Shown here: one piece after another, positions 1-64,000 of the stretch | Layout of the letters: each line of letters opens with the position of its first letter | Numbering within the stretch: the stretch's first letter is position 1 | DNA from: Escherichia phage SUSP2 | Sequence record: KT454806 | Strand: one strand, 5' to 3' | Length of the DNA: 64,000 nt | Position numbers and translations under genes: made by a program | Notes under the pieces: generated by a model | Databases searched by the model: none | Seen by the model: the letters and a program-made list of their open reading frames with translations, nothing else | Told to the model about the DNA's origin: nothing

Positions 1-317
1 CAGACATTTTCATCAATCTGGCTGTCAATCTTCTTCAAGAATGCACCGAAAGAGTCTGGGTCAACCTTCGCAATAACAAAACCATCATTGTCAAAGTCTA
101 TCCCATAATATGGAAGGTTGTTTGACAGAATCATGTTCTCACGATTTGGTAAAGGTTTACGTCCAAGAGTCTTGAAAGTCTCGTTACCCATGATTACAAG
201 CTGGTTTTGAGTCAGCTTTTTAAACTCTTTCATGTCTTCACGGTTACGCTCCCAAGGCATCCCATCAGGAGTACCAAACTCACCTTTACGACCACTTGCA
301 AATACTAAACGAATCAT
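1..317 (-). CDS. frd: dihydrofolate reductase, N-terminal 105 aa (gene continues past window start)
   Basis: Reverse translation from ATG at 317-315 gives MIRLVFASGRKGEFGTPDGMPWERNREDMKEFKKL..VIMGNETFKTLGRKPLPNRENMILS, resembling T4-type DHFR N-terminus and the VIMGxxTFxSL..LPxRxNIVLS region. Confidence 0.75.
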   Translation of the reverse strand, partial: MIRLVFASGRKGEFGTPDGMPWERNREDMKEFKKLTQNQLVIMGNETFKTLGRKPLPNRENMILSNNLPYYGIDFDNDGFVIAKVDPDSFGAFLKKIDSQIDENV

Positions 318-583
318 TTGAAAAACCCCTTAATGATAAACCAGTTGATGACGTTCTTAATAACTTTAACTGGATGGTAAATAATATGTGGATGTGGCTC
401 ATAACTTCCATAAGCCCAAAAAGAAACAACCTTCATACAACCACGGCAACGAGTGTACTCTGCTGCTACATGACCAGATACAATATCACTTACCTCACCT
501 TGGAAGTCTGTACCACCACAATGAGGACAACGTATTGGTTCGCCACTCTGCATGTAACAGTGTTCAACTTTAAAGATTTTCAT
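314..583 (-). CDS. zinc-ribbon protein (CPHCGG..CRGC)
   Basis: 89 aa ORF; two CxxC pairs; stop overlaps DHFR start (ATGA). Confidence 0.5.
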   Translation of the reverse strand: MKIFKVEHCYMQSGEPIRCPHCGGTDFQGEVSDIVSGHVAAEYTRCRGCMKVVSFWAYGSYEPHPHIIYHPVKVIKNVINWFIIKGFFK

Positions 584-786
584 TTCTTATTCACCTTATA
601 TTCTTGTTCCAGTTTTACAATGAAATCAAGGTCATCACCACACGATGAAAGGAAGTCTTCAAAGTGTTTTGGGATGAAATCTAAGAAGTTCATCGTTGCA
701 AGATTGCCAGCAAGAGTTATGTAGCTGTTATTCTGACATTCAGCAGTGATTACATACTCACCAGCTTCTGGCCTTACCAAATCCAC
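580..786 (-). CDS. hypothetical protein
   Basis: 68 aa ORF co-oriented, start/stop overlap with neighbours. Confidence 0.4.
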   Translation of the reverse strand: MDLVRPEAGEYVITAECQNNSYITLAGNLATMNFLDFIPKHFEDFLSSCGDDLDFIVKLEQEYKVNKK

Positions 787-794
787 AATATCAT

Positions 795-1097
795 CTAAAA
801 AGATGTTAAGTAAAGCTTTGAAGCTACGTGATACTGCATACCTTCATACAACTCAATGCTTGGAACCAGCTTCACAGAGATTGATTTAGAATCTCGAAAC
901 TCAGTAGTGAAGAGGTGAGTTGGTAAAAGGCAAAGTGCATCACCAGTATCTTCATCAAGAAACTCAATCATTCCAGCTTCGTAGTTTGTCTCAATCAGGA
1001 TTGTGCCCTCTTGGAGCCTACGATTTTTCAGGTGTTCTTTGATAACACCCTTAAGCAGAATTGCTTCTGGTTCTGTTAAGCTGTTTCCAATCTTCAT
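795..1097 (-). CDS. hypothetical protein
   Basis: 100 aa ORF in compact minus-strand operon. Confidence 0.45.
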   Translation of the reverse strand: MKIGNSLTEPEAILLKGVIKEHLKNRRLQEGTILIETNYEAGMIEFLDEDTGDALCLLPTHLFTTEFRDSKSISVKLVPSIELYEGMQYHVASKLYLTSF

Positions 1098-1098
1098 A

Positions 1099-1599
1099 TT
1101 AAACCTCTACAAAAGTTTGTTTGTCATTATCGTATGCGAAGAATTGTATAACCTTTTGAGTGTTCCAGTCAATCTTTTCATCATAAGAAAGACCTTTATC
1201 AACACGCTTTGCAACAGTCTGATAGATTATCTCACGTAACTTCTCAAACTCTGTTCCACTACTGAACGGTTGCATAGTGACTTTCTTGTAACCCTCAACA
1301 GCTTTCTTGTTCCACTCTTGAGCAGTTGGGGAGGTTACTTTGTACAGCCGTGGGAACAGTTCATAACCCATCTTATTTTCTTCGTTAGCCATACGAAGTT
1401 GATGGAAGTACTCATTTACTCGACCATCTTCTTCAAGCCATTTGTAAATCGTCTGCAAACGACCTAAATCGTTATTGTAATGTGCAGCACGTTTCACAGC
1501 ACCTTTCTCAGTACGATACGGAGACTTAGGAAGACTTAGCATACGTCCTGTCATCAGGTTGTATCCGAAGAACAAATCAATTTTTACGGGAAGAGACAT
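1099..1599 (-). CDS. hypothetical protein
   Basis: 166 aa ORF, no motif recognised. Confidence 0.5.
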   Translation of the reverse strand: MSLPVKIDLFFGYNLMTGRMLSLPKSPYRTEKGAVKRAAHYNNDLGRLQTIYKWLEEDGRVNEYFHQLRMANEENKMGYELFPRLYKVTSPTAQEWNKKAVEGYKKVTMQPFSSGTEFEKLREIIYQTVAKRVDKGLSYDEKIDWNTQKVIQFFAYDNDKQTFVEV

Positions 1600-1943
1600 T
1601 TGATATCCTCATTTTTGAATACGAAAGTGGTATACTTAGTACCATCAACATCAAGCCAAGCACACATTACATCGACACCTTCAAGGTTGCTGTGAAGGTC
1701 ACGAATAAAATGGTCTCGTACTTCTTTTGCACAGGTTGTCTCCAGTTTAATATTGGAGATTGCTGAACCAACAGCCATATAACCTTTTACACGATTCTTC
1801 TCAGAATGCTTAATCAGTCCTTCCTGAACATAATCAGTTAGGTCATCAAGAATGTATTTCCCATACTGCTTCTCAGTTTCAGTAGGTTTCCCGTAGAAGC
1901 CAATTGCAAAGTTACCTTTGAAGATTGCATTTTCACGTTTCAT
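1584..1943 (-). CDS. hypothetical protein
   Basis: 119 aa ORF, overlaps downstream gene by 16 nt. Confidence 0.5.
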   Translation of the reverse strand: MKRENAIFKGNFAIGFYGKPTETEKQYGKYILDDLTDYVQEGLIKHSEKNRVKGYMAVGSAISNIKLETTCAKEVRDHFIRDLHSNLEGVDVMCAWLDVDGTKYTTFVFKNEDIKCLFP

Positions 1944-1944
1944 A

Positions 1945-2274
1945 TTAATCTGACAGCCTTAAGTTAAAGTTAACACCAAGTTTTTCACAAGCTTTCAACA
2001 TGTATTCAAGGGTAATCTTTCCAGTACCGTTGACAATGTTGGAAACACGACTTTGAGAGATATCACAAATCTTTGCGACTTGTGCCTGAGAAAGTTTTCT
2101 TTTCTCAATTTCTTTTTCAAAACGGAATGCAACGAACTCTCTCATTTCGTCTACATCCATTGGACAGATATAACTTGCCATCTCATACTCTCTATCAGCT
2201 TCCCACTTATCTTGTGGAGCATAAGGGTCAAAGACTTCATTCATCTTTCTTCCTCCGTTTTCTGGAAGTGTCAA
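1945..2274 (-). CDS. helix-turn-helix DNA-binding protein (XRE-like)
   Basis: 109 aa; LSQAQVAKICDISQSRVSNIVNG resembles an HTH_3 motif. Confidence 0.55.
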   Translation of the reverse strand: MTLPENGGRKMNEVFDPYAPQDKWEADREYEMASYICPMDVDEMREFVAFRFEKEIEKRKLSQAQVAKICDISQSRVSNIVNGTGKITLEYMLKACEKLGVNFNLRLSD

Positions 2275-2440
2275 TCAATGAATCTATGTTTGTTGCTCTG
2301 ACGTTTTCACGAGTACCATTGATATGGTCATCCAGTGCTTTATCTACCTCAGAGTCATCTGCACAGTAAACTCGGAAGATAGCATAACCTTCATCGTCAA
2401 GCACTTCTCCATAGTTCTTCCTGCAATGATTCTTCTTCAT
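2237..2440 (-). CDS. hypothetical protein
   Basis: 67 aa ORF. Confidence 0.35.
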   Translation of the reverse strand: MKKNHCRKNYGEVLDDEGYAIFRVYCADDSEVDKALDDHINGTRENVRATNIDSLIDTSRKRRKKDE

Positions 2441-2441
2441 A

Positions 2442-2822
2442 TCATAGACCTACGCAGGTACGCTTTTCAACAAAATAGTGAACACCTTTGAAAGTTTCAT
2501 CCATCATTTCACTTTCAGTATCACTGACCTTCTCAATGCTTTTGGAATCAAGCAAGTCAACATCCTGAGTGACCATAGCATCAGAAACAGCTTCGTAGTA
2601 GTCTGCCATCACACGATATTTGTAATCAGTAATACGGTCAGACATTTCTATGACAGTTGGAGAAGATAACGGCTTAGTTAACTCCCCAGCATCTGTTACG
2701 ACTTTACGAACAATCTGACAAGCCTCCATAGAGACCTTGCTAAAGTCTGCTTCAGGCATCTTCATAGCTGATGCACCAAAACTCAGAGTTGCCAGAATGA
2801 CACCTACCATAAGCTTTTTCAT
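2442..2822 (-). CDS. secreted/periplasmic protein with N-terminal signal peptide
   Basis: 126 aa; MKKLMVGVILATLSFGASA hydrophobic leader. Confidence 0.5.
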   Translation of the reverse strand: MKKLMVGVILATLSFGASAMKMPEADFSKVSMEACQIVRKVVTDAGELTKPLSSPTVIEMSDRITDYKYRVMADYYEAVSDAMVTQDVDLLDSKSIEKVSDTESEMMDETFKGVHYFVEKRTCVGL

Positions 2823-3180
2823 AACTCACCTCATATAAAATTTTGTATACATTCAAGTATAAAAATAAGCTATAACACCTGACTTGTCAACAGATTTTAT
2901 AGCTTATTTGGCAGATTTTTTATAAGGCTACTGCCATCCTTCCATACCTCACCGCACCCTACTACACCCCCACCTTACCGAACCGCGCCATACCAAACAT
3001 CACTTAAAAACCCTTTTCAAAGACTCTTAAGTGATGTAATCGAATTTTAATGTAGCTCCGATTAACTACCCATACCTCACCTCACCTAACCTCACATTAC
3101 CAAACCGCATACTACCTCATTAAAAGACCCTGTTTAAAGGCCTTTTAAAAAGGAGCCTCCGAAGAGGCTACCTAGTCAAC
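2823..3180. repeat. G-depleted C/A-rich intergenic repeat module A (imperfect copy of 4227-4604)
   Basis: Shares with 4227-4604 the blocks ccatacc(t)tacc.., ctcattaaaagaccctNtttaaagNccttttaaaaagg and the 10-bp-arm palindrome catcacttaa..ttaagtgatg. Confidence 0.6.
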
Positions 3181-3621
3181 TTAGAAAGGTTTTCTACGTT
3201 GCTTGTTAATGTTAGCTTTCATAGCGGCTAAATGGTTTTGCTGTTCAATCAATCGTGAACGTTCTTGATGACTAAGTGCCATAGTGTTCACATTCTCAAT
3301 TGCTTGAGTCGCTTGCTTTAAGGCGCGACCAATCTTACCAGACATTTTACGTTTTGCAATAGTTGCTTGATGTTTTGGTTCAACTACACGATAACCCACA
3401 CCCATTGAAGCAACCAGATAAATCTTTTCTTCTTTAAGAAGCTTTTCGATAAACTTCTCAAGTCGGTTTAATCGTGTCAGAGAATAAGCCTTCATCTCAT
3501 CTTCGTACTTAACAATATCACCCTGATAAGTTGGCTTCACAATACCTAAGAAGGTATCCATTTCAGAGTGTGATACAGTATCACCGTAACTAAACTTTGC
3601 TGCTAATGCTTTTGTATTCAT
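3181..3621 (-). CDS. hypothetical protein
   Basis: 146 aa ORF inside cassette bracketed by repeat modules. Confidence 0.5.
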   Translation of the reverse strand: MNTKALAAKFSYGDTVSHSEMDTFLGIVKPTYQGDIVKYEDEMKAYSLTRLNRLEKFIEKLLKEEKIYLVASMGVGYRVVEPKHQATIAKRKMSGKIGRALKQATQAIENVNTMALSHQERSRLIEQQNHLAAMKANINKQRRKPF

Positions 3622-3623
3622 AA

Positions 3624-4604
<981 letters not shown>

Positions 4605-4792
4605 TCAACAATTTTCTAATAAAGTTTTATAAAGATTTTGCTTAACGACCCGCCTCACATGCCTATGCTCTTTCTTAATAAAGAGTGACCTCTTCTTGAC
4701 AGAGCGCCTATTCTTGTAGGTATTACTAGGATACTTATCATGAACCGGACAACAACTACCCGGATTTGTAAACTTGATAATCTCTCTTTTCA

Positions 4793-5896
4793 CTATTCAT
4801 AATCCCTAATAACGAGACCAACAGGGAACTGTAAAGACCCCTTACGAGTCATCTTCTGGAACTGAACCGTCAAAGGTTTCCCGATAAACTCTTCAGGATG
4901 TTCAGCAAGATACTGTTTCTTTTCATGGGTAGTTTTCCATGAAACATCTACAAAGACGTTAGGAAGAGTCTCTACAACGAACTTACCATGACCACGTTTA
5001 TCAGTCTTCACACCAGTTACTTTAAATTCTTCCGTGTGCATCTTCTTATGCTTAATCAGGAAGTAAGAACGGTGACCACACTCATAGAAAGATTCTGCTG
5101 AGATGGAACGGTACATTGCCCCTTCAAACTTCAGCTTAACCCAATTGTCATGGGCTTTGTCGAACTCTTCCCAAGAGTTAACACGGATAGTTTGCACAGG
5201 TACAACCCTACAAGCATCACCGAGTTCAACAATTGGAGAGTTATCAATGATTTCACGGCGCTCAGGCCAAGTTTTAGTTTTGTCACAGATATCATACCAG
5301 TAGAATTTAAGTAGGTGACGGTCTGGATTGTCAGCATTCTTAATCATAGACACGATATCTTCTAAATCCCAACCATGAGCATAGATTTCACCATCAAAAT
5401 CTTGAACTTGTGGGTGGCATTTAAGCATCAGAAGCAAGTCTGGAATTAACTCTTCAGGTACGTTGTACACAGTATTTTCACGGGAGTAAGCTGTGAAGTT
5501 CACTGAGTCAGCATCTCTTGATATACGGCAACGAACACCATCAAGCTTCGGTTGAGCATCAGCAGGGAACTTCAAATACTTGGCATGACTGACCTTTGCA
5601 GCATCTTGTGCAAGTTGTACACCAACCTTCTCAGTGTTCTCTGCTTCAGATTTTGTGTAAGCATAACCTTTACGGTCAACCTGTTTCTTGTACTTAGCAG
5701 CAACTTCAAAGAGAGCTTGCTGTTCAGCATTACGCTCATTCTTTTTACCGATGTTTTTCGGTTCTGCTGTGTACTCTTCAAACATCATCTTGCCATTTTC
5801 TTTGCCATACGTGGTAACAACTTTGTCACCTACAGCGACACATGACCAGACATTAAAAGAGCCATCTTTATTTTGTTTGTACAGAATTGTCATCAT
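4793..5896 (-). CDS. ATP-dependent DNA ligase
   Basis: PKLDGVRC matches ligase adenylation motif I (KxDGxR); about 370 aa as in T7/T4-type ligases; start chosen at internal Met overlapping upstream stop. Confidence 0.8.
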   Translation of the reverse strand: MMTILYKQNKDGSFNVWSCVAVGDKVVTTYGKENGKMMFEEYTAEPKNIGKKNERNAEQQALFEVAAKYKKQVDRKGYAYTKSEAENTEKVGVQLAQDAAKVSHAKYLKFPADAQPKLDGVRCRISRDADSVNFTAYSRENTVYNVPEELIPDLLLMLKCHPQVQDFDGEIYAHGWDLEDIVSMIKNADNPDRHLLKFYWYDICDKTKTWPERREIIDNSPIVELGDACRVVPVQTIRVNSWEEFDKAHDNWVKLKFEGAMYRSISAESFYECGHRSYFLIKHKKMHTEEFKVTGVKTDKRGHGKFVVETLPNVFVDVSWKTTHEKKQYLAEHPEEFIGKPLTVQFQKMTRKGSLQFPVGLVIRDYE

Positions 5897-6087
5897 CAAT
5901 CTCCAGAATGATACCAAGTGTCACAAGAGTTACACGCGAAGAGTTTTAAATCCTCCTTGTTTGGTTTATGAAAACAATTTGCCCCACAACGGCAATGGAA
6001 TGCCTTACCACCAACTGTCAAGATAAAAGACTCAACCTCTCCATCAGGTGTTCTTACAGCATTCTTAAATTTGTCTTCTTTACTCAT
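5896..6087 (-). CDS. small zinc-binding protein
   Basis: 63 aa with CRCGANCFH..CNSCDTWYH. Confidence 0.45.
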   Translation of the reverse strand: MSKEDKFKNAVRTPDGEVESFILTVGGKAFHCRCGANCFHKPNKEDLKLFACNSCDTWYHSGD

Positions 6088-6290
6088 TTTCTCTTCCCAC
6101 CAATTTCTACATCAATAACCTGAACATCACCAGCAACATCAAACTTGTGAATGATGTTCTCTACAGTGTAAGTCCAACCTTCAATGCGAACCCATTCACC
6201 TTCTCGTGGTACTATTGGATTACGTTGAGCTACCGTTGTAGTAGAGTGAACAACATCATAACGGTATACATAGTTTACTAAAACTTGCAT
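6084..6290 (-). CDS. hypothetical protein
   Basis: 68 aa ORF. Confidence 0.4.
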   Translation of the reverse strand: MQVLVNYVYRYDVVHSTTTVAQRNPIVPREGEWVRIEGWTYTVENIIHKFDVAGDVQVIDVEIGGKRK

Positions 6291-6299
6291 AGTGTTTCC

Positions 6300-6527
6300 T
6301 TAAAAGAATAAGTCAGAGGCTTTTGGAGAATCTTGCACAATACTCCACCCTGATTTCTGCCAATCAAGACCACGATACCATGAAGTCATCGGGTAACCCA
6401 TTTCACAGACAATGGTTCCATCTTTCATTTCAAAGAACTCATCAGATGTGAAGTTCTCATTACGTACTTTCTTACCTTGCTTCATTGCTTCAACAGCTTC
6501 TTCAAAAGTCATTTTTGGTTTCTCCAA
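6300..6527 (-). CDS. hypothetical protein
   Basis: 75 aa ORF. Confidence 0.45.
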   Translation of the reverse strand: MEKPKMTFEEAVEAMKQGKKVRNENFTSDEFFEMKDGTIVCEMGYPMTSWYRGLDWQKSGWSIVQDSPKASDLFF

Positions 6528-6530
6528 TAC

Positions 6531-6743
6531 TTAAAAGTTAATGTCGATGCGTTCACCCTTAAGGACTCCAGTGCGGTCTCTTGCAATCTTACCGTCAACA
6601 ATAAGGATATGTGCAGCCCTTAAAGAGTCACGATTAAAACCTTTTACGAACTTACTAGGCATCACTACAATGAGCATCTCCTGAATCAACTCTGGAGTGT
6701 AGCAGTTGTCGTGAAGTTGTTGGATAACGTCTGAAAGTGTCAT
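6531..6743 (-). CDS. hypothetical protein
   Basis: 70 aa ORF. Confidence 0.4.
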   Translation of the reverse strand: MTLSDVIQQLHDNCYTPELIQEMLIVVMPSKFVKGFNRDSLRAAHILIVDGKIARDRTGVLKGERIDINF

Positions 6744-6794
6744 AAACCCTCCTATACAAGATACAGTATAAGGTACTCTTCCATGAGCACCTTG

Positions 6795-7322
6795 TCAACT
6801 TAGTTTTGCAAACTCTCCGTGAAGTTTCATAGAAGCTTCACAGTAAGCTTTATGGGCTTCTTCAGGGGTGTCATAGTAGCCTAATGACATCTTTTTACCT
6901 TTATAGCTTATTTGCGCAACCCACCTACCAGACTTCTTCTTCAGGCTTACACCCTTATAGCCTGATTTATTGGTGGATAGTTTGCTTTTATTCCAAGCAC
7001 TTTGGCAGTCGTCTGCTTCTCTTAAGTTTACAATCCTGTTATCAAGGGAGTCCCCATTACTATGGTCAATAACACCTTTAGGTAACCTACCATACACGTA
7101 CAGCCATGCGAGTCTGTGCGCTTTATGTGCTTTCTTGTCAAAATAGATAGTAATCTGCTTATGACCAGTTGAGTCAATCTGGAGGCTTCCCGCTACCTGT
7201 CCTGCGTACTGGCTATTAAAAACTTTAACAGCCTTTGAGTCGCCCTCTCTACGAAGCCAAGTAAAGACCCCTATTTCGGGGTCATAGTGTAGTAGTTCCT
7301 TTAAACGTTCTTGTGTAATCAT
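6795..7322 (-). CDS. HNH homing endonuclease with AP2 DNA-binding domain
   Basis: HRLAWLYVYG..IDHSNGDSLDNRIVNLREA (HNH) followed by SGYKGVS..SGRWVAQISYKGKKMSLGYYDTPEEAHKAY (AP2); sits directly downstream of the DNA polymerase gene. Confidence 0.8.
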   Translation of the reverse strand: MITQERLKELLHYDPEIGVFTWLRREGDSKAVKVFNSQYAGQVAGSLQIDSTGHKQITIYFDKKAHKAHRLAWLYVYGRLPKGVIDHSNGDSLDNRIVNLREADDCQSAWNKSKLSTNKSGYKGVSLKKKSGRWVAQISYKGKKMSLGYYDTPEEAHKAYCEASMKLHGEFAKLS

Positions 7323-7332
7323 TTTGTCACCA

Positions 7333-10032
7333 TTAATGCACTTCCAACCACGATTTACCGACCTTACCAGTACCAGTTACCAGTGTTTTACTCTTTAGTC
7401 CTAAGTTCTTAGAGGCTTGCCCGTAATACCAATCAGTGACAGCCTTCACCTCTGCCGTCATACTTTCTGGACATTCCCAACTTGTCTCATCGTGATAGGA
7501 GCACAATAAACGAGCACCTATAGCTGGTTTACGACCGTTCAACTTCATCAAACCTTCGTCAATCATACGACGGCAAGCAAGGTTAATTGCCTCGTTCTGA
7601 ATCTGGCTTTCCGAACCCATCAGTAAGTAGTTCAATAGTTTGTGTGGAGATTTACACCACAACCATGCTCCAGCCACCTTGACAAAACCACCTTTAGAGA
7701 TTGCAGCAGTCTTACCAAATACTTCTTCAAGTGCTTTCTTAGTTGCTTTAAAGTCAGCTTCCAAGTTGTCTAACAGTTTCTTAATCTTCGGCAAACGCAC
7801 AAAGTAAGTCTGTTTAGTTAATGCACCTTCCTGAGTAGTCGCAGCTTTAATCGTCTTAGCAAACTTCTCATCACCAGCACCGAACAGTAACGCATAGATA
7901 CCATTCTTAGCTTTCTTACGACCTTTGCTAATTTCGTGAAGAAGATTTTCATCCTGAGTCATACGACAAGTCAAGATATCTTGTTCTTCATTCAAGCTGA
8001 AGTAGATACTGTTCAGTGTATGTGCATCAGTACCTGAGTAAACTACGTACAAGTCATTTTCAGAGTCGTAATGCAGATACTTATCAACTTCTGGATTCAG
8101 GTATTCGTCAAAGTGTTTGCAGTAGTATCTGCCATCTTCCTGACGGATAAACTCAATCTCTTCTTTACCCTGAGTTACTGCTTTGGTGAACTCTTTGTCA
8201 CCCATAAAGTTGCACAGTAAAACAAGTTGCGCTGAATTCATGTCAACGGAGACTACGTTTGTACCTTCTTCACAAATCCAGACTGCCCTCATTGGTTCAC
8301 CGTAAACAGCAGCCCCAGAAGGTACGTTCACGATTCCGTATTGTGTCATACGTCCAGTTGAAGTGCCAAACACCATTGCACCAGCACTCAAACGACCATC
8401 TGGACGAATCTGGTTTAACCAACCTTTTTCATCATCCTTTGAGTTCTCGATAGTTCTGCGTCGGTGCATCAAAGTATAGTACTTCGCAATCTTCTGTCCA
8501 AGTTCACCTTCAATCGTATCGTAAGATGATTCAGTCAGTTTCGGTGAAGTCCGAATCAAGCAAGGTTCAAGCAAATCTGTGTACTTCTTAACAGACCAGT
8601 TGTGTTCGATGTACTGTACACCTTCATGCTCAACATAGTTCAATCCGCAACGGTCTACCATCTCTTGCCATTTCGGATGTTTACGAATCATCTTCTTGTT
8701 GTCTTTGAAGCGACAAACCTTCACCGGACGACCATCAGAATCTTTCTTGTAGTTCCAGTCATCAGGAATCCAGCCAAGAGTTTTCAGATAATCCTTCACA
8801 ACCGCAACCTGAGTCATACGCGACACTTCGAACTCAATCGGTGTATAAGGTGCATCAATCAAACCTGTGTAACGACTTGACTCAAGTTCAAAGTGATTTA
8901 CTACGTGGTTGTTGTAGTACTTCACAGTCTTCACAGTCTTAACTGGTTTCCAGTCTTTGCACTTCTTATCAATCGCAGCATTCAACTCATTACAAACTGC
9001 ACGAGCATCTTTCATTGCAACGAAACCTTCTTTGTACTCTTCTCCAGTAACCGTGTTAGTCGGAGTGTAGCAGTTACGCTTCTCAATGTTGAAAATCTTG
9101 GTAGTCGGTTTACCAAAAGGCTTGATAGCGTAAGTCTGCATCTCACCATTGCGAACCTGCTGACGGAACTTAGTTTTTGGATACTTAGTGATACGCTTCA
9201 AACCATCTGCTTCACCAAATGTCTCAACATACTCGTTCCAAGCCCTTGCAAACTCTTCACCAGTGACTTTGCCTTTCGTCTTAATAGTTGGTGGCAGATG
9301 AGGCTCAACTTCAGCAGCTAATTCATCAGTCAGTCTGTCAAGTTCTTTGACATGGAACTGCATAAGTTCAATATCAGCTTTCCAACCGTTAATAGCTTGC
9401 TGACTCATCCAGAAAGATGTTTCTTTAGCTCGCATGTAGGTTTCGTAAGTGTCTACACCACACTTCTTCAGTTTCAGGTATTCATTATCAAGAGCACGTT
9501 TAGCTTTGGCGTTGATTCGAATATCCTCAACAACACGGTTCAGAATGTCAGCATTCCAGACACCCCACTCTTCAATTTCTGGTTTACGAACACCAACACG
9601 AGCACCCCATGCAGCCAAACCATGAGCACCTTTGTAACCTTTCGGTGTAGGTCTATCCATCCACTGAACACGAGACTGGATAAGAGAATCCTGAAAGAAG
9701 TCTCCCCAAGGTTTACACTTCGGATTGTCAAAGTTCCATAAGTCCGGTGCAATGTGATTGAACACCCACCAGTCATAGCCAAGACCGTTATGAATGCAGA
9801 GACGTTTTGCCTTAAGAGCAAACTCCACACCTTCACGAAGACCACCTTTGATGTACTTAGTACACTTGTGACCAAGGATAGGTTCATCGGTGAAGACCCA
9901 CACAGCAGGTTCGTCACTGTCATCTTTGTAATCTGCAAATGCCATTACGTGTGCTTTTGTGAACTCAAGGAGTAACCCATCAGTTTCGGTATCACCTACC
10001 AAGTGCAAGTTTTCAAAATCTACGTTTTCCAT
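7333..10032 (-). CDS. family A DNA polymerase with 3'-5' exonuclease domain
   Basis: 899 aa; exo motif VGDTETDGL; motif A VVSVDMNSAQLVLL; motif B KGRKKAKNGIYALLFGAG; motif C YHDE. Confidence 0.9.
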   Translation of the reverse strand: MENVDFENLHLVGDTETDGLLLEFTKAHVMAFADYKDDSDEPAVWVFTDEPILGHKCTKYIKGGLREGVEFALKAKRLCIHNGLGYDWWVFNHIAPDLWNFDNPKCKPWGDFFQDSLIQSRVQWMDRPTPKGYKGAHGLAAWGARVGVRKPEIEEWGVWNADILNRVVEDIRINAKAKRALDNEYLKLKKCGVDTYETYMRAKETSFWMSQQAINGWKADIELMQFHVKELDRLTDELAAEVEPHLPPTIKTKGKVTGEEFARAWNEYVETFGEADGLKRITKYPKTKFRQQVRNGEMQTYAIKPFGKPTTKIFNIEKRNCYTPTNTVTGEEYKEGFVAMKDARAVCNELNAAIDKKCKDWKPVKTVKTVKYYNNHVVNHFELESSRYTGLIDAPYTPIEFEVSRMTQVAVVKDYLKTLGWIPDDWNYKKDSDGRPVKVCRFKDNKKMIRKHPKWQEMVDRCGLNYVEHEGVQYIEHNWSVKKYTDLLEPCLIRTSPKLTESSYDTIEGELGQKIAKYYTLMHRRRTIENSKDDEKGWLNQIRPDGRLSAGAMVFGTSTGRMTQYGIVNVPSGAAVYGEPMRAVWICEEGTNVVSVDMNSAQLVLLCNFMGDKEFTKAVTQGKEEIEFIRQEDGRYYCKHFDEYLNPEVDKYLHYDSENDLYVVYSGTDAHTLNSIYFSLNEEQDILTCRMTQDENLLHEISKGRKKAKNGIYALLFGAGDEKFAKTIKAATTQEGALTKQTYFVRLPKIKKLLDNLEADFKATKKALEEVFGKTAAISKGGFVKVAGAWLWCKSPHKLLNYLLMGSESQIQNEAINLACRRMIDEGLMKLNGRKPAIGARLLCSYHDETSWECPESMTAEVKAVTDWYYGQASKNLGLKSKTLVTGTGKVGKSWLEVH

Positions 10033-10093
10033 TTTTACTCCCTCTCAAAATCATTGACTCAATACATTACTGCAAAAAGTTTCAAAAAGCAAG

Positions 10094-10122
10094 TTGACAA
10101 TTCACTTGACAAGGTGTTAATC
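10094..10122 (+). promoter_or_regulatory. candidate sigma70-like promoter in divergent region
   Basis: TTGACA, 17 bp spacer, TTAATC; weak -10. Confidence 0.3.
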
Positions 10123-10289
10123 TTTGCGAAGTGGGTTTTAACTTAAAAGACTCCCTTTACAGATTAACTATACAGTTTCTTTAAAACCCTTAAAAGATTT
10201 TTAATAGCTTTTAAGAAGCTTTAAAGTTATACGTATAGAATACGTAAAGAAAACAGATTAAGTTTAATAGGTACTTAAAAGAGGGCATT

Positions 10290-10712
10290 ATGCAGAGAAT
10301 GTTTGTTCACCCAGACATAGCTGACTTCATGAGAGCTTTAAAAAAGTTGGAAGAACTTGACATTGCTGCTCAAAAGGAATACGCTTACCATCATCGTCGA
10401 ATGGTTGATGTTCAACATGAGATTGAACTCTCCGAAGGCTACGATGAAAGAATGAAATGTTCAGTCTTTGAGCATATGAAGGAGATATCGGCTGAGAGGC
10501 GTAAAGCAAAAGATACACTCTTCTTGATAGATTCTTTAAAAAAGAAGTTGCAAAACGGAACAGACTTAGATAACCTAGCAACACTGATTAGCGATGTAGA
10601 AAGTTCATGGGATAGACATTACTTCCCAAGGTCTGAAAAAGTTCTTGACTTTTCCTCTACAGAGAGCTTAAAGTTATCACGACAAACACTTAACAAAATG
10701 AGAGAGAATTAA
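10290..10712 (+). CDS. hypothetical protein
   Basis: 140 aa, first gene of plus-strand block. Confidence 0.5.
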   Translation: MQRMFVHPDIADFMRALKKLEELDIAAQKEYAYHHRRMVDVQHEIELSEGYDERMKCSVFEHMKEISAERRKAKDTLFLIDSLKKKLQNGTDLDNLATLISDVESSWDRHYFPRSEKVLDFSSTESLKLSRQTLNKMREN

Positions 10713-10713
10713 T

Positions 10714-11517
10714 ATGACTACTGTAAATGAAATGCTGGCCTCTAAAGGTATCGATAGCAACTTTATGCTGAACACTATTGAAAGCCTTGCTATCGTTATG
10801 CGTAGCAACACCTTCAGTTCACAAGTAATTCCTGAATCTTATCAGGTTAACGCAGAGATTTCTGATGAGTCAGCATTTCGCTCACAGGTTGAACTGCTTC
10901 TGAATAACCGTCAACTGGCTCTGGCTTCAGTGGCTGTTGGTGTAGATGCCTTGGCTGGTTATGTCTTTGACAAGATGCAAACTGGCGACTACAAAGTTCT
11001 CTCTGAAGAAGAGAAAGAAGCACTGCTTGAGTTCACTGAAGACGACACCTTCAACCTGATTATCAACTCAATTGCAAGCGTGATGGCTGTACTTGAGAAA
11101 CGTGTTACAGAAAAACTCCCACACTATGAAAAACTTGATTGGGGTTTTGCAGATATCTTTGAGCGTTCACAGGAAATGGTGAAGCTGACTAAAGAGCAAC
11201 TTCAAGAGGTTGTTGACAATGAAGCTGAACGTGGAATTGATGAGATTCAGGTCAAACTGACCGCTCTGGTTCCTTCAATCATCACAGTGATGAGTATTCA
11301 CGCTCTGTTCGAAGTTGCAGGTATGATTGATGCACCTATTGAGTTTGTGGAGCAGATTGCTGGTAATGTAAGTGGTGAAGCACTGCGTGAAGTGATTATG
11401 CAAACTGGTGCGGCAGTTCTTCAAGACAAGATTGCCATCCACTTCGGTGATGAATTTGTAGCAACTATTCAGGCTCTGTCTGAAAAAGAAAAGCTTGATT
11501 CTACACAAATTCACTAA
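10714..11517 (+). CDS. hypothetical acidic protein
   Basis: 267 aa ORF. Confidence 0.5.
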   Translation: MTTVNEMLASKGIDSNFMLNTIESLAIVMRSNTFSSQVIPESYQVNAEISDESAFRSQVELLLNNRQLALASVAVGVDALAGYVFDKMQTGDYKVLSEEEKEALLEFTEDDTFNLIINSIASVMAVLEKRVTEKLPHYEKLDWGFADIFERSQEMVKLTKEQLQEVVDNEAERGIDEIQVKLTALVPSIITVMSIHALFEVAGMIDAPIEFVEQIAGNVSGEALREVIMQTGAAVLQDKIAIHFGDEFVATIQALSEKEKLDSTQIH

Positions 11518-11528
11518 TAGAATTGTTT

Positions 11529-11560
11529 TCCCAAAGCCTCCTTAATTGGGGGCTTTTTCG
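11529..11560 (+). terminator. rho-independent terminator candidate
   Basis: cccaa..ttggg / agcc..ggct hairpin followed by TTTTT, then GGAGA RBS. Confidence 0.5.
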
Positions 11561-11577
11561 TATGGAGATAAAGGTAT

Positions 11578-12321
11578 ATGAAAAGTATTATTGCATTTAC
11601 TGGAAAGGCTCGTTCTGGTAAGGACACTTCCTGCATGTTGACAAAGAACTTTCTTCAAGAAGAAGAAGGTTACAACGTTCACATCTTTGCTTTTGCAGAC
11701 AGTTTAAAAGAATCTGCTGCATACATCTTTGGGCTTGACTGGAATGATTTGTATGGCGAAACTAAAGAGACACCTCAAAAGTTCAACTTGAGATTCTCTG
11801 ACTTGTACTTTGCAGTTCAATGTTCACTTGAACAAGTATTCCCACACAAAAACTTACACCTTGACGTTAAGCTATGTGGTGAACTAACTGGACGATTAAT
11901 CATGGAACTGAAGAAGGTTGCTAAACCAACTCTGCTAACCAGAATGGGACTTAGCCAAACTTACAAATTCTCTTCACGTCAGATTCAACAAATCTGGGGA
12001 ACTGAAGTTGTCAGGAAGGTTCTTGGAGAGAAGTTCTGGATTCGTGACCTTGAAGAAAGAATGGTCAAGTTCTTTGAATCATGCTCAAAAGATAACCAGT
12101 ATGGAATTGCACTGATTAGTGACTTGCGATTTGACCACGAAGCAGAGTTCTTAAAGTCTTTTGATAGTCAAATCATTGAGGTGAAAAGAGACAATCTGGT
12201 TAAGGTTTCATCACATAAATCAGAAAATGGGATTTCTACCAAATTTGAACGTGACATTATTCAAAACAATGGTAGTCTTGAAGACCTCGAAAATAAGCTG
12301 AAAGCTATTATCATTAAATAA
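11578..12321 (+). CDS. deoxynucleoside monophosphate kinase
   Basis: N-terminus MKSIIAFTGKARSGKDT resembles T4 gp1 dNMP kinase P-loop (SGVKRSGKDT). Confidence 0.65.
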   Translation: MKSIIAFTGKARSGKDTSCMLTKNFLQEEEGYNVHIFAFADSLKESAAYIFGLDWNDLYGETKETPQKFNLRFSDLYFAVQCSLEQVFPHKNLHLDVKLCGELTGRLIMELKKVAKPTLLTRMGLSQTYKFSSRQIQQIWGTEVVRKVLGEKFWIRDLEERMVKFFESCSKDNQYGIALISDLRFDHEAEFLKSFDSQIIEVKRDNLVKVSSHKSENGISTKFERDIIQNNGSLEDLENKLKAIIIK

Positions 12322-12326
12322 GAGAG

Positions 12327-12524
12327 ATGAAGATGAGAGTAAATAATTTAGAAGTTGTTGACCATCGTTCGGTGGAACTCTCATCTCTTTCCAAGGAAGT
12401 TATGATGGAGCGACTTGAAAGGGTCGCTTCAAGACGGAAAGAGATTGCAGAAGAGATTCACGAGCTAGACAAGATTGAAAATGGCTTGAAAGCAGAACTA
12501 CAACGCAGAGGTGCTAATGTCTAA
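12327..12524 (+). CDS. hypothetical coiled-coil protein
   Basis: 65 aa. Confidence 0.4.
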   Translation: MKMRVNNLEVVDHRSVELSSLSKEVMMERLERVASRRKEIAEEIHELDKIENGLKAELQRRGANV

Positions 12525-14508
12525 AGGTCGTAAATTGAAGGAAGCTGGTCAGTTTGTTGGTCATTGTGCTTGCCCTAGATGTGGTTCATCAGATGCTGGT
12601 TCAATCTATCATCATGACGATGATTCTTATTCGATGACTTGCTTTAGTTGCAATAAAGGTTTTCCAGAGTGGGATTTTGATAAAGGGCAAATTGTGAGTA
12701 CTTATTCTACTGGTTCAGATAATAAAAACCGTACTTTCCGTGGTATGGATTTAGACGATGTAAAAGACAACCTTGAAGCAATGGACTTGAAAGACCGTAA
12801 GATTCCTGCAAAGGTACTTGACCGTCTTGGTATCAAGGTTGATGTAGATGGTGAAGGTGAGATTGATGCACACTTTTACCCAACTTACAAGAAAGATGAA
12901 AATGGAAAACTTGAACATGTAGGTTACCGTGTTCGTCACCGTTACCCAGAAGACCATCCTAAAGAGCATCTTCGTGGTAAGCTGAAAGACTTCTCCGGTG
13001 GTGTAGGCGATATTAAAGGTGAACTGGCAATGTTCGGTTCATGGATTGCTCCAGAAGGTGGTAACCGCCTCTTCATCTGGGAAGGTGAGATGGAATGTGC
13101 TACAGCAATCTACATGACTTCTCTGGCAATTAAAGATAAGTCTCGTCGTAAGAATTACTGTCACGTATCTGTTCCATCAGGTGCAAACATTAAATCTATC
13201 AAAGATAACTATCAGTACATCACATCATTTGATGAGATTTACCTGTGCTTTGATAACGATGAAGCAGGTGCAAAAGCCACTAAAGAGGCTGCTGGTATCC
13301 TTCCGATTGAGAAGGTTCGTTTATTCCAGTATCCAGAAGGTGTCAAAGACCTTAACGAATGGTGGACTAAGTTTTATAAAGAGAAAGATACAGTACTGGA
13401 AGGATTTAAACAGCGTATCTATAATGCACCTCGTTACTGCCCTGCTGGTATCAAGAACTTCGCAGATGGTTTTGAGGCAATGAAGAATCGTGGTCAGATT
13501 CCACTGATTCCATTCCCAGAATCCTTCGGAGACTTGAACAGACTGACTTATGGCGGTTATGGTTTAGGGGAGATTACAACTCTGGCAGCACCATCTTCAG
13601 TAGGTAAATCGGCTTACACTCGTGAAATGATTTACACTGCTTGGAAGGAAACTGATTATAATATTGGTGTGATTCCTGTAGAAGATACTTATGAAGAGTT
13701 AATGGAGATGCTCTGTGCAATTCACCTTAGCAAACAGATTTCAGAGATTCCTTACGATGAACGTAATTGGGATGAAATCAAGGTTGCACATGCTGAGTTG
13801 TCTGCTGGTCGTCGTATCCATATCGTTGACCACCAAGGGGCAATCGACCAAGATAACCTGTTAGAGTTTGTTGACTATCTGGTTAACAGCTTAGACTGTA
13901 AGATTATTATTCTTGACCCTATCACACTGGCTCTGTCACGTTCTGATACGGATGAAGAAGAAGTCTTATCTGAACTGTTGCGTCGTTGCAAGCGTTACCA
14001 ATATGCACAGGTAAACGTCTGTCACGTTCGTAAGAGTGCAGGTGGTCAGAAAGCTAACTCTGAAGGTGGTGATATTTCTGAAGAGGATATCAAGGGTTCT
14101 GGAGCATACTTCCAGATTTCCATGAACAACATTCTGTTAATGCGTAACAAGGTTGACCCAGACCCTGTGAAGAAAAACTTGACCAAAATCAAGTTAACTA
14201 AATGTCGTCGTCATGGTAAGTCAACTGGTATTGCTGGTCACACTTGGTATAATCCAGATACAGGCCGTCTTATCAAGGCTGCTGGTAGTGGTGTTGATAT
14301 TGATGGTGCAGCAGAGAATATTCGTCAGCAGTTTGGTATTGGTGAAGCTGATGACCACTATGATGATTCTATGCCGCATTATGATGATGAAGTCTTTGAC
14401 CGTGAGACTGGAGAGGTTTACACTCAAGAGCAACGTCAAAGTTCTACTATTCCACCAGTATTAAACGAAGACGGAGAAGATGATGACTGCCCGTTTGAAA
14501 CTGACTGA
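12511..14508 (+). CDS. bifunctional DNA primase-helicase (T7 gp4-like)
   Basis: Cys4 zinc ribbon CPRCGSS..CFSCN; TOPRIM FDNDEAG; Walker A APSSVGKSAYT; Walker B IIILDPI. Confidence 0.85.
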   Translation: MLMSKGRKLKEAGQFVGHCACPRCGSSDAGSIYHHDDDSYSMTCFSCNKGFPEWDFDKGQIVSTYSTGSDNKNRTFRGMDLDDVKDNLEAMDLKDRKIPAKVLDRLGIKVDVDGEGEIDAHFYPTYKKDENGKLEHVGYRVRHRYPEDHPKEHLRGKLKDFSGGVGDIKGELAMFGSWIAPEGGNRLFIWEGEMECATAIYMTSLAIKDKSRRKNYCHVSVPSGANIKSIKDNYQYITSFDEIYLCFDNDEAGAKATKEAAGILPIEKVRLFQYPEGVKDLNEWWTKFYKEKDTVLEGFKQRIYNAPRYCPAGIKNFADGFEAMKNRGQIPLIPFPESFGDLNRLTYGGYGLGEITTLAAPSSVGKSAYTREMIYTAWKETDYNIGVIPVEDTYEELMEMLCAIHLSKQISEIPYDERNWDEIKVAHAELSAGRRIHIVDHQGAIDQDNLLEFVDYLVNSLDCKIIILDPITLALSRSDTDEEEVLSELLRRCKRYQYAQVNVCHVRKSAGGQKANSEGGDISEEDIKGSGAYFQISMNNILLMRNKVDPDPVKKNLTKIKLTKCRRHGKSTGIAGHTWYNPDTGRLIKAAGSGVDIDGAAENIRQQFGIGEADDHYDDSMPHYDDEVFDRETGEVYTQEQRQSSTIPPVLNEDGEDDDCPFETD

Positions 14509-14761
14509 TGCGTATCTTAAGGAGGGCTTTACGCCCTTCTATGAAGAAACAAATTCAGTAAAATTTAAAAAAGAGTGCTTGACTCGTATAGACGATTTCT
14601 GTAAAGTACTCATCAACGAAGGACATACGGTTGAGTTAGAGCACAGAGAACTTGAGATTGGCCTTGATGGAATCTTAGTTTCTGTTGACAATGATACTGG
14701 ATATATGTTTAAGTTGACTGACAAAACATTTGAATACGAAATTTATCGGAGAGTTGTATGA
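14480..14761 (+). CDS. hypothetical protein
   Basis: 93 aa. Confidence 0.4.
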   Translation: MMTARLKLTDAYLKEGFTPFYEETNSVKFKKECLTRIDDFCKVLINEGHTVELEHRELEIGLDGILVSVDNDTGYMFKLTDKTFEYEIYRRVV

Positions 14762-14895
14762 AACATTCTAAAGCGTTTGAAAAAGTATTTGGCGATTCAC
14801 TGAAAGCAACTGCTGGTAAATCTGCTGCACACTACGAAGCAAAACGTGTTCGCACTGGTAAGACAGCACGTAAAGCAGCTAAAAAATCTGCTTAA
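14758..14895 (+). CDS. small basic protein (45 aa)
   Basis: ATG overlaps upstream stop; below the ORF-track cutoff; lysine/alanine-rich. Confidence 0.3.
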   Translation: MKHSKAFEKVFGDSLKATAGKSAAHYEAKRVRTGKTARKAAKKSA

Positions 14896-14902
14896 AAGTG
14901 TT

Positions 14903-14931
14903 TGACAAGGGAGTATGAAGTCTGTAAGATT
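14903..14931 (+). promoter_or_regulatory. sigma70-like promoter candidate
   Basis: TTGACA, 17 bp, TAAGAT, A-rich upstream. Confidence 0.5.
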
Positions 14932-14979
14932 GTACTCCTTCAAGTTTGAAAGAAATAATTTTGAGAAAGAGGATTTAAG

Positions 14980-15832
14980 AATGTCTAAAGTTGTTAAAAT
15001 GAAATCTCCGGTAGAAAAATACAATGGTACTGAACGTCAGACTCTGCGTTACTTGCTGAAAGATGTTTGGTTCTACTACCTGAACACTATTCCACGTCCG
15101 GGAAAAGGCAAGTCAGTTGATAAGAAATTCCCAGGCAAAGATTGTAACTACAGCGTTTCGATTCTGGCAAAAGACGGTAACAAACTCTTCAAAGAGTTCA
15201 CCAAGTCTAAAAAGAATCCTGATGGTTGGGATAAAGTTACAACTGAAGCAGTTGATGCAGATGACTTCGAAGAGAAGTTTGGTTGCAAACCACCGTTTGA
15301 AGCAGACACTTATCACATTCTGAAAGTAAGTCGTGCTGCTGCTTATAAAGATGGTGCAGTTTGGACAGCGAAACAGTCATTCCCTGTTATGATTATTGAA
15401 GAAGTTAACGGTAAGCGTGTTGCAGTTAAACAGCCGATGAAGAAAATCAAGGCTCAACATTCTGATAAACACGATGACGACAAAACTTATGACGTTATTC
15501 ACCCAGATATCGCAGTCGGTAACGGTTCATTTGGTAGTGTGATTCTTGCAACTCACTTCTACACTTTTGAAAGCAACGTTTTGACTAAGCCGATTCAGGA
15601 ACAGTTTATCATTGATACTCTGGTTCCGTACACTGGCGGTACAGGTGGTAACGGTGAGCCTGAACTGGATGAAGACGAACTGGCTCTGCTTGGTCTGGAT
15701 GGCGTTGAAGATAACGGTGAAATCACCGAAGAAGATGCGAAGGATTCTGAGGATACAAACTCTGACGATGACGACGAAGATATGCCAGACCCAGATGACG
15801 ACGACGAAGAAGATTTCGATACTGAAGACTAA
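14980..15832 (+). CDS. putative single-stranded DNA-binding protein with acidic C-terminal tail
   Basis: Start at AAGAGGA-preceded ATG; C-terminus DDDDEDMPDPDDDDEEDFDTED resembles T7 gp2.5/T4 gp32 acidic tails. Confidence 0.5.
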
Positions 15833-15851
15833 TTCTCAGTAGTTACTACAA

Positions 15852-15879
15852 AGCCCTGTACTTAGTATGGGGCTTTTTC
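15852..15879 (+). terminator. rho-independent terminator candidate
   Basis: agccc..gggct hairpin plus TTTTT. Confidence 0.5.
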
Positions 15880-15894
15880 GTATTGGAGATACAA

Positions 15895-16935
15895 ATGGAA
15901 AAGTATACGTTAACAAAACTCCCAGATACTGTGACGCATGTCTTTATTGACTCTGATAGTATCGCTTACAAGGGAGCCTGTGTCGTTGAGAAAGCAAAGT
16001 ACAAGTATGTGAATAAACTTACTGCTGAAGAGTCTGATGCCTTTGAGAGTGCTAAAGATGCTAATCAATGGCTATCTGACCAGAGAGTTCTGACAGAGGA
16101 ACTTGGTCTTGCATTCGATGAAGATGAATGGGAAAGACAGTCTTGGAAAGAAGCCAAGAGTGAAAAAGAAGCTATTATGGCAACTCAACAAGTTCTTCAG
16201 GAATGGTTGAAAGTTGTTGGTAAAGAGCGAACTTGGATGGGATACCTCACTGAGAAAGGTGTACATAAACACAAAGACATTAAAGGTCTTGAACACCAGT
16301 ATCAGGGTAACCGTAAAGAATCAGTAACCCCTACGCATTTAGTTGCTTGTCGTGAGTATCTTCTGTCACGACCTGAGTTTAAGCTTCTCAAAGGTGGCTT
16401 TGAAGCTGACTCCATTGTTATTGCAAAAGCTGAGAAGATGGGTAAGAAGGCTGCTCTTATGAGTATTGATAAAGACCTTCGCCAAGCGGAAGGAACTTAC
16501 TGTATTGATATGACTTACGAGAAAGCCCCTCTGATTTTCATTGCAGATGGTAACGTAGGTGATATTTGGGATTGTCCTATCAAGTCTAAGCCGAAAGCTA
16601 AAAAGACTGTTGGTGTAGGCTTCAAATTCCTCTGCTATCAAGCTGTAGCAGGAGATAACGCAGATAACTACTTTGGCCTTAAGGGTGCAGGGAAAGTTGC
16701 TGTAATGAACGCTCTGGAAGGTAAAGAGACCTATAAAGAGTGTCTTGACGCTATCTATGAACTCTACGCTAAGAAAGAGTCATATACTTATGAATCGTGG
16801 GATGGTCAGGTGATTACAAAAACACCTCTTGAATTAATGCACCAGCACTTCTGGATTGCCTATCAAGAACGTAACCCTAAAGACGATTTCACCTTTGCTA
16901 AATATGGTTGGGAGCCTGTTATGAATGAAGATTAA
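15895..16935 (+). CDS. 5'-3' exonuclease / flap endonuclease (RNase H-like)
   Basis: AGDNADNYFGLKGAGKVA resembles the H3TH motif GDxSDNIPGVxGIGxKTA; N-terminal acidic cluster FIDSDS. Confidence 0.6.
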   Translation: MEKYTLTKLPDTVTHVFIDSDSIAYKGACVVEKAKYKYVNKLTAEESDAFESAKDANQWLSDQRVLTEELGLAFDEDEWERQSWKEAKSEKEAIMATQQVLQEWLKVVGKERTWMGYLTEKGVHKHKDIKGLEHQYQGNRKESVTPTHLVACREYLLSRPEFKLLKGGFEADSIVIAKAEKMGKKAALMSIDKDLRQAEGTYCIDMTYEKAPLIFIADGNVGDIWDCPIKSKPKAKKTVGVGFKFLCYQAVAGDNADNYFGLKGAGKVAVMNALEGKETYKECLDAIYELYAKKESYTYESWDGQVITKTPLELMHQHFWIAYQERNPKDDFTFAKYGWEPVMNED

Positions 16936-17425
16936 AGGTTTTGGCAATTGCCCTGAATATGGACATTGGATTTCACTGTGCGGGGAGATTGACCCCGCTA
17001 AGTATTTTGGTTTCGTTTACTTAGTGTACTGCAAAAAGACTGGACAGTATTACATCGGTAAGAAGCAGTTTAACAATGTCACCAAGAAGAAAGTAGCTGG
17101 AAAGACCAGACGTAAGATTGTGACAAAAGAGAGTGACTGGATGGTTTACCAGACCTCTTCTGAGTACATTAAGAAAGATATTGAAACTTTCGGTGAAAAA
17201 GAGTTTGACTTCTATATTGTGCAAACTTATTATACGCGAGGTGGGTTGGTCTACGGAGAAGCTAACCTTCAACATAAGTTTGACGTCATGACAAAAAGGA
17301 TTGACTCCAAGCTTCGACTCTTCTACAATGCAAACATTGCAGCAATCAAGTTTCTTACTAAAGAGACTTATGAAGATGCTGAGAAGAGAATCCATAAAAT
17401 CATGAAACTTAATGAGAGAGAATAA
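16925..17425 (+). CDS. putative GIY-YIG domain protein
   Basis: FVYLVYCKKTGQYYIGKK resembles GIY..YIG. Confidence 0.4.
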   Translation: MKIKGFGNCPEYGHWISLCGEIDPAKYFGFVYLVYCKKTGQYYIGKKQFNNVTKKKVAGKTRRKIVTKESDWMVYQTSSEYIKKDIETFGEKEFDFYIVQTYYTRGGLVYGEANLQHKFDVMTKRIDSKLRLFYNANIAAIKFLTKETYEDAEKRIHKIMKLNERE

Positions 17426-17639
17426 GATTATGTTTAACAAACTGAAGAATGACCACGTAGCTAAAATTGACAGCCACATTGCAGCACTGAAAGATGCAAT
17501 CATCAAAGCTAAAGAAGCTACGGAGTCCGAAATGGAGGCTCTTGAGTCCCAGATTCAGCACCTGATTAACAAGCGTGTTGAACTGAAAGGCCGACTGGAT
17601 TATATTGAGTCTCAGCAGAAACTGTTTCAGGAGGTTTAA
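17412..17639 (+). CDS. hypothetical coiled-coil protein
   Basis: 75 aa. Confidence 0.4.
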   Translation: MRENKIMFNKLKNDHVAKIDSHIAALKDAIIKAKEATESEMEALESQIQHLINKRVELKGRLDYIESQQKLFQEV

Positions 17640-18394
17640 TGTTTAATTCCAGAGAATCCGTTTTAACTTGGAACCAGCGTTGTGGTAAAACCCCGTTGAC
17701 TCCGTATACACCTGAGTACTGGTCTTCGATGCGTAGTCAAGCACTTTGCATGTTAGAAGAAGCCAAAGAGCTTTTGAAAGCTGTTGATGAAAAAGACCCT
17801 ATCGAGGCTCTTGATGCTCAGGCAGACTTACAGTATGTTCTTGATGGACTGATTTACCTTTCACAGCATGACCATGACGGAGCTATGAAAGCAGTCTGTG
17901 AGAATAACAACCTGAAGTATACCGATAACTACGAAGAAGCTTTGAAGCGTCTTGCAGATATCGAGAAACGTACTGGTGATGAATGTCGTGTACGTGCTTC
18001 AATGATTGACGGCAAAGAGTGGTACGCCATTATCCGTGAGTCTGATAAGAAGGTTATGAAGCAATCTAATCTTCCTAAAGTACAGCTTGCAGAGTTCATC
18101 GCGGAACTTGAAAGCAGAGAATTGTTCGTGGTAACATCTGACACATGCGTTATCTGTAAAGGTCTTGTAGGAAGTTTGAAAGACCTTGGATTGAGTGACT
18201 TCACAGAAGTTCGACCAATCAGTTCGAAAGCAGACAAAGACTTCTGCCGAGAAAACGGATTATGGCTTGCAGATATTGTTTACTATGACGGTGAGAAGTT
18301 CCATGTGACCTCATACCCGAAACTGAACTATGATGCAAATAACCTTAAGAATTGGTTAAAAGGGGTTGGTTATAATGGATTCACAGAACATTAA
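17639..18394 (+). CDS. hypothetical protein (helical N-domain; CxxC-containing C-domain)
   Basis: 251 aa; TCVICKG motif in C-terminal half. Confidence 0.5.
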   Translation: MFNSRESVLTWNQRCGKTPLTPYTPEYWSSMRSQALCMLEEAKELLKAVDEKDPIEALDAQADLQYVLDGLIYLSQHDHDGAMKAVCENNNLKYTDNYEEALKRLADIEKRTGDECRVRASMIDGKEWYAIIRESDKKVMKQSNLPKVQLAEFIAELESRELFVVTSDTCVICKGLVGSLKDLGLSDFTEVRPISSKADKDFCRENGLWLADIVYYDGEKFHVTSYPKLNYDANNLKNWLKGVGYNGFTEH

Positions 18395-18698
18395 TACTGA
18401 AGAGGTGGCTCCAAAGAGCCATTTCTCAAACTATAATCTCTCTATGACAGTGTTTATGAATGATTCACTGTTAGAAAAATATGGAGAGACACCAGAAACT
18501 TTACTGGATAATGAGCAAGTTTTAAAGGCTGTACTTTTTAAGTTTGGCTTGAACATCGACAAACCATATTCTTATGAGATTTGTCAGCACCGCAATACAT
18601 TCGGTAAAGTTGTGACTGCTCCACTATTCATGGGTGTTGAACGCACTGATGATGGGTGGCTTTACCTTAAACGAAACTTGGATAAATATCATGTCTAA
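18366..18698 (+). CDS. hypothetical protein
   Basis: 110 aa. Confidence 0.4.
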   Translation: MVIMDSQNINTEEVAPKSHFSNYNLSMTVFMNDSLLEKYGETPETLLDNEQVLKAVLFKFGLNIDKPYSYEICQHRNTFGKVVTAPLFMGVERTDDGWLYLKRNLDKYHV

Positions 18699-19026
18699 AG
18701 CAAAGAAGCTTACAATTGAAGATGTAAAATCTGGTGTTGAACTTGGAGTTGATAAGTTTGACCAACCTTTACGATTCGGTGACATAGTGATGTACACAGA
18801 AGATTGTAAAGGACGAAGTGATATCAAGTTTGGTCGTGTTTCTGGTAAGCATCGTGGTAATTTTGTTATATCACGCATGGAAGATGACCCTTACGAAAAC
18901 CTTGCAAAACTTTTTGATGAGACTAAGAGTTATTGGTATCACAACGCAATGTCAAAAGGTTCACTGACCAAGGTTTCTCACAAGTTTTATGAACTTTGGC
19001 AAAATAAACAAATCTTTAGCATTTAA
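18691..19026 (+). CDS. hypothetical protein
   Basis: 112 aa from in-frame ATG. Confidence 0.45.
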   Translation: MSKAKKLTIEDVKSGVELGVDKFDQPLRFGDIVMYTEDCKGRSDIKFGRVSGKHRGNFVISRMEDDPYENLAKLFDETKSYWYHNAMSKGSLTKVSHKFYELWQNKQIFSI

Positions 19027-19034
19027 TCTCTAAG

Positions 19035-19057
19035 GGGTCTCTTCGGAGACCCTTTTT
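19035..19057 (+). terminator. rho-independent terminator
   Basis: GGGTCTC-ttcg-GAGACCC plus TTTTT. Confidence 0.7.
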
Positions 19058-19078
19058 CACCTGTAGGACTCTAAAATA

Positions 19079-21313
19079 ATGATTAAGACCATTCGCAAAT
19101 CTGACGGTACAATCGTACCATTCGAACCAGAACGTTTAAACAAATGGGCTTCATGGGCTGACAAACGAGGAATCATTTGGTCAGAGGTAACTATGGAAGC
19201 TATGAAGCGTGTCTATGAAGGTTGCTCTACCAAAGAGATGCACCAAGCTATGATTGACGTTTGTATTGATAAGCAGACTCAAGAATACTCTGATATGGCT
19301 GGTCGATTACTTCTTGGTATCATCTACAAAGAAGCCTTTGGTGGTTTCACAAAAGTTCCTCAACTGTTTAACTTCGTTATGAAGATGGAGCAAATGGGAT
19401 TGTGGGAACACATGGATTACACTGAACAAGAGATTGACTATTTACAAGGTCACATTGTTCACTCAAAAGATATCTCTTACGGCTATGCAGTACTGAAACA
19501 GTTCCGTGACAAATACGGTATCCGAGATATCAAGTCAGGTCGTCTGTTTGAGTCTCCACAGTTTATGTTTATGGGTATGGCTATGAAAGCCTTTGAGAGA
19601 CAACCTAAGCACCGTAGACTGGAAGATGTTATCAAGCTGTACACTTACCTGTCTGACCTGAAGATTAACGCCCCTACGCCTTATCTGAATGGTTTACGTG
19701 CTACTAAGTCAGGTTATGCGTCATGCTGCTTAATCAAGGCTAATGACACTGCTGAGTCTCTTGGCATTGCTACTAAGGTAGCTTATGATATGACCACGAA
19801 GCAAGCTGGTATTGGTATGCTGATGGAGACCCGTACAATTGGTGATGGTATTCGTCAAAACACCATTGAACACATGGGTAAGCTTCCTTACTACAAGCTT
19901 GTACGTGCTGCTGTAGAGGCCAATAAGCAGAAGAGTCGTGGTGGTTCAGCTAACAACTTCTATACTGCCCTAGACCCGCAGATTGAAGATTTACTACGTT
20001 TGAAGCACCCTACAACGGTTCCTTCTAAGCGTATTAATGAGATGGACTATTCATTTGGTGCAAATGACTATTTCTGGCAGTGTGTGCAGTATGACACAGA
20101 TTGGTTGCTGTTCTCTTACAAGGACGCTCCAAAACTTTATGACATGTTCTACACAGCATCTGCTGATGAGTTTGCTATGGCAGTTGGTCACGCAGTTCAT
20201 TCAGGTGTTAAGCATAAACGTGTTAAGGCTCGTGAAGTTGCCAAGCTGTTCATTCAGCAACGTTATGCTACAGGTCGTGTGTACCCGTTCTTTACGAACA
20301 ATGCGAACACTCACACACCGTTTAAAGAACTTTTGAAAATGTCTAACTTGTGTATGGAAATTGTATTGCCAGTTCACGGATTCGAAGATGAACGTGACCT
20401 TTACAGTTACACAGCACCTAAAGAAGATGGTGAAGTTGCTCTTTGCTTCTTGGCTAGTCTGGTAGCAGGGAGAATCACAGAAGATGAATACGCTGACGTT
20501 GCTTATTATGCTCTTGCAATGGTTGACTCCGTTATTGACCTTATGGACTATCCGTATCCGTCAATGCGTAACCACGTTCAGAAACGTCGTTCTGTTGGGA
20601 TTGGCCTTACGAATGTGGCTCATTACCTTGCGAAGAACTACGTAAACTATTCTTCAAGAGCAGGTAAAACGAAGCTGCATGAACTTGCAGAGATGCACTC
20701 TTACTATCTACATGAGGCATCACTAAGACTTGCAAAAGAACGTGGTGTACCTGAATATATGCAGTTCACCAAGTATCCTGAAGGTTGGGTTCCTCCTAAG
20801 ACAGCTAACAGGAAGATTGATACAAAACACGATGCAAAACTTCGTTATGATTGGGATGACTTAGCAGACCGTATTAAGGCAAACGGTGGTATCAGAAACT
20901 CTGTGCTTGAGGCTTACATGCCTAACGAGAGTTCTTCACTGGCAACTAATACAACAAATGGCTTGTACCCAATTCGTGACTTCATCTTAACCAAGAAGTC
21001 AGCAACTGGTAACGTTTTATTTATCGTTCCAGATTACGAAGAGTTGAAGTATGTCTATGAAATTGCTTGGGATATTGACACCTTTGATATGATTGATTGC
21101 TATGCAATTGTTCAAAAATTCACTGGTCAAGCTATCTCTTCAGATTTCTATGTTGACTATTCAAAATCGAAAAAGGTATCATTAGAGCAAGCTTTGAAGT
21201 ACATGATTTATGCTAACTCAGTTGGGATGAAAACTATGTACTACCTTAACAGTCGTATCGGTGTTGGTAAGTCAGCACTACAAGATGCTTACTGTGAGGG
21301 TTGTGGCGTTTAA
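19079..21313 (+). CDS. nrdA: class I ribonucleotide reductase large subunit
   Basis: 744 aa; active-site SNLCMEIVLP; C-terminal CEGCGV. Confidence 0.9.
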   Translation: MIKTIRKSDGTIVPFEPERLNKWASWADKRGIIWSEVTMEAMKRVYEGCSTKEMHQAMIDVCIDKQTQEYSDMAGRLLLGIIYKEAFGGFTKVPQLFNFVMKMEQMGLWEHMDYTEQEIDYLQGHIVHSKDISYGYAVLKQFRDKYGIRDIKSGRLFESPQFMFMGMAMKAFERQPKHRRLEDVIKLYTYLSDLKINAPTPYLNGLRATKSGYASCCLIKANDTAESLGIATKVAYDMTTKQAGIGMLMETRTIGDGIRQNTIEHMGKLPYYKLVRAAVEANKQKSRGGSANNFYTALDPQIEDLLRLKHPTTVPSKRINEMDYSFGANDYFWQCVQYDTDWLLFSYKDAPKLYDMFYTASADEFAMAVGHAVHSGVKHKRVKAREVAKLFIQQRYATGRVYPFFTNNANTHTPFKELLKMSNLCMEIVLPVHGFEDERDLYSYTAPKEDGEVALCFLASLVAGRITEDEYADVAYYALAMVDSVIDLMDYPYPSMRNHVQKRRSVGIGLTNVAHYLAKNYVNYSSRAGKTKLHELAEMHSYYLHEASLRLAKERGVPEYMQFTKYPEGWVPPKTANRKIDTKHDAKLRYDWDDLADRIKANGGIRNSVLEAYMPNESSSLATNTTNGLYPIRDFILTKKSATGNVLFIVPDYEELKYVYEIAWDIDTFDMIDCYAIVQKFTGQAISSDFYVDYSKSKKVSLEQALKYMIYANSVGMKTMYYLNSRIGVGKSALQDAYCEGCGV

Positions 21314-21321
21314 CTAAACAG

Positions 21322-21341
21322 GGGGCTGAAAAGCCCCTTTT
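21322..21341 (+). terminator. rho-independent terminator candidate
   Basis: GGGGCT-gaaa-AGCCCC plus TTTT. Confidence 0.6.
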
Positions 21342-21350
21342 GGAGAAACC

Positions 21351-21626
21351 ATGTTAGAACTCATTCAAGATGCAAGGGGCAGAGAACCAAACTGTGCTTT
21401 GTATCTGTATTATATTCCAAGACAGTCTCTATATTATATTGCAGACTATCACCTGAAAGTTAAAATGCCAGATGGTTCTTGGAAAGAGCATCTTCGTTAC
21501 ATTGATTGCTTCAACCCAAGCAACACTTATGCAAGGTCTCTTGACATGTTTAAAGTTGACCGTTGGCAAGTTTTAACAGCGTCAGAAGCCAGAGAATTTT
21601 ATGAAACAGGAAACCTACCACTATGA
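21351..21626 (+). CDS. hypothetical protein
   Basis: 91 aa between nrdA and nrdB. Confidence 0.45.
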   Translation: MLELIQDARGREPNCALYLYYIPRQSLYYIADYHLKVKMPDGSWKEHLRYIDCFNPSNTYARSLDMFKVDRWQVLTASEAREFYETGNLPL

Positions 21627-22696
21627 TTAACCAACATCCAATCTTTTTAGGTGGTGAGCGAAAAACTTTTGACTCACTCAATAAACACTATCCAAAAATC
21701 TTTGAACTGTACAAACAGCAGAAAGCACAAGACTGGTCTGAAGATGAGTTCCCGTTTGAGCAGTCACGATTAGATTTTGAAAGCGTTCCAGAATCAATGT
21801 CTGGTGTAATGCTTGAGATTCTTAAGTGGCAGTGGGAAGCTGATACACAGGTTGCTAAAAGTTTGGCATTTGCTTTTGCACCATTCATCTCTGATGATAT
21901 CTACGCAACGGCAATTATGAAGCAATCTGAAATTGAGAACCTTCATGCCTTGACTTATTCAGAGATTGTTCGTCAGTGCATCAAGAATCCTGAAACAATC
22001 CTTGATGAGATTAACCAGAATGCTGCTGTACAAGACCGTCTGAAGACTGTGAACAGAGCACTGGAAGAACTACTTGACGAAGGTATCAACTATCGTCTAG
22101 GTTATGTTCGTGATTCACTGCTTGAGAAAGACCCTTTACACTTCCACAAAGTGATTTTGAAAGGTCTCTTTGCAGTAACAGCCTTGGAAGGTGTATCCTT
22201 TATGGCATCCTTTGCATGTACCTTTGCACTTGATGCACAAGATAAGTTCCAAGGTATTGCTCAGGCAGTACAGAAAATTATGCTTGATGAAATCCTTCAC
22301 ACGAAGATTGACATTGAAGCACTGAAAGAAACTTTGAAAGATGAAGAGTGGCAAGAAGCTTTCCGTCAGGTTCTTCCAGAAATCAAAGTAATTCTTGATG
22401 AAGTAGTTGAAAGTGAAGAGAAATGGTCTTATTATATTTTCTCTGAAGGTCGTGCCGTAGTTGGTTTGAATACAAAACTTCTGCATGAGTGGGTTTACTA
22501 TAATGCTGCACCATTGTATGATATGTTTGGTATTCCAAGAGACTTCGTAGCTCCTAAAGAACCACCTTTGAAATACATGATTAAGAAGATGGAAATTGAT
22601 AAAGAGCAGAATGCTAACCAAGAACAGCAAAACGGTGCGTACTTGTTGAATACCGTTGTAGATGATTTAAACTCAGGATATTTAGAGGTTCCTTAA
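21623..22696 (+). CDS. nrdB: class I ribonucleotide reductase small subunit
   Basis: 357 aa all-helical protein immediately after nrdA; size and position fit R2. Confidence 0.8.
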   Translation: MINQHPIFLGGERKTFDSLNKHYPKIFELYKQQKAQDWSEDEFPFEQSRLDFESVPESMSGVMLEILKWQWEADTQVAKSLAFAFAPFISDDIYATAIMKQSEIENLHALTYSEIVRQCIKNPETILDEINQNAAVQDRLKTVNRALEELLDEGINYRLGYVRDSLLEKDPLHFHKVILKGLFAVTALEGVSFMASFACTFALDAQDKFQGIAQAVQKIMLDEILHTKIDIEALKETLKDEEWQEAFRQVLPEIKVILDEVVESEEKWSYYIFSEGRAVVGLNTKLLHEWVYYNAAPLYDMFGIPRDFVAPKEPPLKYMIKKMEIDKEQNANQEQQNGAYLLNTVVDDLNSGYLEVP

Positions 22697-22938
22697 TGAC
22701 TTACGTAATTTACTCCAAAACTGGTTGCCCTCAGTGTGAAACTGCAAAGAACTTTGCAAAGGCTCGTGGTATTGACCACGTTGTAAGAATGTTAGGGCAG
22801 GATTATGAACTGTCAGACCTGATGGATATTGCACAGATGCCAGTTCGTCAGATGCCATTTATCATGAAGACTGATGATACTGTTCTTACGCCAGTTGGAA
22901 CACTACAAAACTTTATGGCAGAGGTGAACAATGCTTAA
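22696..22938 (+). CDS. nrdH: glutaredoxin-like protein (NrdH-type redoxin)
   Basis: 80 aa; CPQCETAK near N-terminus; follows nrdB. Confidence 0.6.
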   Translation: MTYVIYSKTGCPQCETAKNFAKARGIDHVVRMLGQDYELSDLMDIAQMPVRQMPFIMKTDDTVLTPVGTLQNFMAEVNNA

Positions 22939-23137
22939 GCGTTTGTGGGAAGGTTTCACAGTTGATGCACCGATGATTGTCTTAGGTTTCTTCTTTGTGA
23001 ACCTGTTTATTGATATCAAACAAGGCGCTTTGTTTGGTGCTATGCTAGTATGGGTAATCTTTGAGATTCTAGAAATCCATCTTGACATTAGCGGCAAACT
23101 CAAAAAGTTTGTTGAGAAGATTTTCAAAAAGAATTAA
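22931..23137 (+). CDS. small membrane protein
   Basis: 68 aa with two hydrophobic segments. Confidence 0.4.
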   Translation: MLKRLWEGFTVDAPMIVLGFFFVNLFIDIKQGALFGAMLVWVIFEILEIHLDISGKLKKFVEKIFKKN

Positions 23138-23143
23138 TATAAG

Positions 23144-23164
23144 GGTCTCTTCGGAGACCTTTTT
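23144..23164 (+). terminator. rho-independent terminator
   Basis: GGTCTC-ttcg-GAGACC plus TTTTT. Confidence 0.7.
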
Positions 23165-23183
23165 CGTATATAAAGGAGCACAA

Positions 23184-25325
23184 ATGGTCAAAGTACAAAT
23201 TATTAAAAAGAATGGCTCACTTGAAGAACCAGACATTAAGAAAGTCCTAGCAGCAGTTACAAAGTCAGCTAACCGAGTTGGCTATAAAGAACTCCCGTTA
23301 GAAGTTGTTCATGCTCTTGAGTCAGCTTTTATGCGGATTCTTGTAAAGGCTTCTAACCAGAATGCTTTGCTGATTTCTGTAGATGACATTCACAGCATTG
23401 TTGAAGGGGCTTTAGCAGAAGTTAATCACGAGATTTATGAATCTTATTCAACCTATCGTAACTATCGTAAAGAGGTTGCACAGAATTGGGATGAACTCTA
23501 TCAGAAGACTAAAGATACCCTCTTCTTAGGTGACCGTGAGAATGCTAACTTTGACAGCAGCTTAATCTCTACAAAGGGTTCTATTATCCGTGGGTATCTG
23601 ACTAAAGAAATCTTCAAGCAGTATCACTTGACACCAGAAGAACTCGAAGCTATTGAAGCAGGTTTCATCTACATTCATGACCTGAGAGATTTGGTATTTG
23701 GTGGTATTAACTGTTGTCTGTTTGATATTGGTAAAGTCCTGAAAGGTGGCTTTGAAATGTCAGGGATTGAATATTGTGAACCTAAATCTGTTCTGTCAGC
23801 TTTACAGGTTATTGGTGATGTTGTATTGTCAGCAACTGCACAGCAGTTTGGTGGATTCACAATCCCAGAGATTGACAAGATTCTTGTACCATATGCTAAG
23901 AAGTCTCTACGTTACCATGCTGAGAAAGCAACCTCTTACGGGATTCCTAAAGAGCATTACTACAACTATGTAATGGAGCAGCTACAGATTGAGCTAACTC
24001 AAGGCTTTCAGTCACTGGAGATGAAGCTGAACACTGTACCTTGCAGCCGTGGTGACTTTGCATTCACAACTTTAACATTTGGTTTACTTGGTTCAGATAT
24101 GTCTGATGAAGATAACCGTCTTCAGTATATGATTGCAAACACTATTCTTGATGTTCGTATGAATGGTCAAGGAAAGAACAAGAAGCCTGTTGTATTCCCT
24201 AAATTGGTTTACATTCATGACCACACAAGACACAGTGAAGATATCTGTCAAGGGCAACTGTACAATAAAGCTATCGAGTGTTGCTCTAAAGCAATGTACC
24301 CAGACTTCTTGAGTGTATCCGGTCATGGTGCTGTTGCAGAATCTTTTGAACGTTCTGGTAAGGTTATTTCACCGATGGGTTGTCGAGCTTTCCTGTCACC
24401 ATACTATGACGAAAATGGAGAAGAGTTCTGCGTTGGTCGTGCAAATATTGGTGCAGTGTCTTTGAACTTGCCAATGATTTACCAGTATGCTAAAGAGAAT
24501 GGTTTAGACTTCTGGAAAGAGCTTGACAAATACCTTGAAATGATTCGTAGCTTCCATAAGAAACGCTATGAGATGATTGCTAATATGCCAGCAAGTTCAA
24601 ACCCTCTGGCATTTACACAAGGTGGCCTGTACAAAGGGGATAAGAAGCCAACTGATAAGATTGGGTGGGATACTGTGAAATCCTTCACAGCTTCTTTCGG
24701 TGTAACCGCACTTGATGAACTCTCTGTACTGGCTGGAGAAGGTAGACTGCATGAATCTCAGAAAGTGATTGCACAGCAAGTTCTGGACTACCTGAATGAC
24801 CGTCTGGCGAACTTTAAAGAGCAAGATGGCTTCTTGTATGCCCTTTATGGTACACCTGCTGAGAGCCTTTGTGGGACGCAATTGAAGCAGTTCCGTAATA
24901 TGTTTGGTGTTGTGAAAGATGTTTCTGATAAAGAATACTTCACTAACAGTTTCCATATGAACGTTGCAGCAGATATTACTCCGTATCAGAAGCAAGACTT
25001 GGAAGAACCTCTGTTCCATAGCTGTAACGGTGGTCACATCCAGTACATTCGTCTTGCTAATCCAGAGAATCATAAAGCTATCAAGGCTTGTGTCTCAAGA
25101 GGTATGGGTAAGGGATTCTATCAAGGTGTGAACTTTGACTTAGCAATCTGTGAGAATTGTGGTCATCGTCCTAATGCAGACGTTGAAGAGTGTCCTAAGT
25201 GTCATTCACATGATATCTCAGTCATTAACCGTGTTTGTGGTTACCTTGGATGGACTAAAATCAAGGGAACTTCAAGAATGAATGATGCAAAGATTGCTGA
25301 AATTCGTGACAGAAAATCTATGTAA
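23184..25325 (+). CDS. nrdD: anaerobic (class III) ribonucleotide reductase
   Basis: Start after AAGGAG; ATP-cone-like N-terminus; C-terminal zinc ribbon CENCGH..CPKCHSHD and glycyl-radical motif RVCGYLGW. Confidence 0.9.
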   Translation: MVKVQIIKKNGSLEEPDIKKVLAAVTKSANRVGYKELPLEVVHALESAFMRILVKASNQNALLISVDDIHSIVEGALAEVNHEIYESYSTYRNYRKEVAQNWDELYQKTKDTLFLGDRENANFDSSLISTKGSIIRGYLTKEIFKQYHLTPEELEAIEAGFIYIHDLRDLVFGGINCCLFDIGKVLKGGFEMSGIEYCEPKSVLSALQVIGDVVLSATAQQFGGFTIPEIDKILVPYAKKSLRYHAEKATSYGIPKEHYYNYVMEQLQIELTQGFQSLEMKLNTVPCSRGDFAFTTLTFGLLGSDMSDEDNRLQYMIANTILDVRMNGQGKNKKPVVFPKLVYIHDHTRHSEDICQGQLYNKAIECCSKAMYPDFLSVSGHGAVAESFERSGKVISPMGCRAFLSPYYDENGEEFCVGRANIGAVSLNLPMIYQYAKENGLDFWKELDKYLEMIRSFHKKRYEMIANMPASSNPLAFTQGGLYKGDKKPTDKIGWDTVKSFTASFGVTALDELSVLAGEGRLHESQKVIAQQVLDYLNDRLANFKEQDGFLYALYGTPAESLCGTQLKQFRNMFGVVKDVSDKEYFTNSFHMNVAADITPYQKQDLEEPLFHSCNGGHIQYIRLANPENHKAIKACVSRGMGKGFYQGVNFDLAICENCGHRPNADVEECPKCHSHDISVINRVCGYLGWTKIKGTSRMNDAKIAEIRDRKSM

Positions 25326-25480
25326 ATAGTTGACAAGGTGGTGTAGGTCTTGATAGGCTTGCATCACCTTTTTTATTGGATGTTGGATATGGCAGAGAAC
25401 ATCATTGGTTTATTCATCGGTTCTGTCTTACTAGGGTTCTTTCTAGGACTCCTTTATTGTGAATTAAGAGGAAAGTTAAA

Positions 25481-25879
25481 ATGTTTAAAATCTCCAAAGC
25501 GTTAATGGAAGTGCTGAAAGAATGCACGTTAGATGATGGAAAGTGTGAGAAAGAGCATCGTCGTGGCTCAAGCTTTTACATCACCAGTGAACTCACAATC
25601 ACTCAAGAGCTAATTGACTCAATCAAAGAGGATGAAAACTTAGTAGTTCCTGATTGGTTACTTGATAAAATTATTATAATCACAGGTACTTGGACTGATG
25701 ATTGGGGAACCGAGATTGGTGATATCTCGTTCTACAGCTACATTCAGAAGATGAATCCTAAGTATGTGGCCTTGATGACTGCTGCACAAGATAGTAAAAT
25801 CTTGCAAGACTTTATTTACAAGCACTGTCCAGAATATGTCATGTCTTATGAAAAGATTGAAGTGGAGGTAGTAGAATGA
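25481..25879 (+). CDS. hypothetical protein
   Basis: 132 aa between nrdD and nrdG. Confidence 0.5.
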   Translation: MFKISKALMEVLKECTLDDGKCEKEHRRGSSFYITSELTITQELIDSIKEDENLVVPDWLLDKIIIITGTWTDDWGTEIGDISFYSYIQKMNPKYVALMTAAQDSKILQDFIYKHCPEYVMSYEKIEVEVVE

Positions 25880-26361
25880 ATTTTATGGAAATTCGAGAGT
25901 TCGATACAGCTAATGGTGAAGGTGCTCGTGTAAGTATCTTTGTAGCTGGTTGCAAGCATCACTGTGAAGGTTGTTTCAACAAAGAATCTTGGAAATTCAA
26001 TGCAGGTAAAGAGTTTACTGGTTTTGATATGGCTGATATCTTAGCTATGTTGAAAGATGATGGTATAGAAGGTTTGTCAGTGTTAGGTGGCGAACCTTTA
26101 GAAGAACGAAACATTGACACTGTAGCGTATATCTGCAAGACTGTTAAAGAGCATTATCCAGAGAAATCTATCTGGCTTTGGACAGGTTTCCAACTTCATC
26201 AAAAAATTCACCATGAAGTGATGAAATATGTTGACGTGGTGATTGATGGTAAGTATGATGCTTCTAAACCAACGAACAAACCGTATCGTGGTTCTGATAA
26301 CCAAAACCTTTGGAGAAAAGAATATGGGTGGCAAGGTGATTGTCAATGGAGAGCTGAGTAA
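25876..26361 (+). CDS. nrdG: anaerobic RNR activating enzyme (radical SAM)
   Basis: AGCKHHCEGCFN cysteine cluster; 161 aa; downstream of nrdD. Confidence 0.8.
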   Translation: MNFMEIREFDTANGEGARVSIFVAGCKHHCEGCFNKESWKFNAGKEFTGFDMADILAMLKDDGIEGLSVLGGEPLEERNIDTVAYICKTVKEHYPEKSIWLWTGFQLHQKIHHEVMKYVDVVIDGKYDASKPTNKPYRGSDNQNLWRKEYGWQGDCQWRAE

Positions 26362-26641
26362 AGGTTTCCAAAAAGGAGAGATTCCAGTAATTGGTTGCAA
26401 CATGTCTGTGCTTGGTCAATATAAAGTGAATCAAGACAAACTGGAAGACTGGAAAGATTATACTCAGTCACTGTTTGGTAGTACAGGTCAGAGTGCTCTG
26501 GCAGAGATTGAAAAAGCTGGAACCTTTAAAGTAAAATTCAAAGGCCACAACTCCAATTTCTACATCACAAACCTTGTTGTAGGTGGTTCTGTTGTCGGGA
26601 TTACAGAAGAAGAACTTACACGGTTCTGCATCAAACTTTAA
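26324..26641 (+). CDS. hypothetical protein
   Basis: 105 aa from GGAGAAAAG-preceded ATG overlapping nrdG 3' end. Confidence 0.4.
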   Translation: MGGKVIVNGELSKGFQKGEIPVIGCNMSVLGQYKVNQDKLEDWKDYTQSLFGSTGQSALAEIEKAGTFKVKFKGHNSNFYITNLVVGGSVVGITEEELTRFCIKL

Positions 26642-26658
26642 AAGAGAGAGAGATTAAA

Positions 26659-26904
26659 ATGGGAATTTTTAGCAATATGAAAGCTGGTTTCTTAGCGGCA
26701 CTGGCAAAAGCAGCAGCAATCGTCTCTATGACGGGTAAGCAAGTTGGTGTAGATGCTTCAGCAGTTGCACAGGTTCTTGCAAGCCAAATTGAACAGCAGC
26801 CTTACATCCACGTTGGACGTGGAAAAGGTGGTAAAAAACAAGCCCACCGTCAGACTGGTGCAGCAGCTATTAAACGTGCAGCTAAGAAAGCACGTAACAA
26901 ATAA
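26659..26904 (+). CDS. hypothetical protein (hydrophobic N-terminus, basic C-terminus)
   Basis: 81 aa. Confidence 0.45.
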   Translation: MGIFSNMKAGFLAALAKAAAIVSMTGKQVGVDASAVAQVLASQIEQQPYIHVGRGKGGKKQAHRQTGAAAIKRAAKKARNK

Positions 26905-26915
26905 GGAAAATTGTC

Positions 26916-27227
26916 ATGAGCAAGATTTATAACACTCGTAAGCTTCAGATTTTAATGCTTTGCCAGTTCATGTATGACAAACACAATGCACACTATTGTG
27001 GTACAGGCTTTTTAGCTTTTGGTGGTGAGTATACACCATTCAAAAAGGCTGTTGAGATGTATAATTCACAGAGTGAATCTGATAAAGAATTGCATCAACT
27101 GAAGTTGACTTATGACAAAAAGCACAAGAAGATTGTGTGTACAAACAACCTTGTCAAGCCATCTGAATCACTTAAGACAGATGTAAGCCAAGAAGACTTT
27201 ATGAGAGTCTTGAAAGAGCTTCAGTAA
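26916..27227 (+). CDS. hypothetical protein
   Basis: 103 aa. Confidence 0.45.
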   Translation: MSKIYNTRKLQILMLCQFMYDKHNAHYCGTGFLAFGGEYTPFKKAVEMYNSQSESDKELHQLKLTYDKKHKKIVCTNNLVKPSESLKTDVSQEDFMRVLKELQ

Positions 27228-27240
27228 TAAGTTATGATTA

Positions 27241-27265
27241 GGGAACTGTAAAAGGTTCCCTTTTT
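27241..27265 (+). terminator. rho-independent terminator
   Basis: GGGAAC-tgtaaaa-GGTTCCC plus TTTTT. Confidence 0.6.
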
Positions 27266-27279
27266 ATTTTGGAGAGAAA

Positions 27280-27795
27280 ATGTACTTATCTAACTTGAAA
27301 CGTGCTGCTGCAATGTCTGTTCTAAGACTTGACTTTGATGAACGTCAAGAGTTTATTGATTCCCATCAGTATGACCCTTCCAATTCTAATCACATGGTTC
27401 TCTGGAATCGTGGGAAGTTCCGTGACAGTTCCCTCTTTGCATACTACCCTCACTATACAATTGACAACCTCTATGAGTACTGTGTTGTCAAGAACACTAT
27501 TGCAACTCTTAACAAGCTTTGTCGTTATTCTGGCAAGCAAGCCTTTACATTAGGCCACCACAAGCCCGTTACAAAAGGTGGTGAGCATCACTGTGCAAAC
27601 TGGTTTATCCAGACTAAGATTGATAACCAGAAGCAAGGTGAGAGGGTTTTAGATACTCCAAAGATGACTTATGAAGAACAAAAAGAGTATCTAAGAAATA
27701 ATATGCCACCAATGCTTGACAGGGAATATGTAGTTCTGGCAATATCTCTCCTGTTGAAATTCGAGACTGTTTATAAGGCGACTTATCATGGCTAG
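27280..27795 (+). CDS. hypothetical protein
   Basis: 171 aa; GHHKPVTKGGEHHCANW segment could be a degenerate HNH-like site. Confidence 0.5.
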   Translation: MYLSNLKRAAAMSVLRLDFDERQEFIDSHQYDPSNSNHMVLWNRGKFRDSSLFAYYPHYTIDNLYEYCVVKNTIATLNKLCRYSGKQAFTLGHHKPVTKGGEHHCANWFIQTKIDNQKQGERVLDTPKMTYEEQKEYLRNNMPPMLDREYVVLAISLLLKFETVYKATYHG

Positions 27796-28066
27796 AGCAG
27801 ATTGGGAAATAAAAGACCTTGTAAGTGAGGCTGGCAATGGTTGTGAGATGTATATGATTCGTGGTCATGTACCAGACTCATTAGCACTTGAGATGATTGA
27901 CCATCACACAAATGGATTCTACAAAGAACTTGGTGAACCAAATGTTGAACGCACTTGGACAAAACCAGTACCGGATGGCACAGGCAACTGTTCGGTTATC
28001 TATCACATTGTGAATCCACAAAAATGTAAAACAGCTATGGCTGTAACCTTCGTAACTTTTGATTGA
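27788..28066 (+). CDS. hypothetical protein
   Basis: 92 aa. Confidence 0.4.
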   Translation: MARADWEIKDLVSEAGNGCEMYMIRGHVPDSLALEMIDHHTNGFYKELGEPNVERTWTKPVPDGTGNCSVIYHIVNPQKCKTAMAVTFVTFD

Positions 28067-28078
28067 GAGAGATTAAAG

Positions 28079-28960
28079 ATGAAAACTATTATTACCGTAC
28101 TGTTGCACTCACAGAAGAAAGGTGCTCACCAAGAAGAGTTCAACATTATCCAGTTCCCGTCTGGAGAAATCGGTGGAAACTTCTCCGAAGAACTAGTGAC
28201 CTATGCTGAAAAGAATGCTTCCCAGATTGAGAACGTCATCTTCACTGTACAGGGTTACAACAAAGATACTCTGTTTGCTTTAGCTCTGGCAAAAGAAGCT
28301 ATTGATAAACTAATTCCTCAGAAAGCAACGATGAAGACTGTCATTTTTGCTTATCTGCCAAATGCTCGTTATGACCGTCACATGTTTAAAGGTGATGCAG
28401 CAGCACTGAAGGTGTTTGCAAATCTTGTCAATGCAATGGATTTTGATGCAGTATGTGCTCTGGATGCTCATAGTGATGTTGCAGATAACTTGTTCAAATG
28501 CTTTCAGAACATCCCTCAAAAAGAGGTTGCAGCACACTATGCAAGTGAGCCAACTATTGATTTCTTGGTAGCACCAGACGCAGGAGCAGCTAAGAAGATT
28601 GCAGAGACGGCTAAAGAGGTTGATAAACCTTACGTAACAATGGCTAAGGTTCGAGACCTGAAGACTGGTGAGATTACAGGTATGCGTCTGCTTGACGATG
28701 TAGACCTGACTGGTAAAACTGTTCTCATTATTGATGATATCTGTGATGGTGGTCGTACATTCATTGAAGCAGCCAAGTATCTTCGTGAAGCTGGAGCAGC
28801 TAAAGTTGAACTGTATGTAACACACGGTATTTTCTCAAAAGGTGTTGAAAACCTGCTTGACAATGGGATTTCACACATCTACACTACAGACTCTTTAGGC
28901 AGTTCGAAAGACCGTGGTCTTACTCATTTCGGTCAAGTAACTGTAGCAAACATTTACTAA
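28079..28960 (+). CDS. prs: ribose-phosphate pyrophosphokinase (PRPP synthetase)
   Basis: 293 aa; TVLIIDDICDGGRTFIEAAKYLREAGA is the type I PRTase PRPP-binding loop, close to E. coli Prs. Confidence 0.8.
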   Translation: MKTIITVLLHSQKKGAHQEEFNIIQFPSGEIGGNFSEELVTYAEKNASQIENVIFTVQGYNKDTLFALALAKEAIDKLIPQKATMKTVIFAYLPNARYDRHMFKGDAAALKVFANLVNAMDFDAVCALDAHSDVADNLFKCFQNIPQKEVAAHYASEPTIDFLVAPDAGAAKKIAETAKEVDKPYVTMAKVRDLKTGEITGMRLLDDVDLTGKTVLIIDDICDGGRTFIEAAKYLREAGAAKVELYVTHGIFSKGVENLLDNGISHIYTTDSLGSSKDRGLTHFGQVTVANIY

Positions 28961-28969
28961 AATTAATCA

Positions 28970-28985
28970 GGGGCTGAAAAGCCCC
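28970..28985 (+). terminator. hairpin (weak terminator)
   Basis: GGGGCT-gaaaa-GCCCC with poor T-run. Confidence 0.4.
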
Positions 28986-29006
28986 ACTTTGAGAGAGATT
29001 AAAAAC

Positions 29007-30833
29007 ATGTCTAAATCAATCTATGCAGTTCCAGCAGGTCTTAATGCAGATGCTTACAAAGCTGGTCACATCTACCAGTATCCAAGTGCAACTCAGTATC
29101 TGATGCTGAACCTTACACCTCGTGGTGATAAGTGGTTCAACACTCCTTTGGAGACTGATGGTGTAGTTGCTTTTGGTATCCAACGTTTTGTGAAAGATTA
29201 TCTGGTAGACCACTGGAATGCAACGTTCTTTGAACGTGATAAGAAAGAAGCCGTTGATGAAATCTTAGAAATCATGAATGGTGTACTTGGTGCAGATGCC
29301 ATTGGTCGCCAACATTGGGAAGAACTTCACGACTTAGGTTATCTGCCAGTGGCAGTATACTCTGTTGAAGAAGGTACAATTGTCCCTATGCGTGTTCCAA
29401 TGATTATCTTCAAAAATACCGTTGAAGGTTTCCATTGGGTAGCTGGTTATCTGGAAGATGCTTTCTCTGCTGAAATCTGGAAAGCTTGTACCATTGCAAC
29501 TATTGCATTACATTACAAACGTATCTGTAAAGGTTGGGCTGACAAGACTTGTGACAATGACTTCCATCTGCCTTGGCAGTGTCACGACTTTGCAATGCGT
29601 GGTATGTCTGGTTTCACAGACGATGCCTTCAATGCTGTAGGCCATCTTACCAGCTTCAAAGGTACTGATAGCTTCCCTGCTGTGTATACTGCTAAACGTG
29701 CATATGGACAGTTCATGACTGTAAGTGATATTGGTAACTCTGTTCCAGCAACTGAACACTCTGTGATGTGTGCAAACATTGCATGGAATATGAAAGACCT
29801 GTCAGAAGATGATATTCACTCACAGTATATTATGCAGTCTGATAGCTTACTGGATGCTAAACGTTGGCGTGGTGAGGTTAAAACCTTTGAACATCTTTTG
29901 GTAGATGTTTATCCAACTGGTATTGCAAGTGTTGTTTCTGATACTTACAACTTCTGGCGCACAGTTACAGAGGTTCTCCCAGAACTTCGTGAAGTAATCC
30001 TGAAACGAGATGGAAAACTGGTAATCCGTCCAGACTCTGGTGACCCTGTACACATTGTTACTGGCTATCGTGCAATTGAGTGGGAAAATGCTAAAAGTAT
30101 GTATTACAAACATATGTCAACCATTTCCCCTAACAACACTTATCTGCTTGATGCAATCTTGAATTGTAGCATGTCAGATATGGGTTATGGTTTCTCTGCT
30201 TGGTTAATCTCTGAAGGTTATGAGTTAGTTGTTGATGCAGAAGACTTTAACGTTGCTGATACAGTTAATCTGAAAGAAACTTACAAGACTGGTAAAGTTG
30301 TTGTTAAACGTATGCTGACAGCAGAAATTGATGGTGCTATCAAGACTCTATACAATATCTTTGGTGGAACTGTAAACGCTAAAGGCTACAAAGTTCTTGA
30401 TGAGCACATTGGCTTAATCTACGGTGATTCTATCACTCTGGAACGTGCTGAAGAGATTCTTAGTCGTCTTGCTGAAAAGGGCTTTGCAAGTTCTAACGTT
30501 GTTTTTGGTGTTGGTTCATACACTTACCAGTACCTGACTCGTGATACCTTTGCATTCGCTGTCAAAGCAACTCTTGCACAGATAGATGGGGAAGAAATCA
30601 TGCTGGCAAAAGACCCTAAAACTGATAGTGGTCTGAAGAAGTCTGCTTTTGGCGGTGTAGTCCCTATGTGGGATGGTGATAAGCTGGAAGCTGTAGATGG
30701 TTTTGGTTTTGCAGAATTTGAAAGCGTACTAGATAACCCTCAGTGTGCTCTGAAGTTGGTATTCTGTGACTCTCAGCCATATGGCTACGTTAATCTTCGT
30801 GATGTACGAAATGTTATTGACAGACAGCTTTAA
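29007..30833 (+). CDS. nadV: nicotinamide phosphoribosyltransferase (NAMPT)
   Basis: C-terminal GDSITLERAEEIL..VVFGVGSYTYQYLTRDTFAFAVKAT..AKDPKTDSGLKKSAFGG resembles the human NAMPT GDGVD..AFGSGGGLLQKLTRD..FKDPVAD block. Confidence 0.85.
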   Translation: MSKSIYAVPAGLNADAYKAGHIYQYPSATQYLMLNLTPRGDKWFNTPLETDGVVAFGIQRFVKDYLVDHWNATFFERDKKEAVDEILEIMNGVLGADAIGRQHWEELHDLGYLPVAVYSVEEGTIVPMRVPMIIFKNTVEGFHWVAGYLEDAFSAEIWKACTIATIALHYKRICKGWADKTCDNDFHLPWQCHDFAMRGMSGFTDDAFNAVGHLTSFKGTDSFPAVYTAKRAYGQFMTVSDIGNSVPATEHSVMCANIAWNMKDLSEDDIHSQYIMQSDSLLDAKRWRGEVKTFEHLLVDVYPTGIASVVSDTYNFWRTVTEVLPELREVILKRDGKLVIRPDSGDPVHIVTGYRAIEWENAKSMYYKHMSTISPNNTYLLDAILNCSMSDMGYGFSAWLISEGYELVVDAEDFNVADTVNLKETYKTGKVVVKRMLTAEIDGAIKTLYNIFGGTVNAKGYKVLDEHIGLIYGDSITLERAEEILSRLAEKGFASSNVVFGVGSYTYQYLTRDTFAFAVKATLAQIDGEEIMLAKDPKTDSGLKKSAFGGVVPMWDGDKLEAVDGFGFAEFESVLDNPQCALKLVFCDSQPYGYVNLRDVRNVIDRQL

Positions 30834-30848
30834 ATAAGTATTATAAGA

Positions 30849-30869
30849 GGCTCCTACGGGAGCCTTTTT
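30849..30869 (+). terminator. rho-independent terminator
   Basis: GGCTCC-tacg-GGAGCC plus TTTTT. Confidence 0.7.
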
Positions 30870-30886
30870 AATTTCTGGAGAATGCT

Positions 30887-31222
30887 ATGAAAATCAAACA
30901 GATGAATATTAATATGGTCTTAGAAGAAAATTGGGATGATATCAAACGCCCTGAAGATGGTCACAAGTTCATTAATCAAATCTTGGTAGCAGCAAGAGAT
31001 GAACTTCAAGGTGAAGTGGTTGCCACGCTGACTATGAAGATTTACGTTAAAGGTCTTCCACAAAATCACCAATTAGCACTTGACCAATTCTTAGACGGAT
31101 TCTATAATCCGAACAAAACAATACTAGAAGAGAACTTTGCAGTTGCCTCAAGTATTGTTCATGACCGTAGTTTCATTCTGTACAAACATGTTGGAGAAAA
31201 GTTATGCAAGGTTATTGGTTAG
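30887..31222 (+). CDS. hypothetical protein
   Basis: 111 aa. Confidence 0.45.
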   Translation: MKIKQMNINMVLEENWDDIKRPEDGHKFINQILVAARDELQGEVVATLTMKIYVKGLPQNHQLALDQFLDGFYNPNKTILEENFAVASSIVHDRSFILYKHVGEKLCKVIG

Positions 31223-31386
31223 AATTAATCATGTCATTTGGTGGCCTGATTGTAATTGGATACCTTCTGGCTAAACACTTCTTCGGTACAGAAGAGTGTG
31301 AAGATTGTGATGGTACAGGTCTGGTAGGTTATGGGTGTTGTCCTTATTGTGGTGGAACTGGAAAGAAACATAACGGAAACAGTTGA
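31204..31386 (+). CDS. small membrane-anchored zinc-finger protein (DnaJ-type CxxCxGxG repeats)
   Basis: Hydrophobic N-terminus then CEDCDGTG..CPYCGGTG. Confidence 0.4.
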   Translation: MQGYWLELIMSFGGLIVIGYLLAKHFFGTEECEDCDGTGLVGYGCCPYCGGTGKKHNGNS

Positions 31387-31411
31387 CAATCGGTGCAGAG
31401 TTCTTTAAAGT
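31383..31411 (+). promoter_or_regulatory. sigma70-like promoter candidate upstream of rIIA-like gene
   Basis: TTGACA, 17 bp, TAAAGT. Confidence 0.4.
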
Positions 31412-31444
31412 CCCTGCATCAAACAAACCAAGAGGAAAGTTATT

Positions 31445-33811
31445 ATGCGCATGGTAAATGACCACGCAGAGGTGATTAAGAGTTCATCTTCATTAGAAAC
31501 TTCTCAGGCGTCTATCACGATGACTCCTGAAATGTTCAGCCTGTTAAGTTCAGGTGTTTACACTTTTAAAGAACGTGCGGTAATCCGTGAGTTGTCATGT
31601 AATGCTGTAGACACCCACAAAGAAGCTGGAAAAGAGAATGTGCCGTTCCGTGTACATTTGCCAACTCGTTTTGACCCATACTTTGAAGTCCGTGACTTTG
31701 GTACTGGTCTGACTCACGAGAAGGTCATGTCTTTGTACCTGAACTATGGAGCTTCTACTAAGAATGACTCGAATGACTACATCGGTGCTATGGGTATCGG
31801 TTCAAAGTCACCTTTTGCAATCGCACAGTCATTCACCGTGTCCAGTTACGTAGATGGTGTGGTTAACAAGTACTCTGTATATCTTGAGAATGGTATTCCT
31901 CAAGTTACTAAACTGACGACCAACCCGACTACCGAACCAAATGGTTTAGCAGTTCGTGTTGCAGTAGCTGACCACCGTATTCAGAAGTTCCATGAAGAAG
32001 CGAGCAATGTATTCTCTTACTTCAAATTGAAACCAGAATGCAACGTAGAATACCGTGATATTCTTAGCGAGATGACTACCATTGTCCGTGAAGATGGTGT
32101 TTACGATGCGATGAAGTATAAAGAGAACTGGCGTTCAAGCAATAACCAGACAAATTTCAACGTTGTCATGGGTAACATTGCTTATCCTGTTGACTTAGGA
32201 GACTTGCTTGGTGCAGAGTTCACCAATGTTCTTCCTACATTCTTCCGTAACGCTGTAGACCTTGTTAACATCTACATGCCGATTGGTTCAGTAGCTATCG
32301 CTGCATCTCGTGAAGCATTGCAGATGAATGAGACCACCAAGAAAGCAATTACAGATGCAGTTAAAAAGATTACTGCAACAATTGTAGAAGATGTGGTAAA
32401 ACGTATTGCTGACGAACCAACTCTGGTAGATGCAGCACAGGCTTATGCAGACTTGCGAGCTAACTCTCGTGAAATCTTCCAGCATGTGTTTACCCGTCTT
32501 GAGTGGAATGGTCAGAACTTAAGTAACCTTGAGCAGAAACTTTTAAAGATTCGTCAAGGACAATTAAGTAATCAAGATGGTACTCCAAAGTTTGCGACTG
32601 ATGATTCAGGAGCTTTGGTTGTTGATAAGAGTGGTAATCATATTCCAGTGATTGGCAATCTTTATGAACCTGTTGCATACTTTAAGTACAGCCAGCTTGA
32701 GAACAAAATTCGTGCTACTTCAGCGTTGTACACTCAGGAGGGTGCAAACTTCAGTATCTTCGGTGCAATGAGTAAGAACAAAATGTCTAACTATTTGTTC
32801 CTTATCAATGACCGTCGAAACAAAAATGGTACTGAAAAGACTGTAGGACGTAATCAGATTATTCGTGGTGCTTGCCGTGACCGTGAAAATGAAGAACCAA
32901 ACTTCCGTCGCTATAATGGTATTGTATACGTCTTCTCTGATGAGAAAGAGTTAGATGATTTTATCAGTCTTCACATGCTTGATAAGAGTCTGTTGACGAT
33001 TGTTAAAATGTCTGACAAAGAGCATCACTATGTGAAGCGTACCGTGACTCGTGGTGTTGTAAAACTCTACAAAGCTTCTGTACATGAGCATGGAGTGTCC
33101 TATGGAGAAGTGAAAGAAAACTTTGATGATATTGAAGAACCTCAGTATTATATCAAGGCTCAAAGTGATGAGGTTCTTGGTGGTATATTTAACTGTTCTC
33201 CAGAGGCGGCTGCTAAGGTATCTGCACGTTTAACTGGACAGTCAGTTTATGTGTTCCGTAAAGCAAACTGGAAGAAAATTCCTGAAGACTGGTTAGAAGT
33301 AAATCAGCAAGTCTTCAAAGATTCTATCACTGACATTCACTGGATTGAGTTTAACCGTTTTGTAACTCGTGAATGGTGTAGTTCAAACTGTGATATCACT
33401 GATAAAGGTGTTATTGCCAGAACGTTCCAGTTTGGTGATAAGAAGTGCTCAAGAGGTTATGTCTACAGTGCTGACTACAGCAAACGTATCTTCTTGGAAG
33501 GGAACGAAGAGGCTGTAGAAGCAATGTTTGGTAAGCTGGCTTATGTCGCTTCACCAATTGCTTATAAGGACGTTACAAGTGTTCTGCATGACTTACAACG
33601 CTTGACAAGAGCCAAGAGTAAGGTACACTCTGCAATCTACAATGCAAGAGAACGTATTAAGCAGAAACTGAGTGTGTACTTCACAGCACGTAAAGCAGAA
33701 AACTTCTTGCTTTCTAACTTAGACTGGAATAAAGTAAGTCCTGTTGAAGTTGGTCAGTTCTTAGGATTTGATGTTAAGTGCATCCCTGAAGGAACTCAGG
33801 CTTTTGATTAA
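31445..33811 (+). CDS. rIIA: rIIA-like protein with N-terminal GHKL (Bergerat-fold) ATPase domain
   Basis: 788 aa; N-box ELSCNAVD, G1 box RDFGTGL, G2 box GAMGIGSKS; size and domain order as T4 rIIA. Confidence 0.6.
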   Translation: MRMVNDHAEVIKSSSSLETSQASITMTPEMFSLLSSGVYTFKERAVIRELSCNAVDTHKEAGKENVPFRVHLPTRFDPYFEVRDFGTGLTHEKVMSLYLNYGASTKNDSNDYIGAMGIGSKSPFAIAQSFTVSSYVDGVVNKYSVYLENGIPQVTKLTTNPTTEPNGLAVRVAVADHRIQKFHEEASNVFSYFKLKPECNVEYRDILSEMTTIVREDGVYDAMKYKENWRSSNNQTNFNVVMGNIAYPVDLGDLLGAEFTNVLPTFFRNAVDLVNIYMPIGSVAIAASREALQMNETTKKAITDAVKKITATIVEDVVKRIADEPTLVDAAQAYADLRANSREIFQHVFTRLEWNGQNLSNLEQKLLKIRQGQLSNQDGTPKFATDDSGALVVDKSGNHIPVIGNLYEPVAYFKYSQLENKIRATSALYTQEGANFSIFGAMSKNKMSNYLFLINDRRNKNGTEKTVGRNQIIRGACRDRENEEPNFRRYNGIVYVFSDEKELDDFISLHMLDKSLLTIVKMSDKEHHYVKRTVTRGVVKLYKASVHEHGVSYGEVKENFDDIEEPQYYIKAQSDEVLGGIFNCSPEAAAKVSARLTGQSVYVFRKANWKKIPEDWLEVNQQVFKDSITDIHWIEFNRFVTREWCSSNCDITDKGVIARTFQFGDKKCSRGYVYSADYSKRIFLEGNEEAVEAMFGKLAYVASPIAYKDVTSVLHDLQRLTRAKSKVHSAIYNARERIKQKLSVYFTARKAENFLLSNLDWNKVSPVEVGQFLGFDVKCIPEGTQAFD

Positions 33812-33824
33812 AAATAGTTTGACA

Positions 33825-33840
33825 GGGGCTGCAAAGCCCC
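33825..33840 (+). terminator. hairpin terminator candidate embedded in a promoter-like spacer
   Basis: GGGGCT-gcaa-AGCCCC, flanked by TTGACA (33819-33824) and TAGAAT (33842-33847). Confidence 0.4.
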
Positions 33841-33890
33841 TTAGAATACGAACCACTAAGTAATATTAACTAACAAGAGAGAGTAATAAG

Positions 33891-35000
33891 ATGACTACTA
33901 AAACTAAAGCACAAATCGACGCAGAAATCTATGCACTGGTTCAGGAAGGTAAACTGACCAAAACTGCCATTGCAATGAAGTATAACACTTCTACTCGTTC
34001 CGTTGGTCGTGCTGTAGAACGTCACGAAGCAACACTGAAAGGTGCTAAGAAAGCAACTTCCAAGCCAGCTAAACAGACTCTGAAACAGATTGCAAAGTCT
34101 GCTAAGAAGACGTCTACTAAGCCAGTTGCCAAGGCTGTTAAAGAGGCAGTGAAGAAAGAACCTGTTAACCAACTGCACGAAGCAATGCAGAATGGTAACC
34201 AGATTGAGTACATGATTACTGGTGATTCTGTTATCATGACTTTCGGTGCAGATTCTGAAATCGTTGAGTCTACCCATCCGAACTATAAAGAAATCGTGAT
34301 GGCTGTTGTAGGTGGTGAGTACAAGAAAGCTTTCGAACTGATGAACATTCGTAAGTCTATTGAGAACTTCACTCAGGGTGCAATCACCATCAAAGGCGAT
34401 AACCTGTACTACGGTGCTGTTCAAATGCGTTCCACTCTGGTAGACCGTATTCTGGATATGATGAAAGCTGGCGACGATGGCTTTAAACGTCTGGTAGCAT
34501 TCTTCGAAAAACTGATGGAAAACCCATCCAAAGATTCTGTAGAACAACTTTGGGGATTTGTATCCCACCTTGACGTTGAGATTGATGAAGAAGGTTATAT
34601 CATCGGTTGGAAGAAAGTTACAACTCGTGGTGGTAAGCTGTTTGACTCCCGTACCTGCAAAGTTCCTAATGATTTGGGTAACGTTGTAGAGATGCCACGC
34701 TGGATGGTTGATAATGACCGTACAGTAACTTGCTCTCAAGGTCTGCATGTTGGTGCTTGGGATTATGTCCGTAGCTTCTCTGGTGACACTATCCTGAAAG
34801 TTCGTGTACATCCACGAGACGTTGTATCTGTACCAACTGACTACCAAGATATGAAAATGCGAGCTTCCCGTTATGAAGTTGCAGCAATTGTGAATGGTCA
34901 GCGTCAGGTTGTCAAAGAGTGGGATGGCAAATCTGAAGCACTGCATGTTGTTGTAGGCACTGCTGGTGAACTGATTTCTCAGCGTAAACGTGAAATCTAA
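33891..35000 (+). CDS. rIIB: rIIB-like protein
   Basis: 369 aa immediately after rIIA-like gene; assignment by position and size, N-terminal pattern weakly resembles rIIB. Confidence 0.45.
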   Translation: MTTKTKAQIDAEIYALVQEGKLTKTAIAMKYNTSTRSVGRAVERHEATLKGAKKATSKPAKQTLKQIAKSAKKTSTKPVAKAVKEAVKKEPVNQLHEAMQNGNQIEYMITGDSVIMTFGADSEIVESTHPNYKEIVMAVVGGEYKKAFELMNIRKSIENFTQGAITIKGDNLYYGAVQMRSTLVDRILDMMKAGDDGFKRLVAFFEKLMENPSKDSVEQLWGFVSHLDVEIDEEGYIIGWKKVTTRGGKLFDSRTCKVPNDLGNVVEMPRWMVDNDRTVTCSQGLHVGAWDYVRSFSGDTILKVRVHPRDVVSVPTDYQDMKMRASRYEVAAIVNGQRQVVKEWDGKSEALHVVVGTAGELISQRKREI

Positions 35001-35016
35001 TAAGTAAATTCTTAAA

Positions 35017-35039
35017 GGGCTGCTTCGGCAGCCTTTTTT
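35017..35039 (+). terminator. rho-independent terminator
   Basis: GGGCTGC-ttcg-GCAGCC plus TTTTTT. Confidence 0.7.
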
Positions 35040-35100
35040 ATTTGTGTTTTGTGCAGAGTAGTGTATAATTGCTTGCATGTTGAACTAAACAGGAGAACCA

Positions 35101-35652
35101 ATGAAGAAGTTCATTTTAGGTTTGTGCTTATTCTTAACAGCACATTTGGCAGTCGCTTCAGACTGTCCAGAATTATCCATCAGTCAGAAAACAAACATGC
35201 TTAAAGCTTATCACTACGGTGAGAAAGAGATGGGTAAAGGTTGGGGATTAACCTTAGCCGCTATAGCCTTACAAGAGTCAGAGTTAGGTCTTCGTCTTGA
35301 AAATAAAAAGACTCACGATTATGGATTGTTCCAGAATCACTTGAAGACTGTTGTAAAGCGTAACAAAGTTAGCCCAAGCGTAGCTAAGAAGAAACTTATC
35401 AGAGACTTCAATTATGCTGCAAAGGAGACACACAAAGAGCTTCAGTTCTGGACTAAGGTTCATGGTAATCCTAATGGGAAATACTCTTTACAGCGTGTCT
35501 TAGCTTCATATAATGCAGGGTACTCATACCGCATTCCAAAAGCTAGACAATACTCTCAAGATGTGTACAATAACATGAAGGTGCTTGCTCAATGTGAGTT
35601 TGCAACAAACATCAAAAAGGTTAAACATGAGCGAATTAAAACAATTGGATAA
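35101..35652 (+). CDS. secreted lytic transglycosylase (SLT domain)
   Basis: Signal peptide MKKFILGLCLFLTAHLAVAS; catalytic-region motifs ALQESELG, DYGLFQ, SYNAGYSY. Confidence 0.7.
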   Translation: MKKFILGLCLFLTAHLAVASDCPELSISQKTNMLKAYHYGEKEMGKGWGLTLAAIALQESELGLRLENKKTHDYGLFQNHLKTVVKRNKVSPSVAKKKLIRDFNYAAKETHKELQFWTKVHGNPNGKYSLQRVLASYNAGYSYRIPKARQYSQDVYNNMKVLAQCEFATNIKKVKHERIKTIG

Positions 35653-36322
35653 GGTATTTTGTCACGCTTACGATATCAATCCTCTGGCTATAGATATCAG
35701 TGCTGCAAGCTGGACAGACCTTATGAAAGAAGACTTTGCAGATACTGCAAGGGCTGTTGAATGTGACTTCAAAGATTTTCATTCATCTGCTGAAACAGTT
35801 CTCTGTACAGACCTTCAAACAGGTAAGTCAGTATCAGTTAAGCGTGACAGCTTAATCTTGGTTGCAAAAGACCTTGATATGAAGAAGCCAATGGTTTTAA
35901 CAGATATTGATGGCGTTCTCACTAAGTTTGATAAGCCAACAAACTCAACGTATCTGGAAGATGGAACTCTGTCACAGTATACAAACTTGATTGAGTCAGT
36001 TGATGCACAACCTACGTACATCTTTAACATCATTTCAGGCATTCACAAGAGTGCTGCAATCGGTGTTTTAACTGCTCGTGGTGAGTCTCAACGTGTACCA
36101 ACTCATTTGTTTATTGATAAACACATTGTAACTGACTACATGCTCTTTATGCGTGGTTTTGGTTCAAACAGAATCAGTGCAGAAAGTTTGAAAGTTCGTA
36201 TGATTCAGTCTTGCATTCTTCCGTACTATGATGTAGTATGCTTTATAGAAGATACAGTAAAGAATGTTGAGAAGGTTAAACGAATCCTTCCAGACATTAA
36301 CACAATGCTTATCAAACACTAA
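35627..36322 (+). CDS. hypothetical protein (possible HAD-like phosphatase)
   Basis: 231 aa from internal ATG; VLTDIDGVLT resembles HAD motif I but is not N-terminal. Confidence 0.35.
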   Translation: MSELKQLDKVFCHAYDINPLAIDISAASWTDLMKEDFADTARAVECDFKDFHSSAETVLCTDLQTGKSVSVKRDSLILVAKDLDMKKPMVLTDIDGVLTKFDKPTNSTYLEDGTLSQYTNLIESVDAQPTYIFNIISGIHKSAAIGVLTARGESQRVPTHLFIDKHIVTDYMLFMRGFGSNRISAESLKVRMIQSCILPYYDVVCFIEDTVKNVEKVKRILPDINTMLIKH

Positions 36323-36334
36323 GAGAGAGAAATC

Positions 36335-36799
36335 ATGCAAAACATTATTACAGTAGCTATCGACGCATCAGCAAACAAATCACAGGTTGTTCGTGATATC
36401 ATTAAAAGCAACTTTGATGGCAAAATCTTTCGTGCTGTCAACGTAAAAGTGGATGGTGATATCCGTGAATATCGTGCTTTGCTGAACGTGTCAAAACACG
36501 TTAAAGGTGTCGGTTCTACTACAGCACATAAAGAAAACCTGATGACCATCTATGATATGGGTATGGCTTCAGAGTTGGGTGCTAAAGGAATTGTACAGTC
36601 CGGTGCTCCGTACCGTTCTTTCAATCTGGAAACTGCTCTTATGCTTTCCTTTACAAGTGGTTCACAAACTACCACGTATCTCTTTACTGATGCTGCAACG
36701 GTATCTGCCATTAAGGATAGCACTATCAAGGCTGGCGTAGCTGCTGCTGCAAAAGCTTCAACGATGGCTGCAAATGTCCTTGCTAAAGTCCTCGGTTAA
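36335..36799 (+). CDS. hypothetical protein
   Basis: 154 aa. Confidence 0.5.
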   Translation: MQNIITVAIDASANKSQVVRDIIKSNFDGKIFRAVNVKVDGDIREYRALLNVSKHVKGVGSTTAHKENLMTIYDMGMASELGAKGIVQSGAPYRSFNLETALMLSFTSGSQTTTYLFTDAATVSAIKDSTIKAGVAAAAKASTMAANVLAKVLG

Positions 36800-36811
36800 G
36801 GTTATGATACA

Positions 36812-36832
36812 GGCTCCTTCGGGAGCCTTTTT
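36812..36832 (+). terminator. rho-independent terminator
   Basis: GGCTCC-ttcg-GGAGCC plus TTTTT. Confidence 0.7.
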
Positions 36833-36850
36833 CGTTTTAGGAGATTGTAT

Positions 36851-37009
36851 ATGTACAAAACATATTTGATAACAGTCGTCATAAAGGGTGTTGAAATTAC
36901 CCTCCCAATGGCATCTAAAACTACTTGTGAGGTAGAGGCTTTGCAAGAGTTAGTTGAGCAAGCTGAATTACTTTATCCACAAGCTGAATTTGTTTATCCA
37001 GCAGTGTAG
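36851..37009 (+). CDS. small protein (52 aa)
   Basis: ATG after GGAGATTG RBS; below ORF-track cutoff. Confidence 0.35.
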   Translation: MYKTYLITVVIKGVEITLPMASKTTCEVEALQELVEQAELLYPQAEFVYPAV

Positions 37010-37021
37010 AGGATACTAAAA

Positions 37022-37369
37022 ATGACATTTAAAGAGTTCTGTCAAGCCGCTTTCATAGTTGTTTTTCTGATTGGTGTAGGTGTTTGGGGCGGTTATTCTT
37101 ATAAGGATTACCAAGTCACTCAGACAGAATTGACTAATCAGAAGCTTATAAGCGTTGCTAAGGATGCTTACCAAGAAGGTTTAGCAAATCTTAGCTCCAA
37201 TTATAAAAATGATTTGAAAGATGTGCTTGCTAAAAACAAACACACAAAAGAGGTATTGACATATGAGAAGACTAAGCCAGAGTTTTATAACATTTGTGCT
37301 ACTGATACTTATGTCAGGGTGTTCAATGAACAAAGTGAACTCTACGTTCAAAAACTCCCAAGTAAGTGA
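37022..37369 (+). CDS. membrane protein, i-spanin-like candidate
   Basis: 115 aa; N-terminal TM helix AAFIVVFLIGVGVWGGY then helical region. Confidence 0.4.
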   Translation: MTFKEFCQAAFIVVFLIGVGVWGGYSYKDYQVTQTELTNQKLISVAKDAYQEGLANLSSNYKNDLKDVLAKNKHTKEVLTYEKTKPEFYNICATDTYVRVFNEQSELYVQKLPSK

Positions 37370-37532
37370 AAGTGATAAGTACACTCAAGAAGAATCACGC
37401 TATGTTGTCAAGGGCAATACAGGCACAGACCTGTCACAAGCCCTTGAATTTTATCGTGATGGGTACTATCAATGTACGATGAAAGCCAATAATTTAATTG
37501 ATATGATTTTGTTAGGGAATAAGCAGCAATGA
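37263..37532 (+). CDS. lipoprotein, o-spanin-like candidate (overlaps 37022-37369 out of frame)
   Basis: Lipobox LILMSGCS; AAAGAGG RBS; 107 nt overlap with upstream TM protein gene. Confidence 0.45.
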   Translation: MRRLSQSFITFVLLILMSGCSMNKVNSTFKNSQVSESDKYTQEESRYVVKGNTGTDLSQALEFYRDGYYQCTMKANNLIDMILLGNKQQ

Positions 37533-37798
37533 GTCAAGAGACAGAACTGTTCTACACAGAAGGTTATTTACTTCTTCCAAGACCAAAAGATACTTATATG
37601 CGCATTGACTTCATGCCAATGGTTATGGATGATGTGATGTGTCATATCTTTATGAAGGGTATCACAACACAGTTGAAAGATACTGGAAGAGATTGCAAAT
37701 TAAAGATTGACACTCATCCAGAAATCAAAGAGAATCACTACACATGGTTCTTAGAAGATACCAAAGAAATTATGGCAGTTCTCAAAACGAGGAAGTAG
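37529..37798 (+). CDS. hypothetical protein
   Basis: 89 aa. Confidence 0.45.
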   Translation: MSQETELFYTEGYLLLPRPKDTYMRIDFMPMVMDDVMCHIFMKGITTQLKDTGRDCKLKIDTHPEIKENHYTWFLEDTKEIMAVLKTRK

Positions 37799-37799
37799 C

Positions 37800-37976
37800 A
37801 TGTCAAGCAAAGAGAAGTTGATTGAACTCATCAAAGAATACGGTCAAGCACGTTACAACGTTGCTGGAGAAAGCTGTTGTGGTGATATTGACAGTATGAC
37901 GATGTGGGAAGAAACTTCAGAAGCAATTCTACAACAAATTGAAGAGGTAGTCTCTGATGGAATTGAACGGTAAAAC
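37800..37976 (+). CDS. small protein (58 aa)
   Basis: Below ORF-track cutoff; tight fit between neighbours. Confidence 0.3.
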
Positions 37977-38283
37977 CTTCGTAGCTGTCATCCAAGATAG
38001 TGAAAAAGATATTGGCGTAGCACAAGTCACATATGGTAATGGTGAGTTCCTTTATGGTATTGTGGCAATGGTTGGTACAAGAGGCGACACACCAACCTTT
38101 CATGATTGTGTAGATAAACTCGAAGAGTCTGTCAGGAATCATTGGTGTCTTATCTGGATGAATGAGAAAGATATCAAAGAGCGTTATACTAAACTTGGTA
38201 TTGACATTGCTGGCATAGAGCATGTAGACTTGTACGAGTTGACAGAGAAAGTTCTCTTTGAAAAAGGTAAAGAAAATGGCTGA
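37957..38283 (+). CDS. hypothetical protein
   Basis: 108 aa. Confidence 0.45.
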   Translation: MELNGKTFVAVIQDSEKDIGVAQVTYGNGEFLYGIVAMVGTRGDTPTFHDCVDKLEESVRNHWCLIWMNEKDIKERYTKLGIDIAGIEHVDLYELTEKVLFEKGKENG

Positions 38284-38476
38284 TTTCTGCAAAGACTGTT
38301 CCATCGAACTGTTTGGACGTGACACAGGGGACTTAAAAGGTCTTATCTCTGAAGAAGAGTTCAAAGCTGGTTACGCTATGCCAACACTCTGTGAAGGTTG
38401 TGGTGGAATCTGGGTAGACCATGAAGGACAGCGTGTGAAGCCTTCTAAAGATAAAGAATCATGGGAGAAATGGTAA
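38276..38476 (+). CDS. small zinc-ribbon protein
   Basis: CKDC..CEGCGG. Confidence 0.4.
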   Translation: MADFCKDCSIELFGRDTGDLKGLISEEEFKAGYAMPTLCEGCGGIWVDHEGQRVKPSKDKESWEKW

Positions 38477-38477
38477 G

Positions 38478-39260
38478 ATGGGTATTGTAAAAGTCATCAA
38501 AGGGGATATCTTCACAGACTTTGAAAAAGGTAAGTTTGATATCATCGGTCACGGTTGCAACTGTATGAATCTGATGGGTGCAGGTATCGCTGACAAGATT
38601 TCTAAGGGTTATCCAAAAGCCTATGAAACTGATGCTGAAGTCTACCGTGTAGCAGGAGGAAGAGAGCATAAACCTTGTCAGAAACTGCTTGGTAAACTCT
38701 CTGTAGCACGTCTTAAACAAGGTCGTATTGCTAACCTGTACACTCAGTTGAAGACTGGTAAAGATGCTCGCTACGATGCTCTTGAGAGTGCTCTGTTGAG
38801 CCTTAACCAGTACTGCAAAGTAAATCAATTGAAGAAAGTTGGTCTTCCAATGATTGGTGCAGGGATTGGTGGACTTGACCCGAAAGCTATTGTGGTGATT
38901 ATGAATCACATCTTGAAAGATGTTGATGTTTATCTTTACGTGTTTGAAGAGGCAATGTTTAATACTCTGTCAACATGGGGTAATCACAGTGAACCACAAT
39001 ACTTTGCAGGTGTAGCCGTTGTCAACGAAGACGGAGTTACCCTCTTCAGGCATCGTAAGAACAAGGTACATCGGAGTAACCCTCCGGTTGAGCGAATGTC
39101 TCTAAGTAACGCTCAAGTTACCCCGCCGTTGAAAGGAAGTATGCAACGTGCAGTGACATTTGGAAGTGAGCCTGATGTGTACATTCTTGCAGCAAATGAG
39201 AAAGATGCTGAAGCAATTGTAGACATTTCTAATATCAAGTTCTTAGCTGCAAAGAACTAA
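38478..39260 (+). CDS. macro domain protein (ADP-ribose binding/processing) with C-terminal extension
   Basis: VKVIKGDIFTDFEKGKFDIIGHGCNCMNLMGAGIADKI and GLPMIGAGIGGLDP match macro-domain glycine-rich loops. Confidence 0.7.
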   Translation: MGIVKVIKGDIFTDFEKGKFDIIGHGCNCMNLMGAGIADKISKGYPKAYETDAEVYRVAGGREHKPCQKLLGKLSVARLKQGRIANLYTQLKTGKDARYDALESALLSLNQYCKVNQLKKVGLPMIGAGIGGLDPKAIVVIMNHILKDVDVYLYVFEEAMFNTLSTWGNHSEPQYFAGVAVVNEDGVTLFRHRKNKVHRSNPPVERMSLSNAQVTPPLKGSMQRAVTFGSEPDVYILAANEKDAEAIVDISNIKFLAAKN

Positions 39261-39332
39261 GAAACTCTGTAGCATATTCACAATAGACTAAGCCTTTCTT
39301 ATCTGGTAAATTTTTCAGGTAAGGAGGGCTTT

Positions 39333-39515
39333 TTCATTTTAAAATTGTGCAGGTAAAAGTCTGGACAGAAATCTGTAGAGAAAATTTTGAACTCCAAAGG
39401 GAAAATTCATTTTCAATTTGTGCAGGTGGACTCCAAAGAGCTTTTTCATTTTCAAAACGTGCAGTCCCGGCGAGTGTCGGGCAAGAAAAATCATTTTAGA
39501 ATTGTGCAGGTAGAT
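39333..39515. repeat. array of at least four direct repeats (cattttNNaaNNtgtgcaggt), iteron-like
   Basis: Copies at about 39333, 39405, 39444, 39491, with a degenerate copy near 39597. Confidence 0.55.
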
Positions 39516-39528
39516 AGATAGTACCAGC

Positions 39529-39565
39529 CCTGCCCCTCTCCCCCTCTTACTCCCCCTCTCCCCAA
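39529..39565. repeat. homopyrimidine C/T tract
   Basis: ccctgcccctctccccctcttactccccctctcccc; unusual in AT-rich context. Confidence 0.6.
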
Positions 39566-39683
39566 AAGTCAAGAGAAAAATCTGTAGAGAACTGAAAAAT
39601 AATTCTTGATTTGTGCTATGTTTTGTGGTAGTCGTGTGCCCGTTCCTCTCTGGCAATCCCTGAAAATATTTTTAAAAATTTGC

Positions 39684-39712
39684 TTGACCTGCAAAACAAA
39701 GTTATTTAGTAT
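39684..39712 (+). promoter_or_regulatory. sigma70-like promoter heading the small-gene array
   Basis: TTGACC, 17 bp, TAGTAT. Confidence 0.5.
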
Positions 39713-39761
39713 CTGCATCAGACGGGCAAACAAGCCCACTTCCTAAACTGGAGATTCAAAA

Positions 39762-39968
39762 ATGTTATATCAACGTGAGTTAATGATTGTAGATAACACT
39801 GAAACAAAACATCGTCGTTTTTATATGCTAATTTGTGATGTGTGGCAACGTATATCAGAAAAAGATTATGATACATATGTAAACACGTCAATTAATTCAG
39901 ATTGTTACTTGACAACTCACACAAGAAAGCATATTAGACATACTGCAATTTATTATTATGACGTTTAA
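39762..39968 (+). CDS. small protein, array gene 1
   Basis: 68 aa; preceded by conserved leader cctaaactggagattcaaaa. Confidence 0.5.
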   Translation: MLYQRELMIVDNTETKHRRFYMLICDVWQRISEKDYDTYVNTSINSDCYLTTHTRKHIRHTAIYYYDV

Positions 39969-50067: not shown

Positions 50068-50285
50068 TTTGCTACCCTCTCTAAACGAGCATTCCACTCA
50101 ATATCCATCAGACGTTTGAAAGCTTTACCTCTTGGTGTAACATGAGGCATCCCATCATGCACTGTGCAGTACAGAATATCACCTTCAGCTTTCTTACCAT
50201 AACACTGCTTAGTCTTTTTAGCTTTCCTGTAGGATTCTGTAGCAGCAAGCATCCAGTACTCACCAAGTGTTGTAAATTTTTTCAT
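50064..50285 (-). CDS. hypothetical protein
   Basis: 73 aa. Confidence 0.4.
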   Translation of the reverse strand: MKKFTTLGEYWMLAATESYRKAKKTKQCYGKKAEGDILYCTVHDGMPHVTPRGKAFKRLMDIEWNARLERVAK

Positions 50286-50968
50286 TCGTTCACCATAGCG
50301 TTGTAGAACTGACGTTGAATTTCTTCAGCAATCTGATAAGGTGTTAAACCAGCTTTAATCATCATCCTCACGGTGTACTCAATATCTCCGTGTTTTACTA
50401 CTCTCTCCGTGATAAACGCTGCTTCTCTCACCTCTTCAGCAGATTTTACAGCCTCTTCACATTTACTTGTCAACATTGAATCAAGTTTTGTTTGAGGTGT
50501 GAAGTAGTGGTGATGTTGACTGCCTGAAGAGAAAGCTTTGAAGAAGTCTTGGGCTTTGTCAACAACTACTGAAGCTGCGCCATTAGCATCTGCCTTAGTT
50601 GTGAAACGTGCTGTACCATAGTCATGTTTAGGCAGGTCTTCTGCTTTTAGGGCAGGTGCTTCACATGTATCCTTCGAGATTTCACTTTTATTATCTTGTA
50701 CAACACTCAGGCTTAACATGAGGGCATCCTTCCATGTACCAGTAAACATGCCTCTGTGAAAATCATCAGTTGAGTAAACTTGACCAGCATAAATCCTCTG
50801 CTCAACATTGTTGACCATGAATGTCATATTTGCTATTGGTTTAAAGTAAACTCTTCCAGTGTCTGATACAAATGTCACATCTGCATAAACTGTATCAGCA
50901 CCAGCTATTGAAAATCGAGATGTGTTAGCAACATTGATAGTTATTACATCACCTTTTTGTACTTTCAT
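50282..50968 (-). CDS. hypothetical protein
   Basis: Start at GAGGAAAG-preceded Met (228 aa). Confidence 0.5.
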   Translation of the reverse strand: MKVQKGDVITINVANTSRFSIAGADTVYADVTFVSDTGRVYFKPIANMTFMVNNVEQRIYAGQVYSTDDFHRGMFTGTWKDALMLSLSVVQDNKSEISKDTCEAPALKAEDLPKHDYGTARFTTKADANGAASVVVDKAQDFFKAFSSGSQHHHYFTPQTKLDSMLTSKCEEAVKSAEEVREAAFITERVVKHGDIEYTVRMMIKAGLTPYQIAEEIQRQFYNAMVNE

Positions 50969-51046
50969 TTTACTTTCCTCGCATATGAAAAAGGGACTAC
51001 CCTTAAGTAGCCCCATCATATAGAAATCTGTATACTGCTGTCAAGA

Positions 51047-51637
51047 TTATTTTTTCGGCAGCAATGCACTACGTCTGTTTCGTTCATTCTCAAGCATGGA
51101 GATAAAGTCATCTTTAGCACCACGCCAAGGGCTAAACCCAGGAATATGCTCACGGATAGCTTCAACAACAGTCTTCAGAGCATTGTTTTTCATCCACCAA
51201 TCAGGACTCGAAGCAGCAGTCACGTAGAACTGTGCATCATCTGTCAAAACTGGTTCAGTAATGCAAGGAGAAATGTACGTGGTGATGATTGCACCACTGT
51301 TCAGGTAATATGTACGTTTCAGAACCTTTTCAAGCAGTTTGTGCAGGTCACCAAACAGTGAAACTACGTCACGGTGGTTAATATCCTTGTCAAGAGTTGC
51401 ACGATACTTCAAAAGTGCTGCATCAACTTCTTTGTCGTTATACTTGAAGTACTGAACTTCTTCGATAACACATGCAGAGATGTTGTTAACGTTCATCGTC
51501 ACTGTACAAACCTTTGCAGGTGAGTTAACAGTTGGTTGGAATGCTGCAAGAATACCTTCAATGTTACCAAAGTGTTGTACAAGGGTAACTTGTGGCATAA
51601 ACTCTTCTTGATTCTCTGGCTTTACTTCTTCAGACAT
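51047..51637 (-). CDS. hypothetical protein
   Basis: 196 aa; GAGGAAA RBS. Confidence 0.5.
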   Translation of the reverse strand: MSEEVKPENQEEFMPQVTLVQHFGNIEGILAAFQPTVNSPAKVCTVTMNVNNISACVIEEVQYFKYNDKEVDAALLKYRATLDKDINHRDVVSLFGDLHKLLEKVLKRTYYLNSGAIITTYISPCITEPVLTDDAQFYVTAASSPDWWMKNNALKTVVEAIREHIPGFSPWRGAKDDFISMLENERNRRSALLPKK

Positions 51638-51981
51638 TATAGTTTCCTCACTAAATATTTTTTAAGTTGTGTGTTAGGAGTTTCAAAGACCTCTAAAGAA
51701 GAAATCTTGATGTTATCACCACGCATGTTTGTATGGCGGTAAATGTAGTACTCCAACATGCCTATGTGTTTTGCTGGAAGGTCATGCTTGACGAAAACTG
51801 TTACACTATCCTCAAACTGTAAGACTCTTACACCATCTTTATATTTAAACTCTTTAGGCTGCTGGTAATCTCCTAAATCACACATGATAAAGAGCCTTGA
51901 ACGGTGCTTGTCAACTTGTGAAGTCAAAGCATTCTGCATATCCGCAAAGCTCTTGTAAACAACAACGTGTAACTTAGTCAT
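51637..51981 (-). CDS. hypothetical protein
   Basis: Start at internal Met (MTKLHVVVYK..), 114 aa. Confidence 0.45.
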   Translation of the reverse strand: MTKLHVVVYKSFADMQNALTSQVDKHRSRLFIMCDLGDYQQPKEFKYKDGVRVLQFEDSVTVFVKHDLPAKHIGMLEYYIYRHTNMRGDNIKISSLEVFETPNTQLKKYLVRKL

Positions 51982-52267
51982 CACGGTATTCCCTGACGAA
52001 GAAATAGTTAACTTTGTTGCCACCAATAAGTAACTCAAAGCAGGTGTTCTCAAAAGGTGTCTTTGAGGCATCATACGTAGTGTACGGTTCAGACACCTGC
52101 TTAGTGGTGAGTTTCTTGTTGGCGGGATTTAAGAGGCCACCATAAAGTTTCTTGATAGCCTCTTCAACGACACTCCAAGTCATGTCGTCGGTTATTTCTT
52201 CGTACAGGTCGAACTCTCGTTCAAGAACAAAGTCACAAATCGGAAAGACAACCTGTAAACGACTCAT
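51974..52267 (-). CDS. hypothetical protein
   Basis: 97 aa. Confidence 0.45.
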   Translation of the reverse strand: MSRLQVVFPICDFVLEREFDLYEEITDDMTWSVVEEAIKKLYGGLLNPANKKLTTKQVSEPYTTYDASKTPFENTCFELLIGGNKVNYFFVREYRDD

Positions 52268-52662
52268 TAGCGAATTACCTGTGTGACCTGAATAGCTTCG
52301 GTAACAGAAATGTCACCAACTTTTTCTTCAGTGACAAAAGTGAAGGTTAGCTCTACAGGCTCCTTCTCAACTTCCAGTTCTACAGGAACACCATTCAGTT
52401 CATCAAAGATTGATTGGGTAGTCCAATCCTCCTGACCATCTGGGTAGTGGATAGCGTAGAACGGGAACTCTACATCATACCAACCAAATACAGGGCAACC
52501 ATCTTCATCATCACGAACACGACGCAGTGTGTTTCCAGTTTTAAGAAAACGAAGACTTAGGTTTCCGTTAGACTGGAAAATCACACAATCAACAAGTCCT
52601 TTGTTGGGGTCAACCGTGTTGTGGCGAGATGTGTCAACTTTTACAGGAATCTCTTTATTCAT
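52267..52662 (-). CDS. hypothetical protein
   Basis: Start at internal Met (MNKEIPVKV..), 131 aa. Confidence 0.45.
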   Translation of the reverse strand: MNKEIPVKVDTSRHNTVDPNKGLVDCVIFQSNGNLSLRFLKTGNTLRRVRDDEDGCPVFGWYDVEFPFYAIHYPDGQEDWTTQSIFDELNGVPVELEVEKEPVELTFTFVTEEKVGDISVTEAIQVTQVIR

Positions 52663-53065
52663 AATAACCTCTCTCAGCTTTTTCAATCTTATCCAGAAGC
52701 TTGATGCACTGGTTGTTGTGGTAGTTAGCCTCACCCTGATGCAAAGCTTTCTGCTTCTCAAGTAGGCTTTTATAGTAACCGGAAAGCTGCTCTCTTGTCA
52801 AGGGGTGCTCTGAAATAATATCTAAACCATTCTCACCAAGTGGGCTGAACACACCTTCACCATCCACGTTGTATGTGCTTCCTACATAGAAAGAATTGTT
52901 AGCAATCGTGATAGGTGAACGCTCAATTACCTCGACGATAAACTTGCTGTAAACCTTCTCACCTAAAGTTACAACCTTGCTTCCACTGATACGAACCTTC
53001 ATCCCACTACGGGTGTATTTGAAAGTCCCAACATCACTAGCCCAAATCTTCATAGTTTTCTCCAT
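52655..53065 (-). CDS. hypothetical protein
   Basis: 136 aa. Confidence 0.5.
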   Translation of the reverse strand: MEKTMKIWASDVGTFKYTRSGMKVRISGSKVVTLGEKVYSKFIVEVIERSPITIANNSFYVGSTYNVDGEGVFSPLGENGLDIISEHPLTREQLSGYYKSLLEKQKALHQGEANYHNNQCIKLLDKIEKAERGYYE

Positions 53066-53069
53066 AGAA

Positions 53070-53093
53070 ATAAAAAAGGCTCCCGAAGGAGCC
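53070..53093 (-). terminator. rho-independent terminator (minus strand)
   Basis: GGCTCC-ttcg-GGAGCC plus T-run on minus strand downstream of lysozyme gene. Confidence 0.65.
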
Positions 53094-53103
53094 TCTAAAT
53101 CTA

Positions 53104-53568
53104 CTATTTCGGATAAACAGCGTCAAGGTAAATTTTTGCTTCTAAACTACGTCTATTTTTCAGACCCTTAGAAACTTCTTTCTTACCGTTGACTGTTACC
53201 TTGTTCCACCACTGCATAGCTTCAGCACAACCAGCCTTATTACCAGCATTGTGACGCTTGATGAAAGTGGAATCTCTCATAGCTGTGATGCCAATGTTGT
53301 AAGTTTCTACAACGAGAGCATCAAACTCATTTTGGGAAGTTGGAACCTTGATAGCTTTGTTCACCGCACCAACATAGCTTTCAACATCTGCAAGCAGATA
53401 CTGTTCAGCTTGTTCAGAAGTAATCTTCATACCCATCGTAACAGGTTTACCACCAATACGGATTGTCCCGTACCCAATTGTTGGGATTCCAGCAGAGTCT
53501 TTATAGGCTTCTAGACGAAGCCCTTCAAAAAACTTAATTGCTGCAAGCCCCTTATCAGAGAGTTGCAT
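53104..53568 (-). CDS. endolysin, T4-type lysozyme (GH24)
   Basis: N-terminus AAIKFFEGLRLEAYKDSAGIPTIGYG matches the catalytic E..D..T triad region of phage lysozymes. Confidence 0.8.
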   Translation of the reverse strand: MQLSDKGLAAIKFFEGLRLEAYKDSAGIPTIGYGTIRIGGKPVTMGMKITSEQAEQYLLADVESYVGAVNKAIKVPTSQNEFDALVVETYNIGITAMRDSTFIKRHNAGNKAGCAEAMQWWNKVTVNGKKEVSKGLKNRRSLEAKIYLDAVYPK

Positions 53569-53570
53569 TA

Positions 53571-54455
53571 TTAACCTCCTACTTCGTTAACCACAACAGT
53601 AGCTGCATTAGAAGTCACAGAACCACCTGCACCAGTAACTACACAAGTGTATGTTCCGGCATCATCAGCAGTTGTTGCATCCTCTTTTGTGTAAGTCGCT
53701 GAAGTTGCTCCAGAGATGTTATCAGCACCTTTCTTCCACTGGTAACCAGTTGCTCCAGTAGCCACGATGCTCAACTCAAGAGTGTCACCTTCAGTGATTT
53801 CAACGTTTTGCGGCTGCGTAGTGATTACTGGCAAAGCATTCACTGTCACAGTTGCAGCATTTGACGTTACAGTTGCACCACCTTCACCAGTTACTACGCA
53901 GGTGTAAGAACCAGCATCAGCAGGTACTACATTTGATTTGGTGTAAGTTGCAGATGTTGCACCGGAGATGTTACTTGCGCCTTTCTTCCACTGATAACCC
54001 GTAGCACCAGTTGCAACAATACTCAGAGTCAGCGTTCCACCTTCGTTAACAGTCTGGTTAGTAGGCTGCGTAGTGATTACTGGAGGAACTACAGAGTCTT
54101 TCAGTTTTGCGTTCAGCATTGAGAAAGGTTTGACCCTTGCAAGCCATTCACAGTAAACGGTGTCAACGTCTTTACCGTTGATAATTGCATACTGCAAATC
54201 CATGAAGAAATCAGCAGTTCTCATCTGAGCACCAACGCTGTAAAGGAGTTCTGGACTGAATGGGACTGTATAGGCTGGCTCATAAGCAAAGTTGGTCACC
54301 TCTGCAATATCTGCTTCAGGCCAAGGTGAACTGTAAGTCAGTGGTAGAATAGCTTCTTGATATGTTCTGAAGTCATATCTTTTACCAGCTTTAACGTTCG
54401 CAATAAAACCTTTAACGAACTCTTTGAAATCTGGATATGTTTTTGCCTTAATCAT
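53571..54455 (-). CDS. protein with two tandem Ig-like repeats (possible virion-surface or decoration protein)
   Basis: Repeated blocks PVITTQP..TLxLSIVATGATGYQWKKGAxNISGATSATYTK..AGxYTCVVTG; N-terminal domain paralogous to 54448-54822. Confidence 0.55.
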   Translation of the reverse strand: MIKAKTYPDFKEFVKGFIANVKAGKRYDFRTYQEAILPLTYSSPWPEADIAEVTNFAYEPAYTVPFSPELLYSVGAQMRTADFFMDLQYAIINGKDVDTVYCEWLARVKPFSMLNAKLKDSVVPPVITTQPTNQTVNEGGTLTLSIVATGATGYQWKKGASNISGATSATYTKSNVVPADAGSYTCVVTGEGGATVTSNAATVTVNALPVITTQPQNVEITEGDTLELSIVATGATGYQWKKGADNISGATSATYTKEDATTADDAGTYTCVVTGAGGSVTSNAATVVVNEVGG

Positions 54456-54822
54456 TTTTATTAGCCTCTAATCTTGCATTTAATCTGAAGTAGCCTTTGT
54501 GTTTCGGAGAAACATCACCAAGAACTACACCTTCAATTTTATATCCCTTACCAATCACATACTGAATATCCATAAGGAAAGTACCCAGCCCAACAATGTG
54601 GAACATTGGGTAGAGTAATTCTTCAGAATCTGGTAGGTCAATTTTAGGAGTGTATTTGAAGGTTGCAGTGGTTGGTTGGATATCCGTTTCAGGCCATTGA
54701 CTAGTACGCCACGTTAAAGGAGTTGGGAGCACATCATCGAGATTGTACCTCTCACCTTCTTCAATTGTTTGTACATAGGATTGTAGGAAGCAGTAAAAGT
54801 CTTTTCCACTCTTCGCCTTCAT
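54448..54822 (-). CDS. paralog of the N-terminal domain of 53571-54455
   Basis: 124 aa; shared pattern KAK..DF..F..WPE.DI..LLY..MDIQYVI. Confidence 0.5.
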   Translation of the reverse strand: MKAKSGKDFYCFLQSYVQTIEEGERYNLDDVLPTPLTWRTSQWPETDIQPTTATFKYTPKIDLPDSEELLYPMFHIVGLGTFLMDIQYVIGKGYKIEGVVLGDVSPKHKGYFRLNARLEANKND

Positions 54823-54841
54823 TATCTATCCTTAAAGAATT

Positions 54842-54860
54842 AAAAAGGGGCTTTCGCCCC
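54842..54860 (-). terminator. rho-independent terminator (minus strand)
   Basis: GGGGC-gaaa-GCCCC plus TTTTT on minus strand. Confidence 0.6.
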
Positions 54861-54867
54861 GAAATAC

Positions 54868-55458
54868 TTAAGCTTTAGTCTTAAGCAGGTTTTTAAGCTT
54901 TTTGAGATTCATGGTCTCATCAAACTTAAAGCCGAATCCATTGACATACTCAATGAACTCAGATTTCTTACTCAAAGCAAGCGCGTAATCCATGTCGAAG
55001 TCATTGCTTGGAGTTGCGTCTGGTGTAGTGTTCACATCAAACGAGATATCTGTAGGTGTCAAGTCACCACTTCTCATGTTGTCCACAAGAACGCATGTGT
55101 AGTTTGCTGGGTAGAATGATACAGAGCCATCAACATAAGTGTACTTGTCATTATGGATAAGATTTGAGAAGACCTTCAGGAAGGTTTCAGCGTCGTGACA
55201 GACAAGTTTAAACTTACTTTCTGCACCAAGAGCCATCAGGGAATATGGACATTCTTCGCTTAGGTCGTATGAAGGGTTCACATTACATACCGTCACACGC
55301 ATCAGGTTATTTGCAATTGTCTTCTGTTTAAAAGTGTCAGGTACGTAGTGCATACCTCTTCCACACTGATTAACCAACTCTTTTAAGAGGTCATTTGCAT
55401 AAGGTGAAGTGACGGATACAGAGCCATCACTATTATAATTAAAACTTACGGTTAACAT
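54868..55458 (-). CDS. hypothetical protein
   Basis: 196 aa. Confidence 0.5.
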   Translation of the reverse strand: MLTVSFNYNSDGSVSVTSPYANDLLKELVNQCGRGMHYVPDTFKQKTIANNLMRVTVCNVNPSYDLSEECPYSLMALGAESKFKLVCHDAETFLKVFSNLIHNDKYTYVDGSVSFYPANYTCVLVDNMRSGDLTPTDISFDVNTTPDATPSNDFDMDYALALSKKSEFIEYVNGFGFKFDETMNLKKLKNLLKTKA

Positions 55459-55685
55459 TTATCAGTTCTCCTACGATTTATAATTTTGCTGCAATAGAGA
55501 AACGAAGCAAACTCACTGGAAGAAACCATTAAATGCTGTTCACTAGATTGAGCTACAGCCCTGAAATACATTCCAGTTAGAGCATCATAGTGACTATTCT
55601 TCCCAATAGAAGTTATATAACCATGATTCTTTGCAGTCTGATACAACTCAATAATATCTGTGATTTCTAATTGTGAACTACACAT
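55452..55685 (-). CDS. hypothetical protein
   Basis: 77 aa; first gene of minus cluster. Confidence 0.4.
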   Translation of the reverse strand: MCSSQLEITDIIELYQTAKNHGYITSIGKNSHYDALTGMYFRAVAQSSEQHLMVSSSEFASFLYCSKIINRRRTDKC

Positions 55686-56076
55686 AAATAATCCTCTTGT
55701 CTTCTGTAATTTTGAAAGAACAGGTACAGACCAATTTCAGAGGACGAATAGTAGATTGATTCTACCCTTTTTGATTCCTTACAGTGATTGGTATTATTAC
55801 CTTTCTTCGGTTTATTAGATTTTCTCATTAAGTCTCCTTTGTAGATAAAGGCAGACCTACAGCTTTAAGTAAGATGGTACAGTAATCCATACAACAAGTC
55901 AAGAACTATTGCAACTGAAAAAAGTTGTTGACAAATGACTTGACAAGCTGTAGCCTAATAAAACACTTAGAAGATTACTTAAAAGACTCTTCTAAAAAGG
56001 CTATTTAAACAGATATCTTTCTGGATATCTATCTCTTATCTTAAAAGCCTTTTAAGAAGTCTTAGAAGGAGACTGA

Positions 56077-56448
56077 ATGACAAAACGTACAAACAAAGGC
56101 CAATTCAAGAAAGGCCAGTCTGGTAACCCATCTGGAAGACCAAAAGGTTCACGTAACAAGAGTTCTCTTGTAAAAGCCCAATTAACCATTGACAACTCAG
56201 CAGAGTATGCTGCAAAGTTGTTTGAGGCGATTGTTACCAGAGACCCTGTAAAACTTGCAGAGTTTGGACTTTCACCAAATGATGTTCAGATTAAATCTAT
56301 GATGGAAGCTGGTAAGGTCATCATGACCCACTCAGCAGGTGAGATGAAAGCCATCGCTGGGGATGCTAAGAAGGGCGACGATAAAGGCGGAGACAAACCA
56401 CAAGAGAACAAACCAACGTTCTCTGCTGTAGCGACTCTGAAAAAATAA
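56077..56448 (+). CDS. hypothetical basic protein with GNPSGRPKG motif
   Basis: 123 aa; N-terminal KGQFKKGQSGNPSGRPKGSRNK. Confidence 0.5.
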   Translation: MTKRTNKGQFKKGQSGNPSGRPKGSRNKSSLVKAQLTIDNSAEYAAKLFEAIVTRDPVKLAEFGLSPNDVQIKSMMEAGKVIMTHSAGEMKAIAGDAKKGDDKGGDKPQENKPTFSAVATLKK

Positions 56449-56459
56449 TTTAAAAGATG

Positions 56460-56489
56460 TTGACAGGCTCTACGAAGATGTTCTAAAGT
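56460..56489 (+). promoter_or_regulatory. sigma70-like promoter candidate
   Basis: TTGACA, 17-18 bp, (C)TAAAGT. Confidence 0.35.
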
Positions 56490-56528
56490 CTGTCACATCA
56501 AACAACAAATGAGAGAAGAGAGTAAAAT

Positions 56529-57944
56529 ATGAGCGATTTATTTAAACATTCGCACCTTCATGCAGGGCGAACTGAAAATGGTGCTGTTAACCATACATCA
56601 TCAATGTCTGCCTTGGTAGACTTCTACAAAGCTGCTGGTTCAAGCCGTGGTAATGTAGAGATTCTCCCAGAGTTGTTCTACAAAGCTTTGCGTGAGGATG
56701 TTGATGTAGCAGTTCGTATTTTACTGCATATGCGAGATGTACGAGAAGGTATGGGTGAGCGTAAAGCTTTCCGAACTGTTCTCTTACAAGCAATCGAAGA
56801 TAACATTCTAGATTCTTTCCAAGTTCTTCGTATCATGGATAAGATTTCTGAATTAGGTCGTTTCGATGACTTCAAAATCTTCGTAGGGACTCGTTATGAG
56901 ACAGATGCTTTCAAGCATTTAGAAGCAGCTTTGTTAGACCCTGATACAGCAGGTTTAGCAGCTAAGTGGTTACCACGAGTAAAACCACGACACAAACAGT
57001 TTGTAAAACGTTTCTGTAAGTTTGCAAACCTGAGTGAGAAAGAATACCGTACACTGTTATCAGCTTTGTCTGATACCGTTGAACAGAAAATCTCTACAAA
57101 TAACTTTGGTGAGATTGACTACAGCAAGATTCCTTCACTGGCTGCTGCACGTTATCAAAAACTGTTCAGCAAAAAAGATGGTGAACGTTATGCAGCTTAC
57201 GTTGAAGCTTTATCCAAGGGTGAAGCAAAGATTAATGCTGGTGCTGTGTACCCATACGATATTCTGAAGTCCGTTAATCACGGTAAAGCAAACGTTGCAA
57301 ACGAACAGTGGAAAGTATTACCAAACTGGATGGCAGAAGGTGAAAACATTCTGTGCATGACAGACGTATCAGCTTCTATGACGTGGCAAACTTTTGGTGC
57401 TGTTACCGCTCTTGATATTGGTCTGTCTTTGGCGTTATACGTCTCAGAACGCAATACAGGGTGCTTTAAAGATGAGTTGATGGTTTACTCCACAAGACCT
57501 CACTTTATTACTCTGAGTGGTGATTTGCAGACTCGTATGCGTCAGGTAATGAACAAGGTTGAGTATGGTTCAACAAACCTGCAAGCAGCATTTGACCGCA
57601 TTCTTGAAATCGGTGTAAGAAATGGCTTGACTCAGGCAGCAATGCCAAGTAAGCTTATTATCTTCTCTGATATGGAGTTCAATCAGGTTGACGGTGCAGA
57701 TGGTTGTACAAACTTCGAAGCAATTCGTAGTAAGTACGAAAAAGCTGGATACGAAATGCCACAACTGGTATTCTGGTACTTAGCAAACCGTAATGGTACT
57801 TGCGAAGTGTCTGTTAAGGATAACGGTGTAGCAATGGTATCGGGGTTCTCTCCAGCCACTTTAAAAGCTCTGCTTGGTGGTGAGAAGTTTGACCCAATCA
57901 GCGTAATGCTCAAAGCAGTAATGATTGACCGTTACATCTGGTAA
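56529..57944 (+). CDS. vWA-domain protein, possibly Ro60-like (TROVE plus vWA architecture)
   Basis: 471 aa; MIDAS-like DVSAS in CMTDVSASMTW at about residue 277; TROVE assignment of the N-terminal 260 aa is tentative. Confidence 0.5.
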   Translation: MSDLFKHSHLHAGRTENGAVNHTSSMSALVDFYKAAGSSRGNVEILPELFYKALREDVDVAVRILLHMRDVREGMGERKAFRTVLLQAIEDNILDSFQVLRIMDKISELGRFDDFKIFVGTRYETDAFKHLEAALLDPDTAGLAAKWLPRVKPRHKQFVKRFCKFANLSEKEYRTLLSALSDTVEQKISTNNFGEIDYSKIPSLAAARYQKLFSKKDGERYAAYVEALSKGEAKINAGAVYPYDILKSVNHGKANVANEQWKVLPNWMAEGENILCMTDVSASMTWQTFGAVTALDIGLSLALYVSERNTGCFKDELMVYSTRPHFITLSGDLQTRMRQVMNKVEYGSTNLQAAFDRILEIGVRNGLTQAAMPSKLIIFSDMEFNQVDGADGCTNFEAIRSKYEKAGYEMPQLVFWYLANRNGTCEVSVKDNGVAMVSGFSPATLKALLGGEKFDPISVMLKAVMIDRYIW

Positions 57945-57963
57945 AAAGTTTTAAAAAGGGTAT

Positions 57964-57992
57964 TGACAATCTGCTCGATACCCTTTAATATG
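57964..57992 (+). promoter_or_regulatory. strong sigma70-like promoter upstream of tRNA island
   Basis: TTGACA, 17 bp, TAATAT; A/T-rich upstream. Confidence 0.55.
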
Positions 57993-58110
57993 TTCTACAT
58001 AGAAACGAAATCGAGAGTTTTTCTAAGATACTGAAAAATATTTTAAAAAAGTTCTTGACAACCACTAAAAAATAATGTTAAAGTGGTTACATAGAGTTTG
58101 AAAAGATTAT

Positions 58111-58187
58111 CTCCGTTTAGCTCAGTTTGGTAGAGTGCGCCGTTTGGGGCGGTGAGGTCGAAGGTTCAATCCCTTCAACGGAGACCA
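58111..58187 (+). tRNA. tRNA-Pro (anticodon UGG)
   Basis: Hand-folded cloverleaf: acceptor ctccgtt/aacggag, anticodon loop tttgggg, T-arm gaagg-ttcaatc-ccttc, encoded CCA. Confidence 0.75.
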
Positions 58188-58194
58188 AATTAAT

Positions 58195-58272
58195 GTTCCA
58201 GTAGACAAATTGGTAAAGTCACCACACTTTCAATGTGGAGTTTTGAGGGTTCAAGTCCCTTCTGGAACGCCA
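58195..58272 (+). tRNA. tRNA-Glu (UUC)
   Basis: Acceptor gttccag/ctggaac, anticodon loop ctttcaa, CCA. Confidence 0.75.
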
Positions 58273-58355
58273 AATTTGACAGAAGACCAAGTACAGCAAA
58301 TAACTTTACTTTTCGCGCATAGAAAACTTAAAAGTTTGGTCTGGTCATAAAAGTT

Positions 58356-58432
58356 CGCGGGTATAGAGAAAGGGCGTCTCACATGTCTCATTAGCATGGT
58401 ATCGGCAGGTTCGACTCCTGCACCCGCCTCCA
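58356..58432 (+). tRNA. tRNA-like gene, anticodon CAU (Met/Ile2/fMet undetermined)
   Basis: T-arm gcagg-ttcgact-cctgc, anticodon loop ctcatta; 1-72 mismatch and unusual discriminator. Confidence 0.4.
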
Positions 58433-58514
58433 AATTTGCAGAAGACCGTTTACAGCAATCTCAAAAATTTTTATCGGAAAAAATGAAAAGATACGGTCTG
58501 GCAATACTAAACAT

Positions 58515-58591
58515 GGTGAGGAAGCACATAAGGCATGTGCGGTCGGCTGTTAACCGAATGGTATAGGGTTCGAATCCCTAACTCACCGCCA
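58515..58591 (+). tRNA. tRNA-Asn (GUU)
   Basis: Anticodon loop ctgttaa, T-arm taggg-ttcgaat-cccta, CCA. Confidence 0.7.
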
Positions 58592-58651
58592 AGATTTGGG
58601 AGAGAAGCGTAATGCTCACCGATTTGTAAGGTGCAAGTCCTTAGCCTGAAT

Positions 58652-58739
58652 AGAATAAAATGCGTCGTTATCCCGTAGATGGAAGCGGTGGTGACTGTAA
58701 ATCACTTGTCATTATGACTCGGTAGGTTCGACTCCTTCA
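58652..58739 (+). tRNA. tRNA-Tyr (GUA), long variable arm
   Basis: Acceptor gcgtcgt/acggcgc, anticodon loop ctgtaaa, 88 nt. Confidence 0.65.
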
Positions 58740-58745
58740 CGGCGC

Positions 58746-58823
58746 ACCAAATAAAGGTTATGTAGTTTAATCTGGTTAAAATACTCCCCTGTCACGGGAG
58801 ATGATGAGGGTTCGAATCCCTTC
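58746..58823 (+). tRNA. tRNA-Asp (GUC)
   Basis: Anticodon loop ctgtcac, stem ctccc/gggag, CCA. Confidence 0.75.
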
Positions 58824-59261
58824 GTAACCGCCAAATTTGAGAGGGCTTTTTAGCCCCTCCCTTAAAGAGTTCTTACGAGTATTCTTTAAAGGAGCAGAAG
58901 ACCAAATTCAGCAAGCCAACTTAAAAAATTTCAAGCCAATTTAATTTTGAAAAATTTAAAACTTGGTCTGGCTCAACAAATTTACAGAAGACCGTTTACA
59001 GCAAGTATAAAACAATCTATTTCTCTGGTAAAGAAAAGGCGAAGGTTCGATTCCTTCACACGTTACGGCGTGTTGGTGTAATGGTAGCACTTAAGATAAA
59101 ACAACGGTCTGGTAATCTTCTTTGCAGTGACTTATGGAGCTAAATGCCGTCCCATGAGTGCCGATGAATTTCCTTAGCATGATTCTAGATTAGCTTAATA
59201 GGAAATGACTCTACAAACCCTTTAGCAAGGTTTGCGTAGGTTACTGCAAAGATGATTTAAT

Positions 59262-59337
59262 GGGAGTGTAGCAGAATGGTGATGCGGCAGACTTTTAATC
59301 TGACAGGCGACGGGTTCGAATCCCTCCACTCCTACCA
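59262..59337 (+). tRNA. tRNA-Lys (UUU)
   Basis: Acceptor gggagtg/cactcct, anticodon loop cttttaa; weak T-stem. Confidence 0.6.
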
Positions 59338-59343
59338 AATAAT

Positions 59344-59420
59344 GGTTCAGTCGCAGATAAGGTAATGCAAGGGTTTCATAAGCCCTATGAATGTGGGTTC
59401 GAATCCCATCTGAACCTCCA
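59344..59420 (+). tRNA. tRNA-Met-type (CAU)
   Basis: Acceptor ggttcag/ctgaacc, anticodon loop ttcataa. Confidence 0.65.
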
Positions 59421-59425
59421 ATTAT

Positions 59426-64000: not shown

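Follow-up and report, generated by a model that had tools for sequence, protein, structure and literature searches.

The region described here lies within a window of 64,000 nucleotides from Escherichia phage SUSP2 (sequence record KT454806), where three genes follow one another on the minus strand. The first (54448..54822) encodes a short protein of 124 residues and 14.3 kDa, which consists of a capsid-binding domain (CapBD) only and is assigned to phrog_4463, a family of 'unknown function'. It is followed by a longer paralog (53571..54455), whose product of 294 residues and 31 kDa is a predicted Hoc-like decoration protein of capsid hexamer centres (phmmer against the PDB; phrog_3995, E=8e-164), and immediately afterwards by the gene for a 154-residue endolysin of the GH24 phage lysozyme type (53104..53568; Pfam PF00959, Phage_lysozyme, E=3.1e-39; phrog_7). 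The 2.5-kb locus is 98% identical to that of Escherichia phage phiSUSP1 (Suspvirus, Ounavirinae), and similar DNA is found in 154 phage records from the genera Felixounavirus, Mooglevirus and Suspvirus. The short gene sits outside the structural module of the phage, amid small genes of unknown function.

The short CapBD gene, the gene for the decoration protein (Hex-Dec) and the endolysin gene form a three-gene block bracketed by terminator-like hairpins. Upstream, the hairpin GGGGCGAAAGCCCC is followed by TTTTT and ends 24 nt before the short-gene ATG (54847..54860, minus strand). Directly 3' of the endolysin, a second hairpin of 9 bp with five GC pairs is followed by a run of T (53075..53096, minus strand). 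Terminators are annotated in phage Mijalis at positions equivalent to both. With the upstream terminator standing just 24 nt from the short-gene start codon, no promoter can be defined between them, and a sigma-70 promoter scan of the block identified none, returning sites no more numerous than in shuffled sequence. Shine-Dalgarno sequences precede both paralogous genes (AAGGA and GAGG), that of the short gene being rated good. Between the paralogs there is an overlap of 8 nt (ATGATTAA, 54448..54455, minus strand), in which the short gene stops and the long gene starts; this arrangement would allow translational coupling. At the same junction, Mooglevirus and Felixounavirus relatives have a 4-nt ATGA overlap, and the two genes overlap by 4-8 nt at every locus examined. 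We considered, and rejected, a fusion of the short and long proteins by programmed frameshifting: no canonical slippery heptamer is present in the 8-nt overlap, and the overlap in the other genera is a plain ATGA.

A first-pass annotation, made from the letters of this DNA, had noticed a motif pattern common to the 124-residue protein and the N-terminus of its neighbour, and had proposed a tandem duplication followed by divergence. Both observations are confirmed. In pairwise alignment the short protein is 35% identical to residues 2-119 of the longer protein (BLASTP E=1e-16), and profile-profile comparison with hhalign extends the match over 116 columns (probability 99.1%, E=4.5e-19). Furthermore, each protein also finds the PHROG family of the other (short against phrog_3995, 6.5e-16; long against phrog_4463, 6.1e-14). 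This similarity is far beyond chance and establishes the two genes as diverged tandem paralogs. In the long gene the CapBD, including R79 and R107, spans residues 1-120 (54096..54455, minus strand). The short protein has CapBD sequence and fold over its full length and ends with this domain, with no outward Ig-like display domain; its AF2 model is of moderate confidence only (pLDDT 66, pTM 0.68, 11 sequences).

The same annotation had placed the pair beside the endolysin and had recognised two Ig-like repeats in the longer protein, and the searches agree with it on both counts. The repeats match Pfam Ig_3 (E=1.6e-20) and I-set (3.7e-15) at approximately residues 124-205 and 209-289. On the minus strand, unit 1 covers residues 125-208 (53832..54083; Ig_3, Ig_2 and I-set), and unit 2 with a short C-terminal tail covers residues 209-294 (53574..53831; I-set at residues 209-285). 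These repeats represent a second, separate layer of duplication inside the long gene.

What the long protein is can be read from its relatives of known structure. It aligns from residue 1 and almost end to end with two PDB chains (phmmer: 9ncf_S, E=6.8e-216; 9c2d_S, E=2.1e-174). Its orthologs are Sf14 gp20, Bas63 Hex-Dec and Felix O1 gp36, and its CapBD is approximately 90% identical to that of the first two. In cryo-EM structures of Sf14 gp20 (PDB 9C2D/9C3A, chain S) and Bas63 Hex-Dec (9NCF, chain S) the CapBD sits at the centre of a hexamer of the HK97-fold major capsid protein (MCP), as part of a monomeric, Hoc-like decoration protein with one to four flexible Ig-like domains that point outward (PMC11821841, PMC12609058). 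In the T=9 capsid only pentamer-proximal hexamers carry Hex-Dec, and those at the facet centres are empty (PMC11821841, PMC12609058). The Sf14 paper, which names 'SUSP1 gp121' as a variant with two Ig-like domains, assigns the CapBD to the N-terminal 118 residues, of which R79 and R107 form salt bridges to a ring of MCP Asp221 residues (PMC11821841).

Both arginines are present in the SUSP2 long protein and are invariant in an alignment of 30 unique long sequences (30/30). The other side of the contact was checked in phiSUSP1, the MCP gene lying outside the 64-kb window. The phiSUSP1 MCP is near-identical to the solved capsid chains (Bas63 9ncf_A, E=3.7e-236; Sf14, E=2e-232) and keeps the equivalent of Asp221 (...KIRDAYL...). 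In Felix O1, the long ortholog gp36 has been detected in virions by mass spectrometry with 44% coverage. By its near-identity to solved structures, the 294-residue protein can be identified as a Hoc-like Hex-Dec capsid decoration protein, and orthology with Sf14 and Bas63 would place it at hexamer centres in the SUSP2 virion. For the Ig-like domains, the authors of the structures propose a Hoc-like part in adhesion or aggregation. The long gene thus encodes an already known and published decoration protein, to which our analysis adds nothing new.

Database records for this protein nevertheless carry names that disagree with one another and mostly point to the tail: across GenBank, RefSeq and PHROG it appears as 'tail protein', 'tail fiber' or 'tail fiber protein' and 'major tail protein' as well as 'capsid decoration protein' and 'hypothetical'. 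Ig-like domains do exist on tail tube proteins, and the long protein matches phrog_158 and phrog_853. However, this likeness to tail proteins is restricted to the Ig-like domains, whereas the orthologous N-terminal domain has been modelled at capsid hexamer centres in two independent cryo-EM structures. We therefore give a tail protein or tail fibre practically no credence: the PDB entries of the orthologs (9C2D, 9NCF) rule out this identity, and the tail labels are wrong in view of these structures. The practical value of the result lies in correcting these widespread annotations.

The structures also change the reading of what was duplicated. The first-pass annotation had taken the common module to be surface-exposed or carbohydrate-binding, and this part of its proposal does not hold. 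The roughly 120 residues common to the two genes are the CapBD, which is wedged into the hexamer centre in Sf14 and Bas63 virions. Outward-facing Ig-like domains are confined to the long gene and so are not the common part. The duplicated module is the buried capsid anchor and not the exposed part of the protein.

Variation in the exposed part follows its own course. Over 33 loci, long-protein lengths are 210, 294-298, 372-377 or 461 residues, corresponding to one to four Ig-like units; SUSP2 has two, Sf14 three and Bas63 four. Identity between the SUSP2 units is 77% at the protein level (E=6e-39) and 76% at the DNA level, and the longest exact run common to both is a direct repeat of 20 nt, CCAGTAATCACTACGCAGCC on the gene strand, which encodes PVITTQP. 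One copy stands at the start of unit 1 (54064..54083, minus strand) and the second at the start of unit 2 (53812..53831, minus strand). In the one Suspvirus allele examined for such a change, the one-Ig allele of Suspvirus mistaenkt, comparison with SUSP2 reveals a precise 252-nt deletion of unit 1 between the 20-nt direct repeats, whose copies at 54064..54083 and 53812..53831 form the left and right breakpoints. Unequal recombination or slippage within the PVITTQP linkers would most simply account for this pattern. The 252-nt Ig repeat was described by direct alignment; at 76% identity, it was not reported by TRF.

The short gene presents the less familiar half of the pair. Its orthologs are Sf14 gp21, Felix O1 ORF37 and VpaE1 gp40, and of 251 phage records, 231 have the short-long pair with its gene order preserved. 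A divergent 87-kb metagenomic phage has the pair as well, with an intact short copy that is 43% identical to that of SUSP2. (For the relative P0055, an IMG/VR scan gave no match, and genomic context was obtained by exact-sequence look-up.) Short and long copies fall into separate clades of a neighbour-joining tree, and as the divergent 87-kb phage is represented in both, the duplication must predate the split of that phage. A single CapBD gene stands at the equivalent position in Kolesnikvirus and in more distant relatives. These data show that the 124-residue gene arose by an old tandem duplication and copies only the CapBD.

It is also a real gene under purifying selection, with a dN/dS of 0.12 (422 pairs, median dS 0.78) versus 0.04 for the CapBD of the long gene, an approximately threefold faster evolution. 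Searches for a function by homology were uninformative. The short protein matched no Pfam or NCBIfam family, and the PHROG search returned phrog_4463 alone. A word-indexed protein search yielded close relatives only, at 72% identity or more, and an exhaustive HMMER search of 1.84 billion representatives yielded 12 clusters, all from Ounavirinae-like loci. With a small family confined to such loci, no functional lead for the short protein comes from elsewhere. Our literature search likewise found no paper discussing the short paralog: the gene is not mentioned in the Sf14 or Bas63 cryo-EM papers (PMC11821841, PMC12609058), and neither the wV8 proteome paper nor two further recent papers on Sf14 have anything on either paralogous gene.

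An intact short gene is missing from 20 of the 251 records (approximately 8%), which hold only a deletion remnant. The remnant allele has an internal deletion of approximately 226 nt, and the same gap (approximately 192 nt) was found at five of the five loci examined. These belong to phages mio, SP116, fKMPT1, REP10 and Tf, with origins recorded as Denmark, China, India and the USA, and one with no country given. The existence of these natural deletion phages shows the short gene to be dispensable. Together with the faster evolution of the short copy, the remnants might suggest a redundant duplicate without any function of its own, on its way to being lost. We disfavour this explanation as very improbable. 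The dN/dS value is low, the reading frame has stayed intact in the divergent 87-kb phage, and the gene retains its good Shine-Dalgarno sequence; moreover, the five remnant loci with their identical gap look like one common allele rather than repeated decay.

While the short gene has been conserved, the surface by which Hex-Dec is anchored has not. At the position of R79 the short family has glycine in all 30 sequences (30/30), and at the position of R107 it has glutamine (15), histidine (12), asparagine (2) or lysine (1). The motif (R/K)-x-K-P-F/Y, which is kept in the long copy and in most single-copy relatives, reads K-G-Y in the short copy, and a stretch particular to the short family, LLYPMFHIVGLGTFLMDIQYVIGKGY, is almost invariant within it. 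On this comparison, the short gene is the derived copy, in which the surface anchoring Hex-Dec to the capsid has been rebuilt. The loss of both arginine anchors could equally mean that the short protein no longer binds capsids at all.

The short paralog might accordingly have taken up a function unrelated to capsids, such as binding a host or defence protein, with only the CapBD fold kept. The loss of both anchoring arginines and of the KPF motif, the almost invariant new stretch, the threefold faster evolution, the position of the gene outside the structural module and the lack of any report of its product in virions all speak in favour of such a change. On the other hand, the short gene is tightly linked to Hex-Dec, with the overlap preserved at every locus examined, and no functional family was matched in Pfam or NCBIfam. 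The timing of expression also argues against it. In a semi-quantitative RT-PCR table, which was compiled for Felix O1 and not for SUSP2, expression of ORF36 and ORF37 is highest at 60 min, as is that of ORFs assigned to the portal and the tail fibre, and that of the lysin ORF35 at 25 min. Genes for host takeover are usually expressed early. We regard a function away from the capsid as unlikely on balance, though it deserves to be kept in mind.

If the short protein does act at the capsid, it might be a second decoration protein, occupying capsomer centres that Hex-Dec leaves free (such as the 20 hexamers on 3-fold axes) or a few special sites, and averaged out in the published maps. A complete CapBD fold and late expression alongside structural genes are compatible with such a role. 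By T=9 geometry Hex-Dec takes 60 of 80 hexamers, and the authors of the Sf14 structure explain the Hex-Dec-free hexamers on the 3-fold axes by the different geometry of Asp221 there (PMC11821841). It is exactly the Asp221-binding arginines that have been replaced in the short protein, as would be expected of a retargeted anchor. Against this stand the maps themselves: for Bas63, density is reported to be absent from the remaining hexamers, in agreement with the distribution of gp20 in Sf14 (PMC12609058), and the asymmetric map of Sf14 shows gp20 protrusions only (PMC11821841), although a monomer on a 3-fold axis would be blurred in icosahedrally averaged maps.

Virion proteomes point in the same direction. 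Felix O1 ORF37 is not among the 17 virion proteins of that phage, though proteins of 9.7-13.7 kDa were detected there, and the 22 virion proteins of VpaE1, as far as these can be deduced from the text of the report, do not include gp40. Both proteomes are older, one having been obtained with a 25% coverage cut-off and the other with 30-kDa filters, which may have lost a 14-kDa protein. In addition, phages without the short gene are viable. Taking these points together, we consider decoration of the mature virion by the short protein doubtful, and somewhat less probable than a function away from the capsid.

We are now able to propose a role for the short protein, albeit tentatively and with rather less than even confidence. 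It may be a dispensable late accessory factor that is not a stoichiometric component of the virion, but whose target is still the capsid hexamer or the loading of Hex-Dec; it could, for instance, bind briefly to a state or site of the hexamer left unused by Hex-Dec. A more specific form of this idea, which we rate as a slim prospect, would make the short paralog a site- or state-selective binder of hexamer centres that sets where or when Hex-Dec loads, for instance by capping the 20 facet-centre hexamers or the hexamers of the unexpanded prohead. Were it true, it would explain why Hex-Dec is found on the pentamer-proximal hexamers only, and it predicts an altered Hex-Dec occupancy in natural deletion phages such as mio, SP116 and Tf. 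Our reading of the block as a whole is likely to be right: it encodes the known Hex-Dec and an old, conserved, anchor-only paralog with altered anchor residues, the latter possibly a dispensable, capsid-linked late accessory factor.

The short gene represents a small but real gap, a conserved and trimmed capsid anchor carried by most phages of the Felix O1, Moogle and SUSP1 types, several of which are used for Salmonella typing, biocontrol or therapy. If its product influences the loading of Hex-Dec, it would offer a simple genetic handle on capsid surface display, relevant to those who use CapBD-type anchors to display antigens or ligands, and the natural deletion alleles provide a ready-made control experiment. 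If the short protein has instead left the capsid altogether, it would illustrate how a structural domain can be co-opted for a different task.

Finally, a comparison with known systems places both genes in a broader context. The closest counterparts of the long protein, Sf14 gp20 and Bas63 Hex-Dec, have the same R79 and R107, the same Ig_3/I-set repeats and the same endolysin neighbour, and differ from it in the number of Ig-like units only. The short paralog has the same fold as these proteins, but lacks the Ig-like domain and both arginine anchors. Hoc of phage T4 is non-essential. Like the proteins described here, it is a monomer at the hexamer centre with a string of Ig-like domains directed outward, which are thought to mediate adhesion or aggregation (PMC11821841, PMC12609058); in contrast, no homologous capsid-binding domain C-terminal to the Ig-like domains is present in the SUSP2 protein. 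Decoration by T5 pb10 is more distant. The long protein matches its 'Decoration protein' chains (8zvi_a, 5lxk_A) at E of approximately 1e-10, though in the Ig-like region only (residues 124-207), and no similarity to the capsid-binding domain was detected by sequence or fold.

Phage structural proteins reportedly often gain Ig-like domains by programmed frameshifts, so that forms with and without the domain are made, as Fraser and colleagues are said to have described in 2006. The SUSP2 locus resembles these systems in that one locus yields a virion-binding module with and without Ig-like domains, and differs from them in that its two forms come from separate, diverged paralogous genes. Single-copy CapBD proteins from Kolesnikvirus (Erwinia phage M7 gp008) and from the uncultured relatives P0058-P0061 have the same CapBD (profile E 3e-8 to 5e-4) and occupy the same slot, 3' of a gene for approximately 185-205 residues and, where downstream DNA is available, 5' of a lysozyme gene. 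Unlike SUSP2, these loci have one gene rather than two, and the display domain has been swapped to Big_2, Big-like or I-set. One of them, P0061, has no Ig-like domain and carries a K/S/E-rich tail instead, which shows that an Ig-less CapBD can be the sole CapBD gene seen at the locus.

The short gene, which encodes little more than the capsid-binding domain (CapBD), has been disrupted in nature. In phage mio, the remnant of this gene (locus L004, 2306-2498) carries an internal deletion of ~226 nt, and the same remnant occurs in SP116, fKMPT1, REP10 and Tf (loci L005, L038, L039 and L040). These five Felixounavirus isolates derive from Denmark, China, India and the USA, with one record giving no country. 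Recovery of the same remnant from such different places therefore points to a single deletion allele that has spread widely, and which supplies ready-made natural knockouts of the short gene.

Directly upstream of the CapBD genes lies a minus-strand gene (window 54868-55458) for a 196-aa protein belonging to phrog_4034, to which no function is assigned and for which a Pfam search returned no match. A counterpart occupies the position directly upstream of the CapBD gene(s) at all loci examined, with a length of 206 aa in Kolesnikvirus and 183-195 aa in distant metagenomic relatives. Transcribed divergently from the CapBD block, on the plus strand, are genes for a 123-aa DUF5681 protein (56077-56448) and a 471-aa DUF2828/DUF7788 protein (56529-57944), the latter labelled either 'RNA-binding protein' or 'vWFA protein'. 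This pairing persists even in L041 and L043, which are the most remote of the CapBD loci identified. In L041, a distant metagenomic relative, the gap separating the DUF5681 gene from the divergent CapBD block holds a minus-strand HNH_3 endonuclease gene (L041 2416-2976), directly adjoining DUF5681, whereas the window has no gene at the equivalent position.

Downstream of the divergent pair, the window carries a plus-strand cluster of 25 tRNA genes (58111-63578), including two tRNA-Met, tRNA-Lys(CTT) and three tRNA-Leu; far fewer are annotated in the compared portion of the RefSeq record of its close relative phiSUSP1. On the other flank, downstream of the endolysin terminator, two minus-strand ORFs (52267-53065), overlap by ~107 nt when extended, as called by the ORF search, to 164 and 136 aa. 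Their phiSUSP1 counterparts in RefSeq are in contrast shorter (390 and 399 nt) and barely overlap. For the 164-aa ORF, translation probably does not begin at the TTG codon called as its start.

Labels for the Kolesnikvirus CapBD-Big_2 protein differ between records (matches H98-H109), and include 'tail protein', 'structural protein', 'Ig-like domain containing protein' and 'cgkA: kappa-carrageenase'. Among the long-type proteins, some are short: the cluster representative P0054 has 209 aa and the L010 protein 211 aa. Beyond the midpoint of Ig unit 1, P0054 continues as ...GYQWKRMVRISLVPPLQ..., and judging from this sequence it looks frameshifted rather than cleanly deleted, so that some one-Ig alleles may be truncations and not unit deletions. 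A comparable remark, concerning premature stop codons in CHB7, is made in the Sf14 paper (PMC11821841).

Follow-up and report, generated by a model that had tools for sequence, protein, structure and literature searches.

Conservation of Y RNAs and Ro60 extends from bacteria to humans, yet what they do is only partly understood. To our knowledge, few bacterial or phage examples of this pairing have been studied. One of them, YrlA (Rfam RF02553), is a bacterial Y RNA that mimics tRNA and has a capped acceptor stem; Ro60/Rsr binds it in both Salmonella Typhimurium and Mycobacterium smegmatis, and 22 phages have been reported to carry it beside a Ro60 gene (Chen et al. 2014, PMC4201824). The tRNA-like fold is an RNase P substrate, the M. 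smegmatis RNA being cut by this enzyme, and YrlA modifications are tRNA-like, with pseudouridine 55 made by TruB and dihydrouridine by DusA (PMC4201824). In the small RNAs Yrl1 and Yrl2 of Thermus phage phiLo, a stem of the 5' and 3' ends flanks an internal loop with a short conserved motif (PMC12135203). A Ro60-like protein is also known from phage Bas63, whose gp130 counters the Ppl defence system; supplied alone, from a plasmid or from the T7 genome, gp130 allowed T7 to grow again on Ppl. The authors of that work suspected Y RNAs in the vicinity, writing that 'some tRNA genes are possibly Y RNAs' (PMC11482910). In the literature we searched, no Y RNAs are described for DUF2828-type proteins or Felix O1-like phages; the 22 phages of Chen et al. 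2014 may already include some of the mycobacteriophage members discussed below.

We analysed a 64,000-nt stretch of DNA from Escherichia phage SUSP2 (KT454806; hereafter the window), in which an earlier note had singled out a permuted or fragmented tRNA-like element. We consider it probable, at roughly 70%, that this element is the tRNA-mimicking module of a YrlA-type non-coding RNA (ncRNA) linked to a Ro60-like protein. On the + strand, a T-arm (GAAGG-TTCGATT-CCTTC, 59041-59057), which can be read directly from the sequence and is recovered by Rfam and RNAalifold, runs into a capped acceptor-like stem, ACACGTT-ac-GGCGTGT (59058-59073), whose strands at 59058-59064 and 59067-59073 are separated by AC at 59065-59066. 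TG follows at 59074-59075, with T59074 as the U8 equivalent, and then a D-arm, GTGT-AATGGTA-GCAC (59076-59090). The parts that the earlier note described are all there: the T-arm followed by acacgtt (59041-59064), the pairing of acacgtt with gcgtgt through a short loop, and the D-arm-like sequence downstream. Its topology, a 3' tRNA half ahead of a 5' half joined at the acceptor ends, is correct and conserved, and the stretch from 59041 to 59090 has the order of T-arm, loop-closed acceptor-like stem and D-arm that characterizes YrlA. The two 7-nt strands of the acceptor-like stem are complementary, including two terminal G.U pairs; since only 2 nt lie between them, the stem that can form has 5-6 bp and a loop of 4-6 nt, and the minimum free energy (MFE) fold has 6 bp and a UACG loop.

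Two further features bear on the tRNA likeness. An extra hairpin, TTTCT-CTGGTAA-AGAAA (59020-59036, + strand), corresponds to the 'V' stem-loop in YrlA terms and is aligned by Rfam as an anticodon arm. The earlier note had stated that no anticodon arm was present, which holds only in part, given this hairpin just upstream. The hairpin is specific to certain lineages: its loop is hypervariable in close relatives (GGT, TAT, ATG, ATA or a 6-nt loop), and it is absent from Michonne-type phages and most other lineages. The reported absence of CCA holds for SUSP2, where none follows ACACGTT-A, whereas N-CCA is encoded in Michonne-type phages, as G-CCA after a perfect 7-bp stem, and in about nine other lineages. 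A 7-bp stem followed by NCCA makes RNase P processing plausible in those lineages, and the coexistence of capped stems with stems of this second kind suggests that some members may be processed to nicked, possibly aminoacylatable tRNA mimics. Standard searches did not return a complete tRNA. ARAGORN called neither a tRNA nor a tmRNA in the SUSP2 region. The Rfam tRNA model gave a partial alignment of 59004-59057 to tRNA positions 9-63 (31.3 bits) with a mismatched D-stem and no acceptor stem, hence no canonical cloverleaf. Positions 25-83 of the Rfam YrlA model aligned to 59035-59092, below threshold, with 21.5 bits for SUSP2 and 28.7-39.3 bits for relatives against a gathering score of 69. 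A tmRNA reading was rejected, there being no G3:U70 (pair 3:70 is C-G), tag ORF or pseudoknots, and ARAGORN and Rfam being negative.

Absence from related phages, or lack of conservation there, had been named as grounds for dismissing the element. It is nevertheless retained in 244 of the 246 records of Felix O1-like phages that we compared, with identities of 74-98%. Across the Ounavirinae the acceptor-like stem occurs in three fully compensated versions (ACACGTT/GGCGTGT, ACTCGGC/GTCGAGT and ACCCTTC/GAAGGGT). In the wider comparison across lineages, all seven pairs vary on both sides. RNAalifold, applied to 17 homology-aligned Ounavirinae sequences with no structural input, predicted a closing helix, the T-arm, a 7-bp acceptor-like stem and the D-arm, and located the compensatory changes in the acceptor-like stem. 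The MFE fold of the SUSP2 sequence agrees with this structure; its single-sequence folding energy is unremarkable (z = -1.26). Among 28 elements, T-arm nucleotides G53, T54, T55, C56, A58 and C61 are invariant, and the equivalents of U8, G10 and A14 are at least 90% conserved. In the record of Salmonella phage SP116, all sequence from the acceptor stem through tRNA-Lys is missing; either at least one isolate is viable without the tRNA-like module or this record has an assembly gap.

The tRNA-like core sits inside a larger unit, here cassette 4, of 122 nt (58989-59110, + strand). Its ends form an 8-bp helix in which AGACCGTT (58989-58996) pairs with AACGGTCT (59103-59110), as predicted by RNAalifold on the 17 homologues and by the MFE fold, and a tail, GGTAAT, follows at 59111-59116. 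This end pairing stands at the position of the anticodon stem, as in YrlA, and the equivalent helix covaries in every other lineage. Two nucleotides after the 5' strand lies the motif CAGCAA (58999-59004, + strand), a candidate protein-recognition element judging by its position and by analogy to the GNCGAA/CGAA motif of YrlA and Yrl RNAs. The YrlA motif itself, GNCGAAN0-1G, has a sole match in the SUSP2 element, GGCGAAG at 59038-59044, which falls in the T-stem and reads GGAGAAG in close relatives.

Three shorter + strand cassettes lie upstream, sharing the stem and motif but enclosing a short A/U-rich loop in place of the tRNA-like core. Cassette 1 (58284-58342), in the tRNA-Glu/tRNA-Met interval, reads AGACCAAG-ta-CAGCAA ... 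TTTGGTCT; cassette 2 (58443-58499), in the tRNA-Met/tRNA-Asn interval, AGACCGT-tta-CAGCAA ... ACGGTCT; and cassette 3 (58899-58969), conserved in the alignment of relatives, AGACCAA-att-CAGCAA ... TTGGTCT, each followed by G. Cassette 1 occupies the same position in Bas63. Cassettes begin about 7 nt past the CCA of a tRNA and stop about 10 nt short of the next. Upstream of the first tRNA, a consensus scan placed a sigma-70-like promoter (58055-58084, + strand; TTGACA-18-TAAAGT with TG), the probable start of the cassette-carrying transcript. Downstream of cassette 4, a separate structured RNA domain (59114-59259, + strand) has a long closing stem and three inner hairpins and ends at the 5' end of tRNA-Lys; RNAalifold on ten homologues gave 49 pairs, six with compensatory changes, and in Felix O1-type phages the interior differs while the closing stem covaries. 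We also considered the repeated CAGAAGACC..CAGCAA as sigma-70 promoters and rejected them, as they were not called by the consensus scan and their spacing to -10-like hexamers is inconsistent; each CAGAAGACC copy pairs with a downstream GGTCT, which identifies the copies as helix strands. A candidate fifth cassette at 61695-61903 falls within a protein-coding ORF and was discarded. In the GenBank records sampled, no RNA gene is annotated over the tRNA-like element, where there is either nothing or small ORF calls of doubtful value, and PhageMaP reports nothing for bas63_0137/0138, the ORFs that overlap the RNA.

Just before the tRNA cluster, on the same strand and about 1 kb upstream of cassette 4, lies a gene for a 471-residue protein (56529-57944, + strand), the orthologue of Bas63 gp130 and the presumed protein partner of the RNAs; bas63_0130 occupies the same position in Bas63. 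By sequence, Pfam at E<=10 found only DUF2828 and DUF7788, and neither phmmer nor a profile search returned a Ro60 match among PDB sequences. The protein belongs to PHROG 850 ('RNA-binding protein'), and mycobacteriophage members of the same protein family carry the annotation 'Ro-like RNA binding protein'. Its AF2 model (pLDDT 87.8) retrieved Ro60/Rsr/TROVE structures as all of the top 11 Foldseek PDB matches, over the full length, with E values from 1e-8 to 3e-6 and TM scores of 0.47-0.65; the Thermus-phage Ro60 structures 9KOP and 9L5Y are among the top matches. AF2 secondary structure places a ring of helical repeats ahead of a vWA domain with an invariant MIDAS-like motif, D279-x-S281-x-S283. 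The relationship to Ro60 is visible only at the level of the predicted fold, and to that extent the element has the same-strand Ro60 neighbour of a YrlA gene. Because gp130 alone suffices on Ppl, the one known phenotype of the protein does not require these RNAs.

To place the cassettes in a wider context, we sampled 75 diverse non-Ounavirinae phage loci (1.3 Mb) chosen for encoding a DUF2828-type protein; beyond such loci, cassette frequency was assessed in T5 and in the rest of the 64-kb window. An initial generic cassette descriptor was too noisy (406 matches versus 256 versus 170) and was replaced by a stricter one, which gave 115 matches on the gene strand versus 9 on the opposite strand and 4.3 in shuffled sequence. 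At least one cassette was present in 54 of the 75 loci, and 80 of the 115 cassettes lay within 1.5 kb of the gene; these descriptors found none in the other 21 loci or in KVP40. The counts are lower bounds, since the strict descriptor misses non-AGR helix bases (UGGAC in Snenia) and the CUGCAA motif of the L016 group. Linkage extends to loci that lack tRNA genes: in 19 of 37 such loci a cassette lies no more than 2 kb from the gene, in all cases 25-390 nt away. Cassettes occur both upstream and downstream of the gene, in up to 3-6 copies per locus, and their modules are interchangeable. In the mycobacteriophage Snenia, the gap after the Ro-like gene holds a short, a tRNA-like and a further short cassette, all with CAGCAA and with no GNCGAA in the gap. 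Listeria phage LP-064 and Campylobacter phage F360 have cassettes just upstream of the gene.

The tRNA-like core was traced separately. In 1.9 Mb of shuffled DNA, a descriptor of T-arm, self-complementary stem and D-arm matched once; in the loci of unrelated phages it picks out elements that are not part of ARAGORN tRNA genes. The combination of C[AC]GCA[ATG] with a closing helix of 6-9 bp accompanies 21 of 31 permuted cores versus 61 of 3000 random positions (2%). In a set of 21 diverse elements, both partners vary at 19 of the 21 base pairs, while the T-loop and the C-G-C-A core of the CAGCAA motif are invariant; a pairing figure of 99.8% is circular, because the elements were selected by the descriptor. 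The covariance model (R1) was built from length-normalised sequences (A5); a MAFFT alignment of contiguous cores (A4) misaligned the 3' halves. The SUSP2 score of 55 bits is circular, its element being in the training set, and for the tRNA-like cassette of Snenia R1 gives 43 bits and the Rfam YrlA model 39.3 bits. At 30 bits or more, 22 of 23 R1 matches outside tRNAs have the motif and helix (one of the 22 is doubtful) and none of the nine overlapping ARAGORN tRNAs does; four of the elements found by R1 are new and lie outside the training set. T5 served as a negative control: the 50 kb examined contain no homologue of the gene, and its tRNA cluster has no stem-plus-CAGCAA cassette and no R1 match above that of an ordinary tRNA junction. 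Five pattern-scan candidates (L015, L023, L027, L032 and L033) proved to be merely adjacent normal tRNAs, and the L016-group and L047 loci have no DUF2828 homologue in the 6-13 kb examined of their 54-184 kb contigs.

These comparisons bear on the two names that the earlier note had put first. A circularly permuted tRNA gene would pass through circularisation or ligation and cleavage of the acceptor loop to yield a decoding tRNA, here with anticodon GGU, for threonine. The 3'-then-5' order with complementary acceptor strands fits this, as do the 5-bp stem and 7-nt loop CUGGUAA upstream, the G-CCA of Michonne-type relatives and the polynucleotide kinase that SUSP2 encodes. However, the supposed anticodon changes between close relatives and its arm is lineage-specific; that arm already stands upstream of the T-arm, and the downstream D-arm would need joining through a degenerate second 'D-arm'. 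The unit ends in a helix of 7-9 bp, long spacers and CAGCAA instead of an anticodon stem, it has neither a bulge-helix-bulge motif nor, in SUSP2, a CCA for the mature 3' end, and its sister cassettes put non-tRNA inserts into the same stem and motif. A decoding tRNA is thus unsupported, and we judge its chances to be very remote. It is likewise highly improbable that the element is a decayed, functionless remnant of a tandemly duplicated tRNA gene whose two copies lost their outer halves. Permuted tRNA genes are generally held to have arisen by tandem duplication; phage tRNA clusters abound in duplications, pseudo-tRNAs and scars of homing endonucleases; short direct repeats flank the core (AAGTATAAAACAA / AAGATAAAACAA); and SP116 has lost half of the element. 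Yet a pseudogene would hardly be kept in 244 of 246 records, with its acceptor stem fully compensated in three lineages while the tertiary nucleotides of the T- and D-loops stay invariant, and the same architecture recurs with unrelated stem sequences in Mycobacterium phages and many uncultured phages, all of which contradicts decay.

The earlier note's other suggestions, a processing signal or a tRNA-derived small RNA, come nearer, but the evidence favours a tRNA-mimicking module of a YrlA-type ncRNA linked to the Ro60-like protein. The first suggestion corresponds to a cis-acting element of the tRNA precursor or of the Ro60-like mRNA, such as a site at which nucleases enter or stop, an insulating spacer or an autoregulatory element in a UTR, as opposed to a free-standing RNA partner. 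Cassettes fit closely between CCA ends and the next tRNA, in other phages many are found where a UTR element would be, 25-80 nt from either end of the gene, and a tRNA-like fold is an RNase P substrate (PMC4201824). Nevertheless, cassettes on both sides of the gene, in 3-6 copies with interchangeable modules, fit independent small RNAs better than one UTR function; the 19 loci with cassettes but no tRNAs have none to process, and the T5 tRNA cluster does without cassettes. We consider a purely cis-acting role unlikely; it would be compatible with protein binding. A stand-alone decoy for host nucleases or modifying enzymes that target tRNA, acting independently of the Ro60-like protein, would draw on the proposal that phage tRNAs counter tRNA-cleaving defences (cited in PMC11482910), on the L-shape nucleotides that the core retains and on its lack of a cleavable anticodon loop. 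Such a decoy leaves unexplained both the closing stem and CAGCAA shared with cassettes that have no tRNA-like part and the tight linkage to the gene in tRNA-less loci, and seems to us quite unlikely. An element acting as DNA (a cruciform, recombination site or origin) would be served by the same compensatory changes, which maintain a hairpin in DNA no less than in RNA, but G.U (G.T) pairs are tolerated only in the + strand reading, the strand bias of 115 to 9 is strict, and the invariant positions are the tertiary contacts of tRNA T- and D-loops; its probability is close to negligible.

Under the YrlA-type reading, the ncRNA would be some 120-130 nt long, extend from about 58985 to 59116 on the + strand and have the architecture of YrlA. 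Its ends (AGACCGUU/AACGGUCU) would pair in place of the tRNA anticodon stem, with CAGCAA after the 5' strand, then the T-arm, an acceptor-like stem capped by a loop and lacking free ends, and the D-arm. It would be one of four paralogous 'stem + CAGCAA' cassettes inside the first tRNA operon, three of them holding a short A/U-rich loop, a relationship comparable to that of YrlB and YrlA. The cassettes may be co-transcribed with the tRNAs and freed as discrete RNAs by ordinary tRNA processing, through RNase P cleavage at the 5' end of the next tRNA and RNase E cleavage or trimming past the preceding CCA. The Ro60-like protein (56529-57944) would bind the closing stem and CAGCAA, leaving the variable module to present a tRNA shape to host factors. 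That module might hold an exoribonuclease or another effector in place, much as Y RNAs tether PNPase; it might divert tRNA-directed enzymes as a decoy, or shield the RNA against decay. A role in counter-defence is conceivable.

If this reading is right, the locus supplies one or more candidate RNA partners for a Ro60-like phage protein whose Bas63 orthologue, gp130, has an experimental anti-defence phenotype against Ppl. The signature of closing stem, CAGCAA and variable module finds candidate RNAs by the same protein family in very different phages and connects these RNAs to the 'Ro-like' loci of mycobacteriophages. It also corrects the annotation and accounts for some of the sequence between the tRNAs in the clusters of Felix O1-type phages. 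Going further, we tentatively entertain the possibility that the divergent Ro60-like protein and its modular 'stem + CAGCAA' RNAs make up an undescribed ribonucleoprotein system in hundreds of phages, whose modules might recruit or decoy host RNA-directed enzymes as a counter-defence or RNA-surveillance-hijacking device. Hosts named for such a system are Enterobacteria, Mycobacterium, Listeria and Campylobacter, along with those of many uncultured phages. Its small RNAs would be cut from tRNA operons or gene flanks, with the tRNA mimic as one interchangeable module. Were this so, it would account for how gp130-type proteins act and would amount to a programmable device.

Several known systems share features with the SUSP2 element. 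The permuted tRNA genes of the red alga Cyanidioschyzon merolae rely on a bulge-helix-bulge motif, a circular intermediate and eukaryotic/archaeal splicing enzymes to yield decoding tRNAs. In them too, the 3' half is encoded ahead of the 5' half and the acceptor ends connect the two, whereas the SUSP2 element has neither a conserved anticodon arm nor that motif and its hosts are bacterial. Two-piece tmRNA of alpha-proteobacteria and cyanobacteria (Rfam clan CL00001) likewise has a permuted gene order, with the T-arm and 3' acceptor strand before the 5' acceptor strand, but the SUSP2 element has a full D-arm. Among phage tRNA clusters, that of T4 encodes the species 1/2 RNAs, which are stable, tRNA-like and obscure in function. 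T5 has RNA1, RNA2 and RNA3, annotated in NC_005859. Like the SUSP2 cassettes, the T4 and T5 RNAs are small, partly tRNA-like and located between tRNA genes, and they are stable; in the stretch examined, T5 differs in having no stem-plus-CAGCAA cassette, no permuted core of T-arm, acceptor-like stem and D-arm, and no Ro60-like gene. The phiLo system resembles that of SUSP2 in pairing a phage protein of Ro60 fold with adjacent small RNAs, but Yrl1 and Yrl2 carry CGAA and are not described as tRNA mimics, and binding and a PNPase complex were shown there by experiment (PMC12135203), while the SUSP2 system is deduced from sequence comparison. YrlA differs in having GNCGAAN0-1G where SUSP2 has CAGCAA, and its outer helix and motif region fail to align with the SUSP2 element, whose predicted partner is DUF2828/DUF7788, not TROVE by sequence, and whose RNAs sit in a tRNA operon. 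With YrlA the SUSP2 element nonetheless shares the entire sequence of parts: a 5' strand with its motif, an optional V hairpin, T-arm, capped acceptor-like stem, D-arm and 3' strand. It is accompanied by shorter paralogues free of the tRNA domain, as YrlA is by YrlB, and some phage lineages have a 7-bp stem and CCA like M. smegmatis YrlA.

The best explanation of the tRNA-like core at 59041-59090, from its sequence and that of its relatives, is a tRNA-mimicking module within a YrlA-like non-coding RNA, a putative partner of the upstream Ro60-like protein. Direct reading of the window bore out the order of parts described in the earlier note: T-arm (GAAGG-TTCGATT-CCTTC, 59041-59057), 3' acceptor-like strand (ACACGTT, 59058-59064), AC linker (59065-59066), 5' acceptor-like strand (GGCGTGT, 59067-59073), TG junction (59074-59075) and D-arm (GTGT-AATGGTA-GCAC, 59076-59090). 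The 428-nt gap that holds the element is flanked by tRNA-Asp (58756-58833) and tRNA-Lys (59262-59337) and falls within a cluster of 25 plus-strand tRNA genes called by ARAGORN (58111-63578), which calls no tRNA at the core. A consensus-type prediction places a sigma-70-like promoter at 58055-58084. Escherichia phage phiSUSP1 (Ounavirinae, Felix O1-like phages) shares 98.8% identity with the window over this region, and related GenBank records leave the gap without annotation or fill it with small 'hypothetical protein' calls.

The earlier note saw no anticodon arm. It overlooked a 5-bp hairpin with a 7-nt loop, CUGGUAA, just upstream of the T-arm (59020-59036) and preceded by a badly mismatched 'D-arm'; the Rfam tRNA model matches only partially here (59004-59057, model positions 9-63, 31.3 bits). 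This hairpin cannot be a working anticodon, because its loop differs among close relatives (GGT, TAT, ATG, ATA or 6 nt) and the Michonne type lacks it altogether. Conservation, on which the note had made its proposal depend, was clear: 244 of 246 related records carry the element at 74-98% identity. In a homology alignment of 14-17 relatives, the acceptor-like stem occurs in three fully compensated versions: ACACGTT/GGCGTGT (the window, Suspvirus and most Mooglevirus), ACTCGGC/GTCGAGT (Felix O1 type) and ACCCTTC/GAAGGGT (Michonne and Mijalis, with an 8-nt loop and the 3' strand followed by G-CCA). Given 17 sequences and no structure input, RNAalifold returned four helices, namely a closing helix (AGACCGU/ACGGUCU), the T-arm, the 7-bp acceptor-like stem and the D-arm. 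The minimum free energy fold of the window forms the same junction plus this upstream hairpin, at an unexceptional energy (z = -1.26). In Salmonella phage SP116 (NC_027329, locus L003, 601-700), a deletion from the acceptor-like stem through tRNA-Lys removes the 3' half of the element and fuses the T-arm and the 5' part of cassette 4 (58989-59110 in the window; see below) to tRNA-Met. Either the phage is viable without the tRNA-like module or its record is misassembled.

The core belongs to a family of cassettes, each a closing helix with a CAGCAA motif. There are four copies of CAGAAGACCnnTTnCAGCAA in the window and none elsewhere there (0.02 expected by chance), each followed after 50-115 nt by the complement of AGACCnn and then G, which defines four cassettes. 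Cassettes 1 (58284-58342), 2 (58443-58499) and 3 (58899-58969) enclose a short A/U-rich stretch, and these three module-less paralogues stand beside cassette 4 (58989-59110), which encloses the tRNA-like core. Cassettes 1 and 2 start about 7 nt past the preceding tRNA's CCA, and about 10 nt separate the end of cassette 1 from the following tRNA; from this proximity we infer that they would be released by normal tRNA processing.

Between cassette 4 and tRNA-Lys lies a separate structured domain of about 145 nt (59114-59259), in which a long stem closes around three inner hairpins and the central ATTCTAGATT is invariant; of its 49 predicted pairs, 6 show compensatory changes. Its Felix O1-type counterpart has a different interior and a covarying closing stem. 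No Rfam family matches the window's domain. In phage Bas63 (MZ501086.1, locus L134, 2949-3223), two small opposite-strand 'hypothetical protein' ORFs, bas63_0137 and bas63_0138, overlie cassettes 3-4 and this domain and are probably spurious ORFs annotated on top of RNA genes; wV8, ESh19-22 and others carry comparable annotations. Directly 3' of tRNA-Asp, a G+C-rich hairpin without a T-run (GAGAGGGC-ttttta-GCCCCTCC, 58839-58862) is kept in all relatives; lying between the tRNA block and cassette 3, it may act in processing or stability.

The cluster also holds tRNA-like genes that ARAGORN did not call. One, a tRNA-Tyr(GTA) whose variable arm is long (58664-58750), scores only 22.8 bits in Rfam and is annotated as tRNA-Tyr or tRNA-OTHER in relatives; just upstream (region 58592-58660), an isolated T-loop-like GGTGCAAGTCC at 58630 is possibly a tRNA remnant. 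Three further genes, at 59864-59983 (acceptor strands GGTCAAG/CTTGACT), 60126-60207 (ATGGGAC/GTCCCAT) and 60214-60370 (ACCCCTT/GAGGGGT), have N-CCA ends, good T-arms and complementary acceptor strands, and are too large or irregular in form, at about 120, 82 and 155 nt. The second has a Trp-like CCA anticodon loop; Rfam detected only 60127-60201, as a weak tRNA-Sec-like match (22.4 bits). phiSUSP1 encodes a polynucleotide kinase (locus L049, 11584-12279; record 61584-62279) and has no annotated RNA ligase. Together, the kinase, the Ro60-like protein and at least 25 tRNAs hint at an RNA-repair or anti-tRNA-nuclease toolkit.

The gene upstream of the cluster (56529-57944, plus strand, 471 aa) stops 166 nt before the first tRNA. 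Its product has matches to two Pfam families, DUF2828 and DUF7788, and to PHROG 850 ('RNA-binding protein'); it has no Pfam TROVE hit and matches no sequence of a solved structure, even with a family profile. A confident AlphaFold2 model (39 homologues, pLDDT 87.8, pTM 0.87) places a helical-repeat domain at the N terminus and an alpha/beta domain with an invariant DxSxS motif at the C terminus. On the basis of this model the product is a divergent Ro60-like protein, since Foldseek puts Ro60/Rsr/TROVE structures in all of the first eleven places among PDB matches, aligned over the full length (E 1e-8 to 3e-6), among them Xenopus and human Ro60, Deinococcus Rsr and Thermus phage phiLo Ro60; isolated vWA domains appear only at E > 1e-3. 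The Bas63 orthologue, bas63_0130, occupies the same position. Its product, gp130, is reported to resemble Ro60 structurally and to counter the Ppl defence system; by itself it rescued T7 on Ppl hosts (PMC11482910), a phenotype for which the RNAs are therefore dispensable.

We then looked at 80 IMG/VR loci encoding relatives of this protein, chosen for gene presence from at least 596 contigs encoding one; 75 are non-Ounavirinae, with proteins 38-48% identical. A core descriptor (T-arm, 7-nt strand, loop, complementary strand, D-arm) found cores outside ARAGORN tRNA genes in many loci, on the gene's strand except for one weak match, against one match in 1.9 Mb of shuffled DNA. Their flanks share a plan. 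On the 5' side, a strand of 6-9 nt (often AGGAU..) is separated by 1-4 nt from CAGCAA (more rarely CCGCAA, CAGCAU or CAGCAG), and a spacer leads on to the core; on the 3' side, an A-rich spacer precedes the complementary strand and G, with a tail that is often UGAUAA or UGUUAA. Motif and closing helix accompany 21 of 31 cores compared with 2% of random positions. When these 21 elements were aligned in fixed register, the T-loop and CAGCA were invariant and 19 of 21 pairs varied in both partners and showed 3-6 pair types apiece; this diversity is the informative part, because the elements were selected for pairing and their 99.8% pairing is circular.

R1, a covariance model built from 28 length-normalised cores, scored the window's element highest (55 bits, high by construction); the second match (24.6 bits) is an ordinary tRNA junction. 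The covariance search suggested in the earlier note thus yields one such element in the window. At 30 bits or more in the 75 loci, motif and helix accompanied 22 of 23 matches outside tRNAs (one doubtful; four elements new) and none of nine overlapping ARAGORN tRNAs, eight of which span two adjacent genes and one a single tRNA. A strict cassette descriptor (AGR-helix, 1-5 nt, C[AC]GCA[ATG], complementary strand, then G; core optional) gave 115 gene-strand, 9 other-strand and 4.3 shuffled matches, with at least one cassette in 54 of 75 loci and 80 of the 115 within 1.5 kb of the gene; these counts are lower bounds, as the descriptors miss non-AGR helix bases and the CUGCAA motif. Cassettes mostly span 55-65 nt, or 107-139 nt with a tRNA-like core.

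Cassettes are not a mere feature of tRNA clusters, being present in tRNA-less loci, where 19 of 37 have one less than 2 kb from the gene, every one at 25-390 nt. In the 50 kb of T5 that we examined, which has no homologue of the gene, the tRNA cluster (25 tRNAs and several RNAs annotated as 'tRNA-like stable RNAs') contained no cassette and no R1 match above a tRNA junction. A tblastn search located the protein family in 708 phage records out of 50,697 (grouped on the opening word of each organism name: Escherichia 118, Mycobacterium 95, Salmonella 77, Vibrio 56, Listeria 54, Staphylococcus 42, Campylobacter 40, and others), and mycobacteriophage annotation calls it 'Ro-like RNA binding protein'. 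In Mycobacterium phage Snenia, the 380-nt gap 3' of the gene holds two short cassettes (5463-5513 and 5665-5719) and a tRNA-like one (5524-5651; 43 bits with R1 and, across the whole model, 39.3 bits with Rfam YrlA), all with CAGCAA and helices UGGAC../..GUCCA-G; the gap has no GNCGAA. Just upstream of the gene, Listeria phage LP-064 has three cassettes and Campylobacter phage F360 two; none was detected beside the gene in Vibrio phage KVP40. LP-064 (locus L132) also carries, among tRNAs 1 kb upstream of the gene, a ROOL RNA (RF03087; 2429-2980; 87.4 bits, gathering score 99.1) and, 1.3 kb downstream, an RtcB-like RNA ligase (6813-8024), an RNA-repair-type neighbourhood reminiscent of the Salmonella rsr-yrlBA-rtcBA operon.

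tRNA-like cores also occur in two other settings. In L016, L019, L025, L028 and L043 (54-136-kb IMG/VR contigs of another phage group), the same cassette family has a variant motif, CUGCAA, with the helix GATTAATA/TATTAATC around a tRNA-like core whose T- and D-arms are identical to the window's, and a short CCGCAA cassette comes after it (AGATTCCAA/TTGGAATCT); no Ro60-like gene was found in the 6-13 kb examined. L047 (reverse strand, 4680-5600; from a 183,648-bp IMG/VR contig) has five consecutive units, three with permuted tRNA-like cores, that start with GUGMUGAWAG..GAGWUACUUCG, a conserved leader of their own, end with CUACUUKCC and lack CAGCAA; they look like another family of repeated RNAs around tRNA-like modules, unrelated to the first.

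These observations bear on other accounts of the core. The earlier note's circularly permuted tRNA, taken as a decoding molecule, is contradicted by the missing conserved anticodon arm and by a closing region of the wrong nature. A decayed duplicate is contradicted by covarying stems and by recurrence in unrelated phages, and a DNA-level element is contradicted by strand bias and strand-specific G.U pairs. A purely cis-acting processing or UTR role is possible for some copies; it is compatible with protein binding and does not exclude it.

The YrlA-like reading draws on a known plan. YrlA-type Y RNAs comprise a 5' GNCGAAN0-1G motif, an optional V stem-loop, a T-arm, an acceptor-like stem-loop and a D-arm, with ends at the site of the would-be anticodon stem; their genes neighbour Ro60 and share its strand (Chen et al. 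2014, PMC4201824). The window's element has this topology and genomic context but fails at the sequence level: Rfam YrlA (RF02553) gives its core a sub-threshold 21.5 bits (model positions 25-83), and the YrlA outer helix and GNCGAA region are unmatched in alignment with phage elements. Independently identified elements in L111 and L109 also score below threshold (38.9, 31.4 and 28.7 bits). We therefore do not place the element in the curated YrlA family, its motif and score failing and its putative protein partner not being recognised as TROVE by sequence; some mycobacteriophage members may already be called YrlA in the phage list of Chen et al. 2014. In M. smegmatis, YrlA has a 7-bp stem, is cleaved by RNase P and receives CCA (PMC4201824). 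About ten phage lineages, Michonne and Mijalis included, have a 7-bp stem followed by NCCA, and by analogy RNase P cleavage may turn these into nicked tRNA mimics; the remaining lineages, the window's included, have tight 2-6-nt loops on the stem. Y RNAs tether Ro60 to PNPase (PMC4201824, PMC12135203), and the tRNA-like module could similarly tether or decoy tRNA-directed host factors, or shield the RNA from decay. Longer cassettes in tRNA-less loci carry other multi-hairpin modules, so the family is modular, with a constant stem and motif and a variable module, as in Y RNAs.
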